A DNA stretch of 63,752 nucleotides, the filler included, from Pelomyxa schiedti (taxonomy: Eukaryota > Protista > Evosea): assembly GCA_020536535.1 (NCBI GenBank). It is 7 parts of 7 records of this genome, joined end to end, with 100 filler letters (N's around TTAATTAATTAA, not from the genome) between each part and the next. Parts side by side here need not be neighbours in the genome. Positions count along the whole stretch, not along the records: positions 38,820 to 52,267 come from JAHLWZ010001194.1; 6 more parts are not named here. One strand, 5' to 3'. The notes beneath the pieces are model-generated. The model made no database searches and was not told where the DNA came from. It saw only the letters and a program-made list of their open reading frames with translations. A program made the position numbers and the translations under genes. Every line of letters begins with the position of its first letter. Within the stretch, counting starts at the first letter, position 1. This document shows positions 1-63,752 of the stretch, piece by piece.

Positions 1-2
1 AA

Positions 3-758
3 ACGCTGTTTATTGAGGCCTGTAACAGTGGTAACCCATCAACAGCACAGTGGGTTATGAACAACGGTGCCCTCAGCACTGAAAGAGAGTGGTCCACAGC
101 AATGTGCAACTGCTGCAAGCTAGGTCACCTTAGAGTCTTGCAGTGGATGCACAACACACACCCATGTGACTCCCTAATGATGCTGATGCACGGCTCATTG
201 TGCATGGAACAGGCCTTTTCCCACGGCCATACTGATGTACTGGAATGGCTCATGTCCACCTACGGAACCAAGCACACATGTCGTACGTTCAGCTGCCCCC
301 CTGTTTCTATCATACAGAACCGGGACCTTTTCGATAGGCTCGCACAATGCCACGTCATTGGGGACGTGTCAGAGTCAGTCAAGCAGTGGTTCCCCTCGCT
401 GTGCGGCAGCTCTTCTGTGGAAATTGTGCAGGACATTGTGGAGAGGTTCAATGTTACAGCAGAGGACTGCAGAAGGGAAAACTGCAAGCCACTGAGGGCA
501 ACCTGTATGAAGGGAAATGTTGGGGTGGCCAGATGGATAACATCCAGGTTTGGGCTGGGATTGGAGGCTGTGGAACAGGAGAATGCACAGGCGTTCATGA
601 TGCCGTGCATAAATGGGCACATTCTATTTGCACAGTGGGTTTATGAACAGTTCCACATGACACCCGACTATGTAACAACTTTCATTGTTTCAGAGTGCCT
701 CAGGAAGCACCAACTTGATACACTGTGGTGGTGCCTTTCGAAGAAGAAGTCTGGGTAA
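3..758 (+). CDS. Ankyrin-like repeat protein (lineage-expanded family), 5'-partial
   Basis: Frame is open from position 3. Repeated 'C..G.L....W' units (ACNSGNPSTAQW, CCKLGHLRVLQW, TCMKGNVGVARW, PCINGHILFAQW). Confidence 0.7.
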   Translation, partial: TLFIEACNSGNPSTAQWVMNNGALSTEREWSTAMCNCCKLGHLRVLQWMHNTHPCDSLMMLMHGSLCMEQAFSHGHTDVLEWLMSTYGTKHTCRTFSCPPVSIIQNRDLFDRLAQCHVIGDVSESVKQWFPSLCGSSSVEIVQDIVERFNVTAEDCRRENCKPLRATCMKGNVGVARWITSRFGLGLEAVEQENAQAFMMPCINGHILFAQWVYEQFHMTPDYVTTFIVSECLRKHQLDTLWWCLSKKKSG

Positions 759-869
759 AGAAAGGTCAACTGGTTGACCCTTTTTTCTTTATGCTGAAGT
801 CAAAGAGTTTAGTTGATCTGGTGTGGTAGTTTGGCCAGCAAATTCATTTCGTCCAATTTGATTACAACA

Positions 870-3497
870 ATGGGTAACACTCCAGGGAGGAAAAACGACG
901 AGGGTGCACTCAATGTAGCTCCGCCGACCAAACCAAAAAAAGAAAAAACCACGACGTTGTCTTGTGAAGGTATGCTGTTGTTCGATGATCATTGTGCTCA
1001 CCATTACAGATATCCCCATGAACATACGTGTTAAAATCAGTCTTTTGGGAGGTGGTTCTCCTCTGGCTTGGTTTTTGAATTAAACAATGAACAGATGCTG
1101 GTGTCGGGAAAACTTCTTTTTGTTGTCGTTTTCAGGTGTGTAGTTGCCCAGTTTTGTATTTGAAGCTTATTGGTAAAGGGGAAACTGTATCCACTCGCAT
1201 CACCCCAGGAGCAGGTAAGGATTCACACTCTTACAGCAACCTAAATTCCTTTTTCCCAGTTTGAAAAATTTATAGACCATCTGAATTGTACGATACTATT
1301 GGTATTCACCTCTCACAACAGTGTGAACCTCACAGTCAACACAGCAAGATTACAGTGAAGTAACCACACCCGACCCACCTTCATAACTAAAAAGTGGGAA
1401 CACTGAAGGATGAATACCAGTTCAGAGGGGCTTCATTCGGCCTGCTTTTTTACGATGTTCATTCTCCCTGTGACCACTTGCAAGATTGGATAACGTCATT
1501 TGCTATGTTGGGAGCTGGCATTCACCTTGGTACATAATCAACTCACCCTCCAGCAGGTTCTCTACACCGGAATTAAACCCAGAGCTCATCATCATTGGAA
1601 ACAAAATTGACTGCACATCGTGCAGATCCCAAGTTCAGGTCTCTTTGTTTGTTTCACATGAAACAATTAATTCTCCCTGCATGAACTAGACCCTTCTCGA
1701 CAGAAAAGTGTACTCCACCTTGTGTGTTTCTTCTGTTTCAATTCACACTAACTATGAACAGCAACATCAGTGTTAAAACTGGTGACGGGCTGGAAGAACT
1801 GTGGGAATACATTTACACAAAAGTTGTAGCTCAGCTTTGGAAAAAACAAGTTGAATCCTTGAAAGAACAACTCTTCGAAGAAAGTGAAAGAGACTCTGCA
1901 AGGGTGTGTTGTAAGTGAAAACCTTCAAGCTAATGAAACCACAGCAAGTTGACTCTCTGAAGAAACAACTGGAAGATGTACAACTCTACCATCTCGATCT
2001 CTGAAAATAAAGTCACCCACAGGAGCAAACTGCAGCCAAACAGCTGAGGACACAGCTCACAGAAGACGTGAGATATGAGGTATACCTTCCTCTTCACAAA
2101 ACCAATCTGATTGAGAATAACAGAAGTTGTCCTCAGCCTTAAAAGGTTTCAAAAAAACACTTCGAAATGTGACCTATGAAAAAAGATGTGACTAGTCTCA
2201 AAGCTAAGAATGAGATATTGGCAGCTGAAAATACGAATCTGAAAAGAAAGCTATCATTGTCCAGGCACAAAACCAAGCAAGTGAAGGTTTAAAAAAGCAC
2301 CATGGCATGAACCACACCAACAAACAAAAGGAACGAATTGGACAGATGACTTCATTGATTCCAGCTGACATTTCTGACTTCACCCCAGAGAAACTCCTTG
2401 GCACAGGTGCCAGTGCTGTGGCTTTCCAAGTTGGGTTTTTTGGTAGTGGGTTCCCATCAAACGAGTCCATGGTGATGAAAGTGCTCTTCAACTGGGAGAA
2501 CACGCCAAGGCACACAAGGCTGCGGCAGAAATACATGGCTGAGTGTGTTATTCTCTCTTCCATGCCAGCACATCCAAATGTGATCCAACCACTTGGCGCA
2601 CTTGTCATTCCCAGGTCAGGGTCCCACCATCAATATCCTCTAATATGTTCACAACAGATTGCCTGACGAGTTTATTGAGCAAATTCCACCAAGTCAGACT
2701 GTATTCAGAGAGATGGCCCTGAATAAGTCACTTGCATTTATTATGCCACTTGGCGGAATCCCACTGTCCTCATTTCTCCAATCCCTTCTGCCCTCATCAC
2801 CCAAAGCTCCTCCTCTTCCACCATGGGAAATGACACTGAAGACATTCCAACAGGCACTCAAGGCAGTGAACCACATTGAAATCAACAAGATTGTTCACAG
2901 GTTAAACCCAAGTTCTGTCAAAATTACCTCACAAACCAAAACAGGGACATCAAAGAGGATAACCTGTTGGTTGATCCAGTGACAAACACACTGTCTCTAA
3001 TTGACTTTGGTGAGGCAACAAGGTGCCCAAGAGCAGACCTTGAGGTCACATTATCATCTGAGCAACAACTGTGGGGGAACACAGGTACTATGCCACCAGA
3101 GTTGAACACACTCGCGAGGACACTCAGGGCCACTGGCACATCACAATTCTCATACTCCAAGTGTGACTCCTTTGCACTTGCTGTCACCTTCTATGATACC
3201 CTCCTGCCGACAGACCACAAGTTCATCGGGAGCCCACAGAACCACAACATGTCCACGTTCACACCTGCCAAGCTCATGGCCTCGTTCCCTGACCCCCTCT
3301 CCTTCTTCCCGACTCCTCCTCCATCACTCACAACTCAGGGCAGTTCAACAGCCACTTTGACAAGCAGCATGACCAACATTCAAAACCAGATAAAGAATGT
3401 ACTGGTACGCATGATGGCGGCCGACAAGGAGACAAGGATGTCATCCTCCGATGCCATTCAGTCCCTCTCTCATTCTCTGGTTGGTGGTGGTGACTGA
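870..3497 (+). CDS. Multi-exon fusion protein: Ras-superfamily small GTPase domain + coiled coil + PINK1-like Ser/Thr kinase
   Basis: Spliced translation gives MGNTPG (possible myristoylation), P-loop KISLLG|DAGVGKTSF, G4 IIGNKID and G5 ISVKTG. Kinase motifs follow: LLGTGASAVAF, VMK, HPNVI, HR|DIKEDNLL, IDFG, GNTGTMPPE, YSKCDSFA. Short GT-AG introns; exon joins in the coiled-coil part are approximate. Confidence 0.7.
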
Positions 3498-3659
3498 GTA
3501 ATTGACCCACAAACATTTGACAACAGCTCTTAACCTCGGTTTTGAGCAAAACGATACTGTAGCTGGCGTGCCTGAAACACAATGTCCATCATGAAACTGT
3601 GACAGGTCTGCGAAAATGATCAACGTTTTTGTTCAACTTACTGTATTCTATTCTCGCAG

Positions 3660-4937
3660 ATGCTTCGCGTTTATCATGGGGTCAGGGCGAGGGACCAGGC
3701 GCTAGCTCTCATGCTGGCTAGTCGTCGACGCCCTTCATCAAATACTGCGGCCGTCACCCGTTGTTTCATGTCGCAGCTGCCACACGCAGTGCTATGCGAG
3801 TTCCTCCGAACGTGGGTGTTGCTCACTGCCCGCAGCGTAGTCCTCGTCGTAACCAGAACCGACCACCTGGACGACGACGACGACGACTTCTACGCGTCCG
3901 CCCCCACCGGCTCCATGCACGTGCTAGTCGGAGTGGGCCACGCCCTGGGCCTAACGCAGGGCGCCCCAGCCGTCACGTGGACAGGCAACCTGGACTCCCC
4001 TGTTTTTGCGCTGCTGGCTGATCCCTCTGTGCCATCCAAGACCCTGGCGGGCGTGAGCCTTCGCGGGTCTATGAGCATTGTCGACACCAGGGGGCAGAGG
4101 CCCACGTGGACGGCCAGAAGCGGTAGCTTGGGGCAACAACAGCTTGGGATGGCATGTGGCCGCGAGTGGCTGGTGCTGAGCTGCCTGGCCGAGGCAAGGT
4201 ACACGCTCAAGGTGTGGAAGCTGGAGAATCACGGTGGGGGGTTCCCTGAGGGGGACCCTGTGGTGCTGGATTTGGGTGCTGCTGTTGATGACCGTGGTGG
4301 GCCGGTGGAGGTGGTCCCGAGGGGCCTGTTTGTAATTGTGAAGTTTGCTCACACACATTTCTGCTCTGGTGGGAGCGGTGGTGGGTGTATTGGTGACGGG
4401 GATGAGCTGAGTATTGTGACTGACCTGGATTGCAGGTGCAGCTTCAAAGTGGTGGATGTCAGGAAGTGCTTTGAGTCAGGGATAATTACGGTGTTGAAGC
4501 AGGTTTGTGTTGTGAGGGATCCAATGTGGGCAGAAGTTGCGAGGTATAAGTTCCTGGAGTCCAGGAGAGATGGCAGGCTGTTTATTGCATACTGGATTCT
4601 GCACAAAATGGCAACTGTTATTCAGGATGTGGAATCTGGAGTGTGCACTGTTCTCCCTATTTCTGAGGTTTCGCAACTCGATGGTTCTCACTATGGTGCA
4701 GCAATTGGAGAGCCTACAAGGAGTGGAATTTATCAAATAGGAACAAACACTCTTGTGAGGGAGTGGTCTGGGAAAGGGCCCAATCCAAACGCTTGGTCAA
4801 ATGGGCTATTTTTCAGCTGCAGTAACAACAAAATCTCCTGCTTCGAGGCAGTGTCTGGCATCCACATCGTTTCTTTCTCAGTTGTGGGAACCAAAAAGCC
4901 ACCAGTGTTTTTCTGTCCCATGTCACCACCCTTTTAA
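3660..4937 (+). CDS. 'ARDQ' family hypothetical protein (425 aa, single exon)
   Basis: Long ORF with the N-terminal motif RARDQALAL...LPHAVLCEF..WV and VGVGHALGL, shared with other ORFs in the window. Confidence 0.75.
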   Translation: MLRVYHGVRARDQALALMLASRRRPSSNTAAVTRCFMSQLPHAVLCEFLRTWVLLTARSVVLVVTRTDHLDDDDDDFYASAPTGSMHVLVGVGHALGLTQGAPAVTWTGNLDSPVFALLADPSVPSKTLAGVSLRGSMSIVDTRGQRPTWTARSGSLGQQQLGMACGREWLVLSCLAEARYTLKVWKLENHGGGFPEGDPVVLDLGAAVDDRGGPVEVVPRGLFVIVKFAHTHFCSGGSGGGCIGDGDELSIVTDLDCRCSFKVVDVRKCFESGIITVLKQVCVVRDPMWAEVARYKFLESRRDGRLFIAYWILHKMATVIQDVESGVCTVLPISEVSQLDGSHYGAAIGEPTRSGIYQIGTNTLVREWSGKGPNPNAWSNGLFFSCSNNKISCFEAVSGIHIVSFSVVGTKKPPVFFCPMSPPF

Positions 4938-5028
4938 AGGTGTCATTGAAGACAATACTTGTTTTTACGATTTTCGCCGCAAAGGTGATTGGTGAGGGTG
5001 TATCAAGGCGAAGGTGTATTCATTTACT

Positions 5029-6171
5029 TTACAAAGAGAGTACAGCAATGTGAGAGCCAGTGTTGGTGTCAACAAACACAATTTTGAGTGGGGAAATTTG
5101 CACTGGGATCACGCCTCGCCTGTTCAGCTTGTACATTGGAGCGATCTCGTCACAACTCCAAATGGGGGTGGTTGTATCAGTCAAGTTGTAAAAGCAGTGC
5201 TTGATCGGTGGCCCCCTGGTCACCACCCAAACGTGGTTATCATTCACCAACGAAATGTTGCTGCTGTTTTTGAACGTGACAGTGCTTGTATGTGATGAGC
5301 TGTGGTGTACGGTCACAACCAAGTCATCGTCTCCAATGCTGCACGGCGGCAATGTGCAGATTGGGAGCCCTCCAACAACTTCGAAGCTGGCGAGGCCTGG
5401 GAACAACCACTTGTCAGCGATGCTCACTTCACTGCTTGTGTAGGTTTTCTGCAGGTCAACAAACACGGCACTGGCTGAAGATGTCCGCAGCTTGGCCCTT
5501 TTTAGGTTGCCACCCCACATCACAAGAGTGTCCCCGCTGATGTGAAGAGACTCCTGCAGGAACTCTCCGCTGACAGTGCGCGGTGGGCCATCCTGTGGCT
5601 CTCCCTCGCTGACCTTCCATAAATCCAGACTCCTGGGGTCTTTCCTCACGATCCAGCTCCTGCTGCATTCAAGGACACCACCACGAAACGGCGCGAACGT
5701 GCGCAGCACCCCATGCGCCCCACCAACGACGACGCACAAGGTGTTCTCGCACACCATCACGAGGCGGTTGTCGCCAATGGCCCCGGCCACGTAGCACAGC
5801 GCCCGGTTCACGCTCGTCGTGGGCACGCTGTCGATGCACTCGCAGTAGACCACCCCGAGCGTGGGCGACACCCCAATCGACACGTGGACCCTCCCTGGGC
5901 GTTGTATGAGAGTCATGCCGATGGGCGTGGAGGGGCACAGGACCCAGGAGCGGCCGAACTCCCACAGCGACGCGATGGTGCCCCGAGACCACGCCGCGGT
6001 CACTGGGCTCGTGCGCCCGCACCTGCCAACCAGTGCGCCTGCGGCCACGGCCATGAACTGGTCCCGCGCCCTGATCACTGCCTCGATCCTGGGGCTTCCT
6101 CCTTGTCGTGGTGGGTGTGTGTTGGCGGTAGCTCTGCCATCGCCTCCGCCGGGCACCACCTCATCTCCCAT
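5029..6171 (-). CDS. 'ARDQ' family hypothetical protein (380 aa)
   Basis: ATG at 6171 (MGDEVV). IRARDQFMAV...GRCG..SP and IGVSPTLGV motifs; close paralog of 8099..9283. Confidence 0.75.
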   Translation of the reverse strand: MGDEVVPGGGDGRATANTHPPRQGGSPRIEAVIRARDQFMAVAAGALVGRCGRTSPVTAAWSRGTIASLWEFGRSWVLCPSTPIGMTLIQRPGRVHVSIGVSPTLGVVYCECIDSVPTTSVNRALCYVAGAIGDNRLVMVCENTLCVVVGGAHGVLRTFAPFRGGVLECSRSWIVRKDPRSLDLWKVSEGEPQDGPPRTVSGEFLQESLHISGDTLVMWGGNLKRAKLRTSSASAVFVDLQKTYTSSEVSIADKWLFPGLASFEVVGGLPICTLPPCSIGDDDLVVTVHHSSSHTSTVTFKNSSNISLVNDNHVWVVTRGPPIKHCFYNLTDTTTPIWSCDEIAPMYKLNRRGVIPVQISPLKIVFVDTNTGSHIAVLSL

Positions 6172-6217
6172 TTTGATTTCTCTTTTTGATGGTTTGCAAA
6201 GTTCAAAGAAAAAACTG

Positions 6218-7471
6218 ATGGGACAAACGCTGTGGGGTGTCGGCGGTGCTTCAGTCCGGTCGCCTGAAACTGAGGCACCAATCGCCAGCACGACTACGAT
6301 TACAGCAAGGAGGGATCTCGTGGCCACGTCAATTAAATTCACTCGGCCGAAGTCCGACCTCCTCATGGTTTGTTGCCCCGTGGTTCTGGCACTTATGGCC
6401 GGTACGCACCCCAGGTGCGGGGCGCGCAGCCCAGTGGCCATTGTGGGATGCCAGGGCGCACTCATCACGAGGTTCCTTGTTGATTTCGTTGCCCTGGAAT
6501 TGACTGAGGTGAGGGTTTGTGTGCGCGGGTGGGGGTGGCTTGGTATCTTGCATTCCGGGAAGTGGAAGAAGCACTTCTGTTTCTCCTTGTCACCGCTTCT
6601 TGGAATCACGAGAGACGTCACCACAGTGGATGAATCCTCCGTTGGGTCTTTTGAAAAGCCATGGTGCAACTGGTTGAGGGCAGAAAACTCGCTGTGGGGA
6701 GTAGCATCCGGTACGCCCGCGAGAGACAAATGGGCTCGCGCACCAGTCAGGTACTTCAGGGTTACTTCCAAACTGGAATGGGGGCATACTGTGAGCATTC
6801 CACTTGGAGGTTCCAAAGATTATGCTGTGTGGTTTCTCGGCTTGGATGATGTGACACCAAATGAGCTCCTGCTGATTGTATCCAGCCCAGAGGATCCAAG
6901 CACGGCTGTTCACATGGTTATTGACTTGGAGCGGTCATTTTCAAGCAAAACCATTGTTGTTCTGAATGAAGCACCTGTTGTCTGGCCATTCAAAGTGGTA
7001 AACGCAAAATTTGAAATCAAATCAACAACGGTCATGAGGAGGAACCAAATTGGCCACCGCATTTTCCTGTCACACATCAATTGGCCTCCTCAAAGAGAGC
7101 AGGTAATCGAGTCAGTGGAAGGCAGTGGAACTGTCAAAGAACTTCTTTCAGCAGAAATGTTCCAGCTCTCAAAATTCAGTGAGACTATGTTCTTCCTTTT
7201 CTCGTGGCAGCGGGGCTCATGCTGGTCATACCAAGTCCGGGAATGCTGCGAGTTGGAATCGAGGCCCCTGAGGTCGTTTCGCCTTACTGAATGCACGTCA
7301 TCACTCCTTGACCCTCCAGCTTGTTGCGGAGTTCTGATCTATTTTGCACCACCAAATCACATCAGGGTTGTGGAGTTACTCTCTTGTGTCACTGTGCTCG
7401 AGGTTGAGTTGGTGGATGCACCTGAACTTGAAGAAAGCAAGTTATTTGTAGGGGATTTTGATGTCACCTGA
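6218..7471 (+). CDS. Hypothetical protein, divergent 'ARDQ'-related family, head-to-head with 5029..6171
   Basis: ATG at 6218 (MGQTLWG). VLALMAGTHPRCGARSP and GISPLLG-like (FSLSPLLGI) motifs; VIDLERSFS also occurs in paralogs. Confidence 0.7.
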   Translation: MGQTLWGVGGASVRSPETEAPIASTTTITARRDLVATSIKFTRPKSDLLMVCCPVVLALMAGTHPRCGARSPVAIVGCQGALITRFLVDFVALELTEVRVCVRGWGWLGILHSGKWKKHFCFSLSPLLGITRDVTTVDESSVGSFEKPWCNWLRAENSLWGVASGTPARDKWARAPVRYFRVTSKLEWGHTVSIPLGGSKDYAVWFLGLDDVTPNELLLIVSSPEDPSTAVHMVIDLERSFSSKTIVVLNEAPVVWPFKVVNAKFEIKSTTVMRRNQIGHRIFLSHINWPPQREQVIESVEGSGTVKELLSAEMFQLSKFSETMFFLFSWQRGSCWSYQVRECCELESRPLRSFRLTECTSSLLDPPACCGVLIYFAPPNHIRVVELLSCVTVLEVELVDAPELEESKLFVGDFDVT

Positions 7472-8069
7472 CACTTCAATATCTGGTTTGTTGGAACTGG
7501 TTCACATTGAACATACCTTTGCAACCAAAAAATTGGTTGTGTTGAGTTCCACGAGGTTCCTGGGGCTTCTTCCAAAAAATATCAAGCAGAGCTTTGTGCT
7601 AAACAAACGGAACTGTGGCCGGGCATTCATTATGGTCACAGAACTCGCTTCAGGAGGAATTGGTATTTCATTGGTGGAAGGCATCCCTATTACAACAGCA
7701 GTGTGTATACGCGCAGCAGAGATGAACGCAAGGGTATCCCAGCTGACTGAATCACTGTTTTGTGTTTCTCCTGGCGCCACCGAGGACGATCCACCAAGAC
7801 CATCCCAAGTGATTGAAATCTGGGATGTCAACAGTGCAACCCATGGCCCACTGCGACTTGTCACATCCCCTGATGACTGTAGTGGCGTCCATGCCCAGGG
7901 TGGCTTGCTGTTGTACTGGAAGCGAGACCACTCCCAGCAGGATGAATCGCAGATGGAACTCACTGATGCCTCAACAGGGATCCACATCCTCACTCTCAGG
8001 TACCAAGACAGTAGTGTTGCTGCTGAAACACGAAGTTCCTCTTTGTCCATTTTTCACCTGAAATTATGA
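7458..8069 (+). pseudogene. 5'-truncated C-terminal half of an ARDQ-family paralog abutting the previous gene
   Basis: Begins at a position homologous to the middle of the preceding protein (LVHIEHTFATKKLVVL vs VIDLERSFSSKTIVVL). Ends with the family C-terminus DASTGIHILTL and lacks the N-terminal motif. Confidence 0.5.
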
Positions 8070-8098
8070 ACAAATAAATTTCATTTCCATGTTTTGCA

Positions 8099-9283
8099 TT
8101 ACAAATAGAGAACAGCAAGGTGAGATCCAGTGTTTGTATCAACAAACACTGTTTTGAGTGGGGAAATATGCACTGGAATCACACCTTGCCTGGGGGGTCT
8201 GGGCATATCTGCAAGCACAAGCGGCTCAGCCACACTGAAAACGGGCTTCGAAGTGTCACTCAGGTTGTAGAAGTGGTGCGTTTCCGGTGGCCCCCTGCTT
8301 GTCGCACAAACGTTGTTATCACTGGTAAACGAAATTCTGCAGCAGTCTTTGAACATGACAGTGCTTATGTGTGATGTGCTGTGGTGAACATTAAGACCCA
8401 TTTCATCCTTCCCTCGTATCAATGTGCAGACTGGGAACGCTCCTACAAAATCAGAACTGGCAAGGCTTGTGCACTCCCACTGGTCAGTGATGCACATTTC
8501 TCTGCTTGTGTATGTCTTCTGCAGGTCAACAAACAATACACTGGCCGTGAACAAACTCCTCATCGCGTCTCTTCTCTCCGACCTGAAGCGAACTACCATC
8601 ACCAGCGTGTCCCCGCTGATGTGGAGATATTCCGTCGCGACTCTGGCGGGGACAGAGTGTGGTGCCCTGCCCTCGTCCAGCTCGCCGTCGCGAACCCTCC
8701 ACAGATCCAGAGAGTCGGGGGTTTTCCTCACGATCCAGCGGGTGGTGCACTCGCCGACGGGGCCGAGCAGCGACGGCGTGGTCACGCGCGGCTTGCGGCG
8801 GGCGGGGGCCCCCGGCGGCTCGGCGAGGTACCACCTCTGGTCGCACACCATCACCACGCGGTTGTTGCCGACGGCGCCGGCCAAGTAGCACAGCGCCTCG
8901 CTCATGCTCGTGGGCGAGTTCTCCCAGCACTCGCAGTAGACCACCCCGAGCGTGGGCGACACCCCCATCGACACGTGGACGCGTTCGAACAAGTCGGGGT
9001 AGTGGGGGTTTGGCAGCAGGGTCATGCCGATGGGCGTGGAGGGGAACAGGACCCAGGAGCGGCCAAACTCCCACAGCGACGCGATGGTGCCCCGAGACCA
9101 CGCCGCGGTCACTGGGCTCCCAACACCGCACCTGCCCACCAGTGCGCCTGTCGCCACGGCCAGGAACTGGTCTCGCGCCCTGATCGCTGCCTCGATCCTG
9201 GGGCCTCGCTGCGGAGGGGGCGGTGGCGCCGGAGGGGGTGCCGATGGAGCAAGAGGCGTGTCGGTGGCAACGCCGTCACCCAT
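8099..9283 (-). CDS. 'ARDQ' family hypothetical protein (394 aa)
   Basis: ATG at 9283 (MGDGVAT). IRARDQFLAV..GRCG; strong similarity to 5029..6171 along its length. Confidence 0.75.
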   Translation of the reverse strand: MGDGVATDTPLAPSAPPPAPPPPPQRGPRIEAAIRARDQFLAVATGALVGRCGVGSPVTAAWSRGTIASLWEFGRSWVLFPSTPIGMTLLPNPHYPDLFERVHVSMGVSPTLGVVYCECWENSPTSMSEALCYLAGAVGNNRVVMVCDQRWYLAEPPGAPARRKPRVTTPSLLGPVGECTTRWIVRKTPDSLDLWRVRDGELDEGRAPHSVPARVATEYLHISGDTLVMVVRFRSERRDAMRSLFTASVLFVDLQKTYTSREMCITDQWECTSLASSDFVGAFPVCTLIRGKDEMGLNVHHSTSHISTVMFKDCCRISFTSDNNVCATSRGPPETHHFYNLSDTSKPVFSVAEPLVLADMPRPPRQGVIPVHISPLKTVFVDTNTGSHLAVLYL

Positions 9284-9339
9284 CAGACAAATCAATAGTC
9301 CAACCGACTGCGATTCTTGGAAAACCAAGCGGCGCGGTG

Positions 9340-9866
9340 ATGGGAGGTGCATGGCCGTCCTCGCTGCTGGGCAGCACACAAACTCCACTAGAGTTACCCC
9401 CAGCACGCGATCCAACGTCGATGCCCGTGGTCCCGCTCCTGCTTCAGACCAAAGCCCCGGGCCCCATTGGAGGCACCGCTCCACCAACTGCAGCCCCAGA
9501 GCCCCAACGGCGCTGCGCCTCGCTCCGGTACCACAACCGGGGGAGGGTGTTTGCGCTGGCGTGCGGGGGCCACGCGAGGTGCGGGGCGGGGTGCCCAGAG
9601 GGCGTGAGGGGCGTCGCGGCGGCGCCGGGGCTGGTGGTGCTGCTGTGGGGGCTCATGGACGCGCTCTCGCCGTGGTCGTGCGACTACGCCGGGTTCACGA
9701 GGGCGGCTGTGATGAATCTGATAGGGGGGCTCCGCGGGGACGGAGTAATGGGAGTCGTGAGGGTGCAACCCGCTAGCAGTGGTGATGATTCTCCCGGTTG
9801 TTGTGGCTGTGTCCGGGATGAATGGAGGCTGGTGGAACTGAAAGAGCGGTGGAGTGAGGGGAATCG
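9340..9866 (+). CDS. ARDQ-related hypothetical protein, 3' end lost in gap
   Basis: ATG at 9340 (MGGAWPS); motif RVFALACGGHARCG; near-identical to the gene at 11213. Confidence 0.6.
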
Positions 9867-9966
9867 NNNNNNNNNNNNNNNNNNNNNNNNNNNNNNNNNN
9901 NNNNNNNNNNNNNNNNNNNNNNNNNNNNNNNNNNNNNNNNNNNNNNNNNNNNNNNNNNNNNNNNNN
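9867..9966. other. 100-N scaffold gap
   Basis: Run of N. Confidence 0.99.
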
Positions 9967-10175
9967 GTTGTACAAGTTATTGCCAACAATTCACAGGAGC
10001 AAGATTCCAAATCACTTCCGTGCTTGGGGAGAAAGAGGGTCCGGGAGTTTCATTGACAAGCACACATAAACAGAAAAAAAGTCGAACCGGCCGGAAATCG
10101 ATCCGGCGATCTCTGTTGTTTCGATCAGGTCCGAGTGAGGGGGAAAAACTTTAGTTGGTGGTTTTCTTAGGAGGT

Positions 10176-11028
10176 TTAATACAAAGAATAGTAAGGTGTG
10201 ATTCTTTGAATCAGTTCAGCTCTTCGACCTTGCTTTGGTAGGTTATGGTCAATTAACCACTGTTGCATGTTTTTCACAGTGAAAGTTGTTGCTGTGGAAG
10301 CTACAATATCTGCTTTTTTGAGTAGCTTTAACACTGGTTTCTCTAATTGTTGCTGAAGCATTTGTTGAGTTTGTTTAGTCTCCAATAATGCTTGAACTTG
10401 AGCAGCACTTGTGATAGTAATTGCTTTCTGATGGCAACAACCATCAGATGGGAGCTGCTTGACCAAGACTGTATTTGGGGGTTCAAAATCAAAGAGGAAA
10501 TACTTCTTGATCCCTGGAAACTCAGTTTGATCATTAGGGATCTTGGTAATTAACCAAGAAGGCAAATCAAATGCAACACTGTTAGAAAGTTGATTTATGG
10601 TGTTTATAATGGTCTCTTTGCTTTGCAGTAGATGTACTGAAAGGCTGCTTCGCAAATGTCTCTTCACAGAACTGAAGTGAGAATCACAAATGGAGTGTCC
10701 ATGATGAGGAGCAAAAAAGAATAACGAAAAGCTTAAATTGGAGTCAGGAAACTTTGTGTGCACTTTAGTTTTTAACTGCAAGACCATAAGCATCATTAAA
10801 ATTACCATGAAATACTACCATTTGAAAAGTGCCTAAGTTTTGAGCTCCTTTTAAACCTCCATCTTGCCAAAGGTAGATGTGATGTAAATGACTAAGAAGA
10901 GAGCTTGCTGGATTGTTTAACATCAATTTTTCCCAAGCAGTACGTGTGAACCTGTAATTTATAAAAGGGTAATAAAAAAGAAGTATTTTCATACTGCCAA
11001 TTATGAGAATACTCAGCAACAAAATCAA
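10176..11028 (-). mobile_element. Intron-containing DDD/E transposase-like gene fragment (Sola-like) with C-terminal SAP domain
   Basis: Spliced reading HIYLWQDGGLKGAQNLGTFQM|LKTK...FFFAPHHGHSICDSHFSSVKR resembles the second and third catalytic Asp motifs of Sola-like transposases. C-terminus FTVKNMQQWLIDHNLPKQGRRAELIQRI fits the SAP consensus. AT-rich relative to its flanks. Confidence 0.55.
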
Positions 11029-11212
11029 AAAACACCTTTGTATACCCCCCTGTGGGGTGCTTTTGAATCATAGTGATATTATAGGTATGAATCTAATGAG
11101 GTAATGAGATTGTTTCACTCACTTTGAGAGCTTCTGATTCATGAAATCTACTGTAGTCAGCACTCAATAATCCAACCGACTGCGATTCTTGGAAAACCAA
11201 AGCGGCTTGGTG

Positions 11213-12649
11213 ATGGGAGGTGCATCGCCGTCCTCGCTGCTGGGCAGCACACAAACTCCACTAGAGTTACCCCCAGCACGCGATCCAACCTCGATGCCCG
11301 TGGTCCCGCTCCTGCTTCAGACCAAAGCCCCGGGCGCCATTGGAGGCACCGCTCCACCAACCGCAGCCCCAGAGCCCCAACGGCGCTGCGCCTCGCTCCG
11401 GTACCACAACCGGGGGAGGGTGTTTGCCCTGGCGTGCGGGGGCCACGCGAGGTGCGGGGCGGGGTGCCCAGAGGGCGTGAGGGGCGTCGCGGCGGCCCCG
11501 GGGCTGGTGGTGCTGCTGTGGGGGCTCATGGACGCGCTCTCGCCGTGGTCGTGCGACTACGCCGGGTTCACGAGGGCCGCTGTGATGAACCTGATAGGGG
11601 GGCTCCGCGGGGACGGAATAATGGGAGTCGTGAGGGTGCAACCCGCTAGCAGTGGTGATGATTCTCCCGGTTGTTGTGGCTGTGTCCGGGATGAATGGAG
11701 GCTGGTGGAACTGAAAGAGCGGTGGAGTGAGGGGAATCGAACAAAGATAGAACACCCCAAGTGGAACCTGATGATGTACTGCAGCCAGGACCGTTCCGAA
11801 TTGTGGGTGGTTTGGGCGTTAGTCTTTTTGTGTTCCCTAGTAACTTTTGAATTCCTACTCACCCACTCCACAGGAGCCTTGCTGCTCTGAGTGCGAAGGG
11901 TAACCATACTGTGAAACTTGGCGCGTTCGTCCCGGCTGCATGGCTGGCGTTCTTGGAAGAGAACTTTTACGACCACATTGTGATGACCTATTGGGCCTGT
12001 GTTACCTACGCCGATCACAAGATACCGTTCTCTTTCCCTTCTGCTCTCCTTGCTTTTACTCACCGCTGTTCCCAGAGAAGGGGATGAAGTTTCTGTCTGT
12101 ATTTGCTGTGGAAACCGGGCAACTGTGCTTCGCTTCGACTTCGGTGAGAAATCTCGCTCCAAGACTTCTCCCGTTGACAAGATGGTATGGGCACTTCCCC
12201 AGGAAGACAAGGAATTGATATCATTCGGAGCATTCCTCGCGGCTGGAAGGGTTCTGCCACTCTGGTGCCCCAATGTCGGAAATGTTTTATTCCTGGACAC
12301 TGTCACCAAAGAGAAGATTGGTGAGAATCACATTTACGGGTTCATTGACCCTCTGTTGGTCGAACCAATCAGTGACAACCTGTTTATCCTAGCAGAACGC
12401 GATTTCTTCAGCCTCTGGAACCTTGAGAGCCTGGACAAGCCCCTGTGGACCATCCAAGGCTCAGCCACATCCCTCACCTACGTTGATGGCCATGTTGTTG
12501 TGATGGAGGGGGAGTTCTCTCGCGCCACATTGAGCATCTACACACCAAAGGGCACCAAGGTCACAACACTCACAAACCCTCCTGGGAAATGCCTCATTGG
12601 CCGTTTTATCACTTGTGATTTAAGAAAAAGAGAATGGCAACGACTCTAG
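11213..12649 (+). CDS. ARDQ-related hypothetical protein (second copy), about 2 introns
   Basis: ATG at 11213. Nearly identical to 9340..9866. Pyrimidine-rich introns ending ccacag (~11871) and ttcccag (~12075) join the ORF segments. Confidence 0.6.
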
Positions 12650-12813
12650 GTTAAAAACAGGGGTCCGGTTTCTTCACACAATTGTGGAAGTGGGTGGCAG
12701 CAGCGAGCCATCTTTGTTTTAAGAAGTTCTTCTTCCCCTGTTTTTCTGGAGTCAGTTGTTCCTCTCGCAGTTCTCCCGAGCCCCTGAATCAGGGGGAAGT
12801 TGTTGTGTGTATT

Positions 12814-12930
12814 TCAATCAGCTGGTGTGATCTTGACGGTTGTGTTGCAGTGGTAAATGTTGACAGCTGGATACAAGCCAGTGGGGATGTCGTGCACTGT
12901 TGCAGTTACGTTGTTGTGTCGCGGCCACCT
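12814..12930 (-). CDS. 3' fragment of a possible SPRY-domain protein
   Basis: Minus-strand reading ...TVHDIPTGLYPAVNIYHCNTTVKIT ends in a stop and resembles the SPRY 'LYPAV' C-terminal motif; truncated by the linker. Confidence 0.35.
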   Translation of the reverse strand, partial: RWPRHNNVTATVHDIPTGLYPAVNIYHCNTTVKITPAD

Positions 12931-13030
12931 NNNNNNNNNNNNNNNNNNNNNNNNNNNNNNNNNNNNNNNNNNNNTTAATTAATTAANNNNNNNNNNNNNN
13001 NNNNNNNNNNNNNNNNNNNNNNNNNNNNNN
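12931..13030. other. Artificial contig linker (N...TTAATTAATTAA...N)
   Basis: 100-nt spacer with six-frame stop cassette; identical cassettes recur five more times. Confidence 0.95.
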
Positions 13031-13353
13031 GAATGGTACCCTGTTGCCTGGTTCACAACAAGGGGTCTCCTTTTTACCCATCCCCAACAGTGGCAGTTCT
13101 AAAAACGGAGATTTTACTATTGTACCTGGGAGTGGGAATAACACAGAAGAGGCAGTCGAATCAAGTGGAACTTCACATACACTGCCGCCTTTACAAATAG
13201 TTCCCCAGGATTATACAAACAAGAAGAAATCCAGTTTTTCCCCGGAAACAGAAAATGGTCAATCCCCAAATTGAATTGTGATTCAAGAACACAAAACCTG
13301 TGAACCTATTGGAGTGTCGTTGTTTTCTAATCAAAAAAAAAAAAGGAACCACA

Positions 13354-15779
13354 ATGGAGCCTGGAAGCAGCAAATCCATAATACAAAAGAACACTCAACA
13401 CATAACCTCTGTATTTTCTCTGAAGTTATCTCCCCAGCTGAGGGAGGCCATATCATCAATACCTGCTGGTTCCCCGGCAAATATGTTCATTAGGCTCTCT
13501 TCTCAAAATCAGGTTCTTCTTCCTGTCTAAGATTACAATGTAATCTTCATGTAGGGAATTTTTGTGATAAATGGTAAAGTTTATGACTTCGGGATCAACA
13601 GTTACCCTGTTTCCACTCTCCGTGAATGCTATGATCTTGTTCCCTCCCATCCTCCAATGTACCAGCAGATTGGTGGCCCCATTCTCAAAAAGATGGAGTT
13701 TGATGTGCAACTAAGCCACGAAGATGGGGAGAAGGTTCGATCCCAGAGAGCAAAACAAGAAGATAAATCACGACAACACAAGTTCGTCAAATGCATTGTC
13801 TTTTCTCTAACTCCTTTAGGTCTCAGTTGTTACAAGATAAGCAGGACTGGCGATCCAAGCGTGTTCACGGTACCACAAGTTCAACCGTATCACCAACATT
13901 CAAGCGTTCTCGAACACTCCCTCTTGGTGGTTCTGTGGAGTCATGCCCAATGCAGTCGAAAACAAATTCTCCACCAATGCGCCTTAACTTCGGTGGAAAT
14001 GATTCTGAAGAAGTAAACCATCACGTTTTCCCTCTGATTTCCTCTAACGTTTGGCTAGATTGGACCAACTGTGAAAATGAGGTGTGTTATGCTTTCTTAC
14101 AGTATTCAAATCCAATGACATCTTCCAGACGTTTTCCTCCCGGCATTGCTCCGGAAGTAATAGAGTCCCATCCAAAATCACCTTCAACTTCAGCACCTAA
14201 TACCCCCCCTCTTTCACAGAAGCAAGTACCAGACAACCCAACACTATACAAGCAATCCCAGCCAACCTCCCCAAATGCCTCACATTTTATTAATCAACGC
14301 TACTCACTCGCTCCCCATGAGCAACAAGAGCAATGTAAAAGTCCTGTCACACCAACTAGCCCATCCCAGCACAACTTCCTTGAACATTTAACACCTCCTC
14401 AGCACCAAAAATCACCTGTGGGTATCACTACTGAACATATTTCTCCTCGTCTTCAATCGAATATGCAACTACAAGAACCACTACGAACACAGTCATTCAA
14501 CCAAGGACCTCCATCTTCCCCGCCCACTCCTTCCATGGAATACCCCACCAAACCCCAAAATTTTGACATGGCACCATCAATAGATTTGTCACCTTCACAA
14601 TCTGAAGTGTCACCTCATCCAGTACCTTCGATTGCACTTACACAACCAGCAAACATATCCCCCACTACAAAAATCGAAATGCAAGATGCACACCAGAAAA
14701 CACCGCCCCAGGTAACTGTAAGCAGTAGTGGCTCCGAGAAACCTAGTACAAGTACATCACTACCATCAGTTTTGCAGGAACTCCCAAGACAATCCCACAC
14801 TGAAGCTCTGTTGCACACCCCTGTTTCACCGCCGCCGCCACCTCCACCACCCCCATTGAAGCATGTTCCTTCAAAAGTGACTCTGAAACCAATACCTCAA
14901 AAAATCACACAAAAATCAAGCCATTCACCAAAGCAGACACCTGTTGTAGTTGTACAGCCCTCAGCACCAGTTTTGAACAAAATCACTCCCAAAAGCAATA
15001 AAAATCCATTGGAGGTGCAGCAGATATGCAATACCGATACACTTGACAATCTACATGAAACACAAAAGGCTCCACATTCATCAGAGCTACCTTCACCAAA
15101 CCAAAGCGTTTTATGCAGCACGTCTTCCTCCACAGCCACACCAGCAAACACTAACAGCGATTCCCAACCAAACTGTTCTTCAAAGAACAATTTCCACGCT
15201 TCACAGACAACACAACAACGTAAATCGTTCGAACCTACTTTTGGTGTGTACCAATATCTCTCCTTACATTCTAATTGTCTTTAGATGTGCAAATGTCGAT
15301 TTTGAGCGAATCGGAATTCAAAATTCGCTATTCCTGGTTCAATGAAGCTTACAATCGGTTCTCTAAAGTTAAGTTGTTCCACACTCACAATCTACACAGG
15401 TACCACTGCCTCTGGAAGGCTATTTCCAAGAACAAGCTTTACTTCCAACGGCAATATGATAAATGGAAAAGAAGTGAAGAGCCTCAAAAGACTGATTTGG
15501 GGACAACAATCCGGCAAGACTACCAGAAAATACAAGCTGTATGCCACGTTTCACTTTTACTCCTCACACTCAATCACCAACAACCAAAACTAAACTCTAA
15601 CACCACACTAGAAAATACAAAACTGGGTGTCAGAATGTAACCAGCTGCACAATCAGCTAGCATCAGTTAAGAGAACAATGAAAGATTATGAGGAAAAGAA
15701 TGGCAACACACACATTAGCACCAACTCACCACCATCACCCACCCCCACAAGAGAACAACAACCAGAAAATGGTGTGTAG
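13354..15779 (+). CDS. ELL: RNA polymerase II elongation factor ELL-like protein
   Basis: N-terminal ELL-like region (VFSLKLSPQLREAI...ECY...QQIGGPILKKM), long Pro/Ser/Gln-rich middle, and C-terminal Occludin/ELL domain (ILSESEF..RYSWFNEAYNR|YHCL...LHNQLASVKRTMKDYE). Multi-exon. Confidence 0.65.
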
Positions 15780-15780
15780 C

Positions 15781-15880
15781 NNNNNNNNNNNNNNNNNNNN
15801 NNNNNNNNNNNNNNNNNNNNNNNNNNNNNNNNNNNNNNNNNNNNNNNNNNNNNNNNNNNNNNNNNNNNNNNNNNNNNNNN
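15781..15880. other. 100-N scaffold gap flanked by a ~120-bp duplicated overlap
   Basis: 15660-15780 is repeated at 15881-16001. Confidence 0.9.
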
Positions 15881-16208
15881 GCATCAGTTAAGAGAACAAT
15901 GAAAGATTATGAGGAAAAGAATGGCAACACACACATTAGCACCAACTCACCACCATCACCCACCCCCACAAGAGAACAACAACCAGAAAATGGTGTGTAG
16001 CCCTAAGCACCTAACTAATTCTACCTTTTTTTTCTTTTCTTCTTGTGGCACAACCAGAAAAGGGAAAAAAACATCTTTGAATTGGCACGCCGACAAGAAA
16101 AAGAAAAAACCCGAGAATCAAATGATCAAATGTTCTGTGAAGTGGCTCAGATCTTGCATCTACATTAATTGCTTCTTCTTGGCCTCGTTGAGCCTTGTGT
16201 GGGGTGGC

Positions 16209-17340
16209 ATGGGCAACTCCGAGTGCGTTTGTTTGCCGGAAACATTCGAGGGATATACGTACAATGAGTGGATTGCTCACACGTTCTCGTATGCTTTTTT
16301 TTTTTTTCCTCTCGGTTTTTTCCCCCGTTGTTGGACAATGCGAATGACGGCACGTGTAGATTTTGTTCATATACGCCGCGACAAGTGGCGTCGTTTTACT
16401 TAGGCCTTGCGAATATCCTTTGTTGGATTTTTGCATATGTGAGATTGGCTTTTTGTTTTTATACTCCTGACTTCTCGCCCAGTTTCCCCAAATATGGCTT
16501 AATTACCGTGGAAAAAAGGCAGAGGCAATGTCATATGCCTTCATTGTATCATGGCTTGTTGGTGATGCTGCGGGATTGATAGGCTGCATACTGGCGAGGC
16601 AGTTACCGTGGCAACTCTACACTGCAATTTACTATTGTATTGTGGACTCCATCTTGCTCATCCAGTACTATCTGTATCTGCCCAATGCCACAAAGAAATC
16701 TGAAGAGGCCTCCCCACTTCTCAACAAGACCTCTGCCCGAGTACGCACTACCTGCTTGGCCATTGTTTTGATGTTGTTCTTGGGCTCTAGCTTTCTAGCT
16801 GCCGGAAATGCACATGGTACTGTTGTACAACCTGCAGCCCCAGGAAGAACAACTCTGGAAATCCAGGAACTGGTAGTAGCTCCTGTTATATGCAACATAC
16901 CAATCCACATTGGGCGTGTGGCAACTGCCATTGGCTACATCTGTGCGTGGAGTTGTGGCCTGCTGTACTTCTTCGGTAGGATACCGCAAGTGACTCACAA
17001 CTATGTGTGCACCCACCGTTAGTCTTCCCCATAGTATTAATAATTTAAAAGGCGAAAAAATCTGTGGAAGGCCTTTCCTGGATGCTATTCTTGTGCTGCT
17101 TCCTCGGGAACACCTTTTACTGTGGTAGTATTCTGCTCAACCCTATTCCATGGCGCACCCGTGCTTTTTGGCTGGGGGTAATACATCCTGAATTCTGATT
17201 TTTTTCTTACACTATTATAGACCTTCCCCTACATACTTGGCAGTGGCTTCAATTTACTATGGCCGGGTATTGTGTTAGGGCAGTTTATCTACTACAACGT
17301 TCTCCAATATCACTTAAAACCTATCAACAGGACCCCTTGA
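16209..17340 (+). CDS. PQ-loop repeat lysosomal/vacuolar amino-acid transporter (PQLC2/Ypq-like)
   Basis: Two PQ motifs (FPQIWLNYRGKKAEAMS; RIPQVTHNY..KSVEGLS), WLVGD, multiple transmembrane segments, short introns. Confidence 0.85.
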
Positions 17341-17444
17341 AAAAAGGGCCCAGCAGGATAATTTGTTTGAAAGAGGCATTTTGTGAAAATTTTTTTTTTT
17401 CAAAACTGTCTAGTTTACATTATGTACATTGTCTACAACCAAAG

Positions 17445-18192
17445 TCATTGGTTCCTCACTCTTACCGTGAAGGTGCCTGGTATAGGTAAGGATTCAGGGA
17501 TTCAGTTAGAGGATTTAAGGGTAGCACATGCAGGAAGAGCACTGGCATCTGCAGCAATGTCACACTTCAGGCCTAGGGTCTCTAAAGCACCTTTCACTAC
17601 ACCACAGAAGAAGGATGTATACAACACTAGGGCCTCTGTCCTCCTTGTTGCCGGTTCCAGGGATGGCTTGGTTGGTGAAGTGGATGTTGTAGCTGTGACA
17701 AGATCAGCTGGAAAAGACATGTGACTGAGCCACGTAAACTGTGAATCGATTATGGCGTAGACTCCCTTGTTATTGGTTCGAAGATTGTCTGCTTGCTTCC
17801 TACACAGGGTGTGTTGGCGATGTAGAAACTAAAAGAGACTCTTTTTATGTTAGAAAGCAACCTGAATATAGCAATCCAAAACTCTTTACATATGAATCTG
17901 AACATCGACAAGGTGTCTTGGAACAGCGGCTTGTCTTTCACTAACCTGTATCATCTCATTGGTCTCGAAAAGAGGGGAACATAGAATAACCTTTCCACAA
18001 CGGCCGAGCCAACGGACTCACCAAGTTTGACGAGAACAGTGGGTCCCGCATCGAAGTTAGAGCCAACCAACCTTGTCAGCTTTTTGTTTTCTGAATACGA
18101 CCAGGAACGAGAGGGGGAAAAAACCTTTGCACGTAGGACACTATCTCCATGTGCAAGTACTCCACCAAACAAGAGTTCACCTCCCGTGTCAT
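17445..18192 (-). CDS. TRAPPC6: TRAPP complex subunit 6 (Trs33)
   Basis: MTREVNSCLVEYLHMEIV...LGESVGSAVVER, KDKPLFQDTLSMFRFICKEFWIAIF, DNLRTNN-like segment, FFCGVVKGALETLG, C|TFTVRV. Confidence 0.85.
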
Positions 18193-18479
18193 TTACCACC
18201 ACAAGATCCAACGATTTTTCTCCTTTTTGTCCCCGATGTGATCTCTGTGAGAAAATCTTGAACATTGTGCCCCAATCTGTGTGGCGCTTCAGTGCTTTGA
18301 CATCTTAAGATGCCAAGATCAAATGTCTCAACGCCACTGCAAAAGGGTCTCATATAAATCCTGATGAAACTTCATTCAGAAGTTCCTGAAAATGTCACAT
18401 CAGCCACGTGTTTTTCGTGGCTGGAGGTGATGGCCAGATCTCGTTTCGCTTTTTTTTTATTTTTTTCGACAAACGCAAA

Positions 18480-20593
18480 ATGACGAGACGACGGGACACA
18501 GGGCACGTGAGATTTGTATTGTTGTTGTTTATTGTAGCAGTGGCGCTTGTGGTGGTTGCTGAAGCGGGGATTTTCTCTCGTACGGAAGACAGATCTCAAC
18601 AGCAAGGACATAAATCACAACAACAGCAGCAGCAGCAACCAAACAACCGCCAACAGCAGCAACAACAACAACGACAGCGCCAGCAGCAACAGCAACAGCA
18701 GCGGCAAAGGCAACAACAGTTCAGACCGCCTCCAAAACAACAACCACAAGCGCCACCAGAACCGGACTACTATGAAGTTCTTGGGGTACCACGGGACGCT
18801 TCTGCTGAGGACATCAAGGCTGCTTTCCGAAAGTTAAGTCTCAAATGGCACCCAGACAAGAATCCAGATAAGAAAGAGGAGGCTCACGACAAGTTTGTTG
18901 AGATTAGTACCGGTAAGGCTTGCACTTCACCCCATTTATTGGCTGGGTATCTTAATCTCTTTAAGCTTACCAGGTGTTGTCTGACACTTCACAACGGCAA
19001 ATCTATGACAGATACGGCAAAGAAGGACTGAATCCACAAGGAGGGCCTGGTGGTTTTAATATGCAGGACCCATTTTCATTCTTTCAGTATGTCTGCTGGA
19101 CTAAGGAAGGAAAAGTAACATTCCCACTAGAATGTTTACTGGGGGAGGACCTGAAGGTGGCTTCTTTGGTCCAGATGGTAACGTTCACTTCACTATGAAT
19201 ATGGGACAGCAGCAGCAGCAGCACTTCCACCAAAGGCCAGGTGATGGAGACATGAGACCCAAGGCAATGTTTGCAGAGAGCAAAACAGTAACACTGCTCA
19301 ATGAAGCCAAGTTTTATGAGGAAACTATGCAACAGTCGGATGACATTTGGCTAGTTCTCTTTTTTTCCCCATCAAGTAGCAACTTTCTTTCAATGCACTT
19401 CCCAGTTCTTATTAATCTCAGAGAAAACCTGTAAGGACTTCGAACAAGTCTTTGATAAAGTTGGGGAAAACTTGGATCACTATGTCAAATTGGGTGCTGT
19501 AGACTGCGCAAAGCATCCGTCACTTTGCCCCTCAGAAAGTACTTACTCCCGTATACCCATTCGACATTCATAACTTCTTGTAGATGTACCATATTTGAGA
19601 ATGTTTACATCCCCTGGGACAACAAGTCAATTCGAGGATTATCCTCAATCAGCAGAGTTAACAGCCAAAGCACTTGTTAGCTGGGTTTCAGAGAAACTTC
19701 CCCACAGTGTAACAGGTTTCGTCAAGATTCTCGTTCTCTATTGGTGACCCTCCTAGTGGTGGAACCTAAGGAACTTCCCCTATTCGTTCTTGGAGCACAA
19801 GGGTTTGTGAAAGTCATCCTCTTTACTGAAAAAGACACACCTTCTCTCCTCTATAAAACCCTTTCCAGGTTTCTTGCTCTCTCTTGTATTGTTGGGTTAA
19901 CTCCTCTTCAGGAAGTACGCTACCAGGTTTAAGTTTGGACTTGTTCCTGGAGCCAACAAGGAACTTTTGGGACAATTTGGTTTGAGTACGTTACCACAGG
20001 TGGTTATTTTCAAAGGTGCTACGACATCAATGCAAAACTTCGAGGTTTGATGCTTCCTACTTTTTTTTTCTTATGCAAATTTAGGTGTACGCAAAAAAAC
20101 TGAGATATCTAGATCTTGTATCTTGGTTGGGCACTGTAAATGATGTAAATCGAGACTTTTTTCCTCTTTCTTTGCTTACAACTCTTAGCAACACCTCGAA
20201 GAACTGAAAAAACAAGCCAGTTCGCTCTCCGAGATCATGGAAATAACAGCATTTCCGCCCGGCTGTGCACTACCTGGCAAGTACAGTTGGGTTATCTACC
20301 ACACACCCCAAGAACTACCACAGGATCTGCGAGCAAAGTTCTTCAGCCTACAAAAACAATACGCACGCAACAACATCCGATTTGCCTTGGTCAAATCCAA
20401 CACACCCAAGATGGAGGACGGGACTGTGGTCCCTTGGGCAAATGAGTGTTGCAGTGGGGACCAGGCTTGTGGAGATGTTATTGTGATTCTGCAATCACAT
20501 AAGAACAGATTTGTATGTTCAAGAGGTGTCAGTAACATTGACACCCTTCTAGACAAAGTCTCAGGTGGTGATGTTAAGTGGATAAAATACTAA
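18480..20593 (+). CDS. Secretory-pathway DnaJ + thioredoxin-like domain protein (DNAJC16/ERdj5-like) with polyQ tract
   Basis: Hydrophobic signal or anchor, Q-rich tract, J-domain DYYEVLGV...WHPDKN, and Trx-like IWLVLFFSP...KLGAVDC. Multi-exon. Confidence 0.8.
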
Positions 20594-20686
20594 AAAAATT
20601 TTGTTTTCCTATTTCCTATTTCCTATTTCCTATGTATTGAGGTTTTTTTGGTAATGACCAAAGACAATTCGGCCAACACTTACAAT

Positions 20687-21389
20687 TCATGATGTGCGTT
20701 TCATAAGAAGGTAAACATGGGCATCCACCTGAAGTTCCTGTGTGTACATCAGAAATGGAGGTGCCTTACAAAAGGAACCAACCGTAAACTGCCAGGCATC
20801 GCCTTGTAGAAGCATCAGGAGACCTCCAAATGAGGCCAGTATTCCCCTGTTGACGAGGTTTGGTTTGTGTTGTTTCATAAACAGACGGCAACATAATATA
20901 TTTTATCTCTACAATGAAAATAGCATAACATACACGCGAGTTCCGTGAGGGTCCTCAACCCACTTGAATATTTTGCCGTACATTACATAGTCATAGCGGT
21001 CCGCCAGAGACGGTTTGTCTGCTGAAGGGTCATACGAAGTCTCCACAGTCCCGTCGAGTGCGAGTGTGTGAGCTATCACAATTGAATAAAGTGCCCCTCT
21101 GTTACATTGAAATGTTGGTTTTTTTTTTTTGGTGTTATAACACTTAAAAACGAGGAAAAAAAGCGCACATTTCAACAGGGTAAACGTCGACGTTGATGTC
21201 CATGTGCAGGGCAATTTTCTTTGCCTCGTCGTCTGTCTCGAAGATGCATCTCGATACTAGTACAAAAAAAAAAAAGGGCGGTCATGTTTTGAGACAACAT
21301 AAGAACGAACTAGGCATACCTCTGTCAAACTTCCTGCCCTCAGGGTCTTTCTGCTTGAGACGGAAATTGCACTCCCACAGCGTCGTCAT
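20687..21389 (-). CDS. RPB8: DNA-directed RNA polymerases I/II/III subunit RPABC3
   Basis: DPEGRKFDR|VSR, LHMDINVDVYP, SLADRYDYVMYGKIFK, SFGGLLMLLQGD, VYLLMK. Confidence 0.92.
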
Positions 21390-21473
21390 TCCGATTACAC
21401 AAAGAAAACAAAATTCTTTTTAATTATTTGATTGCAGATCGTTTATTGGTACAAAAATCGGATTAGATGCAGG

Positions 21474-24400
21474 TCATTCGATGGTGAGGGATTGGTTCTG
21501 CCCAGTGTAGTGGAACACGTGAGTACTGGTGTTGTTGGTGTTTGTGCTTGGGCCCGAGCCACCCTTGACCACGACAACAACCAACCCGTTGTTCCCATCA
21601 AACGGGTGGTCGTGGGTTGTTGGTGCCACGCAACCACCGGCACCGTCGCGGTAGTGCTCGTTGTTGGTCTCGGGTGGCGTCGTGGCTTGTTTGGGGCTGG
21701 TGGCGCGTTGGCCACACACGGTGCGTGAGCTGATCACACCCACAACACACCCGCCATCACCCACAGCCCCACCGGTTGTGGGTGCCACGGCGTATCCGCT
21801 CCCGCCCCCTCCCCCCGTGTCACCAGTGCCCTGGCTGTACGTGTGACCACCAGCACCCCCGTACAGTCCCCCACCGCCTCCCCCGCCACCACAGTCACTG
21901 TTGCCTGCGTTTGCACCGTCCCCACCGACGCAAATTCCGCCGCACTGTGGGGAGTTGTCACCCCAGCCACCTGGCGCCTGCTGTGTTGCCCTCTTGCGGT
22001 GGTCCCCGTCCGCACTCCCTGTCTCGCCGCCTCCCCCTCCCCCGTACCCGTGCGTGCAATGGTTCACTGCGGAGCCACCACCACCACCAGCCACGACGAG
22101 GGACACACCCCCCACCATCACCGCACTGTACCCACCGCCCCCTCCCCCACTGTAGCCATGACCTGGATAGTGACCCCCGCCACCACTCCCACCGCCACCA
22201 AATGACCTCCTTGTTGCTGGCGCTACTCCGGCTCGGTTGAAAACCACACCAGCACCACCCTGGCCCACCACGATGGTGAGTTGTGTGCCAGTCTTGATCA
22301 GCATCCTGGCTGTGCTGAACCCCCCTGGGCCTCCTGCCATGTTGTGTGCGTTGTCTGCGCCGCCAGCGGCACCCCATGCAAACACCTCAACCTCCCTGGG
22401 TCCTGGTGGGAGTGGAGGGACAGTGGCACGCTGTGTTGGCTCAGATGATCCAACGAGGCTCACTGCACAAACCGCAACACTCACCTCGCTTTTGGAGTCC
22501 ACTGTCACATCACACTTGGTTGTCTCCCTCCCCTTCACCTCTATCACCACGGGGGGCACCATCACACTGGCTCCTGTTTCTGCTGCTGGCGATGATGAAG
22601 AAGCCGAACTTGAGTGGGAGACTATCACATTGTAACCCACAACTTGTTCGGGTGTGGTCTCATTGGAGAGTGGAGATGGTTTGTCCCACTGGACTGTGAT
22701 TGTTGATGGTGTTGCATCAGTGGCTTGTTGTGATTGGGGTGATGATGACGACGACCTTGTGCATGTTGGAGCCCTGCCACCACTGGGTGTGTTTGGCACC
22801 CTCCCTTTGGTCACTGTTCCAAACCCCCTGATCATCCCAATCACCTCGTCGCGTGGTCCACTCTTCCACGTGACTCCCTTGGCTTGCTCGCATGGTTCGA
22901 GTCTCTGTGTGTCCTGTGTGATAGGGGAGAGAAGACCAACGAAAGTGTGAGCACAGAAATGGTGCAGCATGAGAATTACACACTAGGAGCAAGGGTTTGT
23001 CCAAGAGGAATGAAGAGAGTATCGAGTGCGCTTGAAGCACTGCCAGAGGTTGCTGCTGTTGATCAGGCTGATGCTGCTGGGCGACTTGGTTCACCTTGGA
23101 AACCAGAGTTTGGTGATTCTTCACGATAGCCTCCAATGAAGTGCACTGAATTCCCAGGTTGTGTGCTGTAAGGGGGATCCAATGTTAATGGGACGTGTAG
23201 TTGTGTGTCTATTTTCTCGTGTTTTTTGGTTGTTTGTTTTCAGGGAGGGAAAAATGAGAACTCATTGCATCAGAGAGTAACTGCGACATTTCAGTGATCT
23301 CCTTGCACCTTGTCTCAACGGCACTCTGAATCAACTGCAAATCAGCCAGAATTGACATGCAACCGTCAGTGATCACCTGTTTATTGGTTTGTGTTTGTTA
23401 AGTAGTGCGGAAAATATGTTGATGCAACCTTTGGCACCACAAATGTCTCTGTGTTGACTTTCGCAATGGCCTCAACTTCTTTTTGAGAGATGGCATTCAA
23501 TTCTTGGCTGAGAACTGGTTTTTTTTTTTGGTTTTGGAAATTTAATGGTACCAAAACAAGACGTGTGGAAGCGAGAGAGGGCAGTAATCCGATGGTACGA
23601 ACGAGGTGAGTTTAAAGGCAAAAGGGCACACGCCTTTCAGTTCAGAGACCTTCTGGGAAACACTGTCAACCAAAGGAACGCTGGTGTGACCGCAGTGTAT
23701 TTTCGTTTTCTCACACAAATAACAGATTGGCTCGCCACATGAGCACATCAAATCTCGTTCCTTGTTTGCATGATGTGGACACATTGGTGCTGGAGTAGAG
23801 CTCTTCCCTTGCGAGGAAATTTTTGTTGCCTGATGTCGATTGTCATTGGGGAGCCAATAGGTGTTTTAACTCACCTGGTGAGTTCGCAAGGTGCCCTTTT
23901 GGTGATGCTGCCTGAAACAAGGCTCACAGAAGAGCATTCCACGGCATGAGGAACATTTGCATGTGGCTGGAGATGGTGTATTTGTGGGTTCCTCACAGCA
24001 AAATTGCATCTCACACAGTGTTGTTTTCATCTTTTTGGTTGTTCGTGCCGTAAAAAAACAAAAAACAAGAATTTCCCAAAGGACACACCAAATCGGCTTT
24101 CTTGCTCTCAACGAGGGACATTGCCACTGTGTTTGGTTTCAAGTTGTCACCTGATATTGTGGTCCTAGTTGTCCTCGTGCACCGGAACGGGCACCTAATT
24201 TCGACTGTGTTGTGTGGGCCCCCATCATGGGTTAGGTACATCGACGCGGTAACAAAGCAACACGCACCGGGTGTGTCAGGTGAGCAGCAGCCCCATCGAC
24301 ACGGTGAAAACGAGGTGCCACATGGCGACGTGGATGCGGCTGCGGCGCCATACTGTGGTGCGTTTGTCTGCCCCGGCATAGTGCCACACACTGCAGCGCC

Positions 24401-24673
24401 CCCGCCCCCGCGAGCATTAGGCTTCGTCGTAACCGTTGTTGTTGTTGTTGGTGTTGTTGTTGTTGTGGCGGTGATTGTTGTGACCATCGCAGGCAAGTGA
24501 GTGAGCCTGGCAATGGGCACGAGGGTAGCGACGACGCAGCTGCGACAGATAGTGTGGCCGCATTCGAGAGTGACTGGGTCGCGGTACATGTCCATGCACA
24601 CCCCGCACACAACATCGCCGCCGCCACCAACACCCTCGCTCGGCGCTACGAGGGCCTTGTTGGCGGCCGACAT
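21474..24673 (-). CDS. TRIM-like protein: RING - B-box1 - B-box2 - coiled coil - FN3 - glycine-rich domain
   Basis: RING CGVC..Y.DPVTLECGHTICRSC...CPFRC. B-boxes C..C.SC..FCEPCF..HH...RTH and CPHH...C.C.EPICYLC....H.GH. FN3 TPSTITVQW...GYNV...VAVCAVSLVGSS. Gly-rich AWGAAGG...GGPGGFS..VVGQGG...GGGGSGY...G.NGLVVV. Confidence 0.75.
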
Positions 24674-24738
24674 CGCACTTCCAGTACCGAAGTGCGGGAA
24701 ATCGTACGTTTTTTTTTTTTTTTTTTTGATTCTCCCAT

Positions 24739-27147
24739 ATGCGTGCAACCCTATCGCGGCGAACGGATGCCCAACGAGTCGTACTGCTGTCGCGAGTGGT
24801 GTGGGACATTGTAGTCGAGCCCACGTGGGTGGCTCCGTGCAGCGACTCGCAGCCCCTAACACAAGACACCTGCGTGCAGATCCTGCGGGTGGCCGAGGCC
24901 CTGTTCCCTCTGGTGCCCCGCGCCTGCCGCTCCGTGCTCGCCGCTGCGGCCCCCCAGGTGCGGGACACCCCCTGCCCCGGCGACGGCTACCGCTCCGTCT
25001 CCTACTTCGTGCTCGAGTGCGCCGCGATGGCCGCGGGTGGGGGCCGCCGCGCCGCCGCGGAGGGCGGCGAGGAGTGCAGCCCCGCACCCGCGAACCGCGA
25101 GGGATCAGGCAGGTGCGTGCGGTGGCTCCTGGCCCGCAGGCCGCCGGGGACCAGGAACGTCGGCAAAGAGTCGATGGTGGTGTGGTGGGGGCTGTGCGTG
25201 GGCGGCCACCTCGAAATGGCTCAGGAGTTCGTCGCGGGCGGTCGCGGGGGTGCAGCTGAGGATTTTGGCAATTGTGGGCCGGTGGCAGCTGAAACAACGA
25301 CGAAAACAGAAACCGAAACCGAAACGGAAACGGAAACGAAAGCAACTGCAACAACAAAAAGAATAGTCAAGTGGTGGTGGGAAAGGTGTGGATTGTGTTG
25401 GTGTGCTGCTTGTGGTGGCTCAGTGGGGGAGGAAAACCTCATTGTTAGGGACGAAACCAAGAGAAACTATGCCGATCCTGTGATGCACAAGGCTACGCTT
25501 TTGACTTGTGTGTGCAGCGCTGGGCACCTTGGAGTGGCCAAGTGGATTGTAAAGAGGTTCCGCGTGAAGACGTGGGACTCGTGCGTGCCGTTTTTCGCTG
25601 CTGTCAGAGGTGGTCATCTGGAGGTGGCACAGTGGCTTGCCTGGCGCATTGATGTGAGATTGGCATCAAAAGTGTTGGTGGAACTTGACATCTACCAGGT
25701 TGCTGCGAGCAGTGGGAGTCTAAAGATGATTCAGTGGATCGAGGATGTGTTCCCCCATAAAAGGAATGATGAATATTACGCTGTGATGTCAGACTATCTG
25801 AATCGGTTTCTGGAAAGCAACAAGACCGCAAAAGAGGAAATTGAAGGGTGCAAATGGTTTTTAAATCAGTGCCCAGAGGTGGATTTGGATTTGGATTGGT
25901 TTAGCATCTCCCACAAAACAACTTTGCAATGGGTCATTCAAAACGGATTGACAAAACCATCAAAAGGAAAAGGTTGCTTGTGGAGTGCTTACCACGAAAT
26001 CTGTGATCCAAGTCTTGTTGAGTGGCTCTTTGACAATTACGAGGAGCGCATTAATATGAAGTATGACGACGAATTTTGCCATGTATTCTCAAACAAGAAG
26101 GATAGCGTTGCAGTGGTGAAGTGTATGTTGGAGAGGACCAAGGATGTTCCACCACGTGCCATCGAGCTTTCAATTGAGAGTGCTCTGGAGTATACAAACT
26201 TTGCTGTTGCGGACTGGCTGGAAGCTACATATCACCTCACGAAAAGACCAACAGAAAGAGAAGAAGGACCTGCCCGTTGCATGAAGCAGCTTGTCCTGCA
26301 TGATGTAGCCAGACTTAAACTGCAACCACTACGTGACTCTCCTGCGGCACTAAAATGGTTCCTGCGCCATGTCCCCGTGGGATCGATTGAGCGAGACGAG
26401 GCGATACAGGCAGTCCAGCGGTGCTTGAAACTTCGAGAAGTCAAGAAGGCACTGTTTTTGTTGGAGACATTTCACCTTCCGCGTGGCACCCAAACCCAAA
26501 GAATGTGGAACAAAGTGTTGAAATCTATTCCCGGAACCGACTTCTCCACAGCACCGCAGCTAGCCAAACTTGGTAATTTCACAGAATCAGATATGGCTCA
26601 AATCCTTCCAGAGGCATTGTATTTTCACGATCTCAAGTGGTCAGTGCACTCCAGCAAAGTTCTGAAGTGGTTGATCGAGAGTTACAACGTTACTGCAGAA
26701 CAAGTCAAAGCGAACGAAAATGTGATGTTGTCCACACTGATCACTAAATCCAAGACCGGTGCTGCTGAGTGGCTGATAAAAAAGTTCCACATCACATTGC
26801 CGGAGGTCAGTTACATTTTTTTTTAATTATTAGAATTATAATTAGAATTCTCTTTTATGCCTGATCCACCCAAAAAGGTTCTTGGGATGCACAAACCAGA
26901 GTATATTTCTGAAAGTGCCAGGCTGTCCACGTGGAGAATGTTGCTGAGAGTGTACCCGGAAATGACAGCAGACAATGTCAGAGAGTCCTTACTGTGGATT
27001 GCCACTGCCTCACCATGTAACATGGACCTCTCGATTCGGAAGCTTGGACTCACCAAGGAGGAGATTAAAACACACATCACACCGGAATGGCGTACAGGAA
27101 GTCCTGAAATCCAACTGTGGTATACCATCAAGAATTGCCTGCCTTGA
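24739..27147 (+). CDS. Ankyrin-like repeat protein (lineage-expanded family), one 3' intron
   Basis: 695-aa ORF with CVGGHLEMAQ, CSAGHLGVAKW and VRGGHLEVAQW; continues into 26857..27147; C-terminus homologous to 38820..39172. Contains an (ET)n microsatellite at ~25300-25340. Confidence 0.75.
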
Positions 27148-27852
27148 AGGGGAAAAAAATATTTTTTTGATTGAATTTTACTTTAGGGTTGGTAAGGTGT
27201 GCTCGCAGTTCAACGCCGTTATTCGGATTCGGAAGCTTGCAGTCCTGCCGACAGAATCACAACCAAGAAGAACCCTGGGAACACGGCCAAAATAAAATTT
27301 TGTCAACCTCCACCGTGAAAAGTAACTGGTTTCAGTGCCATCTAACACCATTCAATGTGGGTTACTCTGAGTTATGGGAGTGGATCGCCAAACAAAACTT
27401 TTTTCTCCCATGGGCTTATAACCCGGATCAGTGCCGACGAGGGATTGGTATGCAAGTCCTATGGAACACGTGGAATACGAATCCCCTGAAGTTCTTTTTT
27501 TTTCTCCTTGTTGTTCGCTTCGCTCGCATAAGACCCATCCAAATCAGCCAGATACATTAGCGTAGACCATCACGTAGTGTGAAACACGGCGTGATAATTG
27601 CGGTTTGATCGGAGGTTGCGCGAGGTCGCGTTGAGTCTTTCGTCTAACGGAAACATGTTTTCCGCTGCTTGGCTTTTTCAAAGAATGCTAAGAAAGTGTG
27701 AAACTGCGGTTTAACAAAGAAAAACAAACAAAGATTAAGAAAAATTAAAAAAAAATACACAAGGCAACAGTGCTGCGCGGAGAGATCGCCAACGACAACA
27801 GCAACCATCGAAGACGACACAACACCCGACCCACAATTTTGTTGCGTAACCA

Positions 27853-28899
27853 ATGTCCACCAAGAAAGGAGGTCGCGGGCGATCGGAGAGCGACGCTGCC
27901 GCCGCGGCTGCCGCACACACGTCGGCCGCGCACTCGTCAACATTGTCGTCAACTACTGAACCAACGGAAGGTGGTGTTGTACAAACTGACGATGACGGCA
28001 AAAAGTTTGATAACTACAAAGTTGTGCTGATAGGTTTCTGACTTTTTTTTTTAAAAAAAACCAAACCCACTCAAACTGCGAACACAAATGGCACAAAACA
28101 AGAAAGCTCTTAATTAATAATATACTGATTGCGTTAAAAGGAGAGGGAGGTGTTGGGAAAAGCGCTATGACTATTGTCTTCACTCAAGACATGTTTATAA
28201 CTGGTATGTGAAAGCAAATCACACTAGCTCAACACTAACACCCTTTAGAGTATGATCCCACAATTGAGAATGTCTATCAAAAAAATATCACTGTTGATGA
28301 ACAAATTTGCGTTTTGGGTATTTTCCTTTTAGATTAGTTTCCAAATATAACCCGCCAAAGATATTCTTGACACAGCTGGTCAAGAAGAATTCAGCTCCAT
28401 GGTACTGCCTTCTTTTTCTTGAACTATCACTTCTTACGTAATATGTAGCGGGAGGCCTATTTCAGACAAGGACACGGATTCCTTCTAGTCTGGAGTGTTA
28501 TTGATAGGTTCAGCTTTACAGCAGCAGCCGAGTCCTACAAAAAGATTTTGAGAGTGAAGGAAAGCGAATCTTACCCAATTGTATTTTGCGCAAACAAGGC
28601 GGACATGACTGCAACACGCTGTGTAACGCAAGCGGAAGGAGAGGCCTTCGCGAAGAATTCCGGAAACTGTCCTTACTATGAGGTAGTTCCCCTGTTATTT
28701 CCGCAGCATTTTGTTTATTTTGAAACACCAGACCTCCGCCAAATTGCGTCAGAATATTGATGCTGTGTTCTACCAGCTCGTGAGAGAAATGCGCAAATAT
28801 ACATCCGGACACACGGACCTTGTTGCTGATGGTGAGAGCCGGCCGGAGTATGTCAGCAAGAAACAAAAGAAAAAACGAGGAAAGTGTGCCTTCCTGTGA
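27853..28899 (+). CDS. Ras-family small GTPase
   Basis: YKVVLIG|EGGVGKS, EYDPTIE, DILDTAGQEEF, ANKAD, TSAK, and polybasic tail plus CAAX (KKQKKKRGKCAFL). Confidence 0.93.
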
Positions 28900-29137
28900 G
28901 AACCCTGCCTATTGCGAGCATTTTGTTTTTATATGTGGGAAAAAACGTTTTATACAAAAAGTAGCTTCACTACTGGGGGAAATACTCCCCCCCCAATAGA
29001 AAGTATTGCTGTTTGAGGTTCTATCCTATTCCAGTCTTCTGCTGCCAAAAGGTCCCTGTAACACTCCCTCTCAGCCCAATCAAGATCCGTAAAACAAAAA
29101 ATTAAATCAAAAAAAAAACGAACTTTGCACCTGATCA

Positions 29138-31339
29138 ATGCATCAGCCACGACCACCGCCTGACAATGCTGTGTGTTGACAGCAAATAAATAAACATATT
29201 ATCTGTCGACTTCTCACAAGACTTGTTTGTTTTTCTCTGGGTTTTTTTTTCCCCTTTGGGCACAACGTGAAGCCTACGCCGTTGCTTCAACAGAACCAGC
29301 AATTGATGCAGTTGGTGCAACAACTGCGGCAGCAAAATCAGCAGCAAGTTGGGTGTGCTTGGTTTTGCATGTGCTTGTTTCGTTGTTTGCCCTGCCTCCT
29401 AAGGCATTCAATTTGATGGGGTCTAACTCACGCTTCCAAGGCAGCAGAGATTGCCAACACAAAGAGTAAACTTGCTGCTGAAGAAGCCAGGGCTTTGGAG
29501 GTACTAAAAATTGGCCAACCTATCAAACAATGAATAGCAAACAGTAACTAATATGATCACATATTGTAGCTGGAGAAGTTGATGGAACCTGCAATGCGAG
29601 CCTGGGGTCTGTGCAAACAAAAACTTGAAAAAGACACAAAAGTACAAAGGCCACTCTTTAACATTTGCATTTAATATTTTGTTGAAAGGACTTCCAAACC
29701 AAATTGCGAGAGCAAGAAATGAATTTTCGTAGTATTATTTCAACACTCGAATCACAGTTAAGCAGTGTCCGGTCACATGAAGAAGCTTTGAAAACTAAGT
29801 AACAATCACATTTTTTTTTTACATAACTTCCTGAAAACCAAAGGAATGAGCAACTTACCGCACAATTATCACAAATATCAGCAGAAAGGGATAACTTGCA
29901 AAAGGTATTTCTTGTTTATTTTTGCGTTCTCCAATTTTCTTAAGACTGTGGAAAGTCTTTCTTCCCAAGTTATCAAGCTGGAGACAGATGTGTGTAGATA
30001 CAAAAGGGAATGTAACCCACGTGCTGATGAAGCGAGGGTTGGAAAACCAACCAGTCAAAATATAGATGTGTGTTATCCTTTACTCACAATTTGTGAGGCT
30101 TAACTTTTATAGAATGTATTACTGACCAAGTCAAGCACTCAATCAGTAAACCTCCAAGCATCTACACTTGCTCTGTTTCCTAAAGCTACTTCTCCACCCC
30201 AAGACAACTCTTTTTCAATATCGGCTCCCACACTTTCAACTTCTGCTTTTCCATCTGCCTCACCCACACCAAACTATTCATTCCCCCCAACACCCACTGC
30301 TTCCCCCACAAAAGTAAACTCACTTCTTCTTACACCGAAATCCCCCTCCGGCACTGTAAATATAAAAGACACCACCTTCCCTGGAGCTGAAGTTACCAAA
30401 AGTTCTCCAAAGAGCACCCCAGAATATTCTCCAACGCCACCTTCACCTCCGGCGCCACCACCACCGCCTCCTCCCCCTCCTCATGTAGCACCAGCACCAT
30501 TTTTGCACCCGCCAGAATCTCCAGTTATACTATCCACCACTTCAACACCCACTAAGCCAGCGTCAGCCGCGGTACCTGACACAGCAGATGAAGATACAAA
30601 GCGCGAGGGCTGCACAAAAACTCCAGCACAGGTATGATGCCTTATTTGGTCTAATAACTTGCTCATTAAAATGGAAGCTCCGACATCTGCTTGGTCTTTT
30701 GATAAAAGATTCTGATCAGATACCACAAACCCCCGATAATCAGCAGCATTGTATCACCCTCTTCATGGAGAAATTTGCCAAGTAAGGTCATTTTATTTAC
30801 TGTGTTACTGACGGTCCAAGAAACTTCTCTGCTCTGGAGAACCTGATCCTCCAGTACCCTTTCCTAGTTAGGGAGCACCCACAGCAGCCAGTTACATGCT
30901 TCAAGAAGATGTCAGCATGGGAAACAGCACTTTTTGCGGAGATGAAACCAGTTGATGCGGCCAACCTCAGGAAAGCAAAATCAATAGAAATAACAAGGAC
31001 AGCACCAGCAGAGGTTCCCGGTATGGGCAACATCCATGCTAACACCCAAAACCAAAATCTCACAATTATTTTATCCAGAACTGGCAAAAAGAATAGCAGC
31101 ACTTATCAAAAGCAAGCAAACTGCACAAGCAATACAAAAGAAGCAAGCGAACACAGGCCAAGTGTTTGGCTCTGTCCTTGAAGACATTCGCCGCCGTGGC
31201 CAAGCTGAAGAACTCAAACGGCAGGCTGCAATGCAGGTTTGTTGGATTTTCCCCTTTCTAGTGAATATATTTACAACTTAATACCAATAACCTGTGCCTT
31301 TAGAGAACTGTGTCAGCAGACGAGGATGGCGACATTTGA
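29138..31339 (+). CDS. Coiled-coil / polyproline protein with possible C-terminal WH2-like motif
   Basis: Multi-exon. N-terminal Q-rich coiled coil, PPPPPPP tract at ~30450-30480, C-terminal VLEDIRRRG. Start is uncertain. Confidence 0.5.
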
Positions 31340-31434
31340 TTTTTTTTCAATTAATAGAACTTACCGTTTTTGTGCTTTTTCCATCTCAGATTTTATTGTT
31401 GACTTCTTCTATTCGACTTTTTTTTCGGACTTTG

Positions 31435-33886
31435 ATGGTTGTTCGGGGGATTGGCTTTGTTGCGAGTGTCGTGGACCACGGTGGCAGTAGTTCCCTGCAT
31501 GACCAATTGGTTTTGTGTTCTTCAACCACAACATGTTCACTAAGAAATGATATGACGGCACCAGGTGGAGGAGCTTCGTGTCTCTTTGTCGAGATTAAGA
31601 GGAGGCGGAAATGCGACCATGAAGAATATTACTTTGGCGCTTGGTGACTCTTTGTTGGTTGTCACATGTGTTTGTGTTGGAGATCCTGCGTATATCGATG
31701 AAACTACGTTTCTGGCATTAGATTCGGTAATGATTGACGTAGAATACTTTGATTTTGTTTGCAGCCACTCTTTCCTCTAAAAGTCTGATAGAATTGCAAA
31801 TTAGACTTTCCAGTGTGGTGTGAAGAAGTCCTAGCTGATCCCATTGGGGGATCTAGCAGGCTTGCTGGGGCTTGGTCTTTCCTACTACTTAAGGTATGAT
31901 TGTTTTGCATAATAATATGCTCACACCATAAAAGGGAACACGAGTTGTGGTAGGTAAAGATGCTCTTGGTATGCACAGCCTCTTGTTTGGTCTGCCACAA
32001 CAACGAACCGAGTCAGGGTAAGTATAAAAGAATCAAATTGAACCTGAGATTTAAAGATGTAACCCACTACTGTGCATTACTTCTGTGGCACCGGCACTTC
32101 CCACAGCTTCACAATCCATGTTTCACTTGTGGTCTTGGAAAGAAATACCAACCTATGGAATCTTTTCCATGGATCTTAGAAATATTGTACCACCAGGAGC
32201 TGTGTTGTCGTCTCCAAATGCTCACGATTCCATTTCAAACACAACCAGTACTACCACAACCTCAACCACACATCCAGAAATTACCCCAACTGAACCAGTA
32301 CTCACTGTGGATTTGAAGTATTTCCAGTGCCTTTACTACGAAACTGGTTCGTCACCTCACATTGCTCATGTAAGATACCTAAGCATTCCATCAACCTAAC
32401 ATACACAGTATTCAACCTTTTTTGGCTCTAGAACACCTGAACACCTGGAACCAACATCTACAGAAAATCCCCTTGACACGGTTCTATTGTCTGTGTTCTG
32501 ACCCTTCTTTATTCACATCAAATCAGGATTTTGTGCAAGGCCTTCTTACTTCCTTAATCGCAGCAGTATCCAGTTGTTTGGCTCATGTGGATTTAGTATC
32601 TCCCAAACTACCATCAACAAGTGCAGCCAATACTCCAAGAATTGCTATGCTATTTAGTGGTGGTGTTGACTCGAGTGTTGTAGCAGCATTGCTTGATCGG
32701 TACCCTGTTGATTTCTTCCATTTCCATTTCTCAGATTTGAAGATGCTTGCCTCCAGGTGAATCTGTAGAATTGATCAATGTCGCGTTTGGAGAGGATGCT
32801 CCTGATAGGTTCTTATCATAAAAAGTTGTAAAAGTTGTCACTTCATCAGACAAACTGGTCTACATTCTCTTGAAGAGTTAAGGGCGATTTCCAAGCGAAA
32901 TTGGATCTTTGTTAAAGTCTTCCCCTCATTTTTTTTTTTGAAGAGTGATGAATAACAGGTGGACATCACTCAAGAAGAAATGCAACAGGTTTTACCGCAA
33001 GTTGTACACCTCTCACACCCAAATTCTACTATCATGGACGCCTGTATATCTGCAGCAATTTGGTTTGGAGCACGTGGTATTGGTATGAACGCTGTTACAG
33101 AAAGAAAACCTCCTTATAAAAACAAGGTACTGTTCAGGACACTGACGGAAATGAGATTCGTAATCTCCCCAAGTCCTGTAACAAAAATAATTTTTTCCGC
33201 AGCCTACACGTCCAAATGCACCACGCTATTTCTGGGACAAGGCTCTGACGAACAATTTGCAGGTACCTGCCATCCCAACCTTCAATAACTTGTTGATTTG
33301 ATAATTCTAGGCTACAGCAGGCATCGTGGAGCATTCCAGAGAGCAGGCTGGAAAGCCTTGAATGAAGAAATGCAAAAAGACTTTAATAGATTGTGGACAA
33401 GAAATTTTGGTTTTGCCCATTAACTGGGATTATGCCTGCTTCTCACGCCCAAGACAGGTAGGGATGACAGAATTCTGTCTTTTCACGGAAAAGATGTATA
33501 TCTGCCCTTCCTTGTATGCATTTTCTTGACTCTCAGAGTGAGCCTCTTTTAGTCTAATATTCACCAGGACCCAAATGTTGTCCGTTACGTCAACTCACTT
33601 CCGCTGTGGCAAGTGTGTGACGTACGGCTGCCCCCAGGAACAGGTGACAAAAGAATTCTAAGAGAGGTACCTCAACAACCTCACCGCTCCCACCCAACTC
33701 ACGAGAATAAAGGTGGCCCGGCAACTGGGCCTCACTGACAGCGCTAGGGCAGTCAAAAGAGCAATACAATTCGGTTCCCGAATTTCCAAGAGGTTCAAAG
33801 AAGCTCTCCACATGTCATGCAAGAACTCCCGCACCTGTGGCAAAGATGCCTTTGTCCTCGACGAGAGACCACCCGATGACGAGTGA
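31435..33886 (+). CDS. ASNSD1: Asparagine synthetase domain-containing protein 1-like
   Basis: LFSGGVDSS, ELINVAF, APDR, WFGARG, GQGSDEQFAG|YSRH, RLWTRNF|GRDDR, LPFL|D, GDKRILR, KRAIQFGSR. Confidence 0.88.
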
Positions 33887-33986
33887 ATCGTCTCCTCCCC
33901 CATTAATGGGTTTTAAATAACCTCGAGGTGATACGACCCCCGGTTTCATAGAACGACAACAAATAAACAAAACCAAAGCCATAAAA

Positions 33987-35008
33987 ATGATGCACGGACC
34001 AGGGTGTTCAGCTGAGAGGCTGGACTTGCCATACAGTCACGGATCAGTACGTACCCATCATCTTCACTAGCTGGACCGTGTTTTGTTCGTTAGTTAGTTT
34101 GTCACGAGTCGTTGTCAGTTGAGTGACTCTACCTGTCAAACAAAAGGGGAGGAGAGGAATTAGGCAGGAACCGGGGGAAGGCAAAGGGAAGAAGGGACCC
34201 GAGGATGGGATATTCTGGGGTTGCTCTTTTTACTTTGAGGGCTACACTGACAATGTATCCGCGTATCATTTGAGGAAGCTGGTGTTATCGAATGGTGGCT
34301 CTGTGCAGTACGAATCCTATTCTAATATTACTTACTTATTTTATTATTTTTTTTGTTTTCCAAGTGTGTACACTGATACCTTTCCCTCTCTTGTTTTTAC
34401 CCCTTTTTTTTTGTTTTGTTAAGAATCACACCACTACCAGGAGGTGGTTCAGTAAGAGCTTGGTGTCACACGTGATATGCACTGGAATGTCAGCATCCAA
34501 AATGCACAAAATCATATCATCATCCCCCAGTGCCAGAAGCAGAGCCTGTGGACCAGTTATGGTTACACCTGGGTGGATTTTAGCCTCATGCAAAGCTGGT
34601 GCTCTTGCCCCTCTATGGGACTACAGGCCCGAAATTCTCGGCTGTGAAAACCGTGATGATACTAACTCACAAGAACCACCACCCCAACCCTTATCAACAC
34701 AATCAAACACCACAACCACAACCACATTCCCACAGGCTTCTTTTTCCTCCGGAGGTTCAAACTACCCTCTGTGCTCTGAACTGGAACTAGCCACAGCTTC
34801 ATTCTATTCATCACTGCCTCAACACCCCACTACACCTTCAACACCCACTCCTTCTGTTGTACTTGTTACAAGCTTTACACGTAGTTCCGAGGAGAAGACG
34901 TGCAACAAATTCTTTGCTCAGCCCCTTGACAATGAACCCCGGAAACACTCAAGCCAACCACTGCTCACAAAATCACTTTCTGTAGCACAATCAATTCTAA
35001 AAATTTGA
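33987..35008 (+). CDS. BRCT-domain protein (Rev1-type BRCT)
   Basis: IFWGCSFYFEGYT...LRKLVLSNGG, VSHVIC, VTPGWILASCKAG..APLWDY. Start is uncertain. Confidence 0.7.
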
Positions 35009-35029
35009 TACAATCAACACTTTTCCTCT

Positions 35030-36194
35030 TTATTTCCCGTTGATAGAGGATACAACACCATCTCTTATTTGTATTGCACCAGTGTTGGAAAAATATGCAT
35101 AGGATATCCCAACATCAATTAGCCATAAGGAGCCTCCACAGGCTTCAGTTACTTCGTTCTAAAAAAAAAAACGCATAAGAAGTAATTTGTACAAAGGTAA
35201 AAAACCTGTACAGTGTGTCCAACAACCATTCTGTCCAAGTTCAGAATATCAAGGGTTTCTCTGACGGATTTACAGTCACCATATGCAATGTCCCGAGTCC
35301 ACAATGTACCATTGATACCCAATAACCATGAATAGTCTGGGGCTTTCTTGGATTTCCTGTTTGGAACGTCACCCGCTGCTTGTCGTAGCTCCATGTTGAT
35401 TAATTCATTTGCATGGTCCACGCCAAGTTTAGCCACTACTGGCATAAGTCCAGCATGGACAAACAGAGTCCGATCCTCTACTATAATGGCTTTCATTTCG
35501 GAACGGATCCATTTCCCATATTTTCCTTCTGCAGAAAAGGCTGCTTTCCTTTTTGCACTGCCACCAAATTGTTGAATATCCCTCACTGAAACATACCGCC
35601 AGTCACCAAGAACATTCATTAACTAGAGAAAAATGTGAGTCAACCAAGCAGAGGTGCTTTTTACCCTATCTAGGATACTAACATACTTCATGGTTTCCAA
35701 GAACAAACCTAATAGCCCCCCCTACTCAATTCCATTATTAAAAAAAAAAAAACCCCAATGTTTCATGGATATCTCAAATTAAAATGAAAGAATTTACTCT
35801 GAGGTAAGGGGTGGCCCCCAAACACACCCTTCTTTTTGGCCTGGTCAGCAAAGTCCATGAAAAAATCCAAAACTTGCATGGAGTAGTCACCCCTGTCTAC
35901 CAAGTCTCCCATTTGAACCAGCACAGAATCACCCCCTGTCCAGGCCCCTGTGGATTCTCCCATAACTCCGATAGCCCTCAGCACCCTCTTGGTGCCCTCC
36001 AAGTCGCCGTGCAAGTCCCCAACCGCGAAAATTACGCGCTGCGGGCGGCTGTGTTCTTTAATGATGGTGTTGCCTCGTTGGTTGTTCTGCTGATATTCTC
36101 GGCCTCTCGAGGTGCCAAGCACCTCATACAAAAGCAAAATCGAGACTGCAACCACAACACCGCCTCCTGCTAATTTCCCCAATGATCGCATCAT
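35030..36194 (-). CDS. Shewanella-like protein phosphatase (calcineurin-like metallophosphoesterase) with N-terminal membrane anchor
   Basis: GDLHGD, QMGDLVDRG, LGNHE, FVHAG, RMVVGHTVQ, IDVGIS. Confidence 0.85.
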
Positions 36195-36840
36195 CAATGA
36201 GCACCCTTTTCTGAGAAAGGATCAAAAACTCTATCCCAAGAAGCTTCTCGTCGTACTCCTCCACGCGCCTCCGTCTAACGTGCACTTAGACGAGTTCCTC
36301 TAGAAGAGGAAGTTGAACAAACAGTACTCCCATGCTTTTGGGAATCAGTTCCGAAAGCAGAGTGAAAGACGAACCCCGAGAGATGTTACAAGCGAGCGAA
36401 GTCCTTAAGATCGTTTCTCTTATTTCAATAACTTCTGAGCGTTGTGTGGTGATGTCATGGAGACTGCTTACAGAACTATAGCCGATTTGTGTGAGTCTGG
36501 TTTAGGTCTGCTGGATGTGGGTTCTGAGACGGCCTACAAGAGGAATCATCTTGTTGTGAGGAGTGATGGAGGACGGATCCAGGAATCTTGATGCGGTGAA
36601 TGGGCGCCAAGGCGGCCAACTAATTATGGTAATTCACGGAAAAGAGTGAGTTCAAGCTAACACGCACCAGCCAACCGACCCACCTTATAAACCCCTCTGT
36701 CTCGGGTAATTAGTTAAGACAAAGTTGTCATATAAAACATCTAACACACATGACTACGACAACACTATTCAGCCCACAACGTCCCTCTCCCATCCCGTCC
36801 CGCTATGTGGACGTCGAATAAGATTGGGGGGAAAAATGAA

Positions 36841-36912
36841 TGGCCCCGCTCAGAATCGAACTGAGATCAAGAGAGCCAAAATCTCCCATACTAACCATTA
36901 TACTACGGAGCC
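36841..36912 (-). tRNA. tRNA-Gln (anticodon TTG)
   Basis: GGCTCCG/CGGGGCC acceptor stem, D arm GTAT-AATGGTTA-GTAT, anticodon arm GGAGA-TT[TTG]GC-TCTCT, T arm CTCAG-TTCGATT-CTGAG, followed by a T-run terminator. Confidence 0.93.
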
Positions 36913-37168
36913 TTCGCAGTTTGGTGTGTCGTGAACAGAGTTCCTTCTGCTGCCATCTTCTTTCCAAGAAAGAAAAGGATGGCTCATCCCACACTTTTAG
37001 TCCCCTGAAGGAGTGTGTTGTTCCACAGCCATTCCAGTGTTCCACTTCGCCCTTGAACGGTGGCTCTTTTCTCTCATATGTCCACAATCCTTCAATTGCC
37101 GTAGTTGCGAATGTTAGAACAAGGAACATCGAAGAAAAAGGAAAAGAACAGGTGGATAAACTAACAAA

Positions 37169-38719
37169 ATGAGCAGCGACCTCTCCGACGCGCACCGAGC
37201 TCCGACGTGCGAAACCGACATGGAGCGCTAGTTGTCGGGTCTCCCCCAAGGCATCTCGTCCTCGTCCTCATCGTCACAGAGACAACTATCCACCAAAACC
37301 CGCTCCTCTTCCTCTTCCACAGTCACCTCTTTCACCCCAAGTGCAGTGACAAGGAGCGAGCCCAAGCCCGCCGTGAAGCAGCCCAATCCCCCAAAACCCA
37401 AAAGGGGAAAGTATCTGGAAGGGTGGGGCCACGCAAACCACTTGTTGTTGTAGGTCTCACTCCAACCATCAGCATAATCACGCCTGGTGCTGCTGTTGCT
37501 GAAGGTGCACGAGTCGATAATAGTGCAGAGACAAGAATGACTTCCGCTTCCACAGGAGTGACGACGCTTGTGGGACACGTCACCACCACCAAGGTTCCTT
37601 CTGGAAACTTCCAGTCCGTGCAGCCGCACATCGAGGGAATTTACTTGAGAGAGCAGATGGTGAGCCTCCTCGTGGGAACTCTTCCCAGGTGCGGAAGTGC
37701 TTCTGCCCTGCGATTTCTGACGCCGTCGTTGCTATTCCGTATTCATTTGGGCAAGGTCCACCGAGAAGAGGCTGGTGATAGTGCTCCGCACCGGCACCGG
37801 TCAAGGAAATCCTGAAGCTCGGACTCTGGCAGGATGCGGGTGTCATATCCTCGGAATTGGAAGTCAATCCCGTGTGGCGTCCCCCTGAAGAGCCCTGGGC
37901 GGGGGAGGATCACTACGTCGTTCACGAGAAGAATGGGCCACGCACTCCTTCCATTTTCAAGCTTCGCGACGTGTAAAGACTGGGAGACTCGAGGGTCTTG
38001 CTTGTGATCCCTCCCCCTCGAGCATTTCACTGGAAGACAAACAGCCACTGGATCCTTTATCACTATGGAACTGAACCAGAATTTTACATTGAGCCTGCCC
38101 TGCTTCCCCCCACACCACCACAAATTGGAAGTTCCTCCTCCGCCTCTTCCTCCTCCCTCTTGAAGGTTCAACAAGAAGAGCTGGGCCTGTTGGAGGGACA
38201 CGTGATGTCCTTGGTCACCCTGAGCAAGAGGGAGCCCCACCTGGCGCTCCTCGTTTCACGGAAGGTGAACGCGAATGGCACGCAGCCTGAGTATGACATA
38301 ATATTCTGGAACGTCAAGAAGTCAATGGAGAGCAAGCGATTCCACGAGATGGAGAGGTGGCTGGTGACTGGGATGCAGGCCCGGGAAGGTGAGACCATTT
38401 TGAGTGTGTTTGTGATCAGGTCCTGTGGCTCTGATGATAACGACTACCTGGGTGACGACGCAGTCGTGGTTGCCAAATCGTCGATGGGTAGAGTCTATGT
38501 CATTAAGAGGAAGAATCCAGCAGCACCTCACCTCGTCCAAAGTGCTGGGTGTGCAGTCAGGAACTTGTTCCCAATTGGGAACGGAACCAAGTTCTGCATC
38601 ACATACGACGGAAGATATGAAATACGAGACGTGAACACGCCAGAGAACGTGCTGATGACCGTCGACATCACAGGGTTCAAGTCGGTGGAATGGGAGACAA
38701 ACACTGGCCTCATGCTGGC
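37169..38719 (+). pseudogene. Degenerate ARDQ-family gene
   Basis: Family motif LREQMVSLLVGTLPRCGSASAL is followed by a frameshift near 37740 and an in-frame TAA near 37975 before ORF 37998..; truncated by the linker. Confidence 0.55.
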
Positions 38720-38819
38720 NNNNNNNNNNNNNNNNNNNNNNNNNNNNNNNNNNNNNNNNNNNNTTAATTAATTAANNNNNNNNNNNNNNNNNNNNNNNNN
38801 NNNNNNNNNNNNNNNNNNN
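38720..38819. other. Artificial contig linker
   Basis: N...TTAATTAATTAA...N. Confidence 0.95.
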
Positions 38820-39172
38820 TCAAGGTGAATGACAACAACTTGCTCGCGATGATGATGCACCAGAAGAGAGTTGGTTGCACTGAGTGGCTCATCAACCAGT
38901 TCCATGTCAAGTTGAACGAGATAACCAGACTGGCAGCCAATCACAAAATTACCTCTGTTTCAGTGGGCATGTGGAAGATGCTGATGCGTGTGTTCCCTGA
39001 AATGACAGCCTCTTTTGTGAGGGACCACTTCATGGAATGGGTGTTGGTCTCTCCACTTCACACATCTGTCACAATGAAAACCGTTGGGCTCACAAAGGCT
39101 GACGTTGACTGGTACATCAACAACAAGCCCAGCGAAAATTCAAGTGATACAAGGGGCAGCAGTGATGAATGA
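38820..39172 (+). CDS. 3' end of ankyrin-like family protein
   Basis: EWLINQFH...WKMLMRVFPEMTASFVR...SP...GLTK matches the C-terminus of 24739..27147. Confidence 0.65.
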
Positions 39173-39448
39173 AAAGAGACAGTCGCTTGGTTTTTCGGCC
39201 TGATTCATTTCCATCATCGATCACATGCACAAGCGGGTCGGGGCCACGTGTTGGGCCCTACAAGTGGTTCGATGCTGTGTTTAATGGCAACGCTCATGTG
39301 CTTTGACACATGGGTCAAAATTGACTGTGAGTCCTCTTTGTAACTAAAACTATGTTTTATTTACAAATCAACATACAGGAAGAACCTTTCACGAACGATC
39401 TGGGGCTTGTTTTTTCCCAAATCTCATCTTTGCCCTTTCGCACGGAAG

Positions 39449-42400
39449 ATGGCAGCAGCAACAAACAACAGCGCACCACGTGTTGAGCCCTTTGGGTGGC
39501 TCAACACCGCTTATTCTGGCAACGTTGACAAGCTGCGGGAGATGCTGGCTCGCGACCCCGGGCTGCTCAACTCTGTCAACAACGAACGACACCGACTGGT
39601 GTGCGAACTTCACCTGGAAGTCGGGATGGCGTGGGCGGCAGAATAAAACTTTTTTTTTTTTTTTTGTTTCTTAGTAAGTTCTCATATAATATGTTTTTTT
39701 TTTTTTCGATATATACATAGAAATTAATTCTGTTTTTGGGGCGCAGACAGCGTTGCACTTCGCCACGTGGGCAGGGGAACAACAGTGCGTTGAGTTCCTG
39801 TTGTCAATGAATATCAATGTCAATTCTCAAGTTTGTTATCGTTACTTATACTAGTCACTTACGAGCTTGCATTCTCTCACTTCACAGATTGTGTGTAAAA
39901 CCTCCCTCAATTAGAAAGCACAGCGCTTTAACTCCTCCCCTCCAGGGTAAACGTGTATGTACATCCTCATAGCTCCCAACCATATTATTGTATTCATCTG
40001 ACTTGCTTCATTTTTCACTTGATTTACTCTGTCTGTGGTGTGTTTAGTATGTGAGTATCCCCCAACCCATTTTATTGGCAATTATTCATCGATTTACTGA
40101 TTTGCTTCAATTTTCTCTATCTGTGGCGTATTTAGTCTGTGTGTATCTACCAACCTGTTTTATTGCATTTCTCATCACTCCATTCTTTGTTCTGTGGCGT
40201 CTTTAGATTGTGTGTATCCCTCAACCCCTTTTATTGCCATTATTCATCAATTTCTCCATTTCATTGCTCTGCTCTGTCTGGCAGTTAGGAAGTGCATATC
40301 CACCACTTTTAATATGTTATTCATGGATTTGTCTGACTTGCTTCAAATTCTCAATTCCTTTGCTCTGCTGTGTGTTTAGTGGGTGTGTTGTTGCATTATT
40401 CATCATGAATTGAATTGACGTGGTTCAATTTTCACTCCTTGCTTTTTTGTGTGATAAACTCAGGGAGTATGTAGCCACCAACCCTTTTATTGCTTTATTT
40501 CGTGGATTTCTCTGACTTGATTCAATTTTCATTTTATCTGATTTGATCTGTCTGTGTTTATAGATTGTGTGTATCCACCAACCTTTTTCCATTTTCTCAT
40601 AAATTTCTCTTGTTCCTTTGCTTCTGTCGTGCTTGCTATGGGGTGAAACGCGTTATTCATCAATTTCTCTGTTTCTCGTTTCGGTTTGTCTCTCTCATCC
40701 TCAGGAAGTATGATTGTTTTTTCTTCTGTTCCCCACTTATAGAGCTCTTTTTTTTTTGGATCTGTTGAATCAAAGGGTGATGTGTGTCTTCTTTTCTTTC
40801 TTTGTTGTGTTTTACACAAAACACTTAATTTTCATCTCTATCCTCTCTCAGACTGCACTTCACATTGCCTGCAAAACAGGACATGTTGAAATTGGGAAAC
40901 TACTTCTCTCCTGTGTGGGGATTGACACCAACATAAAGGTTTCTTTTCCCCATAAGAGTGTGTATCGTTGATGTGTCGTGATTTACGTGCCACGTGGGTT
41001 GGGCACAGAACAAGGATGGGAAAACAGCACTCGAGTGCTCGAAAAATGATGCAGTGCGGCAGTTGTTCCCAGCCCCATTGACGTCATCATCAACAACTGT
41101 TGATTATGTTGTTGACGAGTCAGCACCACTACAACAACTGCGACATTCTCCTGCCTCAAACAGGCCACCACCCACCTCACAACATCAAAAAGAAGAGACT
41201 GCAGAACTGAAGGCCCGAATCACACAATTGGAGGAGGAAAACGGAAGGAACCTAAAAATGATTGAAGAGGTGTGCGTTGCTGCTGTTTCTGAACAGAACT
41301 GTTTTAACTCATCTTGCAGCAAGGGTTTTTAGAATCCTTTCTCTTTGTTATTAATGTTCAAACAAGAGCTGATGGTTGAAGGAAGCAAGTACAAAGAACC
41401 TGCATATGTTTTGTGCCGAAAAAGCATCCGACCAACAAAGATTTCATGATCTCCAACACTGTTTGTGCTGCCCACTCAACATACCCTTCCCCTCAACCCA
41501 CACCGCCAACATTTTAACAACTGTCAAACAGACATGAATCATGTGATGTCACATGTTGAACAAGGAGAAGGCACGTGGTGCAACATTCTCCCTGAAAACA
41601 ACAACAACAACTGCAAGCGATCCCAAATCAGGATTGCGTTTGAGGACCTTCCCTCTTTCAATGAAATTGTGTGTGGATTCTGTCCTCTTCAAATGGTGCT
41701 TTCCGCTCTGCTCTCACTGCTTCCAGGGAAACCCCCGAAGCTAACAAACACAGGTTGTGAGTTTGGAGTTGAACCATCTCAGCAAGTAATTTTCACTGTT
41801 GTTGATGAAAACAAAACAACAACTCTGAGGAACAGCTGTTGACCGATTCATACAGAACCTTGGATGGCATTCATCAACAACAAGGAAACGGCCCCAACAA
41901 CAGAGTCGTCCAATTCCAAGTGCGAATCAAATCAACTGTGTCAATCCAAGAAAAAGATCTGAAGGTTGTTTCCACACTTGGGTCTGGAGCGTATGGAACT
42001 GTTTTCAAGTGCACCTTCGTTCACAGCACTGCAACCACTTCCTCCTCCACAACATCATCAGAAACAACAACATTTGTGGCAGTGAAAGCACTTCACGAAA
42101 TCATAAGGAGTGAGTTTAATATCACCCAGTTTCAACAGGAAGCTCTGGTGAGTGAGGAGGGAGGGAGGAGTGTTCGTTTTCTCTCTGTTTGAAACAATTC
42201 ATTCAGAAACACTCACCATCACACACACAGATTTCATCAAGTTTGAGACATCCCAACATTGTGAGATGCCTTGGAACGTGCGTCACGAGCACAGGGTCAC
42301 TCTGGATTGTCTCCGAACTCATGGAATTGAGCCTCAGGCAGCTCCTTCGTCATGTTTGTTTTGTTGCTCATCTCTCAACACTCACATTCCCACAGAAAAA

Positions 42401-43257
42401 TTTGACATTCATGGAAGTTGTTGCAGTCTCTTCAGGAATTGCGAAAGGAATGACAGCACTCCACATATTTGTTTCTTGATGACCTCTCGTTTCCCTCTTT
42501 TGTTGTTGACCAAATTTTTATGTGCCATCTACTCCCATCCCATGATTAATGACGATTCAATACAGGAGGGATTTCATGCACCGGGACCTGAACAGCTACA
42601 ATGTTCTCCTGGATTCTTGTGGAATTCCAAAGATTGCTGATTTTGGTATTTTCTTATTCCTCATGTCACAACGTTGCACAGGGTCATAATTTGAATTGCA
42701 GGAGTGTCGAGAGCTCTCCTGTCCAATGGTGGAACTGGCACCGGAACCACTGTCCCACTTCGGAGTGTAACAATTGCTGGAACACCTGTTTACCTTCCGC
42801 CGCAGATGTACAGTCGTCATTATGGAATTAAAGGTTCGGAAAATTCTCCTGCCATACTGTCCTTCGCACTGCTCACCCATCTCAAGGCGACATGTGGGAT
42901 TTTGCAGTTCTGTTGGGTGAACTTCTCAGAGGCACCCCACCAGAGGCCGTGGTTCCAAAGGCTGCCACTCAGATTCATGAGTTCATCAGAGTCCAGAGAA
43001 CTCAGCTGTCACCCCCGGAAATTGCCGGTTCGTTGTTTTGCAAGTCAAAAGTCTCTCCCTTCCCAACTGTAACTCACAACCCACACAGAGGTGGACCGGC
43101 TTTGTGACGATGCCGGAGATTATCCCGTTGCGGAGTGCCTCAGCCGGAGGAATGCAATCATTGAGGCACTGCGGTTGGACCCAGAGTTGAACAACGCGCA
43201 CCCTGCGTGCGTTGGTCAGTTCTCACTCGTTGTTGAGCTTTGCCTCTCAATCCTCGG
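39449..43257 (+). pseudogene. Ankyrin - coiled coil - ubiquitin-like - TKL kinase gene, copy A (microexon array intact; downstream part frameshifted)
   Basis: Ankyrin exons TALHFATWAG and TALHIACKTG; kinase LGSGAYGTV, VAVK, HRDLNSYN, IADFG. Compared with copy B it has frameshifting deletions at ~41375 and ~41760, and no recognisable subdomain XI (RPSF) exon. Confidence 0.6.
39888..40781 (+). other. Array of 11 phase-0 microexons (copy A)
   Basis: AG|exon|GT at ATT 39888, GGTAAACGT 39946, TAT 40048, TCT 40136, ATT 40207, GAA 40289, TGG 40380, GGA 40464, ATT 40564, GAA 40705, GGTGAT 40776. Confidence 0.75.
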
Positions 43258-44176
43258 TTCGTTATTTCCACCCCGAATTCAATTAATTAATTTTAAATTC
43301 ATGGGGAACTGGAAGCCAACAACGCAATTTAAATCAATTCCCGCCTGGCCACCCTCACAACAATCACTCATCATCATAATCGACATGCACTCGGTTGCTG
43401 AATGAAACGAAAAGAGAAAACAATAGGGTCAGGGCAGAGAACATACCTAGTTGACCCAGTGGTGTTACAGTGCCATGGATTGGATATGTGTCCACCAGAG
43501 CAAAGATCGGGACAGTGCATTGTAAGGTTCCTCGGACATCACTCGTGTGTCGTCGCACCACTACAACGCGTGTTTCATCATTTGCGCACGCTCGACATCT
43601 GCATCGGGATCGGCACCGCGTAATCGAGGAGAAGAAGGAACGTACGTAGATTATAGCGCTATAAACGAGGAGAACGTGGTGGAAAGACAGAGGGAGCAAC
43701 CTCCAGGCGACGCCACGTCAAGCAGGGCACAACCACCCTGTTATTCCTCAAGAGCTGTGAGAGATCCTGGGGAGGACATCTACCCGAAAAAGGCATCACC
43801 CACAAAGTCTGACAACTTCAATGACACGTGATGTTGTGCTGTGGGTTCACTGAATACTTAGAACGAACACGTCCGTCACTCCCTGTCACAATGGGGACCA
43901 AGGTGAAGGTGTGGCGATTACCAAGAGGCTAAATCGCAACACCGGGCGTTCTGGTGACTTCTTTCTAATCTGATGGATTTCCGGGAAAACTACCCCGAAT
44001 AACTGAGGGAGATTCAGGCGACACCTAGAACTGATTCTGGTGCCTTTATAAGGCGGGAACAACACCGTTGTAGTCACTCACTAAAGTAATAAACAACTCT
44101 TGTGTTTGTTGGAGCTTGCAAGACACGAATTTTTTTTGATCTTTGGGTGGTTCTCACCGCATTGGCCGTCAACCTC

Positions 44177-47100
44177 ATGGCAGCAGCAACAACAGCAACA
44201 GCGTCACCCACGGGGGGTCCACGCGCGGGACCCACTGAGTGGTTCAGTGCCGCGTGGAGCGGCGACACCGACGCACTGCGGCGTCTGTTGGCCGGTGACC
44301 GCGGCCTGCTAAACTCCGTTAATTACGAACGACAACGAGTGGTGTGAATGCGCTGACCAAATCTTTTTTTTTTTTTTTCCCCACACGCTTCAATAATTCC
44401 GTTTTTTTGCACACATACACCACAGACAGCGTTGCATGCAGCGACGTGGGGGGGGAAACCACGGTGTGTCGAATTCCTGCTGTCAATGAATATTGATGTC
44501 AATTCACAAGTATGCCACTGGTTTGATGTGCCTCGTCACTAACCACACTTGTATCTCTCGCTTCACAAACAGATTGTGTGTGATACTACTACTACCCATC
44601 CTGATTATAGGTTTACATTCTCTTCCCTCTAACAACCGTAAATCCAGGTGGAGCCTGTATGTACTGCCACAATCTCAATCCTTTTATTGCACAATTTTTA
44701 CTCTTTGCTGCTCTCTCTCTCTATGGCGTACTTTAGCATGTGTGTAAACCCATCCTTTTATTGCGTTGTTATTCATCGACTTCTATGACTTGCTTCAATT
44801 TTCACTCTTTGCTTTGCTCTCTCTCTCCCTGTCTTTATGGCATGCTTTAGCTTGTGTGTAAACCCACCCTTTTATTGCGTTGTTATTCATCGATTTCTAT
44901 GACTTGCTTGAATTTTCACTCTTTGCTTTGCTCTCTCTCTCTGTCTCTGTGGCATGCTTTAGTATGTGTGTAAACCCACCCTTTTATTGTGTTGTTATTC
45001 ATCGATTTGTATGACTTGCTTCAATTTTCACTCTTTGCTTTGCTCTCTCTCTCTGTTTCTATGGCATGCTTTAGCTTGTGTGTAAACCCAGTTATGGCGT
45101 TGTTATTCATCGATTTCTATGACTTGCTTCAATTTTCACTCTTTGCTTTGCTCTCTCTCTCCCTGTCTTTATGGCATGCTTTAGCTTGTGTGTAAACCCA
45201 CCCTTTTATTGCGTTGTTATTCATCGATTTCTATGACTTGCTTCAATTTTCACTCTTTGCTTTGCTCTCTGTGATAAACTCAGGGAGTGTGTAAACCCAC
45301 CCTTTTATTGTGTTGTTATTCATCGATTTGTATGACTTGCTTCAATTTTCACTCTTTGCTTTGCTCTCTCTCCCTGTCTTTATGGCATGCTTTAGTTTGT
45401 GTGTAAACCCACCCTTTTATTGCTTCAATTTTCTGTGACACTTTCTTTCTTTCTTTTTGGGCTGCCATATCTCAGGGAGTAAGTAAACACACAACCTGCC
45501 AAGCTTTTTGTTTCTAACTTTTCGGGAAATTAACTGCTTTACACTACTGGCCACCAGATTGTACATGAACTCACACCTTGATTCTTTCTTTACTTAACTC
45601 TTTTTTTTTTTTTTTTCAGGAAGTATGAGCTTGTTTTTTTTTTTTTTTTTGCATTCCTCAATGTCATCTCTACTTTTCGTGGGGGTCTCTCTGTCAAATG
45701 AAAAGGGTGATGTATGTGAATGTCCTTTGTGTTTCCTTTCCTTTGTCTGTTGTTTGACACACTTAAAACTTAATTTTCATCTTTCTCTCTCTCAGACCGC
45801 ACTTCACATTGCCTCCAGAAGGGGAAATCCTGAAATTGTGAAACAACTTCTGTCTTGTGTGGGCACTGGCACTCACATCAAGGTGTGGTGTTTTTCCCTG
45901 TGTTGCTTGTTATGTGTTGTAATTTTCCTGTTGGAAAAGAACAAAGAGGGAAAAACAGCTGTTGAGTACTCCAAGAATGATGAAGTCCGGCAACTGTTCC
46001 AATCTGTGTGTTGCAAAATCCCCGCTGCCACAGCAACAAAAACAATAGCAACACAGACAGTCTCCACCACTCCCAAAATAGCACAACAACAACCCCACAA
46101 TCTTGTTGCCCAAGACTTGCTGGAGTATTCATTCTCATTGCCTCAAAACAACCCACCACCCTCCACTGCAAACAAGTCATCATTATCTTCATCACTCACC
46201 TCATCACAACCACAATCAATGCAAGCACCACAAACAGTTGGGAGACAAGGAAGAACCTCCTGGGAAATCGAGGCAAAACAGCAGAAGAGTTGAGACAAAT
46301 TCCCCCAACCCCCCTCCCTGTTCCTAAAACCAAATTCAAATGTTGTGCACTTCAAAAAGATGAGATCACAGAACTGAAGGCACAAATCACACAATTGGAG
46401 GATGAAAATTCAAAGAACCTGAAGCTTCTCCATGAAGAAAGAAAATGCAGACAAGTCGACCAAGAAAGGTTTCATGAACTGCAACGGAACTGTTTGTGCC
46501 CCCCCACTCCTCCCCTTTCCTTTTTTTTTGTTTTTCTGACACCTGTTTTGGATGGACATCAAGGGAAACAGAATTCAGAAGTGTGTGTTTGTTGTTTGTC
46601 TTGCAATAATAATAAAAAATAATCTCTTTTGACAACACATCATCTATCAAGATGGAACTGCAAAGGTTGCAAGAAAAAACCGTGTTGGACATGACTGCAA
46701 AGAACAAGGGTTTGTCAACACCTTTTCTCCTCCTCCATTTTCTCTTTCTTCTTGTTTCGAACTCAACTGATTGTGCACTCATTGGTCATCCCTTTTTTTT
46801 CCCTTTTTACAAAAGCAGAGCTCATGGAACTGGAGGCACACATCACAACATTGGAGGAAGAAAGTACAAAGAACCTGAAGATCTTTTGTGACGAAAGAGC
46901 ACTTGAACAACAAAGATTTCGTGATCTCCAACACTGTTTGTGTTCAGTCAATACACCCCCTTTCTCAACCACACACACGATACACACACACGCGATATAT
47001 ACACCATCAATCTAACTGTAAAGCCAGACACCACTCACGTGATGTCACATGTTGAGCAAGGAGAAGGGATGTGGTGCAACATTCTCCCTGAAAATAGCAA

Positions 47101-49277
47101 CGTAAACACCAACAGCAACAACTGCAAGCAATCACAAGTCAGGATTGCGTTTGAGGATCTTCCCTCTTTCGAAGAAATTGTGTGTGGCTCCTGTTCTCTT
47201 CAAATGGTGCTCTTTCCCCTCCCTTGAATCGAATTCCCCTCTCTTTTTCCTTGAAACAAACCAAACGAACAAACGCAGGTTGTGAAACTTATCATCTCCA
47301 GGAAGTTTGGGGTTGAACCAACTCAACAAGTCATTTTCATTGTTGGTTCAGATGAACGCTCGGAGGAGGTGTTGACTGATCCATTCAGAACCTTGGAAGA
47401 AATTCAACAACAACGACAACAAGGCAACAGCGTCAACAGCATCAGCACAAACGGAGTTGTTGTGTCAATACAAGTGCGAATCAAATCAAGCATGACAATA
47501 CAAGAGAAAGACTTGAAAGTTGTTTCCACACTTGGATCTGGATCGTATGGAACTGTTTTCAAGTGCTCCTTCCTCCACAACAACACTGCAGCAGCAACGT
47601 CTTCCTCCTCCTCCACAACATCATCAGAAACAACAACATTTGTGGCAGTAAAAGCACTTCACGAAATAATAAGGAGTGAATTTAACATCAACCAATTTCA
47701 GCAGGAAGCTCTGGTGAGCGACTTTCGTTTTCTCTGTCACTGATCTTGAAATGCACACAATTCATTCATTGAAACTCACCATCACACACACAGATTTCAT
47801 CGAGGTTGAGACATCCCAACATTGTGAGATGCCTTGGAACGTGCGTCACGAGCACAGGGTCACTCTGGATCGTCTCCGAACTCATGGAATTGAGCCTCAG
47901 GCAGCTCCTTCATCATGTTTGTTGGGCTCACACTCAATTGGCAAAATATAAATATCGCTATTTACTTTGTTGGGCTCACACACACTTCACAGAAAAAGTT
48001 GACATTCACAGAAGTTGTTGCAGTCTCTTCAGGGATTGCAAAAGGAATGACAGCTCTCCACATGTTTGTTTGTTTCCTTCTTTCTTGATGTTCCTCTCGG
48101 TTCCCTCTTTTTCTTTGTTGTTGACCAGATTTTTTTTATGTGCCATCTTCTCCCATCCCATGATTGATGAACGATTCAACACAGGAGGAATTTCATGCAC
48201 CGGGACCTGAGCAGCAACAATGTTCTCTTGGATTCTTGCGGAATTCCAAAGATTGCTGATTTTGGTATTTTCTTATTTTTATTCCTCAACAATGTTTCAC
48301 GGTGCCATCATAATTTAATAACTTGTGTGTGAATTGAAGGAGTGTCGAGAGCTCTCCCAAGCAATGGTGCTGCCACTGCACTTCGGACTTTCACGAATGG
48401 GGCTGGAACACCAGTTTACCTGTCACCGCAGATGCGCACTCGTCACTACGGAATTAAAGGTTCGGAAAATTGAATTGTTCAAACCATACCAACCACCCTT
48501 AAACACTGATCATCCACCATCTCAAGGTGACATGTGGGAGTTTGCAGTTTTGTTGAGTGAACTTCTCAGAGGCTCCACACCGGAAGCCATTGTTCCAAAG
48601 GCTGCCACTCAGATTCATGAGTTCATTCGAGTCCAGAAAACTCAGCTGGCACCCCCGGAAATTGCCGGTTCGTTGTTGTGCAAAAGTCTCTCCCTTCTCA
48701 ACTGTAACTCACAACCACACACCCTCACAGAGGTGAACCGGCTTTGCACTGATGCTGGGGATTATCCCGTTGTGGAGTGCCTCATCCGGAGGAATGCAAT
48801 CATTGAGGCACTGCGGTTGGACCCAGAGTTGAACAACACGCACCCTACGTGCGTTGGCCAGTTCTCACTTGTTGTTGAGTCTTGCCTCTCAATCCTTGGT
48901 TCGTTATTTCCCCCCTCCACCACCGCTCCATTTTAAATAACAACTGCGTAAAATGGACAAGAATATACAAGTGGGTCTATCGAAATGGCAGTTAAACTTA
49001 AGTTAATATAATAATATGCCTTCCACCCGACTCACCAACACACACACGCACAGAGATCAACCGGCCATCGTTTCCGGTGATTGAGAGAATGCTGATGACA
49101 TGTGCCGAGATCGTGTTCGCCAATTCTCGCAACAACCCCACCGCAACAACAACCGCCACCACCAACGCTCCCATAATCGACAACCGCGACGTGGCCGCGC
49201 ACATCACCACGTGCCTCGCAAACATGGCCGCATCGTTCCCTGGCCGCAGCAACAACAACCAAACAACATCTTCGTAA
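44177..49277 (+). CDS. Ankyrin - coiled coil - ubiquitin-like - TKL kinase gene, copy B (apparently intact)
   Basis: Ankyrin exons (TALHAATWGG, TALHIASRRG, NKEGKTAVEY), repeated coiled-coil exons, Ub-like VKLIISRKFGVEPTQQVIF...LTDPFRTL, kinase LGSGSYGTV/VAVK/HPNIV/HRDLSSNN/IADFG/GTPVYLSPQ/DMWEF, and terminal exon EINRPSFPVIE. Confidence 0.8.
44573..45711 (+). other. Array of 13 phase-0 microexons (copy B)
   Basis: AG|exon|GT at ATT 44573, GTGGAGCCT 44648, CAT 44737, CTT 44851, TAT 44963, CTT 45075, CTT 45185, GGA 45284, TTT 45396, GGA 45476, ATT 45558, GAA 45620, GGTGAT 45706. Confidence 0.8.
44690..45430 (+). repeat. Tandem ~100-114 bp repeat (about 7 units); each unit is one intron plus one 3-nt exon
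   Basis: Unit: gtgtgtaaacccacccttttattgcgttgttattcatcgatttctatgacttgcttcaattttcactctttgctttgctctc...ggcatgctttag-NNN. Confidence 0.9.
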
Positions 49278-49499
49278 TGATGATGATCAACTCTCACAAC
49301 ACCACACACAAATACACACATTCACAAGTGGTGCATTTCCAATTGGTATTGTAGTGGCTGTTACATCCACACAAGCAAGCAACAGCATTTGTGACAGCTG
49401 TCCCCATCACTTCCAAACTCTTTCCTGGAAAGATCGTGTTCTGGGTCGCCACCACCAACAGCGACACCACGGCCACCATCGCCATCACAGCAACCGAAA

Positions 49500-50904
49500 T
49501 GGGAGGGCGGAGGAGGAGGAGTATGGCCAAGCCTCGAGGAGGGCCGAGGTAGGGGGAAGTTCTCGGGTGGGCCCGTGTTGTGCGGGACAGCGTGGTTCCT
49601 TGCTGCTTCGGTGGGTGGCACGGCGCAGGGGCGTGGGGGTCGTGCCCCCAGGAGAGACCCCCACATCCTCCTCCATGCTGGGACAAATGTGCGAGGGGGT
49701 TGGGGCGGGGGCCGACGGACCGGGCGGGGAGCGACCTGCGGCGGGGGGGTGCGGGGGGTTCGGTGCTGAGGGAGTACCACATGACTCCGGACGACGCGGA
49801 CGTGAGGCTGGGCACGTGATGGTGGCGCGACTTGCTGTCCATCGCCGAGGCTCTGTTCCCTCTGTGTGTGTATGTGTGCGTGCGTTTCCTTTTGCCGTGC
49901 GTGTGGTGCGTGCGTGCCTTGGTTATGGGATGGGATCCTATTTGTGGAGATGTTGCGACGTGGCTGAAACTTTGCATGATTGATGGTGTTGTTGGGAACT
50001 GACCATGTGAATTAGGATTTCACTTGTTGCACGAGATGTTGTTGATGACTTGGGAAGAAAGATCGCCCTTTGTGCTTGTGCACAGGCGGGAACACTCAAA
50101 GTGGCAAAGTGGATTCTCAAGCACCACGCGGAATGAGATGATTGCGTGGAGAGCTCCTTTCTTCGAGGACACGGTTCATTCCTCTCTTTTCCTCAGTTGC
50201 ACATTCGGACACCTCGATTATTCTCAGTGGTTGGTGGCTGAATGCGGAGCAACAAGAGATGGTTTTGAGGGACAACAACGTTGTCCTCCAACAGTGTTAT
50301 GCTCATAGCAAGTTGAGGTCACTGAAATTTTTGATTGAGAATTACGGAATAACATCAGATGACATTCGGAGGGAGAATTGCATGTGTTTCCGGTACTTTT
50401 CCACGTCGTTATTATTTCCTCACTTCATTTCCGAAAGGCTGGCATGCAGAAAAGGCCGCCGCGAGATTTTGGAATATCTGATTTCCACTCTTTTGGTCTG
50501 ACCAGGATGTCTTACATCACACAAAACACTTACTGCCGAATAATAACTCACAATCTAAGGAACGCACTCCGTAATGAAGTGGAAGCCGTGGAATATCTGA
50601 TCACAACTTATGGAATCACAAAGGGTGAATTCATTGCGTGCAAATGCTTGGGGTATTTACCTTGTTCCGGCATTCAAATTCGTACTGACCCGCTCCCACA
50701 GTTCCGTTATGGGTCAGAATGCTTCAGTATCTCCAGGGATTGTTTTCATTCACCAAAGAGGAGATACTAGCTGATGAATTCACCCTCTTACAGTATAAGC
50801 CCTGCGTTTTAAAAATATTCATTCCACACAGGTGCGCCTGCGAAATTGAAAGCACCAACATGTCTGCGCACCTGCTGGACTCACAAAGGAGGATTTTGAT
50901 GTGA
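49500..50904 (+). pseudogene. Degenerate ankyrin-like family gene
   Basis: Fragments LSCTFGHLDYSQWL, LKFLIENYGITSDDIRRENC and LACRKGRREILEYL lie in shifting frames with stops. Confidence 0.5.
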
Positions 50905-51262
50905 CCGCATTTTTTGTCTATGTGCAAAAGGGTGGTATCCCTTGTCTTGGTCTTCCACAACCTGATAAATGTATGATTATGTGAGAGATGCTCCTTTCTT
51001 TTTCAGAAAGTTCAGTTTTTTTTTTTGTTTTCCTACATTGTGCCCAGGTTGACTGTGAACAGTGAAACAAATGCAAAAAAGTTGTTACAATGCAACTAAT
51101 GGGATTGTTGTTGTTGAGCCATCTGAGCTTGGAGGAACTGGGCACGGTTCTCCAGAACTCTTATTTTCCTTGTTGTTGATAATATTAGTCTGTTTGTTGG
51201 GTGTATTTATTGGATGGTGAGTGTGATTGGCGTTTTGGTTTTAGGTTTTCGTTTTTTCGGCG

Positions 51263-52267
51263 TTACCTGTCTTTGGCGGCAACGTGATTTGAAAGGTAGT
51301 CCCTGATAAATAGCCTCAGCTTTGCGTTCCTCTTCTTGAGCTTATCTATCTTCAGGTTGGCTTCAGCCAATTGGCCGGCAAGGTCAATGCTATCCAGAAT
51401 CTGATTGTGGCCGTCCAACTGTGCCGGTTCTTGTTGGAATGATGATGAGGCTGTGTGCGTTGTTGACTCCGGTGTCACTTCTTCCCTTGGGCTTGTTGTT
51501 GATTTTGCGGATTTTTTTGTTGTTGATTTTGCCGTGATTGGTGAGTGGGAGTCGAGTGCGGGGTCTTCCTCTTTTGTGCACATAAGCTCATCTGTTGTGG
51601 ATGCTTGTTGATTGGTGTTGCGGTACTTTACATTAGAATTTGGTTGGTCTTTGTGCCGGGTGTTCAGGGGTGATTTGGCTGTTTTGCTTGTGTGTGGTGT
51701 TGATACTTTGGTTGATTTTGAGCCGGTTAATGCCGGTTGGGTGTTTGCTTTTTTTGAGTGCGTGTGGGATGTGCGTCCCTTGTGCTGCGGTGATTGCGGT
51801 TGAGAGGTGTTTGGTTCTGATTCCTGAAGAGGATGTGACTCTTGGTCGTATGCATTATTATTGGCCCTGTCTTGCGGCAGCTCTTGTATTTGCGGAGATG
51901 GAAGCAGTTGGTGAGGCTGGTCAGGTGAAAAGGTTGTTGAGAAGGGAGGTTGTTGGGATGGTTTTACATTGCCAAGTTGGTCCGGCAGTTGGACACCTGT
52001 GTGGATTGGGTTGGTTGGTCCAATAAGATTAAGTTATGTGATACCAGAGAATCTCATTTGGTCTGTTGTATTGGAAAACATTGTGTTGCCAAGACTTGGC
52101 GGTGGTGAACTTTGCCCAATCCTGCAACTCGTTAGGTGCTTGCTTGTTGTTCATTTGCGAGCAAACACACATGGGTGGACAGACGGACAGAAATGTAGAG
52201 ATGCTTGTCAGAACTGTCAACTGCTGAGAAAAGGCATCCACCTCAACTTGGGCGGAATTTAGTGCCT
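51263..52267 (-). CDS. Partial low-complexity protein with C-terminal coiled coil
   Basis: T/S/Q/N-rich minus-strand reading ends LAGQLAEANLKIDKLKKRNAKLRLFIRDYL. 5' end lost at the linker; exon structure unresolved. Confidence 0.35.
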
Positions 52268-52367
52268 NNNNNNNNNNNNNNNNNNNNNNNNNNNNNNNNN
52301 NNNNNNNNNNNTTAATTAATTAANNNNNNNNNNNNNNNNNNNNNNNNNNNNNNNNNNNNNNNNNNNN
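52268..52367. other. Artificial contig linker
   Basis: N...TTAATTAATTAA...N. Confidence 0.95.
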
Positions 52368-52576
52368 TAAAAACAACATCGTAGTACTACAAACCAACAC
52401 TCCCAGGTGCACTACTGCAGCCCACTCTGCCAAGTAACCCACTGGCACATACACAAAAAAGTCTGCAAGAAAGCTCCATAAACAGAACCCGGTCAAATTC
52501 AAGTTTGACCAGAACACAACGGAAATCGTGTGTCAAATCACCAAGTTGGTGAAGTGGAAGAAAAATAAAACACTAA

Positions 52577-53716
52577 ATGCTTGGACACATCACCATTGAC
52601 CGGGTGCTCGACGCCCGAGACCAAGCCCTCACCATGTTGCTCGCTTTGTGCCCGCCACAACCCACAATCCGTTCGCGTGGCGCAACTCGCCTCACAAACG
52701 ATGTGGCGAGGGACTTAGCCGAGCGCTGGGTGCTCACCCCCGTCCGGCGCTTCATAGTCCACACCGGCATGGAGTTCTCGACGGTGGTGTCGGTCGGGCC
52801 CACCCTCGGCGTCGTCAGCACCAGCGAGACCAACGTCTGGACCCCAAACCACTCGCCGTTGTGCTGGCTGGATCCCGACAGGCTGCTGGCCGCCCTCAGA
52901 ACTACCCGAGCTCTCTGCATCTTCGACTTCTCGCGGGGCCCCCAGCCCAGGGTCGACCCCATCCCCAGCACCCCCGTGCTGCCCCGCTGGGGCAACCACA
53001 AATGGGCCGTGGGGTGGGACAGCGAGCAGCTCTACGTGCAAAGGGTGGATAATAAAACAGCAGACGGGGGCCAGGCGCAGGGGTTTCCGTGGGTGCCGGT
53101 CGCAGTCCCTGCGAGGGACCCGGAGATGAAAGACCTCGACGTTGTGTTCTCGCACTCTGAGCCTGCCCTCATCAAGGGGGAGGGCGACGAGGCCTCGATG
53201 GTGTTTGGCTTTGTGGGGTCCCCGAGAGGGACGGACCGGCCCAGGGCCACTTTGCTGACGGTGGACCTGGCCAGGAGCTTCTCTGCTGGGTCACTTGTCG
53301 TTGTGAGGGAGAAGGGTTTCTCGGGGAGGCCCGAGGGGTTGCTGTGGTACTGCCACCCGTTCATCTTTATGGATGACAGTGGGCACCCCGTGGTGGTGCA
53401 TGAGGGAGGGAACTGTTCATTCGCTGTGAGCCTCTGGACTGGGGAGAGAACCAAGCTGTGTGATAACATATTCACCAAGAAGGTAAGTGGCCGGCTTGCA
53501 AGAATAGATATGAATATCTACGACGTGTTCACGGGACAAGTGTGCCCAGTTATTCCCGATGATGTTCCCTTCCAGCCTCTGATGGACCGTGGCCTGGTGG
53601 TTACAGCTCCTGCACCCACACCAGGCTCATTCCGCACATTCCAGTCTGTGATTGACGCACAAACAGGTTGTGTTCTGTGCCGTTGTCCATCCACTTTCAG
53701 GCCATCATTCCTGTAG
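52577..53716 (+). CDS. 'ARDQ' family hypothetical protein (379 aa, single exon)
   Basis: LDARDQALTML...ERWVLTP, VSVGPTLGVV, TVDLARSFS, C-terminal IDAQTG. Confidence 0.75.
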   Translation: MLGHITIDRVLDARDQALTMLLALCPPQPTIRSRGATRLTNDVARDLAERWVLTPVRRFIVHTGMEFSTVVSVGPTLGVVSTSETNVWTPNHSPLCWLDPDRLLAALRTTRALCIFDFSRGPQPRVDPIPSTPVLPRWGNHKWAVGWDSEQLYVQRVDNKTADGGQAQGFPWVPVAVPARDPEMKDLDVVFSHSEPALIKGEGDEASMVFGFVGSPRGTDRPRATLLTVDLARSFSAGSLVVVREKGFSGRPEGLLWYCHPFIFMDDSGHPVVVHEGGNCSFAVSLWTGERTKLCDNIFTKKVSGRLARIDMNIYDVFTGQVCPVIPDDVPFQPLMDRGLVVTAPAPTPGSFRTFQSVIDAQTGCVLCRCPSTFRPSFL

Positions 53717-53718
53717 GC

Positions 53719-53818
53719 NNNNNNNNNNNNNNNNNNNNNNNNNNNNNNNNNNNNNNNNNNNNTTAATTAATTAANNNNNNNNNNNNNNNNNNNNNNNNNN
53801 NNNNNNNNNNNNNNNNNN
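53719..53818. other. Artificial contig linker
   Basis: N...TTAATTAATTAA...N. Confidence 0.95.
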
Positions 53819-54241
53819 AGCCTTAACCTACTAATTGTAAACTCCTGTGGGTCTTCATATAGCTCTGCTGTTGTGGTATCAACCACTTGCAGTGTTTACA
53901 ACACTTTAATTCACCTGCAACAGGGAGCAATCTCCGATTGTAGCATGGCTTGTGGTGAAACAATCCACAGCTGGGGAGGTAGCACCCACAGTCTTAGGAG
54001 GAGACCCACCATTACCCTCCGAGGGATCAGTTTCCCCCAAGGTGGAATGGGATTCGAAGACCCGTAAAAGAAACAGCACCAATTTGGTCTACCAATTTTC
54101 GTAGATTCTGATTATCAACGGAAGGGATCAAAGGTGCACACACCAAAAGGGAAACAAAATCCCACAATTCCGCTCTCTGTCGTGCGAGGGTGCCGAAAAG
54201 AAAACAAATCACCAAGAAAAAAATGGCCATTTCTTTCTTCA

Positions 54242-54400
54242 GTCTTTTGGACCCTCGTGGTCTTAGTCTTTTGGACCTTCGTGGTCTTTGTCTTTTGGAC
54301 CCTTGTGGTCTTTGTCTTTTGGACCTTCGTGGTCTTAGTCTTTTGGACCCTCGTGGTCTTTGTCTTTTGGACCTTCGTGGTCTTAGTCTTTTGCACCTTT
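54242..54400. repeat. 24-bp tandem repeat, about 6.5 copies
   Basis: Unit gtcttttggaccYtcgtggtcttW; reads (KTKTT[K/R]VQ)n on the minus strand. Confidence 0.9.
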
Positions 54401-54968
54401 TTGGTGTCTGTGTCGGCTACGTCACTTGCGGTGGGAAGGAACGGTGTCGTGTCGCTCGCGTGTTGTGTGGGCGAAGATCCCAATCAATACAACTGATTCA
54501 GATCCATTCTGGGGGGTATTGTAGCTGGGCTGCTTCACGGTGTATATACCCAACGGTATTTTTATTAGCTTACGACAGACACGCACGAATCGCAAATTGC
54601 CAACAAACAGTGCAGCAACCACGGAGATCACAACAGTCACACGGCAAAACGGCTGCGGACCCGGCCGCACGCCATGCACCACCGCACGCAGCAGAGCCCC
54701 ACCGACGAACAACAGCCGCGCATCGTCTTCGTGTTTTATTTTGTTGTTTCCCTGAAGGTGCAGACACATCAACCAGGAATCAAGCAGGACATCAACCAAA
54801 CCCGCGTCCCTGTACGCTTTTTATTGTTCACCCGTGTAACACGTTCATTCTTTTTGTGACAACGAAAAATCAAAAAAAAATACTTCGGATGAGCCATTCG
54901 CCTGCGGATCCAGCTGAGATCTTGCCCGTGTGTGCTGAAACGCGACCTTTTGGACACACATTTGCTGA

Positions 54969-55068
54969 NNNNNNNNNNNNNNNNNNNNNNNNNNNNNNNN
55001 NNNNNNNNNNNNTTAATTAATTAANNNNNNNNNNNNNNNNNNNNNNNNNNNNNNNNNNNNNNNNNNNN
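54969..55068. other. Artificial contig linker
   Basis: N...TTAATTAATTAA...N. Confidence 0.95.
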
Positions 55069-58000
55069 ATGCTTGGCAAATAGGCATGTTTACAACCTCA
55101 AAGCTTGCTTCTAACTCAAGCAGTGGTCTGATTTGAAATGCCAGAATGAATAGGGTTTGTGAAACCACACAGCAAAGCTGGTCTTCTCCGTGGTGTGTTG
55201 TTATCTGGCGTTCTCACATTTTCTCTGCTTCCCAGTATTCTCCCTGTGTATATAGTGCCTTTCTTACGTTTGTGCCAAGACTTACTTAGCATGCCAATTA
55301 TGCACATTCATCAGGTTTCCATGTTTTACTGCCTTCCAAGTTGAACCCAAACACCAAACTGACTCTATACAAAAGATTCTGGTGCCTCCAGGTTCTACAA
55401 ACACCAGCTCACTGAGGTTGGTTTGTTTCCAGTTCTATGGCTGTATCGAATTAAATTGCAAGTATTTGTGTGATTCTGTAGAATACACAAGCAAACTCTC
55501 TGCGAGCACGAGCGCGAACGCCGAGACTGGGAGACTGACCTGCTGAGTCAGAACTCGGACCTGACATCTTAGGAAATCAAGTTCGCGGAAATCTACCTGA
55601 GCGTTCACCTCGATTTCAAGTCGTTTTCGAGTCCTTATAAGCCCGACACACTCCAACCTTAGAATCACGACCCAAACCTCATAAATCAAAACAAACAACA
55701 AAACAGAACAAATAATAGAATCCTTTCTTGATCTCGTTCTTGTTCTCTGCTTTGCCATCACACAACGAACTACATCCCACAGAAGCACACATATTATTGC
55801 TGTGCAAGTTGCTCGTATCTTGATGAGGCAGTGCCAGTTGATTATCTTTGTACTCCCCCCAGAACTACTGGCCTTTAAAGTGCTGTTGTTATACCGATGT
55901 GGCAAATGTTCAACTATCTTGACGAAGGTATGCGTTATCCTCACATCATTTTGACTGATGGAGTCATAGTCTATTCTTGTACTGAACCCTCAGGTAATCC
56001 TATTCTCAGCCTTTCAAATCCTTACTTGGTGCAGGTCATTCAAAGTATTTGCATGCCTGCCCATCTCAGTTTGCACATTCCATATCATTCCGGCAAGTGT
56101 ACATCACTTTCACATACTTCCGCTTCTGTCCGGAGTCTTTCTTACTGGCACAGAGTCGGCCCTTCCAAATTTTCCCTATCTAGTCTGCTGCACTTATGAA
56201 GAAACTTGTATTCACCATTCTTCTTCCTGTAGGTTTATACCCATCATTATGTTATACCATTTGTATTCATGGCGGAAATCATTTTCCAGGATATTAACTT
56301 TCCTGCCAGGCGAATTTCAACTGCATCCCAGATCCTCTAGCCTAGAAGCCCTACTTGGTAGGTGTTTCCGTCTAAATCTTGCTTCTAGATCTAGGCATAT
56401 GTTTATAACAATGACCTGATTTTTACGTACGTGGGTGTGAATTCTGCACTTCTATTTTCTTTCTTTAACTAGCAATACCAATTTGGGGTTTTTAATTGCT
56501 TTCTCATCCCTTACCATCGTTTCTTGGATGAGTATTTTGCCTGCATTTTTTTTGCCCTTACTATCCCATTTAGGGTAGATTCTTGGCAATTAGCTCCATC
56601 ATCCCCTTCCATCCCTTGTGGGACAGGCTTTTGGATGTGGGCATTATCATCCCCTTCCATCCATGGGACAGGCTTTCGGATGTTTTTGTATATGGCCATA
56701 TTCTTATTTGTTTTTTCGTTTTGACATATTGCAGGCTTCTTATTGGGCCTCAACCCTTTTCCATGATTGATGTTTGAAGTACAGTCATCACAACCCACTG
56801 CGAGTCATCTTCTATTCTCTTGACTCCTCTTTCTTTGGATACTCCTCTTTCTCAGAATACTCCCTTTTTTCATGGCTGCTTCTCCTTACAGTGCAGCATA
56901 AATTGTGAGTCCTACACTCTGAGAAGGTTCTTGTAGCCCTTTTTGAGCCACTGTCGAGATCCATCTTGAATGTGAAATGCACTAGTAGCTCTTTGGGGGT
57001 GTTTCTTGGATCTCTCTGCAATAACCCCAAACTTCACCACCACAACACAGTTGTGGTTAATCGCTCTGACCACTAACAGGTCCATGTAGGCCGGTGGTGG
57101 TCAATGCATCTCCATTTGCAGAATCCTTCCTCGAGAGGATCTATTCCTCTCGAACTACACTGCGTGGTACCAGATCAACAGAACCAACGATTATTTATTA
57201 TTATCTCTTTCTTTGTTCTTCACAAACTTATTGGCCTGACGGATCAAGTTAAGCAGCAGAGAGTCGATTTTCTTCTCAAATTAGACGAAAACTTTCGTTT
57301 CGCTGAAGGAAACCCTATTTGGGAGGGTGGGCATCTGGCCAGGCGCTTTGTGTTTAGAAAAAGAAAAAAAGAAATAAAGAGGGATGGGCCAACAGATCTG
57401 TTCTATTTATTTATCGTGGTGCTGGGCGGTTCCTGGTGTTGTGGCACCCCAGCACAGTTTTGTTTGGTGCCGGCATTTGTGATTCTGGAAGTTATTGGAT
57501 GCTAAGGTGATGAAGGAGGACTGTCAGAAACATGAGTAACAGGGTGTTTGGTAGTAACATGCAATGGGGATGAGGGAGACATAGTTGAACTGGGATTTGC
57601 AGCTGAAGTGATGTTAGATTGTAAAATCAAAGGAACACAAACCAAGAGAATTAGGCGTTGCACATAAGCTCAGCAACAATGTTGGAGAAATTTGTAGTTG
57701 AGTACAATAAGAAAGAAACTCATTAGCAGCTTTCAGGCTACCTGCAAGCATTTCTACAAGGGTGTCAGTAAGGTGGTAATGGAACAGTCTTGCACCTGTC
57801 TTCATGCATAAATCAACCTTTTGTGGAGCTTCACAACTTGGAGCTGGCTCAGCAGTATCCTAGGCAATGTTAAGTGAAAGCATGTTGTAAGTAGAGGTAC
57901 AAATTCACTTGGTGTTGAGGGTTCATCCATTGTTGTAGGTGATTGGCCAGTTGCTGAAGCGATTTTCCGTTTTTTTTCCTGGAGTTCTTCAAGGAGTTCC

Positions 58001-60263
58001 TGTTTTAACAGGTCATTTTTTGCTTTTCGTTTCAATTGTTTCTGCTCTGCTTGTTTTTGAGCTGCCTCTTCCACCTCCTTTACATGTAATACTGTCTTCA
58101 AAGCCTTCAAGGTGGTTTCTTGCTTCTTTTTTTGTTCTGAGGATACAGGAACCCCATTTCTAATAAGAAATTACAGTGAAACCAAAAAAAAACAATAAAT
58201 TAAGTACAATGCTGTCCCATAATTTCCAGTGACAATATCAATTAATCCTTTGTCTATACCTGACAGTAATTAAAGAAAAATGGCATTAACTAGGGAACCT
58301 GATCCAGCTCGTCATTCAATTGTATTGAAAAATTTAAAGCTTAAGTCTTCAAGTCCTACAATTTTGGCTTCAGTGTCCTGTAATTTAAGAGTCAATGAAA
58401 GAAGGAGAGAAGGGGGCAACCGCCGGAAGTGATATCACTTCCGGTGGAGATAGAAAGATTGTATTTGTGCATCACAGACAGCAATCAATTATTATTAATT
58501 ACCTTTTGTTTATGTTTTTTTGTGGTTGGAGTTTCAGTGTCCACTTCATTCCCTACTTGTTTCTCTGAGGAATGTTTCTGCACAGCATGGTTGTAACAGT
58601 ATGAGAGGTTTGGACCTAAAAGGCTTGGTATAGTTGAAAAGAAAGGGACTCCACTAACATGGGTGGCAAACAAACTCCTGTGTTGAACCATCCTTGGAGT
58701 GAAAGATGTGAACAGGGTGACCTTCCAGGGTTTTGTAGTTGTTGCGTGATACTGTCCCATTCTTTCCAAGCGTCTTCTTCCAGACTAAGGGTCCATTGAG
58801 TGGTGCATGACAATTGCTACAGCTGTGCTCTAAATCCAATATAAACATTACTGTGACAAAGGTATGAGAGATACCAACCAGAATGAAGCAGTGGTTGCCT
58901 CGGTCCAATGAAAGGTGTATTGATGCCTGGAACCTTGAGAACAGAGGAGGAAGTGGAACCCTCAGTGCCAACAAAGGTGGGGTTTTGAGGTCGAGTGGTC
59001 AGCAAAGGGGATGAGGTTCCCAGGGAACTTGAAGAAGATGCTATGGAGGGGACAAAACAAGGAGGAGGTACTGGAGAAGACAATGGTGTGGACATTGACT
59101 GAGTCGTCATGGAAGTATGTAAGCCAGAGGAAGAAGATGTTGTAGACGAACTGAAAACATGGTGGATGTTGGAGAAGAAAATGGTGTGGATGTCACAGAG
59201 GATAACCTTAAGTATTATCAATGTTCATAAAAATGGAAGAAAAGAAGTACGGCAATGGGTTCCTGTCACCAACGCCATTGAATATACCCTAAGGACAATT
59301 GAAAATTGCAAAAAAAAAAAAAAAAAAACAGCACCTGGTCAGAGATTGGTGTCCTGAGGTAATTCCCCAAGTCTGAGGGTAAGAAGGACTGGGTGTCCAT
59401 TACTGTGGTACACAACACAGTGTGTTAGTGGTAAGAGATAAGAAGAGGTAATTTAGAATAAGCTGCCTTGGTGGGTTTAAAAGCCTGTGCGTAGAAGGTG
59501 CATGTTCAGCTTCTCTGGGTGCAAGTGTGTATCAGCTGAGGTGCAGTCTGTGCATGTCAGACAACTTCTTGTTGTGGATGTGTGAGCTTTCCTACTTAAG
59601 GGTTGGTCCGACTGTGTGGTCCCTGTTCACCACATCAACAATTTAATTTTCCTCATCATCACATCTTCTAGATCGAGGAAAAAGGGAGGTGATGCCACGC
59701 AAGGCTGCAATGCCCACAGATGCACATCGACAAAAGGAAATTGTGGAATTAAAAAAAGGAATTGGCTTCATTGTGCATCAGTATCCTGTGACAAAGACTG
59801 TTGTGTCATGGTCACGTGGCAAAGTGAGTTATCTTCTTTTCTAGTGCTGTGTGTGCACAACCTTGACTGCATAACACTTTGCTCTGTTTGAACACCCCTC
59901 AGCCTTCCTGGATTGGCCTCACTTCTCCCACAAGACTTAAGGGGCTCCCCTGGGGCCTCACGCTAAAAAAATTCCGATTCTCCGTCGTTTCCCTGGGTGA
60001 TCTGCCGAAGGTCCCCCGAAAATTGCCCTTGGCCTCCCCCAAATCAATTTCGGACCTCCAGGTCTCTCCATCGGACTTTCCTGGGGGGGGGGAGGGGGGG
60101 GGAAGTACCCCCTCCGCCCCCCCTCCCCCCTCCCCCCTCCACCCTCACTCCCCCCTCCTGGAAGTCCTTCTCTTTAACACCATTATGTGTTTTCCCCTAC
60201 CAACAAAATAATATCAATTTTAGGTTGACTATTGGAAAGAAAAGTCTGTTAATCCAGCCTTTC

Positions 60264-61553
60264 ATGCAGGACAACATGGAGGATGCCGCTTCTCAAAATG
60301 GGATCAAGGTTAAACACTTTAATTTTTAATTGATTAAATCACAAAGCAGACACTTTACGACAGCTTAAGATCTTCATTTGGGTCTATGCTAAAGAGAATC
60401 CCTTCTGCCGACACCAAGAAATCATAGCAGCAGTGAATGAGCACTTGCACCTAGACCTGAAGATGACAATGCTGTCTACAATCTTCAAAAAATGGAATTG
60501 GAGTTTCCATGTGGCTTGGCAGTTGACACAGATAGCCAAATATACTTACGCAAATATGGAATATTATGGTTGGTTACCCTATTGCTCCAACTCCCCCACA
60601 GAATGTTAGTTAACTATCTGGTTGATGTTCAGTTTAAACCATGGAAGAGGCTGAAATTCATTGGTTAAAATCGATTTTACTACAAAGTTCTGACTTCTGG
60701 TAGATGAGGCAAGTTTCATGTCTAAGGATTGCAGAAGAAAGGTGATATTAGGGCCCAAGAATGACCCTGTGCCATATGTGACCACAGCGGGTTAGTAGTA
60801 AATACTGATTGGTTGAGGTCACAGAAAAATAGATATTGTAACCACCATCAAAGCCACTGGCTTGAGCAGTACTTCTGATGATCGGCCTCCTTTTGCTGTA
60901 GTCCTTACCAAGGAGACAAATGATCAAAAGGCATTTTTGAATACACTACTGGACTTCATTAACATGGATGCTCTCAAGCCAAGTAAGTAGTCTCAGTGGT
61001 ACTTCTTCTAATATACACTTCAAGATGATATTCTTATTATGGACAATGCCTCCATACATAAAGGGCAAGCAACACAGCCATTGCGTGACCTGTTGGACAC
61101 AGCTTTTCAAATTGAGGTGGTGTTTTTGCCTCGGTACTCCCCTGAGCTCAATCCTGTTGAGCAAGTGTGTAGTTTCTGGTTTCTGGATTTCCTGAGGCTT
61201 GTCAGGCATGGAGATCAATGAAGTGCTTTCTGCGTTCCAATCGTGGAACTGATGCATTTGAGATGGAGGTGCAGCATGCTGCTGACAGAATAACACTTGT
61301 GAACATGAAACAGTGGTACTATAAGTGTCTGCAGATTCCCTGGAACATGGTTGGAGTCATCCTTAATGGCTGTACATTAATATTTGCTGAAGGCTCCAAA
61401 CCTTGCAGGCAGCACATGACCCTTTTTGGAACACCACTCGGGCTGGTTCCTGTCCTTCCACCGATATCTATCCAACAGATTCAGTTCTTTTCTTTTCTAA
61501 ACATTTTTTTTGCATCACATCCAAAACAACTGGGGGAAAAGGAAAAAAAATGA
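60264..61553 (+). mobile_element. IS630/Tc1/mariner-superfamily transposase (DD38E) split by about 6 short introns
   Basis: Spliced: HTH-like EIIAAVNEHLHLDLKMTMLSTIFKKWNWS, LKFI|DEASF, ILIMDNASIHK, VVFLPRYSPELNPVEQ|AWRSMK. 38 residues lie between the second D and the E. Confidence 0.85.
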
Positions 61554-61624
61554 TGTTTGGGTGAAGACACTGGTGCAGCGAGCCTGTGAAGGTGAATGTT
61601 GCTTACCTTACCTGGTACTCATCA

Positions 61625-61900
61625 CTCTCGTAGTAACTATCGTCGCAACTCTCGTAACCATCGTCGTAACTATCGTCGCAACTCTCGTAACTCTCGTCGT
61701 AACTCTCGTCGCAACTCTCGTCATAACTATCGTCGTAACTATCGTCGTAACTCTCGTAGTAACTATCGTCGTAACTCTCGTCGTAACTATCGTCGTAACT
61801 ATCGTCGTAACTATCGTAACTCGACGAGAGTTACGAGTATAGTATCTACTATACTATACTATCGTCGTACTATCGTCGTACTATCGTCGTAACTATCGTA
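61625..61900. repeat. 12-bp minisatellite (cgtaactMtcgt)n with an internal inversion
   Basis: About 17 direct copies up to ~61820, then cgtaactc-gacga-gagttacg fold-back, then degenerate copies. Confidence 0.9.
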
Positions 61901-62270
61901 ACATTCATGCAGACGATTCGATAATCATACTCAAATTCGCTCTTGAACACCGTGCTCGTGCTTTCCATCAGCCTCAACCTCAAGTCGTTCTCACACTCAA
62001 TCTCAAGATCGATAAAGCCTGTTGAACATTGAACTCAATCGTCTTCGTGCTTGGACTTCCTGGGCTCTGCATGTATTTTTTTTTTTTTTTTTTTTTTTTA
62101 ATTGGTTCACTGGTGAGTTACAATAATCTAAAGGATGATGCCTGAATCCATCATCCCCTAGGGTGAGGTGCTGGTGGTGACTCTGCGGAGGTGTGTGGCA
62201 GTGTTGTTGACAATGCTGGTGTAGAGCTTGTCCCACCAGAAGGCCTTTTGGGTTTTACAGGCCCAATTGG

Positions 62271-62370
62271 NNNNNNNNNNNNNNNNNNNNNNNNNNNNNN
62301 NNNNNNNNNNNNNNTTAATTAATTAANNNNNNNNNNNNNNNNNNNNNNNNNNNNNNNNNNNNNNNNNNNN
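62271..62370. other. Artificial contig linker
   Basis: N...TTAATTAATTAA...N. Confidence 0.95.
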
Positions 62371-62456
62371 ATCGCTCCACACCGATTGTGGGACGCCATC
62401 ACCAACGCCAGGAGTTGGTCTCGCGCACGGAAAGCCGCTGTTGTTGTCGGGTTCAT
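62371..62456 (-). CDS. 5' end of an 'ARDQ' family gene
   Basis: MNPTTTAAFRARDQLLALVMASHNRCGA, truncated by the linker. Confidence 0.6.
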
Positions 62457-63462
62457 TGGTTTGATGTTGATCAAAGGGACGCGAAAAAAATAGAAAAGGA
62501 ACCAACAAACCACCAATTCAGACCAACCCACAATTCAACATGGAATCACGTTTTTGCCTGGAAAAGATACAAGTGAGTTTGCTCATTAGCGATAATGTCA
62601 ATGAACGCAAATAACTGCCTTGTGTGTGATGAGTGTTACCTCACGGTGCCCACATGGGTGAAACTGGATGTTGTGTGGCCTCTCATCACACACAAGGCAG
62701 TTCAACCATTGGCGTTGTCAATTGGAGAGAGACGTGCCGTTACCGATGCAGTACACCCAGGAAGCGTTGTGGTGGCTGCTTGTGAAGGTGTGGATGTGTA
62801 CTTCGCCAAAGTTATATCCATCACAGCCTGTTGTGCTTGTGGGAGCAAGTCAGAGAGCTGTCAGCTCTTTAGTTTTTCGACCTGAGTTTGGGTGAGGAGT
62901 CTCTCCTGTAGTATGGTTAATCCCACGTATTTGGCACTTTTCGGCTTGTGTCGTTACGGTTATCGGACGAATTTTTCGGACCGTTAACCACATGGCTTTG
63001 CTGTCGCTGTGGGCTGTGTGGTCAACAAAACCACTTTATGCCAGCGGTGTTGTGTTGTTGGACTCGCGGGGCACACGCGGGACAACAACTGAGCCATTCC
63101 AAAAAAAAAACGATCCCGCCAGGGCTTAACCAACCACTGGTTCGGTTGCGCCTTATCAAAAACTTGTGTGATTAGCAGCGGTGCTGTTGCTGTTTAGCCT
63201 CACGTTGACGTAGTCACGTCGTTTTTGGCCTGTTAACAAACTCCCTCAGTATTTTCGTGGACCCACATCCATTGGGGTTCTGTTGTGACTCCTCGGAGAC
63301 ATCAACACGAGCCTCCCCGTGTAGTTTCCCTCAGGGGCGAAGATGGCCACCCTGACCTGGTCGGCTGTTGTGTCCGTCCTTTTTTGCGTTTATTACAAAG
63401 GAAAATGCCGGGAGGTGATGCGTCCATAAAAAAAAAAAAAAATAACCCCTTCAAATAGGAGA

Positions 63463-63752
63463 CTACTTGTGGGTGGGTTTACTTTGAGGGAGTGGACAAT
63501 CATATGAACACTGGTCCACTGTTGGAATCAGCTGCTTGGCAAGCCCATAGAAGCTTTGGTTTTTGGTTAAGAGAGGATAATAGATAGATTTTATGGAGTG
63601 TGAGGGCGGTTGTAGTGGTACTGGGAATTTTCCTTTCAAATGAGCATGATTGCCACTCTGGAACGTCGAGGCAACCAGGGATCGGGAGCTGTTTTCCGTT
63701 GTAAACAACTCGAATGAAATCCTTGCCCTGAACAGTGTACAGCTCAAACATG
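63463..63752 (-). CDS. 3' end of a probable histidine acid phosphatase-family protein
   Basis: FELY....DFIRVVYNGKQLPIPGC......CSFE|.F resembles the C-terminal strands of His-acid phosphatases; the catalytic motif lies outside the window. Confidence 0.5.
   Translation of the reverse strand, partial: CLSCTLFRARISFELFTTENSSRSLVASTFQSGNHAHLKGKFPVPLQPPSHSIKSIYYPLLTKNQSFYGLAKQLIPTVDQCSYDCPLPQSKPTHK

Follow-up and report, generated by a model that had tools for sequence, protein, structure and literature searches.

Arrays of single-codon microexons appear to encode a variable ankyrin-module loop in Pelomyxa schiedti

Genes and arrays at the locus

The piece analysed is the whole contig JAHLWZ010001194.1 of the anaerobic amoeba Pelomyxa schiedti, and all positions are counted along the window, the whole stretch of 63,752 nucleotides (filler included) in which this contig lies. 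It holds two paralogous genes, called gene A and gene B, and in each of them a pair of ankyrin-repeat exons encloses an array of very short exons. The features of gene A are as follows.

39449 to 39598, plus strand: exon 1, the N-terminal exon of the family, 50 codons starting MAAAT (read from the sequence)
39747 to 39830, plus strand: exon 2, ankyrin repeat residues T to Q (28 aa), ending NINVNSQ (Pfam PF00023)
39831 to 40851, plus strand: array A, 11 microexons between 12 mini-introns of 55-138 nt
39888 to 39890, plus strand: microexon 1, ATT (Ile)
39946 to 39954, plus strand: microexon 2, GGTAAACGT, 9 nt (GKR)
40048 to 40050, plus strand: microexon 3, TAT (Tyr), variable core
40136 to 40138, plus strand: microexon 4, TCT (Ser), variable core
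40207 to 40209, plus strand: microexon 5, ATT (Ile), variable core
40289 to 40291, plus strand: microexon 6, GAA (Glu), variable core
40380 to 40382, plus strand: microexon 7, TGG (Trp), variable core
40464 to 40466, plus strand: microexon 8, GGA (Gly), scaffold
40564 to 40566, plus strand: microexon 9, ATT (Ile), scaffold
40567 to 40704, plus strand: longest mini-intron, 138 nt (unit alignment, read by eye)
40705 to 40707, plus strand: microexon 10, GAA (Glu), scaffold
40776 to 40781, plus strand: microexon 11, GGTGAT (Gly-Asp), giving the "G x" before T-x-L-H of the ankyrin consensus
40852 to 40938, plus strand: exon after the array, ankyrin repeat TALHIAC to NIK (29 aa; Pfam PF00023)

All 11 units that the initial annotation had proposed were recovered at their places, each with AG before it and GT after it, and its conceptual reading across the array, NSQ-I-GKR-Y-S-I-E-W-G-I-E-GD-TALH, holds. 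Nine of the exons have 3 nt, one has 6 nt and one has 9 nt. The 138-nt mini-intron looks like two fused units from which a deletion took one whole junction. Neither strand of the array carries an ORF of note, and a scan for Rfam families over the piece on either side of positions 45585-45628 found none. For the 1021 nt of array A, a first-order Markov simulation predicts 0.07 occurrences of the motif YAG-NNN-GTRNG, and 8 are observed. This excess arises because the region is a tandem repeat with a unit of 85-112 nt, so by itself it proves neither use nor selection.

The corresponding part of gene B is arranged in the same manner.

44426 to 44509, plus strand: exon 2, ankyrin repeat, paralog of 39747-39830
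44510 to 45795, plus strand: array B, 13 microexons, starting at 44573, 44648 (9 nt), 44737, 44851, 44963, 45075, 45185, 45284, 45396, 45476, 45558, 45620 and 45706 (6 nt)
45796 to 45882, plus strand: exon after the array, ankyrin repeat

Copy B reads I-VEP-H-L-Y-L-L-G-F-G-I-E-GD; the array is present as first described, with boundaries that had been placed off by one base. In its core a 112-bp unit is repeated 6.5 times in tandem. The units are 95-100% alike, and with units so nearly identical the assembler could have miscounted them. Three further arrays (C, D and E) were found, all on another contig. Copy D, a pseudogene copy with 95.6% identity to C, has broken flanking exons; one of its junctions has changed from AG to GG, a donor has lost 4 nt and the 9-nt exon is deleted. 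The longest run of single-codon exons in a row is 17. Each of the copies B, C and E has a counterpart homologous to exon 1 of gene A. Microexon 1 is identical in all five arrays, while microexon 2 is 9 nt long in A, B, C and E with a different sequence in each, and the junction type "aaactcag GGA gt" of microexon 8 is common to the same four. The scaffold proposed earlier (a first Ile, a 9-nt second exon and a terminal G-I/T-E-GD) was found again in C and E.

The public annotation was built with Augustus, PASA and EVM together with transcript data, from a genome derived from whole-genome-amplified single cells (PMC8887013). It contains none of the arrays, and the gene models stop or start within them: gene A is annotated as two models of 230 aa and 173 aa, and the 775-aa model of gene B begins at an ATG (45661) inside array B. 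Protein searches returned no transcript-derived protein for the locus, and the 117-aa exon of gene B gave no match. Two sequencing runs of unstated kind, in all likelihood those of the source DNA, contain the locus; a run on record as RNA lacks it.

Conservation of the splice signals and fit to the ankyrin module

The mini-introns of the arrays range from 55 to 156 nt. In six paralogs with 51 annotated introns the median is 68 nt, most being 39-133 nt and three 432-821 nt; each array counted as a single intron would be 1.0-1.8 kb. The mini-introns are thus of the size that is normal in this gene family. Their splice sites are atypical in detail: the donors are GTRYGT whereas the sampled genes have mostly GTTYGT, the acceptors are often TTTAG rather than the usual CAG, and the first exon base is a pyrimidine at 36% of the array junctions against none of the 51 annotated introns. 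The gap between AG and GT is always 3, 6 or 9 nt, and in the four arrays A, B, C and E each of the 54 microexons has a length divisible by 3. No triplet starts with GT. Stop codons are absent from the 45 triplets analysed, where 2.1 were expected (P = 0.11, weak alone).

Arrays A, B, C and E together provided 45 single-codon junctions for a junction logo. Both AG and GT are present in 45 of 45, i.e. all 180 splice-dinucleotide bases are intact with zero entropy, and the adjacent columns vary. Position -3 is a pyrimidine and position +3 a purine throughout (45/45 each), and +5 is G in 43 of the 45. On the other hand, the entropy at the three bases of the exon is 1.9, 1.8 and 1.2 bits, so the variability of the single-codon exons is almost maximal. 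The 6-nt and 9-nt exons are likewise flanked by a canonical acceptor and donor. An nhmmer profile scan, run in array B on the sequence outside positions 45585-45628, found no family junction with decayed AG/GT or altered spacing in A, B, C or E; damaged junctions occur only in the pseudogene copy D, which serves as a decay control.

A and E are collinear and were compared site by site. Their splice dinucleotides differ at none of 47 sites, and the other intron sites differ at 148 of 643 (23%; p = 7.5e-6). The scaffold microexons do not differ at any of 18 sites (p = 0.009), while the core, i.e. the 9-nt exon and five triplets, differs at 14 of 24 (p = 2e-4). At the level of this comparison, the splice signals show purifying selection relative to the neighbouring intron and the core codons change faster than the introns do. 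The initial annotation had asked whether AG/GT is better conserved than nearby intron bases, and over the five arrays it is, by far. It had also reported a middle that differs between copies, which is borne out by a variable core that outpaces the introns in divergence. Its diverged introns do differ between A and B, yet they belong to one homologous mini-intron family of 62-72% identity. Within array B alone, the triplets were not significantly more variable than their flanks (p = 0.56).

The exons around the array were searched singly against Pfam PF00023 (Ank; cut-off 21.1 bits). Exon 2 of gene A matched profile positions 4-30 of 33 (E = 1.8e-5, 25.2 bits) and the exon after the array matched positions 4-31 (E = 3.6e-7, 30.6 bits), both starting at position 4. 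Exon 2 gives 28 residues, and G-I-E-GD adds the missing 5, its Gly falling on the consensus Gly. The predicted microexon-encoded loop has the same length, 14 aa, in A and E; in B it has 16 aa and in C 22 aa. In 16 aligned paralogs the same site holds a loop of 4-13 hypervariable residues ending in G-[QERK], and P0003 and P0009 cross it in a single continuous exon, as spliced mapping confirms. In an AlphaFold2 model of one plain-exon paralog (pLDDT 86) the site is a long inter-repeat loop. This alignment shows that the array stands exactly at the position of the hypervariable hairpin loop of the plain-exon paralogs; if the microexons were absent, the repeat would be left without its loop. The flanking exons have dN/dS of 0.3-0.56 in most pairs.

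From these comparisons we infer splicing and translation of the arrays, and we consider it probable, with some room for doubt, that the microexons are real and translated. Points against this are the public annotation, which lacks the arrays, the atypical details of the array splice sites, the want of a known precedent for such splicing, the state of copy A and the possible miscount of units in array B. It appears that 3-base exons supply the variable loop of the ankyrin module residue by residue. The 1021-nt stretch would then be not one intron but a chain of 12 GT-AG mini-introns of a single tandemly repeated family, whose signals are a strong intron-side donor GTRYGT, a T-rich tract and YAG. 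Intron definition would remove each mini-intron separately, and one codon per step would stay in the mRNA. Taken together, the microexons would account for all of the hairpin loop that links two ankyrin repeats, where the first Ile and the terminal G-I/T-E-GD would be a conserved scaffold restoring the canonical 33-residue repeat, and the middle a hypervariable insert with many Gly, Tyr and Ile residues. The loop may act as a binding surface. As the unit consists of an intron and 3n bases, recombination between introns would leave the reading frame whole, and unequal crossing-over or slippage between homologous introns could add or drop single residues with the frame kept.

Weighing of other readings

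Whether copy A itself still yields a working protein is a separate question, and we regard the chances as evenly balanced that it is a fossil, the array of a decaying pseudogene. This would be compatible with translated microexons in the family as a whole. Relative to B, gene A has AT in place of a GT donor at 42470-71, and deletions of 23 nt and 19 nt near 41369 and 41755 break the frame; dN/dS of the A-E flanking exons is 1.48, and the split of gene A into two annotated models points the same way. Against this, the N-terminal exons of gene A and all 12 mini-intron boundaries are intact, and in an amplified single-cell genome the assembly itself could have produced some of the lesions (PMC8887013). 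Gene A is probably decaying, and its kinase part looks broken.

For the family, it is rather unlikely that the splice sites are real but the scaffold alone is used as a rule, with the core triplets skipped or confined to rare isoforms. The scaffold by itself yields the canonical 33-residue repeat and is the part without differences between A and E, the core not being conserved; moreover, since every exon is a multiple of 3, any donor can join any later acceptor in frame. However, the core junctions are kept as strictly as the scaffold junctions, and the core codons change faster than the intron rate and include no stop codon. Long loops are also normal in the family, given that contiguous paralogs have loops of 8-13 aa.

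A still less probable reading is one long intron with an amplified satellite. Here a segment reaching from the end of one intron into the start of another would have multiplied in tandem within a single 1-kb intron, so that AG-NNN-GT is kept by descent and the triplets never enter the mRNA. The tandem-repeat core, the array B units as alike as those of a young satellite, the annotation without microexons and the three long introns of the family would all suit it. The expectation for a neutral satellite is a similar rate in all repeat columns, and this was not found. Neutral repeats would lose some of the 180 splice-dinucleotide bases, the A-E contrast between these and the other intron sites is unexpected under neutrality, and a triplet would not evolve faster than its surroundings. 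Selection should also remove strong cryptic splice sites within an intron, the junction decay is confined to the dead copy D, and the protein would forfeit a hairpin loop that every contiguous paralog keeps. Least credible of all is an introner, an intron-generating mobile element inserted repeatedly at 3-nt offsets: the core introns are indeed of one sequence family, but about 73 kb of further P. schiedti sequence, away from the arrays, contained no copy of the unit. Tandem duplication agrees with the head-to-tail periodicity and with the near identity of adjacent units.

Relation to known systems and significance

The translated microexons proposed here have a close likeness in the schistosome micro-exon genes (MEGs), which have exons of 3-81 bp (PMC10526429; see also PMC4350168). 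Both have runs of very short multiple-of-three exons that can be skipped in frame and are tied to protein variation. In MEGs, however, microexons make up most of a small secreted protein, whereas the Pelomyxa arrays encode one loop of a cytosolic-type ankyrin module. Symmetric microexons form most of the coding sequence of a MEG; here the predicted microexons contribute 14-22 codons to a protein of about 800 aa. The MEG introns are long (up to 5 kb), unlike the 55-156 nt introns of one tandem-repeat family in the arrays, and the exons of the arrays are mostly single codons. Homology with MEGs is not expected.

Exons of 3 nt are spliced in the real mRNAs of Drosophila homothorax and human MAP4K5 and RPS24 (PMC7392893, PMC8632122, PMC12207440), so a 3-nt exon is possible in principle. 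The animal cases stand singly or in groups of at most three microexons between long introns, in contrast to up to 17 in a row in Pelomyxa. In plants, annotation pipelines regularly overlook exons that do not exceed 15 nt (PMC8831610), and the public Pelomyxa models similarly break off within the arrays, but the plant microexons are ancient, conserved and scattered whereas the Pelomyxa units are tandemly amplified. As in recursive splicing, a long stretch would be removed stepwise through internal acceptor-donor pairs. At a ratchet point of recursive splicing AG abuts GT and nothing is left in the mRNA. The arrays have no such zero-length exon; with 3 nt between AG and GT and no triplet starting with GT, stepwise splicing must leave a codon. 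The arrays also resemble an intronic minisatellite: units of about 85-112 bp are repeated in tandem within a gene, in numbers that vary among paralogs. Unlike in a minisatellite, a fast-evolving triplet lies at the repeat boundary between splice signals that are strictly conserved. We know of no demonstration that introns are spliced repeatedly with only 3 nt of exon between one and the next, and the literature searched held no comparable gene layout of single-codon exon strings between repeated mini-introns. The arrays appear to be an extreme new form of micro-exon gene architecture.

More tentatively, and with the balance against it, the arrays may be a loop-diversifying device, in which recombination tunes the length and in-frame choice of donor and acceptor gives many isoforms; on paper this could reach 2^11 to 2^19 per gene. 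If so, it would provide a tunable recognition surface for the ankyrin-kinase and ankyrin-U-box proteins.

If cDNA confirms the microexons, the lower limit of exon size would be met in bulk, with up to 17 consecutive single-codon exons, and intron-definition splicing would be seen to cope with neighbouring introns 3 nt apart. The arrays would then be a clean natural case of intron-plus-codon units evolving by tandem duplication, and a frame-safe route to a longer and more varied protein loop. Standard pipelines truncate or split all of these genes, and so protist proteomes may hide similar structures.

Anatomy of the arrays

Window positions 38820-52267 are the entire 13,448-bp contig JAHLWZ010001194.1 of GCA_020536535.1, from the anaerobic archamoeba Pelomyxa schiedti, and carry two arrays (A and B) of predicted microexons separated by short repeated GT-AG mini-introns. 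Through its kinase half, gene A could be placed in a large P. schiedti family, and by scanning the contigs of its members, arrays C, D and E were found, all on contig JAHLWZ010000530.1.

Microexon arrays and their predicted readings (L006 and L007 are fetched P. schiedti stretches)
Array A: window 39831-40851; 11 microexons; I-GKR-Y-S-I-E-W-G-I-E-GD
Array B: window 44510-45795; 13 microexons; I-VEP-H-L-Y-L-L-G-F-G-I-E-GD
Array C: L006 13771-15605; 19 microexons; I-GAP-D-D-G-H-Y-S-Y-G-I-Y-I-G-I-G-T-E-GD
Array D: L007 13383-14533; decayed; near-copy of C
Array E: L007 15711-16712; 11 microexons; I-GVP-G-Y-Y-G-N-G-I-E-GD

Eleven units had been claimed for array A in the initial annotation, and all were located in place, with AG before and GT after each. 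As it also described, the core differs between copies in number and identity (YSIEW in A versus HLYLLGF in B); 11 microexons were counted in A and 13 in B. The scaffold that it recognised (ATT, a 9-nt exon and terminal G-I-E-GD) belongs to a plan common to all arrays: exon 1, a 28-codon ankyrin exon, ATT, the 9-nt exon, a variable triplet run, GGA, ATT/ACT, GAA, GGTGAT and the next ankyrin exon.

Gly, Tyr and Ile dominate the predicted loop residues in the cores of arrays A, B, C and E, where Asp, His and Ser also occur in smaller numbers. Array C has a Gly at short intervals (DDG-HYSYG-IYIG-IG), a spacing that hints at possible higher-order unit blocks ending in a distinct 'aaactcag GGA' junction type. 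The units of A and B align as one family, and for B Tandem Repeats Finder gives 6.5 copies at a period of 112 bp. The B units at 44740-45187 are near-identical, two junction windows being identical over 113 nt; this reflects either very recent duplications or a wrong copy number, which may be uncertain in a short-read plus Nanopore single-cell assembly.

Selection on the junctions

Array A holds 8 occurrences of the strict motif YAG-NNN-GTRNG where 0.07 would be expected. This surplus is due to the tandem repetition of the stretch and is no proof by itself, so what matters is whether selection acts on the junctions. We compared 45 single-codon junctions from A, B, C and E, leaving out the GAA of B. 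It was found that AG and GT are invariant, that -3 is always C/T and +3 always G/A, and that +5 is G in 43/45, while entropy at the three exon positions (1.9, 1.8 and 1.2 bits) ranks among the highest in the 43 columns compared. A profile made from the junction flanks recovers every unit boundary, and its scan of A, B, C and E found none with damaged AG/GT or a spacing other than 3.

Array A is collinear with array E, each having 11 microexons, and their overall identity is 79%; the sites of this pair were sorted by type.

Differences between arrays A and E by site class
Splice dinucleotides: 0/47 differ; Fisher p = 7.5e-6 versus the intron rate
Other intron sites: 148/643 differ (23%); reference rate
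Scaffold microexons: 0/18 differ; p = 0.009 versus the intron rate
Variable core (9-nt exon and five triplets): 14/24 differ (58%); binomial p = 2e-4 versus the intron rate

Both comparisons bear out the earlier claim that AG/GT are conserved beyond the neighbouring intron bases. Non-coding repeat DNA should show neither frozen dinucleotides nor codons of which part are frozen and part race ahead. Some of the A-E core differences could stem from gene conversion between units, since one A/E pair has different junction types; such conversion would not explain the invariant splice signals. Copy D, with 95.6% identity to C, has an interruption in exon 1, has lost half of exon 2 and carries a frameshift in the next exon. 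Its array has GG in place of AG at one acceptor, lacks 4 nt of one donor as well as the whole 9-nt exon, and is short of several units. Junction damage is found only where the gene is already dead.

The arrays, whose mini-introns are 55-156 nt long, were also set against 51 annotated introns of six paralogs (median 68 nt; 48 of 39-133 nt; three outliers of 432-821 nt, of which two belong to a doubtful model). Array donors read GTRYGT versus GTTYGT in this sample, array acceptors are often TTTAG versus CAG, and the exon base before array donors, unlike that in the sample, is rarely G. The lack of a U1 match on the exon side may be offset by the purine at +3.

Position in the ankyrin repeat

With exons scored singly, those at 39747-39830 and 40852-40938 each match the Pfam ankyrin repeat alone (25.2 and 30.6 bits versus a cut-off of 21.1), and in both the match begins with the T of T-x-L-H, at profile position 4. 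The ankyrin consensus has 33 residues: the part running from the T of TxLH to the repeat's end accounts for 28 and the hairpin tip (D-x-x-G-x) for 5. This 28 + 5 split agrees with the exon lengths and profile positions: exon 2 has exactly 28 residues and the conserved tail G-I-E-GD has 5, with its Gly at the consensus Gly. Were the array excised as one intron, helix 2 would be joined directly to TALH.

In 16 paralogs with a related ankyrin domain, the loop has 4-13 residues and ends G-[QERK]; in the two that were mapped (P0003 and P0009) it lies in one continuous exon. No other segment of the alignment varies strongly in length between flanks that are invariant, and in the AlphaFold2 model of one paralog (pLDDT 86, pTM 0.81) the loop forms a ~24-residue connection from helices 119-126 to 151-158. 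Given the exon and Pfam fit, the paralog loops and this model, the arrays replace the family's hypervariable loop, exactly that and nothing else. The predicted array loops, with 14-22 residues, lie just past the family range.

Gene context, annotation and array growth

Arrays C, D and E form a tandem cluster (L007 4541-18061) interleaved with ankyrin-kinase genes. Their own genes end in SAM and U-box domains and have no kinase; therefore, the N-terminal ankyrin-plus-array module has been shuffled between gene types. The flanking ankyrin exons of A and E (window 39747-39830 and 40852-40905; L007 15626-15709 and 16713-16766) give dN/dS = 1.48 (dS 0.14, dN 0.21), compared with 0.3-0.56 in other pairs, a value that positive selection, a loosened constraint on A or the small sample could each produce.

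Gene A has AT at the donor 42470-42471 where gene B has GT, and its kinase half has 23-nt and 19-nt deletions relative to B (about 41369 and 41755). It is probably a pseudogene, or else errors in the single-cell assembly account for these lesions. Array A may have become a fossil recently, and no such damage is apparent in B, C and E, which look intact. Some 140 nt upstream of the start codon of gene A, a degenerate partial copy of exon 1 (39247-39309) reads PRVGPYKWFDAVFNGNAHVL, then a stop, and looks like a possible remnant of local duplication. Between the end of gene B and the next annotated gene, 49320-49850 is GC-rich (63% versus ~45% elsewhere) with G-runs.

None of arrays A-E is modelled in the public annotation, whose gene models end in the first mini-intron or begin at an in-array ATG. 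Gene A is split into a 230-aa (Pelo_16806) and a 173-aa model. The 775-aa model of gene B takes ATG 45661, which lies within a mini-intron, as its start and runs on across the last microexon's acceptor (45661-45711), leaving the true N-terminal exons (44177-44509) without annotation; C, D and E are misannotated in the same manner. The assembly derives from whole-genome-amplified single cells, its annotation combined Augustus, PASA and EVM with Smart-seq2 transcriptomes, and the genome is intron-rich (7.43 introns/gene, 98.4% GT-AG) (PMC8887013). The word 'exon' is absent from that paper, and our literature search found no work on microexons in Archamoebae. In plants, exons this short have been shown to escape annotation pipelines (PMC8831610).

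Single 3-nt exons are documented (PMC7392893, PMC8632122, PMC12207440). The nearest known architecture is that of schistosome micro-exon genes, with symmetric exons of 3-81 bp (PMC10526429); in contrast to the arrays, their introns are long and are not tandem repeats, and the microexons encode most of a secreted protein. At recursive-splicing ratchet points, stepwise removal erases the site, whereas the array triplets would stay because none begins with GT. Since the literature search returned no report of long single-codon exon runs in a repeated mini-intron family, the arrays appear to be a new, extreme form of a known micro-exon architecture.

We consider it quite probable that the predicted microexons are real and translated. 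Each mini-intron would be recognised and removed separately, leaving one codon. Tandem duplication of an intron plus 3n bases would then be frame-neutral after splicing, which would explain both how arrays grow, as in the identical units of B, and why unit number differs among paralogs.

Follow-up and report, generated by a model that had tools for sequence, protein, structure and literature searches.

Is the loop between two ankyrin repeats of a Pelomyxa schiedti kinase gene put together from exons of one codon each, and does this arrangement diversify the loop? Pelomyxa schiedti is a giant anaerobic amoeba. In the 63,752-nt stretch of its genome analysed here (the window, to which all coordinates without a locus prefix refer), a first-pass annotation had read 13 AG|exon|GT units inside one such gene, gene B, as in-frame microexons from which a variable loop could be assembled by skipping or inclusion. 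The part that holds gene B is identical to contig JAHLWZ010001194.1 of assembly GCA_020536535.1, and a search with a kinase exon of the gene matched P. schiedti proteins. The assembly was made from amplified single cells; the genes have 7.4 introns on average, were annotated with Augustus, PASA and EVM, and are accompanied by five public single-cell RNA libraries (PMC8887013).

Structure of gene B and its predicted microexon array

Gene B lies on the plus strand. Exon 1 (44177..44341), which is absent from the NCBI model, carries the start codon and a degenerate first ankyrin repeat and is conserved in all family members. Exon 2 (44426..44509; Pfam Ank, E = 1e-5) encodes an ankyrin repeat that ends in NSQ at a phase-0 donor, and exon 3 (45796..45882; Pfam Ank, E = 4e-6) a repeat that starts with TALH. 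The remainder (45940..49277) encodes a capping repeat, a low-complexity linker, a coiled coil, a ubiquitin-like-looking segment (called by eye, with no Pfam confirmation) and a TKL-type kinase, so that the protein consists of three ankyrin repeats and a cap followed by linker, coiled coil and kinase. The glycine loop, VAVK, HRD and DFG motifs are intact and the domain qualifies as an ankyrin-repeat TKL-like kinase, in agreement with the signalling kinase proposed earlier. NCBI model P0043 (775 aa) maps exactly onto the 45940..49277 part; it begins within the last array intron and omits exons 1 and 2 and the array. An apparent frameshift near 46290 proved to be an ordinary phase-1 intron.

Between exons 2 and 3 lies array B (44510..45795, plus strand), with 13 units and 14 introns of 59–111 nt. 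We recovered all 13 units at the places and with the codons first described; each is a multiple of 3 nt, none is a stop, and included together they would form a 16-aa loop. They do not all play the same part, as variation is limited to the seven in the middle and the other six resemble a fixed framework. The array opens with an Ile unit (44573..44575), whose intron is closest to that at the equivalent position elsewhere, and a 9-nt unit (44648..44656) that reads VEP in gene B and is G-x-P-like in paralogues. A 112-bp tandem repeat of intron plus codon (44711..45423) then carries the variable H, L, Y, L, L, G and F at 44737, 44851, 44963, 45075, 45185, 45284 and 45396, respectively. The framework resumes with Gly (45476..45478, with a GTAAGT donor), Ile (45558..45560), Glu (45620..45622) and a 6-nt Gly-Asp unit (45706..45711), all on the plus strand. 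This last unit, annotated as a 6-nt exon in three NCBI paralogue models, supplies the G-x that precedes TALH. The idea that G-x is required there was too strict, since the first ankyrin junction of gene B does without it; the association itself holds, as Gly-Asp closes 13 of 13 arrays found.

Upstream of gene B lies a tandem paralogue of the same layout, gene A (39449..43300, plus strand, 3′ end approximate), with an array of its own that had previously gone unnoticed (39831..40851, plus strand, 11 units, I-GKR-Y-S-I-E-W-G-I-E-GD). At 42467 gene A has AT in place of the kinase GT donor of gene B, near 41370 it lacks 23 nt that are present in B, and its NCBI annotation is broken up into two models; its kinase part may be decaying. 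Positions 38820-39312 hold the 3′ end of a 96.7% copy of a 904-aa ankyrin gene from locus L006, followed by a decayed exon-1 remnant. On the minus strand at 51096-52057, where the sequence is strongly skewed, NCBI calls a 271-aa gene that has no Pfam hit.

Arrays at the same ankyrin junction in paralogous genes

The loci of paralogous gene models revealed 12 more arrays at the equivalent ankyrin junction, that of gene A among them. In total there are at least 13 arrays (12 complete, one cut at the locus edge), distributed over at least 7 different contigs, and two decayed copies; the count covers the paralogue loci fetched and is a lower bound. Every fetched paralogue locus has an array at the TALH junction except L016, where it is absent. 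All NCBI models checked begin or end at the array, several paralogue models starting abruptly at TALH or just upstream. Clusters of the motif on the minus strand of L015 turned out to be reverse complements of the array repeat.

We called 184 units, 4 to 30 per gene, by hand curation of motif lists, with one or two candidates, such as a 6-nt unit of array C, omitted; repeat copy numbers may be mis-assembled. All 184 units are 3, 6 or 9 nt long; 161 are a single codon, and 23 different codons occur. Ten long arrays share a common plan: Ile, a 9-nt unit, 4–24 variable one-codon repeats, Gly, Ile, Glu and Gly-Asp. The first Ile is kept in eight of the ten (Met once, Leu once) and Glu in nine (Ala once), while the 9-nt unit, Gly and the second Ile are present in all. 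Their middles are YSIEW (A), HLYLLGF (B), ENGDYIE, NDYYGYGFGIQHRLYG, YMIW, TYRCYRRGHY, a 24-unit run, GLFDGLLFNLYLD, GYYGN and a 16-unit run, and are rich in Tyr, Gly, Asp, Leu and Ile. Two arrays are short, D-H-F-GD and N-N-N-A-GD. The consensus ankyrin turn is D-x-x-G-x, and the shortest array spells exactly such a canonical turn, D-H-F-G-D. This array is the clearest sequence evidence for the units being read as protein.

Framework introns are 56–71% alike and mostly nearest to the equivalent position in other arrays, whereas 62 of 82 middle introns are nearest to their own array. Thus, the frame is old and the middle locally homogenised. The longest array (L007:4027-6895, 30 units) contains higher-order repeats spanning several units, which point to segmental duplication inside the array.

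Arrays at L009:59-717 and L009:9662-10665 belong to ankyrin genes whose tails consist of SAM, alone or together with U-box, indicating that the ankyrin module is not tied to the kinase. In other fusions the coiled-coil and kinase module follows ankyrin, LRR, MORN, Sel1 or ubiquitin domains, while a segment related to it occurs in a caspase-family (PF00656) protein; together these make up a modular, immune-like repertoire in P. schiedti. Loci L003 and L006 are collinear contigs, either haplotypes or segmental duplicates, between which whole kinase genes are present or absent, a pattern resembling polymorphic immune loci.

Splice signals of the units

Array B has 15 YAG sites in its 1286 nt, and 13 of them are called acceptors. 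There are 11 occurrences of YAG-N3-GT[AG], whereas 1000 dinucleotide shuffles gave 0.33 on average and 3 at most, a test that overstates significance because the middle units sit in the 112-bp tandem repeat and are not independent; weak by itself, it leaves the case for the array B units to be carried by the paralogues. Across arrays the motif reaches a density of 8.9 per kb; in background sequence, sampled over 327 kb, the density is 0.66 per kb.

GTGTGT offers potential donors at +3, +5 and +7 after the acceptor. When scored with a donor matrix built from 180 introns of P. schiedti gene models, the +3 donor was best in 156 of 161 one-codon units, while +5 and +7 scored negative on average; the donors of array units agree with the genome consensus. 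Array introns measure 44–161 nt (median 88; gene-model introns, median 73). Of the 107 middle units, 79 have a TAG acceptor, compared with 7 of 70 framework sites and 12 of 180 model introns, counts whose significance is overstated as repeat units are not independent. Database searches with the spliced models, run exon by exon, returned no protein with the spliced loop; a search for short transcript-derived fragments found none, and the four ankyrin genes from a metagenome scan were intronless, unrelated and free of arrays.

Codon-level variation

The 161 one-codon units include no stop (5.1 expected from position frequencies) and no codon starting with GT (18 expected), numbers whose significance, for stops and Val alike, is again overstated by the dependence between repeats; Gly is GGA in 24 of 24 cases and never GGT. 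Codons with GT first, and GGT, would create a competing donor at or beside the acceptor, which presumably accounts for their absence. NNT makes up 82 of 107 middle codons, and with T in the third position substitutions at positions 1 and 2 cannot yield a stop.

In four young arrays, pairwise diversity, calculated per column rather than with a codon model, is 0.57–0.75 at position 1, 0.40–0.68 at position 2 and about 0 at position 3. Intron columns of the same arrays average 0.05–0.07, so that codon positions 1 and 2 are roughly 10 times more variable than the introns repeated with them. In array H, positions 1 and 2 each exceed all 97 intron columns, and 6 of 7 unit pairs with introns within 3% of each other encode different residues. 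Gene B and gene G (L006), which lie on collinear contigs, are 96% identical, yet their middles differ in unit number and sequence and read HLYLLGF and TYRCYRRGHY. A local mutational hot spot might conceivably be the source of this hypervariability, but it would have to leave untouched the AG next to the codon, its third base and the donor.

AG-N3-GT is kept at all true unit ends of ten intact arrays. In a broken copy it has been lost at 2 of 7 unit ends together with the 9-nt unit, though these numbers are small. Family copies at L009:7100-8600 and L006:7400-8213 are broken and have lost array splice sites; they make useful neutral controls.

The comparison of 13 arrays with their conserved framework, the D-x-x-G-x turn, the lack of stops, the hypervariable positions 1 and 2 and the decay in broken copies strongly support the microexon reading and the diversification of the loop that had been suggested from gene B alone. 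The common plan, tandem turnover and codon hypervariability of the arrays are established at the DNA level. Judging by these patterns, the units are very probably spliced in as exons, and it is highly probable, to a slightly lesser degree, that one-codon microexons diversify a candidate binding loop through tandem gain and loss combined with selection.

The loop within a probably cytosolic ankyrin protein

Gene B encodes no signal peptide and no convincing transmembrane helix (maximum 19-residue hydropathy of exon 1, 0.03). Array proteins look cytosolic rather than like surface receptors, and we have accordingly replaced the former label 'receptor' with 'intracellular sensor'.

An intronless ankyrin-kinase sister family (P0003, P0005, P0031, P0035-P0038, P0040 and P0041, on L001, L002 and other loci) carries the same kinase and has, at a comparable junction before a TALH repeat, a contiguous loop of 4–13 aa that varies in length and sequence. 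The long loops of P0003 and P0005 were considered as microexon products and found to be contiguous DNA. One intronless sister protein is predicted to adopt an ankyrin fold (mean pLDDT 93); the loop lies between helix pairs in this model, which matches DARPins. Thus, long variable loops are tolerated at such a site, and the P. schiedti genome appears to reach them by two routes.

How the loop might be diversified

We propose an explanation with two layers, which we consider somewhat more likely than not: microexons would spell an ankyrin β-turn finger, and DNA turnover along with exon skipping would diversify it. Phase-0 microexons would encode the finger that links ankyrin repeat 2 to ankyrin repeat 3 in cytosolic sensors, most with TKL kinase tails and some with SAM or other tails. 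An originally short D-x-x-G-x turn would have been split into one-codon exons, and in most members a constant frame (Ile, G-x-P ... Gly, Ile, Glu, Gly-Asp) would have come to surround a tandem run of intron plus codon. In the first layer, which the DNA shows, tandem duplication or unequal exchange adds and removes units and makes them alike without ever breaking the frame, with selection pushing codon positions 1 and 2 apart while the fixed third T excludes stops. This DNA-level route was missing from the initial proposal, which had relied on splicing; the idea of a diversified loop stands and is extended by it.

In the second layer, a spliceosome that meets near-identical short introns with uncommon TAG acceptors would skip some middle units, and each gene would yield ordered subsets of its own codons. 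Variable skipping of middle units is, in our assessment, probable. It is favoured by the near-identical introns, the TAG-rich middle acceptors, loops of up to 33 aa under full inclusion and the precedent of schistosome micro-exon genes (MEGs) and brown-algal ROCO genes. Frame neutrality, once put forward in its favour, is no argument for skipping, being needed equally for gain and loss at the DNA level, and the TAG acceptors may simply have been inherited from one founder unit. As upper bounds, distinct ordered subsets number 80 middles in gene B (4476 if all 13 units were skippable) and about 7–7.5 million in array H, the longest.

The loop would probably be CDR3-like or LoopDARPin-like, and we speculate that it binds intracellular ligands and switches the kinase; proteins of cytosolic endosymbionts, parasites or viruses are equally speculative candidates. 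Since two of the three endosymbionts of P. schiedti are unenclosed in its cytosol (PMC10579272), a role in intracellular sensing can reasonably be guessed at, though not more than that. The broadest version, an amoeba CDR3-like repertoire on a natural ankyrin scaffold, made of ordered one-codon-exon subsets between framework microexons, with from tens up to millions of different loops for each gene, and wired to kinases for sensing intracellular microbes, is tentative and falls a little short of an even chance.

The strongest competitor to two-layer diversification is that all microexons are always included, each gene making one long loop (13–33 aa) and diversity existing only between copies or haplotypes. 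The whole of the DNA evidence is compatible with it: the donors fit the genome consensus, the introns are of normal size, and the intronless sister family has fixed loops of up to 13 aa. We nonetheless regard it as less likely, since hydrophobic-rich loops of 22–33 aa far exceed the lengths in the sister family, perfect inclusion of 3-nt exons over up to 31 near-identical introns would seem demanding, and MEG and ROCO arrays do undergo skipping. A Dscam-like mutually exclusive choice, with one middle codon per transcript and a 10-aa loop differing in a single residue, would suit a fixed frame around a tandem cluster of equivalent units and an array size free to vary from 4 to 24. It is very improbable: every intron is too long for steric exclusion, neither consistent docking-selector pairing nor excess RNA structure was found when looked for, and identical codons repeated in one array would contribute nothing to a one-of-N choice. 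Least probable of all is that the units are not exons, being instead a tandem repeat within an intron or sites of recursive splicing, removed whole, or an artefact of whole-genome amplification or assembly. Amplified single cells do underlie the assembly (PMC8887013), and AG-N3-GT can multiply by tandem repetition alone. Yet this reading leaves unexplained the conservation of framework units outside the repeat, the array that spells the canonical D-H-F-G-D, hypervariability confined to positions 1 and 2, the absence of stops and decay confined to broken copies, and mis-assembly could alter copy numbers but not a structure seen on at least 7 contigs.

Implications

Even if skipping does not occur, the arrays are a gene design that lets a binding loop evolve residue by residue through copying of intron plus codon under a stop-proof codon scheme. 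Up to 30 consecutive 3-nt exons provide a sharp test case for microexon definition by the spliceosome. If skipping is real, an endosymbiont-bearing protist (PMC10579272) would possess a splicing-based CDR3-like repertoire, which would be relevant to the recognition of partners and intruders by single cells. The arrays also expose a blind spot of annotation, the NCBI models checked breaking at them. The literature searched, which is incomplete, holds no precedent for codon-by-codon assembly of a loop.

Comparison with known systems

Schistosome MEGs and SmVAL6 share with the P. schiedti arrays runs of tiny symmetrical (3n) exons, fast evolution and a tendency to be missed by automatic annotation. 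MEGs vary by exon skipping, and SmVAL6 joins a microexon run to a folded domain (PMC4015677, PMC4350168, PMC10526429). Likewise, 184 of 184 units called in P. schiedti are predicted 3n exons. However, the usual MEG exon is 15 nt long and MEG introns span 0.1–5 kb, while the amoeba units are one codon, tandemly repeated, with introns of about 88 nt. A MEG protein is small and secreted, carries a signal peptide and is encoded mostly by microexons; in gene B they amount to 48 nt of about 2.6 kb of coding sequence, exon 1 lacks a signal peptide and the product is cytosolic-looking. MEGs appear restricted to flatworms and their skipping is established, whereas the P. schiedti run fills one ankyrin-kinase loop in an amoeba and is a candidate for skipping.

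[quoted passage not shown] Diversifying selection, judged from column diversity, and exon gain and loss are found in the P. schiedti arrays too. In ROCO genes, a 72-nt phase-2 exon encodes a whole LRR, while a P. schiedti unit is one residue within one ankyrin loop, and the family has a TKL kinase or SAM tail in place of a ROC-COR or NB-ARC domain.

Arthropod Dscam1 also uses tandem arrays of alternative exons to diversify a binding surface. Its exons are long, and RNA docking makes the choice among them mutually exclusive. Neither docking nor steric exclusion was found in the P. schiedti arrays. Diversity-generating retroelements vary positions 1 and 2 of AAY codons, with a pyrimidine in the third position avoiding stops. 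The P. schiedti arrays have the same variation of positions 1 and 2 beside a fixed third pyrimidine as a parallel in design only: retroelement changes are adenine-specific while those in P. schiedti involve all four bases, and no reverse transcriptase among the called genes of the array loci and no template repeat were seen. Antibody CDR-H3 is made by V(D)J recombination of DNA; the amoeba loops would be spelled by units of intron plus codon. Engineered LoopDARPins place a long variable loop on an ankyrin scaffold (PMC9257619), as is proposed for P. schiedti. A single 3-nt microexon is spliced and regulated in Drosophila homothorax (micro-Ex8, PMC7392893); it is solitary and conserved, in contrast to arrays of up to 30 hypervariable units.

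In the incomplete literature searched, we found no description of a binding loop filled by an array of one-codon exons. The arrays work like MEG/SmVAL6 runs and brown-algal exon-shuffled receptors while lacking defining features of both, and they also lack those of Dscam clusters and diversity-generating retroelements. We regard them as a new form of diversification by microexons that comes close to a category of its own.
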